From assembly GCA_963777605.1 (NCBI GenBank), contig CAVZRV010000026.1, positions 1 through 13,718 on the forward strand: a stretch of 13,718 nucleotides of DNA, written 5' to 3'. The notes under the pieces were generated by a model. The model did no database searches, was not told the origin of the DNA, and saw only the letters and a program-made list of their open reading frames with translations. The stretch is from an uncultured Acidobacteriota bacterium. GTDB lineage: Bacteria; Acidobacteriota; UBA6911; RPQK01; JAPXNP01. Shown here one piece after another: positions 1 through 13,718 of this stretch; position 1 is the stretch's first letter, and each line of letters begins with the position of its first letter. The translations under genes and the position numbers were made by a program.

Positions 1-28
1 TCTGTGGCGGAGTCGGGGGCCGGGAGAG

Positions 29-3000
29 TCACTCGGACTGTTCCATCAACGACTTTGCAAGTTGGACGGCGTCGGCCATGTCGATCTTCCCGTCTCCATT
101 CACATCTGCTCGTTCAGCAGGTGAAGGTTCGGGGCCGACACCCTGGAGGAAGCGCAGGATTGATACCAGGTCGCGCACGTCGAGTTGGTCGTCCCGGTTG
201 AGGTCACCGGGAACGATCGGCCGCGGAGTCGAATCAGCCAGCAGAGGGTCCGAACCCTTGTCGACCTCTTCGCCGTCGCCATAGCCGTCACCGTCGGAAT
301 CGGATGCCGACGGGTTGCTCCCGATCAGCGATTCCGTCAGGTTGTCCAACCCGTCGCCGTCGTTGTCCTGATCGCTGTCGGCACGGTCCGGATCGAGGTC
401 CGAGTGCCTCCTCGTATCCGTCAGGCAGAAGGTCCCCGTCCCGGTCGGCGTCGAGCAGAACGGGCAACACCACTTCGGAGAAACCGGGGATGTAGACCGA
501 CCCGTCGGACGACCGAAGCTGGACCTGCAGAACGAGCTGTCCCAGCGTCTCGGGGCCGTTGAAGTTCACCGTCCACTCGAGGATGTTCGTCGCTCCGGCT
601 GCCAGCGTTGGCAGGTCGCGGATCTGGTTCGAGTACACCACATCCGGGCCCAGTCCCGGAACGACGAGCTGAGCCGACAGCCCTCCGGCAGGAATGTTAC
701 TGAGATTTGAAATGGATGCCCGGAGAGTGATTGCTGCCGGCACCCGGTTCAGAGTCGAGGTCGGTTGCCCCTCGGACAGCACGTCAACCGACTTGATCAG
801 AACCGTAGCGGAAAGCTTCCCCTGTCCGTCCAGGTCAGTTCGAAACGCCTCCAGTTGGCTGACGTAAGCCGTGATCCCGGCTTCAAGTTCCTGGAGGCTG
901 GCCAGGACGGAATCCCGACGCACGGAATAGTCCGCTTCAGAGAGGATCCCGGCATTAAACACGAACCCCGTCAGACCCATGATCTTCCCGGCCACCGTCA
1001 CCCGCAGGCTCAAGGAGGAATCGAAGAGCCCGGCATAACGGTCATTGAAACCCGGATCGTTGATCAGTTCACCGTAGGCGCTCAAAAGGGGCGCCTCCGC
1101 GACGCGAAGCTGAGCCTCGAACTGACCGGCCAACGGAAACAGGTCACCGGAGAGGTGATCGACCAGATCGTCAAACCGGTCCTGACGAATCAGGGAAGCG
1201 GCGGTGTCGATGCTTTGGGCTAATTCCGCCTCAACCTGCGCGGTCTGCCGGGAAACGCTCTCATGGACCCGAGCCGGAGGCCGTAACCCGGCTCTTCGGA
1301 AGTCGACTGGTGAACCTCCTTCTGGAAACTGGCCCAGTTGAAATGCCCGGGGGAGAATTGCCTCCCACTCCCGCATGAGACCGACGTAGCGGCCCAACAG
1401 GTCAAAGAACCGAACTCCCTTCCCAGCCTTCTCAAGCAGCGCAAGTACAGCGGGAAATTCCAACGCGGCCCCCGCAACAAAAAGCACCGCCGCCTGCTCC
1501 GGTGCAGCGACCGCAGAAGCGCCGCCAGAGAGGTGCCGATGAACTCCGACTTCACCTTTACCTTCTCGTTGACGCTGAGGGTCGAGGACAGGAAATTCTC
1601 CACCGATGCGAGCTTCTGCTGGGTGAGGCGGCCGGAGAGTTGGATTGCCGAGAGGATGGTATTCGCTTCTTCCGGGAGACGGTCGCTGTTGGGACTGAAG
1701 ATCGCGGCCGTTTCCACTGCTTTCTGCAATGATCCCTGGGTCTGCCAGGCAAAGTGGGCAGCCAACATCAGGCGAAACAGGTCGAGTCTCTCGGCACCTG
1801 CCTTTACATAGTTCTCCGGGTACTGATCCACGGCGCCGAGAACAAACAGCGTGTTGAGAAACTGAGCGTAGCCGTACCCGGCACCTGCCAGAAGGTTGTC
1901 TCCGACCACCCTCCTCAACTCGTTGGTATACTTGCCACTAGAATTCTCCGCGGCGGCCACCAGTTCCGTGGCTGCATCACGACGGACCGTCGATCCACGA
2001 ATCGGAATACTGTCGCTGGTCTTGTTGAACTGGTCCTGGATTCCCTTTGCCAGCTTTTCATTGAAGTTCCCCAGGTTAACGAGATCGCCAATCAGATCGA
2101 TGATGACCGCTTCCAGTTGGTCACTCATCAAATCGGCGTCAGCGGCGATGCTTCGGGCAGCACCGATCGCCAGCCAGAGCCGGTAGAGCCGCTCGACAGT
2201 CGGTGTCGGTTCAACGGGGAAAGACTGAGCTAGGGCGATCGCGGCAGCGACTTCGTCGGCATAGGGGCTCGTCCCAAGCTTGTCGATGAAAGGAAAGTTG
2301 AAACCTGCCACTCGGTCCACGTCGTAGACCCCGAGATCGCGCAAGGGGCCGGCAAGGTTGATCACGGCCTGCCGACGGTTGACGACTCCCATCTCGATCT
2401 TGGGAAGTTCCGCGTCGTCTTCAGAGACCGCTGCGGCCAGGCCGGCCGGTTCGCGCACCCCTTCGGCATCGGCCGGGGGTTCAGCATCGAAGGTATAAAC
2501 GCCGGGAGAGAGCGGAAGTTCGTAGATCCCGAAACTGTTAGACAAGTCGGTCGCAGTCTATCCCTCGGCGCTCTCGGCGGTCACACGGACCAACTCGAGC
2601 GGGATCTCGGGACTGGACCCGAGAATCACGACCTTGCCCTTCCGAGAGACGCTGTACTGCTTCTGGTCGTCGGCCAGCAGGACCTCGCCCCCCGAACCGG
2701 TGTCGAAAAGGGAAGCGACGACCCGGATTCCGGTGACCGCCTCGGGGATGATGACACGGGTAACAGGATCGACCGTTCCGGACCCGCGGTTGACCGGCCA
2801 CTCGTAGTTGGACAGCTCGGGAATCGGGGGCAGGATCGCACCCGACTGGTCCTTCACGTCCACCCGGATCAGCCCGTGGTTAGTATCTCGGACCAGGTTG
2901 TACGCGACGTCCAGGTCGAACGTGATCTCCTCCCCCTTGGTCGGGAGAGACCGGTCGGGGGATCGATCGAGTCGATGCGAATCCGCTCGATCTGGTACTC

Positions 3001-6000
3001 GACTGACGGATCGGTCAGCATTTCACCGCCGGAGCCCGACACGAGCAGGGCATCTACCGAGAGGAGATTGGTGTCGTTCGGGACGTCGAAGCTCACTTCG
3101 AAATCGACCGTCCCCAATCCCTCGCTCACGAATTCGAACGGCGGATCGACCAAAAGCTGCCCGTCCCCATGACGGATCTGAAGTTCGACCCGGCCCTGCG
3201 AGCCACCCGTCATCCGGTATCGGACCGTCGCATTGACCGTGACAGACTCGCCTCCCGTGAGCGGCGACTCGGGGTCGGGCGTCAAATCCAGAAACTCGAC
3301 GCTGTCCTCCCGCAGGTAGTGAAGCGGAAGCGAGATGGCGGTGATGTCGGCTGCACTGTCGGGCAGAAGCATGGCTACAACCGAAACGCTGCTGATCTCT
3401 TCCGTGACGCTCTGGGCCACAAGCGAGGCAAACTCGGCGACGGTTGCGGCGGATGTGACCGGCTGGGAAGCCTCCCCCAGCACCAGGTCGATATTGTTGT
3501 CCCTGAACACTCGAACGAAGAGAGTCCCAGAATCGTCGCTGGTCAACTCGTAACGGACGGAGAGGTTCGAGAAAGTGACAGTCCCGTCGGCCCCAACCAC
3601 TGGAAATCCGGAGGAAGCGTCGGGCGAGATCGAAAGGAACTCAACGGTGTCCTGAGGCTGGGCCACACAATTCGAGAACTCGGAGGTATTGTTATCCGGG
3701 TCGGTGGCTGTGGCAGTGAGGAAGTCACCGGCGTATGGAGAATCGAATTCCACATGTCCAGTAGCATCGGTAGTAACCGTCAGAGAACCCAGAAAATCCT
3801 GCCCCTCGCCATAGCCGGAAGGGTCACACGCGGCGTTTGAAAAGAACTGGATCCGGAACTGCGTATCGGGGCGGCTGTCGAGCGTCCCCCGGACGCCGCC
3901 AGGGCTGAAAGTCAGGACCGGGAAGTTCTGGCCTCAGGTTCCCATCCTGATCGTCCCAGTCATCATTTCGCGCGACCCCAGGCACGCCGGTATCTATCCC
4001 TAACCCCCCGTTCGCGAAGATGCTGTTGGTGAGGACGCCATTGCCTTCAGTGTCGCTGCCAAAGATCGAAACACCGGCCTTCCCGTTGAAACCGACAATG
4101 TTCCCTTTGGCGGAATCCTCACCTCCCACCAAGGAATTCAAGCCAGTTAGCGCGACTCCCTCGAATAAGTTGCCAAGTGCGGTTCCGTCCAACCCGACGC
4201 CGATTCGATTGGACTGGATCGTGTTCCCACCGCCACTGAGACTTGTCGCGAGGATTCCCCTCTCAAGGTTCGAGGCAATCACGTTGCCGGCGCCTGGTGC
4301 CCCGATCACAACGTTGGTAGTCCCAGTTCCAATCCGAATCCCATCACGGCCATTTCCCCAAGCGAGGCTGCCTGTCAGATCTGTCCCGATATGGTTGCCC
4401 AGGATGAAGCTTCCAGGGCTTCCCGAGAGGTTGATACCGTCATAGGCCGCTGCCGCAACTATGTTCCCGAGGCCTTCACCCTCCCCGCCGATCGTACCCG
4501 GGGACCCGCTCAGCTCAATGCCATAGCTCCCGTTCCCAAGGGCGGCCGTCCCTAACGCGTCGGTCCCGACGAAGTTTCGTTGAATCAGCACTACGGAGGA
4601 GTCGATGACTCTGACCCCAGTTCCCTTAGTGGCGGAAACAACATTTCCCGAGCCAGGGGCCGCTCCCCCAATGGTGACTCCGTTGCTGTTTCTGATGTAG
4701 AGGCCGAGGTTCCATCCTAAAGGGGTATCTCCAGCATCGTCCGTTCCAACGAAGTTGTTTCGGATAGCAAGGTCTGAGGCCGAGTCTATCGAGATGGCAG
4801 TGCCGCGAAGCGTGTTGGCAAACACGTTTCGGCTTCCATATCCGAGTCCACCGATTGTGACTCCTGAAGCGGCCGCCACTTCGGAGCCGGACGGAAAAAT
4901 CCTGATCCCCTGATAGAGACCTCCCAGTACTTCGCTGCCGGTGGGATCCAGCCCGAACCAGTTGCCGAGAAACTCGATGTCCCCCGAGGTTTCTTTCCAG
5001 ACAACAATACCGTCGCCGTTGCCTACAATCAGATTTCGGGCCGGCTCAACGGTTCCACCGATCACCACCTCGCGCACGTCATCGAGGCGCATGTCGGCGT
5101 CATCCACCTGGGTTGCGGTGGCGTCAGTGCCGACGTAATTGCCTTCGAACAATACGTCCGTGGTCTCCTTGACGATGACACCGGACCCTTCCCAAAGCGC
5201 CAGGCCGCGGACCACTGTGCCTCCAGAGTAAACCGCGATGTACGTCTGCATGTCGACGATGCCGCCGGAAGTCGTTCCGTCAATAACCGCACCTTCGCTC
5301 AAATTCGGGATCGGTCCTCCAGGAAGAACCTGCGTCACGGAGAAGTGGATGGCATCGAGTCCGGGGCTGGCATTCGACTCGTCAATCGCCGCCCAGAAGG
5401 TGCACTGATCGCCCGGGTCACTCGAGGAATCGCACCTGCCGTCTCCCTTCTTGTTGTCCCGCTCGTCGCTGGACCGATTGACCGTAAAGGTCCGGACCGG
5501 GGTTGTCTCCGCAAAGCTCAGCCCCACGGGACCCCGTGAGAGGAGAACCCAGTCATCGAGGCTGTCCGGAGTCAAACGCATGGGGACCATCGCCACGGCA
5601 GCCTCGCTCAGAGAGAATGATGTGGACGCGAATTCTGGTGGAGAGGTTTCGCTCGAGGCCCGGGCTTGGATACCGCCCGCGCCCATGAAAACCTGGACCT
5701 GGCCCAAGTCCGGCCCCATGAGGACCAACTCGTTTCGGGGCGAAGTCGAGAGGTTTCCCGCAGACAGTCGAAGATGACCCGGCTCACCTCGACTAGCCGC
5801 AAGAACGGCGGTCCCGGCAGGCAACTGAAGCAAAGGCTTCTCCCAAAACTCTCCAGATTTCCGATCGAAAGCCAACTGGCGAATCTCGCCCCGGGCGGTC
5901 AGTACCGCCAACTCCTTGCGGAAGTCCCCCGTGAAGTCTCCAACCGCCAGATCGATGGCCTCGGTCGGCATCGGAACGCTAATGGGGGTCGGCGACCCAG

Positions 6001-6869
6001 CCTCCGACCGGTAGCGAGCCGGGATCGAGAGCTCCCGGTCTCTCCCCCGGATGATGCTGACCTCAGACCCGGCGGCCACTGCCAAGTCAATCGGGAAATC
6101 ACCGTCCAGGGCTCCGAGGGCAAGAGCCGAGATCCGGCTCGGATGTCGAATCTCTTCGGGTTCCTGGCGAAGGGCACCGCGGGGGCTTTCGAAAACGAGG
6201 ACGGTCGCTCCTCCTCTGCCGTCGATTCCCACCACGAGATCCGCAAGGCCGTCACGGCGGTTGACCTCCCCGCTGACGAGTGCGGTCACAACACCCGGAA
6301 GCTCAACCCGTTCCGGAGCGCCGAATCGTCCATCCCCTGAACCGGGCATCGGGGAAGAAGCAGCCTCGTCCGTGGCTGCTACGACGAGATCGAGGTGCCC
6401 ATCAGCATCGAAGTCGCCCGCAGCCATGAAGTTGGGAACGACAGGCGAGGACTGCACCATCGCCCCGGGCTCAAACGGGGTATCGGTGAAGACGCCCTCG
6501 GCCTTCCTTCGGAGTGCCTCCCGGCTGTTGCGATGAGCCCGCATCGACGCTCCCGCGGTGTAGAGCAACAATCCCACCATCCGGCCCGCCATACCCGCAA
6601 ACGAGGTCGGGCATACCGTCCTCGTCGAAATCTCCCGACGTCAATGACAACGGATCGACCGATTGTGATGAAAGAAGAAACCGGAACGCGGGCTTCCCTT
6701 CGTACTCGGCTTCGACCGGCCGGCTCGACTGAAGGTTAATCCAGGGACGGCCCTGACCCATCGCACGGAGAACGGCGGAGGAAAGCTCTCCCTCCGGACT
6801 TGCCCCAGCCAGACCCGTCCACAGAGGAAGAAGAAGGCAAAGGCAGAACCGCCCGGCAATCTTCGTCAT
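29..6869 (-). CDS. Gene C: giant (~2,280 aa) secreted multidomain protein with FG-GAP propeller, CSLREA-like domain, beta-helix, Ig-like repeats, alpha-helical domain, Ca-binding repeats and C-terminal dockerin. Interrupted by about 5 frameshifts and one in-frame TAG.
   Basis: ORFs 6471..6932, 3824..6592, 2869..3753, 2558..2863, 1220..2545, 288..1487 and 29..349 join into one continuous protein, with frame changes near 6535, 3935, 2945, 1520 and 400. For example QNFPVLTFSPGGVRGTLDSRPDTQFRIQFFSNAACDPSGYGEGQ bridges 3935-3753, and EEALG|LDPDRADSDQDNDGDGLDNL bridges ~400. The signal peptide MTKIAGRFCLCLLLPLWTGLAGA starts at ATG 6869 and the stop is TGA at 29-31. Confidence 0.8.
32..211 (-). other. 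Type I dockerin-like domain at the C-terminus of gene C
   Basis: Two duplicated Ca-binding loop-helix segments, GDLNRDDQLDVRDLVSILRFL and ADVNGDGKIDMADAVQLAKSL. Both match the dockerin pattern D-x-N-x-D-x-x-(I/L/V)-D-x-x-D followed by a helix, and sit immediately before the stop. Confidence 0.85.
225..455 (-). repeat. Asp-rich bacterial TSP3-like Ca-binding repeats (protein level)
   Basis: DRDGDLLPDGYEEALG|LDP, DNDGDGLDNLTESLIGSNP and DSDGDGYGDGEEVDKGSDP are three copies of D-x-D-G-D-x-x-x-(D/N)-x-x-E-x3-G-x-(D/N)-P. Confidence 0.8.
460..815 (-). other. Ig-like beta-sandwich domain (CARDB/NEW3-like) in gene C
   Basis: ITLRASISNLSNIPAGGLSAQLVVP...LPTLAAGATNILEWTVNF shows the alternating beta-strand pattern with N-x-x-x-x-P-A and L-x-x-G...W-x-V motifs typical of CARDB/NEW3-like folds. 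Confidence 0.55.
820..2380 (-). other. Unassigned ~500-aa predicted all-alpha domain of gene C, with a central hydrophobic segment
   Basis: Rich in Ala, Leu, Glu and Gln with amphipathic helical patterns (e.g. SVLASLQELEAGITAYVSQLEAFRTDL) and no beta-repeat motifs. The hydrophobic stretch lies at ~1420-1545. Confidence 0.55.
2400..2645 (-). other. Carboxypeptidase-regulatory-like (transthyretin-like) beta domain in gene C, containing an in-frame TAG at 2558-2560
   Basis: GKVV...PLELVRVTAESAEG*TATDLSNSFGIYELPLSPGVYTFDAE matches the family pattern G-x-V...P-L-x-x-V-x-V...(T/S)-(D/N)-x-x-G-x-Y-x-L-x-L-x-P-G-x-Y. Confidence 0.6.
2650..3655 (-). repeat. Three divergent tandem ~110-aa Ig-like repeats in gene C
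   Basis: Units begin VEFLSISP, VEFLDLTP and IRIDSIDP. They share V-x-Y-x-(L/M), G-x-(L/V/I)-x-(V/L) and V-x-A-x-L segments and a terminal Tyr. Confidence 0.65.
3665..5495 (-). other. CSLREA-like domain, right-handed parallel beta-helix and C-terminal cap domain in gene C
   Basis: TFTVNRSSDE...GDGRCDS...DQCTFWAAIDESNASPGLDAIHF is a CSLREA variant. It is followed by repeated GN(Y/F/H)(V/I)GTD...G and IGG...GN(V/I)(V/I) turns, then NSIFANGGLGID, QNFPVL and LTATATDPDNNTSEFSNC, which typically close this architecture. Confidence 0.8.
5530..6660 (-). repeat. Seven FG-GAP/VCBS-like repeats, probably a 7-bladed beta-propeller, in gene C
   Basis: GDFDEDGMPDLVCG, GDFDADGHLDLVVA, GEVNRRDGLADLVVG, GALDGDFPIDLAVA, GDFTGDFRKELAVL, GNLSTSPRNELVLM and MRLTPDSLDDWVLL. 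The last two are degenerate. Confidence 0.8.
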
Positions 6870-6928
6870 CAAACTCGATCCGCCGCCGATCCGGCTCTTC
6901 TTTCTCCTCCGGCCGTTGTCCATCATGA

Positions 6929-9900
6929 TCACTTCGGCTCCAGGACTGGGAACGTTGTCAGCAGTATTCCCTCCTGCTTGAGAGCAACTACGGCAATTGG
7001 GGTCGGCGATGTGACTTCAATCCGCCCTTCAAAGTCGGCCTGTCCAGTCAGCGAGTCGGACGACAACTTCGGTGGCGAAGAGCGCCTGGTGCCGGCCCGC
7101 CGACAGATCCTGAACGGTCGTTTCCAGGGTTTCTCCGTCTGGATCCAGGAGGGTCAGGGAGACCTCCGCACCGGCGGATGAAACGTTGGCAAGCGCGATC
7201 CCGGTGTTGGACCCGCCGCCGACCAGGAGCGGGAGGGTGAATGCCTTTCCGACCGGAGAGACCCCGACCGCCGTCTCGGACGAGGAACTCCCATCCGGCT
7301 TGACGGCGGTGAAAATCAGCGTGCCGCCGAGAGGGACCGTCGAACTGACCCGGGCGTAACCCGAGGCCGGTTACCAGGCCATCGGTCTGAAGGAACAGAG
7401 CTCCAGCGGCTGGAATCTCCAGGTCGAAACTCGAACCGGTGCGGCTGTCGGTCAGCGTCAGCGCGAAGGGAGAACCGTCGGAGCGGAAGAATTCGATCTC
7501 TCCCACCGCATCGGCCTCGGACCGGTTGACGAAGACCAGCGTTGTGACAAAGCTGCCCCCGGCAAACTGCCCGTTGGCAACCTGCGGAAACACGATCTCA
7601 TTCTGGCCGGCTGAAGGCGGGGGGAGCGAGTCGGAGGCGATCACCGAGCCGGCTGGAAAGCCCCGGCACAAGGCTGTTACCGGCCGCGTCCGAGACGTCT
7701 GCATCGACCAGGCTGAGAGCGACGGCGGTACCCACGGGGACACTGTCGTCGAGGCGGAGGGTCAGGTTCGCCAAAACTCCTTCCGATCCCGACAGTGTGT
7801 CAAGGCCGCTCGAGAAGCCGGCTACCGTGATCCGGTTCGCCTCAATCGAGTAGCTCAGAGTGTGATTCCCGGCCAGGTCACCGGCGGAGACGACTCTGGA
7901 CTCGGGTACGGAAAGCAGATCCGGGTTGAAAGCCAGCGTGAACCGGAAGGCCGAGACCCCGTCCCCTCCCTCGATCCGCACTGGAACGATAGCGGTACGT
8001 CCGGGGGGTGCCAATGCCGTGCCGACCGACAGCGCTACGCGGGTCGGTTCGAGGATCGTCTGGATCCCGTCGTCGGTCCCGCCATAGGTTGCCTGGACAG
8101 CATCCCTCACTGGAAAATCAGTCGAGTTGGTGCGGCCGACCAGGTAGATGTTGCCCGCCCCGTCCACATCCAGGTCAGAGATATCCTCGCTGGAAGACGA
8201 AGGGTCGCCGGTATCGCCTCCAAAGTAACTCGAGAAAAGGACGGACGGCGGATCGTCGGACGAAAAGACCGCAATGAACCCGTCACTGGTCGACCTAGGC
8301 GGCCTTCAACGGGGAGACCGTTGGGAAATCGTTGGAGTTTGTGAAGCCGGCCAGATAGGCCTGTCCGTCATCCCCAACCCTCACCGCAAACGCCCAGTTC
8401 AGCCCCCACCGCCCCCCAGGTACGTGGAATAGAGCAGTTGGTTTCCGCTCGACGAAAGTCGGCTCAGGAACGCATTTTCATATCCTTCCCGATCGAAGAC
8501 GGTTGCGCCGCGGGCCGTCACCGGAAAATCGTCCGACCCTGTGAATCCCGTCAGGTAGATGCTTCCGTCGGGTCCCCGATCAATGCCCCGGATCTCGTCC
8601 TGGCTGCCCCCGCCCAGGTAGGTCGAGAAAAGAACCTGACCTCCGCTGGAACTGATCTTCACAACCGTGCCGTCCCGTCCTCCACCCGACGCCGGCTGCG
8701 CCGCTCCCGAGACCGGGAAATCGGTTGATTCAGTCAATCCTCCCGGGCGAGATTGCCAGAACCGTCGAGCGACAGGGCCAGAAAGAGATCCAGCCCACTT
8801 CCGCCGTAGTAGGTGGAAAACCGAACTGACGAGCCCCCAGGGGCCAATTTCGTTGCGAAACCGTCATAGTCGCCGTCGAGACCGGCCTTGAGGGCGTTGG
8901 ACGTCGGGAAATCTGCCGATCGCGTGTAGCCTGCCAGGTAGATGTTTCCCGACGGATCGACCTGGATTCCCTCGATATTGTCGTCGCTGGAGCCTCCAAG
9001 ATAGGACGAGGAAAGAAATCCGGGAACCGTCGGATGACAGCCTGGTGATGAATCCGTCTCTCGAACCGACCACCGGGCCTTGGTTGATGTCGCTCTGGAT
9101 CGGTTTGACCAGCGGAAAATCGGCCGATTTGGTGGTTCCCGCGACGTCAGGGAGTCCCGTGGGCCCCACGGCCAACTCCCACCCATACTCCTCGCGGTCG
9201 CCCCCGAGGTAGGTTGCAAACAGCAGTTCGCCGCCGCCGGGGCTGTACTTGGCAATGAATACATCACTTGAATAGAAGCCGGGGCGGTCACGCTTTTCCG
9301 ACTGTACCGGGTCGAGTGTCGGGAAATCGTCGGAGTAGGTGTCCCCGACCACAAAGATGTTGCCGTCGGAGTCGAGGGCGACGACGGATCGACTCACTGG
9401 CGCTTCCTCCGAGATAGGTCGACAGCCGAATGACCGGATCAACGGTCAGCTTTTGCTCCCGGTTTCGGTCGGGAATCCGAAATCCATAGCTCTGTCTGCC
9501 CCGGACTTCGAACGTTCCGGGGACTCCGGTCCTCCTTTCCTGGAGCACAACGGGCGGACTTTGAACCAGGACGCGGTCACCCTGCCGAATAAGCAGGTTG
9601 CCATCTTCGTCGAGTTCCAGCAAATCAGCCCCTCAACCCGCATCTCGACCTGAGACAGGTCTCCAAAGGGCTCGAGAGTGAGGTCGTACTCGAGTTCCCC
9701 ATCCCGACTGTAAAACCAGGCATCAACACCCGGGTAAATGTCGCGGTAAACGAGGCGCCGGAAGTAGGGAGCGCCGGTGTGCCATTCCTCCGGGGTTCGG
9801 CCTCGAAAGTAGTGGCTCCGGGCGGCGGTCTTTTCGACGCCGCGGGGTCCAGAGGAAGGCTCCGATCCGACAAATTGGAGCTGGACACCCTCCTTCGAGC

Positions 9901-10123
9901 CTCCCAAACCGATCGATACGCCGTCGTGCGAGAACCCGATCCCTCGCCTGCCCGCCCGCGCCCAGGAAGAGGTAGTTCGAATCCACCTGTCCGCCGATTC
10001 GCTTCGAAGGTGAAGTCCCGCTGCTGGATCGCCTTCCGAGCAACCGACAGGGCGACCGCCTGGCTCCAGACGCAGGACGCCAGGAGCAGCACGATTGCCG
10101 GCAGACTGTTCTGCGCCCTCCAC
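6929..10123 (-). CDS. Gene B: secreted SBBP (beta-propeller repeat) protein with a cohesin-like domain and the conserved C-terminal module, ~1,060 aa, with many frameshifts
   Basis: Signal-peptide-like RAQNSLPAIVLLLASCVWSQAVA. The N-terminal domain is the one typical of SBBP proteins (FEANR.QVD, HYFRG..PEEW.TGAPYFRRLVYRDIYPGVD..FYSRDGELEYDL, LELDEDGNL, LTVDPV). Seven (S/A)(T/S)Y(L/Y/F)GG repeats follow, then a cohesin, and the protein ends ...VALKQEGILLTTFPVLEPK-TGA (6929-6931). Start inferred at GTG 10123. Confidence 0.78.
6932..7605 (-). other. Conserved ~225-aa C-terminal module of gene B (paralogue of the gene A tail)
   Basis: NEIVFPQVANG..GGSFVTTLVFVN...RSDGSP...GYARV..TVPLGGTLIF...ETAVG...SNTGIALAN...ALKQEGILLTTFPV. 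Confidence 0.8.
7640..8040 (-). other. Cohesin-like domain in gene B
   Basis: LSVGTALAPPGRTAIVPVRIEGGDGVSAFRFTLAFNPDLLSV...AGDLAGNHTL...RITVAGFS...EGVLANLTL...LVDADVSDAAGN matches the cohesin pattern G-x-T-x-x-V-P-V...F-x-L-x-(F/Y)-(D/N)-P-x-x-L...G-x-L-x-x-L-x-(F/L). Confidence 0.78.
8060..9430 (-). repeat. Seven SBBP-type beta-propeller repeats in gene B
   Basis: STYLGGS, ATYLGGD, SSYLGGS, STYYGGS, STYLGGG, STYLGGG and SSYFGGD recur at ~200-nt spacing. Each is followed by a segment resembling D-x-x-G-x-x-Y-x-x-G-x-T-x-S-x-D-F-P. Confidence 0.85.
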
Positions 10124-11301
10124 TCGGGCACCACCGGAAATGTCGTCAACAGGGCTCCGCTTTGCTTGAGTGCGATGGCGGCAACGGCCTCCGATGCCAC
10201 CACCTGTATGAACCCGTTAAAGGCCTGCTGGGCAGGGATTTCGCTGAAGAACTCGCTGGCAAAACGCGGTACGTGCTCTCCGGGCGACAGGTTCAAGGAC
10301 CGGCTGCCGATGATCTGGCCGTCCGGCCGGTGCAGAGTCAGGGTCAACTGGATACTGGTCCGGCTCGTGTTGGCAAACGCGATCCCGGTGTTCGAAAGCC
10401 CGGGCTCAACCAGAATTGGCACCTTGAAGTGAGTCAGCAGCAGAGAGGCTCCCACTCCGGTTTCAGCGGTGGTCGTTCCGGCACTGTTGCGGGACGAAAA
10501 GAGCAACGTACCTCCAATGGGGGCGGTTGCCCGAATTTCGGCGTATCCGATACCCAGAGCGCCGGAGGCATCCGTCTCCATGAAGACCGATTCCTGGGAT
10601 CCCAGCGCAAATGGGAACACCGAGCCAGCCCGCCCATCCTGGAGTTGAACAACTAAAGGAGATCCATCGGACCGATACAACCGCACTTCGGCGTCGGTAG
10701 CGAGGCCGCTCGAATTTGGCGAAAATCAGCGTCGTGCGAAAGCTGCCGCCGGGATAGGATCCGTCAACAACCTGGGGAAAGAAGAGATCATTCACTCAAC
10801 GCCGGCGCCAACGACCCAGCGCCCAAGGTCAAATTCCCGGAAACCGGCTGGACCTCCACCCGATTTCCCAGCCGATCAGAAGCCAGGACGTTTGACAACT
10901 GGGACAGGGATCTGCACCCCGTTTGGAATGCCTGCCTGCAGGTTCACCCTCAACTGCAGAAGTGTCCCCCTGTCTGCCCCGAACTCGCTCGAGGACGCTG
11001 ACGAAACCAGGATTCTTGCCGACCCGTTTCGACGTTCAAATCCCAGAGTGTGGTCGGGCAGGAGAGATCCAGCAATCCAGAAGTCTTCCGCGGGCAGCGT
11101 CAAGCGGGAGTCGAGACCAAGCGTCAACTCGATCGCGGAGATGCCGGCTCCGCCTTCCAGGATGACAGGCACCACCAATTCCGTTCCTGCTGGTAAGGAA
11201 AGGGTCGGACCGTGAGTTGCGCCTGACCAAGTGCATGACTGCCAAGGCACAGCAACACCTCAGCAAAAAGGAAAGCCGAGCAGTCTTCCGGTCGCTGCCA
11301 T
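10120..11301 (-). CDS. Gene A: small secreted cohesin-domain protein with the conserved C-terminal module (minimal anchoring scaffoldin-like), ~390 aa, about 5 frameshifts
   Basis: ATG at 11301 gives MAATGRLL|AFLFAEVLLCLGSHALGQAQLTV (signal peptide). The cohesin is in ORF 10876..11250, followed by NDLFFPQVVDG...TTLIFA|NSSGLATDAEVRLYRSDGSP...ALKQSGALLTTFPVVPE. The stop is inferred at ~10120; as written the frame runs on into gene B. Confidence 0.72.
10125..10795 (-). other. Conserved ~225-aa C-terminal module of gene A
   Basis: NDLFFPQVVDG..GGSFRTTLIFAN...RSDGSP...GYAEI..TAPIGGTLLF...ETGVG...SNTGIAFAN...ALKQSGALLTTFPV is colinear with the gene B tail. Confidence 0.8.
10830..11215 (-). other. 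Cohesin-like domain in gene A
   Basis: LPAGTELVVPVILEGGAGISAIELTLGLDSRLTL...AGSLLPDHTL...ARILVSS...RGTLLQLRV...LSNVLASDRLGN aligns by eye along its whole length with the gene B cohesin (VPV.(L/I)EGG.G(I/V)SA...TL, AG.L...HTL, SD..GN). Confidence 0.72.
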
Positions 11302-11344
11302 GAACAGTTCCAGCTCGTCGCGGTGACGATTTACCTGCTCGGAC

Positions 11345-11500
11345 CCCAATTCATTCAAACAATCGGATAAGAATGCGGTCAGTCTAGCGGACGCAGAAGG
11401 AATCCGCCAGTATTTACCTGGAAATTCAATTGAAAGAGGTGGATAACTTGGACAATCTGGAAATTTGGAGCTGTGTTGCCGGGATTGCCATTGGAGCCAA
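11345..11500. promoter_or_regulatory. AT-rich putative promoter/operator region upstream of the gene A-B-C cluster
   Basis: Local drop in GC content. Contains the perfect palindrome TTCAATTGAA (11425-11434) and direct repeats CTGGAAATT (11418-11426, 11457-11465) and TTGGAGC (11465-11471, 11491-11497). Confidence 0.35.
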
Positions 11501-11878
11501 AGCTAACTCGTCTTTCCGTGCAAAATCCGTCAGCGGGCACACGAAACCCCCGGGCAAAGCCTCCGGCGGGGGCCAAACCCCTAACCCCATCCAGTAATTA
11601 CGAACGTGTCGGAAAAAGTGCGAAGAAGCCCCGTAAAGAAAGGAAAAAGACGGCAAAGGCCCCGTTTTTGAAGGCATTGGCAGCGAAGGGGCCACCGGGG
11701 AGAAAGGATGCAGAAACAATCCAGGGCGAGACGCTTCTCTGCCCGAGTTTGGAGACCACACCCCAAGGTCTGGCGTTCGCCCTCTCCCCCAGTTCGGAGG
11801 CTTCCCGCCGGAACGACCAAAGCAAACTTCAGCCTCCCGGTGATCCACCTCGCAGTCACGTTTCGGTATGAATTTGAA

Positions 11879-12952
11879 TTAGCGCTCGACCGACAGCAGC
11901 GCCCCTCTGGTGGCTATCAGTAGTGCCTGGGAGTCGGCTACTACTCCGGCTTCTGCGATGACGGTGACATCGACGATCTCGGCTTTCGAGGTTCTGGGCC
12001 GGGAGTTGCCTTTCAGCGTAATCCTGGCGTTGGTGTCGTCCACCCTCTCAACAGCGCCCAAACCGACGCCGGGAGGAAGATTCTCAACGGACCAACGGCC
12101 TCGGGTCAACGTCTTCGCGAACTTCCCGTTGGTCAACTTTACGTTCACGATCCCGCCATCTTCCTGGCCCAGCCTGATGGGAGCCGACTGGGAAAGCTTC
12201 ATCGAAGGAGCCTTCGGATTCCGGCGATAGTACCGCACGTAATCGACCTTCCAATAGGCGGGCAACTGGTTGTCCGATTGCCGGACGTCTCCGGCCCAGC
12301 CATCGTACTTGGCCTCGAGTGTCAGGTAGATCCAGTTCGGCTTGTCTGCGGTCATCGTCCGTGTGATCCAGGTTCTCTGGTCGTCCACGAAGAAATCAAA
12401 CCCTTTCTCGTGCCAGTCACCCGCAAACAGGTGCCAATCCGAACGGGATCCCTTGAATTGCACGCGGGCCCCTTCCCACTTGTGCCCGGTTCCGCTGCCC
12501 TGGTGAATATTGTGCTCGACGATATCGTTTCGGTACGGGTCTTCCATGAAGTCCACCTCGGCACCGTCGTAGTTGGGGTTGTACGATTCCCTGCCCCACA
12601 ACCAGAATGCCCCCCAGTAGCCGGGAACGGTGCTGAGATCGGCACGGGCTTCGTAGTAGCCCCACTGGAACGATTCCTTCGTCCGGATGAAACCGAGGTG
12701 GTACTTGCCGTCCTCCGCCTTCCGGAGACGCAGGACCAGGTGCCCCTCGCCGTCGAGGTAACTGTCGTCCGGGTCGTTGAAGGCGTTTCGACGGTCGCCC
12801 TCCTCGCACGTCCAGACGTCCCAATTGAGTTGCTTGCCGTTGAACTCGTCGTGGAAGACCAACTCCCAGCCGTCGCCGGGAGGGTCGGCAAGAAGGGGAA
12901 TCGCGGACAGAATAAGGCCCAGCATCAGGAATCGCACCGGGGAGTTCTTCAT
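11879..12952 (-). CDS. Secreted glycoside hydrolase family 16 protein (357 aa) with a C-terminal beta-sandwich module
   Basis: Signal peptide MKNSPVRFLMLGLILSAIPLLA. GH16 motifs WELVFHDEFNG, FQWGYYEAR, GYWGAFWL, catalytic EVDFME (E-x-D-x-x-E), WHLFAGDW, FFVD and VDYVRYY. No frameshift seen. The true start is ATG 12952 rather than 13303. Confidence 0.92.
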   Translation of the reverse strand: MKNSPVRFLMLGLILSAIPLLADPPGDGWELVFHDEFNGKQLNWDVWTCEEGDRRNAFNDPDDSYLDGEGHLVLRLRKAEDGKYHLGFIRTKESFQWGYYEARADLSTVPGYWGAFWLWGRESYNPNYDGAEVDFMEDPYRNDIVEHNIHQGSGTGHKWEGARVQFKGSRSDWHLFAGDWHEKGFDFFVDDQRTWITRTMTADKPNWIYLTLEAKYDGWAGDVRQSDNQLPAYWKVDYVRYYRRNPKAPSMKLSQSAPIRLGQEDGGIVNVKLTNGKFAKTLTRGRWSVENLPPGVGLGAVERVDDTNARITLKGNSRPRTSKAEIVDVTVIAEAGVVADSQALLIATRGALLSVER

Positions 12953-12958
12953 CCCAGA

Positions 12959-12987
12959 AAAGTACCACCAGGTTCTCCGACGCACAA
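12959..12987 (-). promoter_or_regulatory. Putative sigma70-type promoter for a leaderless GH16 mRNA
   Basis: On the minus strand: TTGTGC, a 17-nt spacer ending in TGG (extended -10 TGn), TACTTT, 6 nt, then ATG. There is no Shine-Dalgarno before the ATG. Confidence 0.55.
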
Positions 12988-13256
12988 CCGCTAACCGGCA
13001 CTTACGTCGGCGCCGACCTCCTAATTTCCGAGTCCCAAGCCGGAGGGTCCCCGGCAGTGCCGTATCATTCAAAAAGCGCGACTTGGCCCGCCGTACCCGG
13101 GGACGCGGCTTCGCCTTACCCCGGCTCTGTGTGAGGCGCCATCCTTTTGAACTCACCCCCTTCTCCAGCACCGATTTCGTCCAGCCCCATAAAAGACTTC
13201 CGCTCAACATCGGGCAATCCCTTGATGACGCCACCTCCCGATTCCCGGATTCTCCT

Positions 13257-13646
13257 TCACCGGTGGGACTTCTTCGCGGCGGCTTTGACCAGCATCTCTT
13301 CAACTCGAAACCTCACAATCCTGGCGATCAGTTCAAATGGAATCGGCCGATCGAGGGGGAACTGAACCGCGCCCTTGGACCACTTGTAGTCAGTGAACTC
13401 GTCCTGGAAGTTCCTGATCCCGGATGCGGTCGGGTCAACCCGATGTGATTCTTGTGCGCCGCAAAGTGAACCAGGTTCCCACGCAGGGAAAAGGTCGGCA
13501 TTTGATAGCTGATGGTTTCTCCCGGCGTCGGGCGCAGGGCCTTCTTAATAGTCTGCCTGATCTCTCTGAGGATTTCCTGGGTCGGCCGACGGGAAACCGG
13601 CAATGTACTGGTCAATGGTCGATGGGGGCGTTTCGTCAGATTTCAT
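13257..13646 (-). CDS. DUF1801 / YdhG-like (iron chaperone family) protein, ~129 aa, with two compensating frameshifts
   Basis: MKSDETPPSTIDQYIAGFP|..TQEILREIRQTIKKA...ETISYQMPTFSLRGNLVHFAAHKNHIG|.PTASGIRNFQDEFTDYKWSKGAVQFPLDRPIPFELIARIVRFRVEE...TGA. A strong RBS, AAGGAGG, lies just upstream of ATG 13646. Confidence 0.88.
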
Positions 13647-13649
13647 AAG

Positions 13650-13665
13650 CCTCCTTTCGAAGGAG
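13650..13665 (-). promoter_or_regulatory. Shine-Dalgarno (AAGGAGG) of the DUF1801 gene, embedded in a short hairpin
   Basis: The minus strand reads CTCCTT-CGA-AAGGAG-G-CTT-ATG. Confidence 0.6.
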
Positions 13666-13718
13666 AAGGACGTGGGGATGCAGGCTTTGTGGGACACTTG
13701 AAACCAACGGGAAAAGGA

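Follow-up and report, generated by a model that had tools for sequence, protein, structure and literature searches.

A candidate minimal cohesin-dockerin adaptor system outside cellulosomes in an uncultured Acidobacteriota bacterium

In cellulosomes, primary scaffoldins combine cohesins with a CBM and anchoring scaffoldins couple a cohesin to an SLH module or a sortase signal, the cohesin fold being a flattened beta-sandwich with a nine-stranded jelly roll. Cohesin-dockerin pairs outside cellulosomes are, to our knowledge, many and almost all unstudied; non-cellulosomal cohesin and dockerin modules were reportedly treated by Peer and co-workers in 2009. In the Acidobacteriota, whose members are diderm, a recurrent module of comparable size is TIGR03437 Soli_cterm, the C-terminal domain of many Solibacter proteins. 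A further point of comparison is the ASRAH superfamily (ASRT/TM1070), which, in the portion of De Souza et al. (2009, PMC2739507) drawn on here, is predicted, rather than measured, to recognise small ligands such as sugars. The same portion gives dyads and tetrads as the rule in the secreted ASRAH families, an aromatic residue in strand 1 and an asparagine at the end of strand 2 as hallmarks, and TM1070 as a tetramer whose dimer interface partly forms the walls of the cleft.

Here we describe a locus in which two proteins, A and B, carry a cohesin followed by a shared tail, and a third, giant protein, C, ends in a dockerin. Our preferred reading, held with moderate confidence, is of a minimal adaptor system built on cohesin-dockerin pairing outside cellulosomes, in which A and B would lend their tail to dockerin proteins.

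Operon structure and modules of the locus

The window analysed (13,718 nucleotides) is the entire small contig G000:C26 and duplicates G000:C28:80490-94205 in the same assembly, to which it is 97.7% identical, with 49 indels and 267 mismatches. Genes A, B and C all lie on the minus strand where the initial annotation had placed them (Table 1), from the ATG of A at 11301 to the stop of C at 29-31. In the twin contig the stop of A and the start of B share GTGA, a 4-nt overlap, and a second 4-nt overlap joins the stop of B (6929-6931) to the GTG of C at 6932. With signal peptides judged by eye from the translations of all three, the initial description of tightly packed, co-directional, secreted genes is upheld. 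Gene A is broken by indels in the window, where residues 1-393 are matched with four internal TGA codons, and is intact at 393 aa in the twin contig (L008:11115-12296:-); gene B is likewise broken in the window and intact at 1063 aa in the twin (L008:7927-11118:-). An Rfam search of the window gave no match, scanning the region upstream of A for promoters and terminators gave a signal no higher than that of shuffles, and no public sequencing runs containing window positions 1-7100 were listed.

Table 1. Coordinates of genes and modules within the window
Feature	Position	Strand	Content or basis
Gene A	10120..11301	-	Signal peptide, cohesin, tail
Cohesin module of A	about 10821-11223	-	Homology to B and fold model
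Tail of A	about 10123-10808	-	A residues 165-393 (229 aa)
Gene B	6929..10123	-	Signal peptide, DUF7948, SBBP beta-propeller, cohesin, tail
Cohesin module of B	7667..8038	-	Pfam Cohesin
Tail of B	about 6932-7600	-	B residues about 836-1063
Gene C	29..6932	-	Signal peptide; giant protein ending in dockerin
TSP3-type calcium-binding repeats of C	230..420	-	TSP3_bac 35.3 bits; precede dockerin
Dockerin of C	44..220	-	Dockerin_1 (PF00404); loops DLNRDDQLDVRD and DVNGDGKIDMAD
Secreted GH16 glycoside hydrolase	11879..12952	-	Glyco_hydro_16 42.3 bits; without dockerin

The gene for a secreted GH16 glycoside hydrolase upstream of A is a neighbour outside the cohesin-dockerin system. Its two copies differ at 17 positions, 14 of them at codon position 3, and, judged from the comparison of the copies, the C26/C28 region is strain-heterogeneous.

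A and B contain one cohesin each, followed directly by the same tail, as had been proposed from the initial reading, and residues 29-393 of A align with residues 698-1060 of B at 39% identity (E 2e-67). The Pfam Cohesin family (PF00963) matches B with 33.0-33.3 bits against a cut-off of 24.1 (frame at window 7598-8305) and with 34.3 bits in the genome-wide profile search. Pfam gave gene A no match of its own at E <= 1, and NCBIfam gave none for A or the tail, so that the suggested profile check succeeded for the cohesin of B and the dockerin of C but failed for A itself; A-like genes of relatives score 44-59 bits. The predicted model of A (pLDDT 91.7) nevertheless bears out the proposed cohesin fold, its cohesin superposing on 5nrk_A with a VIA Z of 19.0 (rmsd 1.5, 134 residues) and on 2xdh with a VIA Z of 18.9 (Foldseek E 1.9e-12), and 18 of the 21 top VIA matches are cohesin or cohesin-like modules. 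Besides Cohesin and Dockerin_1, the Pfam families found in the window frames include DUF7948, SBBP, FG-GAP and TSP3_bac.

Gene C encodes, in order, FG-GAP repeats, right-handed beta-helix repeats, Ig-like/CarboxypepD_reg-like sandwiches, a helical region of about 600 aa to which no family was assigned, TSP3 repeats and the dockerin. The last frame of C (29-565) matches Dockerin_1 with 41.6 bits against a cut-off of 22.9 (E 1.5e-10; 44.5 bits in the genome-wide profile search), and its translation shows two repeated 12-residue calcium loops, DLNRDDQLDVRD and DVNGDGKIDMAD, with loop aspartates that are invariant across the 11 dockerins aligned. We therefore regard the cohesin fold in A and the dockerin in C as solid. 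C lacks the tail, and Pfam and NCBIfam find no glycoside-hydrolase domain in it, in agreement with the initial annotation. Sequence searches of the PDB gave no match for the FG-GAP/beta-helix piece and one weak match (E 0.08) for the Ig-like/helical piece, the latter searched through the orthologue in the relative G004, whose protein was also the only one found by a word-index search with the helical region. The twin contig also encodes, at a distance of 15-22 kb, a paralogue of the N-terminal half of C; it ends in a tail-like domain and is without a dockerin.

The genome holds four distinct cohesins and two distinct dockerin proteins, all within 27 kb (C28:65.4-91.8 kb). The two dockerin proteins are C and a BNR propeller, neither with a glycoside-hydrolase domain, which fits the original view that this is not a cellulosome. 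Complex prediction with the cohesin of A (residues 26-165, 34-row alignment) and the dockerin of C (11-row alignment) gave a score of 0.13 (mark 0.32), which weighs neither for nor against binding.

Fold and placement of the shared tail

The tail is found in 2,209 protein clusters overall and, in this genome, gives 93 near-full matches in 77 open frames. Proteins of beta-helix, BNR/Sortilin and SBBP types are among those that carry it as a fusion. The predicted model of the tail (pLDDT 95.6) contains two successive sandwiches. The second superposes on TM1070 (1nc7_A) with a Z of 13.8 (rmsd 2.0, 101 of 116 residues) and on ASRT (2ii7_A) with a Z of 10.5, the next row standing at 7.0, and this half is modelled as an eight-stranded beta-sandwich of TM1070 topology. 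The first sandwich gives generic fold matches alone (Z <= 7); it is tied to the TM1070 fold because the two halves are homologous to each other (hhalign E 2.4e-5). Two residue pairs, F175/N196 and F292/N311, vary little or not at all across 34 sequences, and in both halves they sit in strands 1 and 2. The Pfam ASRT family matches neither A nor B nor any of 32 tails, and membership of ASRAH thus rests on fold and motif and not on a sequence score. DUF5719 (PF18986) matches three of 32 tails at E <= 0.1 (best 0.0027) and gives sub-threshold matches in 4 of 47 tail proteins, while the 26.5 bits of one paralogue lie just over the cut-off of 26.2. Taken together, the models suggest that the tail looks like a tandem TM1070/ASRT-like (ASRAH) beta-sandwich pair.

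TIGR03437 Soli_cterm was rejected as an identity for the tail: it has no match in this genome, and hhalign of 32 tails against six Soli_cterm domains gave a probability of 0.3%. Foldseek pairs the tail with RbmA, factor XIII barrels and similar structures at a TM of 0.2, which reflects no more than the succession of two sandwiches.

The initial annotation had taken the tail for a cell-surface anchor, with A as a minimal anchoring scaffoldin and B as a propeller anchor, displaying C on the surface. Consistent with this, 46 of the 77 frames have the tail at the C-terminus, and it is attached, like sorting or anchoring domains, to many kinds of exported proteins; anchoring scaffoldins also place a cohesin immediately ahead of their anchor module, and the pairing of cohesin-tail and dockerin genes is conserved (see below). 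However, 14 frames have the tail at the N-terminus and 23 at neither end (six short frames being counted twice); it stands in tandem in 15 and sometimes alone, and its modelled fold is that of a soluble ligand-binding sandwich. Pfam and NCBIfam detect no SLH, LPXTG, sortase, lipobox, PEP-CTERM or other anchor family in A or B, the cohesin-tail proteins close with ...LLTTFPVVPE and have no transmembrane or amphipathic end, and an anchor would leave passage across the outer membrane without explanation. The anchor claim is accordingly not borne out, and we consider it unlikely.

The tail could also be an oligomerisation module, in which case ASRAH dyads would pair into tetrad-like assemblies and A and B would act as multivalent, non-covalent scaffoldins that cluster dockerin proteins. 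The tetrameric state of TM1070 and the occurrence of other ASRAH families as dyads or tetrads (in the same portion of PMC2739507) point in this direction, as do the four sandwiches of the tandem frames and the two matched stretches seen in most long tail matches of the cluster search; against it, the model of A is a monomer and single or stand-alone tails are common. Such a role is, in our estimate, very unlikely.

In the adaptor model that we prefer, A and B would be exported with the cohesin leading directly into an ASRAH-type sandwich pair, and C would be exported with its C-terminal calcium-type dockerin as the sole link to them. Docking of this dockerin onto the cohesin of A and/or B would give C, non-covalently, a binding module that dozens of other exported proteins of this genome carry covalently; the tail-fused beta-helix, BNR/Sortilin and SBBP proteins and the paralogue of the N-terminal half of C can be read as covalent counterparts. 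The ligand of the tail, most likely an envelope, matrix or substrate glycan, would set the location of the complex. That location may be extracellular or periplasmic; a signal peptide alone leads only as far as the periplasm and does not place A, B and C outside a diderm cell.

Gene pairing among relatives and the state of gene C

A-like genes were examined at 16 loci, from this genome and from other Acidobacteriota, and at 14 of them a dockerin gene is adjacent to the cohesin-tail gene or within 1.3 kb of it (the exceptions are L030 and L032), which argues for a functional pair, although the loci come from kin and the counts are not independent. All eight relatives with a full-length A-like gene have a dockerin match at E <= 0.001. 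Across 40 relatives, both Pfam modules are present in 11, the dockerin alone in four, the cohesin alone in five and neither in 20. The dockerin cargos vary by locus and include TIG-repeat proteins, a subtilase, an amidohydrolase and a BNR propeller; among the 40 relatives a clear orthologue of C was found only in G004, where it lies far from any cohesin gene. The conserved unit is thus the cohesin-tail gene with a neighbouring dockerin gene and not A-B-C, so that the co-occurrence anticipated by the initial annotation holds for the pair but its three-gene synteny is not kept. It is a two-gene module, maintained within one acidobacterial order, whose cargos change between protease, amidohydrolase and repeat proteins. 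In one relative the cohesin-tail follows an Lgt membrane domain within the same protein, a hint that the site may be the inner membrane or the periplasm.

The reading frame of C breaks near 6500-6640, 3930, 2935, 1200-1500 and 405, shifting at least four times in each of the two copies. This raises the question of whether the locus is decaying or mis-assembled, with C a pseudogene, joined in the window by A and B, and no complex forming in the organism. The 49 indels between window and twin would fit such decay, and the breaks near 3930 and 405 consist of an identical extra C in both copies. The G004 orthologue contains two in-frame stops, TAG and TAA, which, together with the damage to both copies here, means that C may be a pseudogene. 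Other genes in C28:57-73 kb are likewise split across frames, and the intact rpoB and rpoC indicate that the assembly is not poor everywhere. On the other hand, A, B and a second cohesin-tail gene are intact in C28, and all of the shifted frames of C still encode conserved protein that is 57-67% identical to that of G004. Near 2935 each copy has its own 1-nt deletion, the two sites being 18 nt apart and one of them lying in a C5 run. The two combined would read through and match the G004 protein, a pattern typical of errors in the consensus. The strain heterogeneity implied by the GH16 mismatches may itself have degraded the long-read consensus. Overall, we judge it quite unlikely that decay or mis-assembly accounts for the locus.

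Relation to known systems

More tentatively, it is possible that Acidobacteriota use the tail as a lineage-specific module to retain exported proteins on one common envelope or matrix glycan, and that cohesin-tail proteins of about 390 aa are adaptors of a new class. Through them, enzymes and adhesins that bear a dockerin and are encoded alongside would share the retention module non-covalently, giving diderm bacteria a plug-in system for display on the surface or in the matrix that is distinct from cellulosomes. Binding of the tail to a defined glycan would explain the placement of many acidobacterial exoproteins and could add a new, orthogonal cohesin-dockerin pair to the tools of protein engineering. 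With the four cohesins and two dockerins of the genome in one 27-kb region, the system is a compact and testable case. No paper on cohesin-tail/dockerin pairing or architecture in Acidobacteriota was found, as judged by titles.

The ASRAH-like dyad is not covered by the sequence libraries searched and ranks with the most expanded exported modules found in these genomes. It resembles Soli_cterm in size (225 model positions) and in recurring within genomes (17 Soli_cterm matches in G055, another acidobacterium), but is unrelated to it in sequence. With ASRAH it shares the fold of the second sandwich and the dyad arrangement, which the cited portion of PMC2739507 describes for secreted families. 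Each half also has a near-invariant asparagine after strand 2 and an aromatic residue in strand 1, which by their strand positions may correspond to N32 and W7 of TM1070. It differs in having no Pfam ASRT match and weak DUF5719 matches, in belonging to a family far larger than those in that portion of the paper, and in its fusion to cohesins, which does not figure in the account given there.

Like the cellulosome, the locus combines a type-I-like dockerin with two calcium loops and a cohesin fused to a targeting module. The cohesin fold of A also matches 5nrk, 3ul4, 4dh2 and 1ohz, presumably cellulosomal scaffoldin-type structures, with a Z of 16-19 and an rmsd of 1.5-2.1. Unlike cellulosomal scaffoldins, A and B have a single cohesin each and no SLH or sortase motif, and their targeting module is an apparent ASRAH dyad instead of a CBM3 or SLH. 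The small number of dockerin proteins, neither of them a glycoside hydrolase, and the diderm acidobacterial host, as opposed to a Gram-positive Firmicute, also set the system apart from the cellulosome. With non-cellulosomal pairs it shares single cohesins, single dockerins, a non-cellulolytic organism and proteins without glycoside hydrolases, and one of the two best fold matches of the A cohesin is 2xdh, a non-cellulosomal cohesin of Archaeoglobus fulgidus. It departs from these pairs in that here an ASRAH-like dyad always follows the cohesin and the dockerin gene adjoins in 14 of 16 loci.

Gene layout, strain variants and the state of gene C

The assembly comprises 6.73 Mb in 53 contigs, of which C26 is the window in full. 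Every long coding frame in the region is fragmented and runs on the minus strand. The window is 97.7% identical over its full length to a twin region on contig C28 (80490-94205), with 49 indels and 267 mismatches, the latter in patches, in a MAFFT pair alignment. Because 14 of the 17 mismatches in the GH16 gene fall at codon position 3, the two contigs are real strain variants. The window is the redundant variant, with many indels and a poorer consensus than C28, and small twin contigs of this kind probably contribute to the assembly contamination figure of 5.68%.

The interval initially proposed for a cohesin-dockerin system runs exactly from the stop of gene C, a giant dockerin protein, to the ATG of gene A, a cohesin followed by a tail of ~225-229 aa that gene B shares (Table). 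Genes A and B are open in the C28 copy (393 and 1063 aa), where the A stop and B start overlap as GTGA. The dispersed repeat upstream of A has 24 further copies on 11 contigs (74-89% identity) and no match in Rfam.

Table. Positions of features in the window and at related loci
Feature	Position	Strand	Remark
DUF1801-like frame, weak	window 13328-13642	minus	upstream of A; 25 bits, below cut-off 27.2
GH16 hydrolase, secreted, without dockerin	window 11879-12952	minus	upstream of A
Dispersed repeat, ~300 bp	window 11461-11765		between GH16 gene and A
Genes A, B and C	window 29-11301	minus	A ATG to C stop
Stop of B	window 6929-6931	minus
GTG of C	window 6932	minus
In-frame TAG and TAA, C orthologue	L042:14641 and 16834 (G004:C1)
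Giant FG-GAP/beta-helix gene	L009:715-8136 (G000:C28:57714-65135)	plus	paralogue of C N-terminal half
Lgt-cohesin-tail gene	L025:325-3297 (G034:C164)	minus	one open frame

Guided by the orthologue in the relative G004, C changes frame in the window in the order -2, -3, -2, -1, -2, and the twin C has an equal number of frame changes plus private breaks. Near 2935 each copy has lost a different single nucleotide; these deletions are 18 nt apart, one of them within a C5 run, and the copies combined would read through and match G004. Near 3930 and 405 both share an identical extra C. The G004 gene, the only close orthologue of C, has two in-frame stops (Table), and rpoB and rpoC are open in the source genome. 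The breaks in C may reflect consensus error or decay; a search for public sequencing runs containing window 1-7100 listed none. NCBI lists the middle piece of the G004 orthologue as a separate 725-aa hypothetical protein.

Modules and the fold of the tail

In the window frames Pfam finds DUF7948, SBBP and Cohesin in B, and FG-GAP, TSP3_bac, Dockerin_1 and a weak NosD/beta-helix signal in C. The B cohesin (33.3 bits, cut-off 24.1) and the C dockerin (41.6 bits, cut-off 22.9) bear out the modules named in the initial annotation, and intact B gives DUF7948 at 139 bits, SBBP in five stretches and Cohesin. Intact A has no Pfam match at E <= 1; over residues 29-393 it is 39% identical to residues 698-1060 of B (E 2e-67). 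In an AlphaFold2 model of A built on a 34-sequence alignment (pLDDT 91.7), residues 25-162 form a cohesin (Foldseek E 1.9e-12) that matches 5nrk_A (VIA Z 19.0, rmsd 1.5, 134 residues) and the non-cellulosomal cohesin 2xdh (VIA Z 18.9). Both 12-residue loops are present in the C dockerin, with loop aspartates invariant across 11 related dockerins. The cohesin and dockerin belong to their families by score and fold. C lacks the tail in a scan with our own HMMs, and signal peptides were called by eye only.

A model of the tail alone (32 sequences, pLDDT 95.6) contains two sandwiches, the second of which resembles TM1070 (Z 13.8, rmsd 2.0, 101 residues) and the Anabaena sensory rhodopsin transducer (Z 10.5; next-ranked row 7.0), the first finding generic matches only. 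The two halves are mutually homologous (hhalign E 2.4e-5, 86 columns). TM1070 and the transducer belong to the ASRAH superfamily defined by De Souza, Iyer and Aravind (PMC2739507), who describe as hallmarks an aromatic residue in strand 1 and Asn in strand 2, report dyads or tetrads in secreted families and predict sugar binding. Near-invariant F and N in each tail half correspond to these hallmarks. The ASRT sequence model and NCBIfam do not match the tail; DUF5719, mentioned in none of the papers listed by a literature search, weakly matches 3 of 32 tails, with one paralogue barely above cut-off. Assignment to TIGR03437 Soli_cterm was ruled out by profile-profile comparison and by the lack of any model match in the genome. 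The tail had been read as an anchor; no known anchor family in Pfam or NCBIfam matches A or B, and that reading is not upheld.

A phmmer search with A against 1.84 billion representatives returned 2,209 proteins at E <= 0.001 (949 at <= 1e-10, 176 at <= 1e-30). Of the best 150, about two dozen combine a cohesin with the tail in roughly 390 aa; the others match by the tail alone, usually as two segments, located at one terminus or the other or in the interior of long proteins. Pfam analysis of 47 of the best 150 shows NosD/beta-helix, SBBP, Sortilin/BNR, PKD, Kelch, PQQ, peptidase C39-like and CarboxypepD_reg as partners. The source genome holds 93 near-full tail matches (own HMM), one of them in the window contig; those elsewhere lie in 77 open frames, with the tail at the frame end in 46, at the start in 14 and at neither in 23, six short frames being counted under both start and end. 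Fifteen of the 77 carry two tails.

Conservation of the cohesin-tail and dockerin pairing

Across the source genome Pfam places four cohesins and three dockerins, and HMMs from our own alignments six cohesins and three significant dockerins. With the C26 twins removed, the distinct cohesins number four and the distinct dockerins two, all inside C28:65.4-91.8 kb. The second module in this stretch consists of a cohesin-tail gene that shares 4 nt with the gene for a BNR propeller with a terminal dockerin.

Forty relatives within the same family and order were surveyed, including the unpublished genome G018. A full-length A-like gene occurs in eight, all with a dockerin match at E <= 0.001; by Pfam, 11 relatives have both modules, four dockerin only, five cohesin only and 20 neither. 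A-type cohesins occur in 6 of 301 genomes of an even phylum sample, including the source genome, all of the same order or class. The A-B-C synteny as such is not conserved. The pairing is: at 14 of 16 distinct cohesin-tail loci, a gene carrying a dockerin is either the direct neighbour or at most 1.3 kb away in the same orientation (own-HMM scan; exceptions L030, on a 6.7-kb contig, and L032). C itself is not conserved. Its helical region is matched in 3 of 41 genomes, the source genome being one; the relatives are G004 (72% identity), whose orthologue is not near any cohesin, and G036 (34% across half of the query).

The paired loci come from Acidobacteriota MAGs. The dockerin partners are the BNR propeller and C in the source genome, TIG-repeat proteins with an N-terminal dockerin at four loci, three proteins without any other family, a subtilase with LRRs, an amidohydrolase, a DUF11-repeat protein and a TSP3 protein. 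Three more loci (L033, L034 and L035, in G010 and G004) hold a second kind of pair, in which a small dockerin protein of ~190-200 aa lies directly upstream of a protein that combines an N-terminal cohesin with many Big_9/cadherin-like repeats.

A possible adaptor role and comparison with known systems

Beta-helix, BNR-propeller and SBBP cargo types occur both as dockerin proteins beside cohesin-tail genes and directly fused to the tail. A paralogue of the FG-GAP/beta-helix half of C, 15-22 kb away (30-38% identity), ends in a tail-like domain, not a dockerin; this gene (L009) is split among several frames and its end is DUF5719-like. Because the same cargo types occur tail-fused and the C paralogue ends in a tail-like domain, A and B may be adaptors that hand the tail non-covalently to dockerin-tagged proteins, the tail being the putative targeting or ligand-binding part. 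In one relative a single frame (L025) carries, in order, the membrane domain Lgt (prolipoprotein diacylglyceryl transferase), a hydrophobic segment, the cohesin-tail, and TIG and ASH Ig-like domains; an internal start at the ATG of residue 300 is possible. With moderate confidence, a ligand-binding adaptor should replace the anchoring part of the earlier reading.

None of the papers listed by literature searches deals with acidobacterial cohesin-dockerin systems. In line with the initial annotation, the system is not a cellulosome: it has no anchoring motif, a single cohesin per protein and two dockerin proteins that are both non-GH. The gene pair is instead a conserved, testable variant of known cohesin-dockerin pairing.
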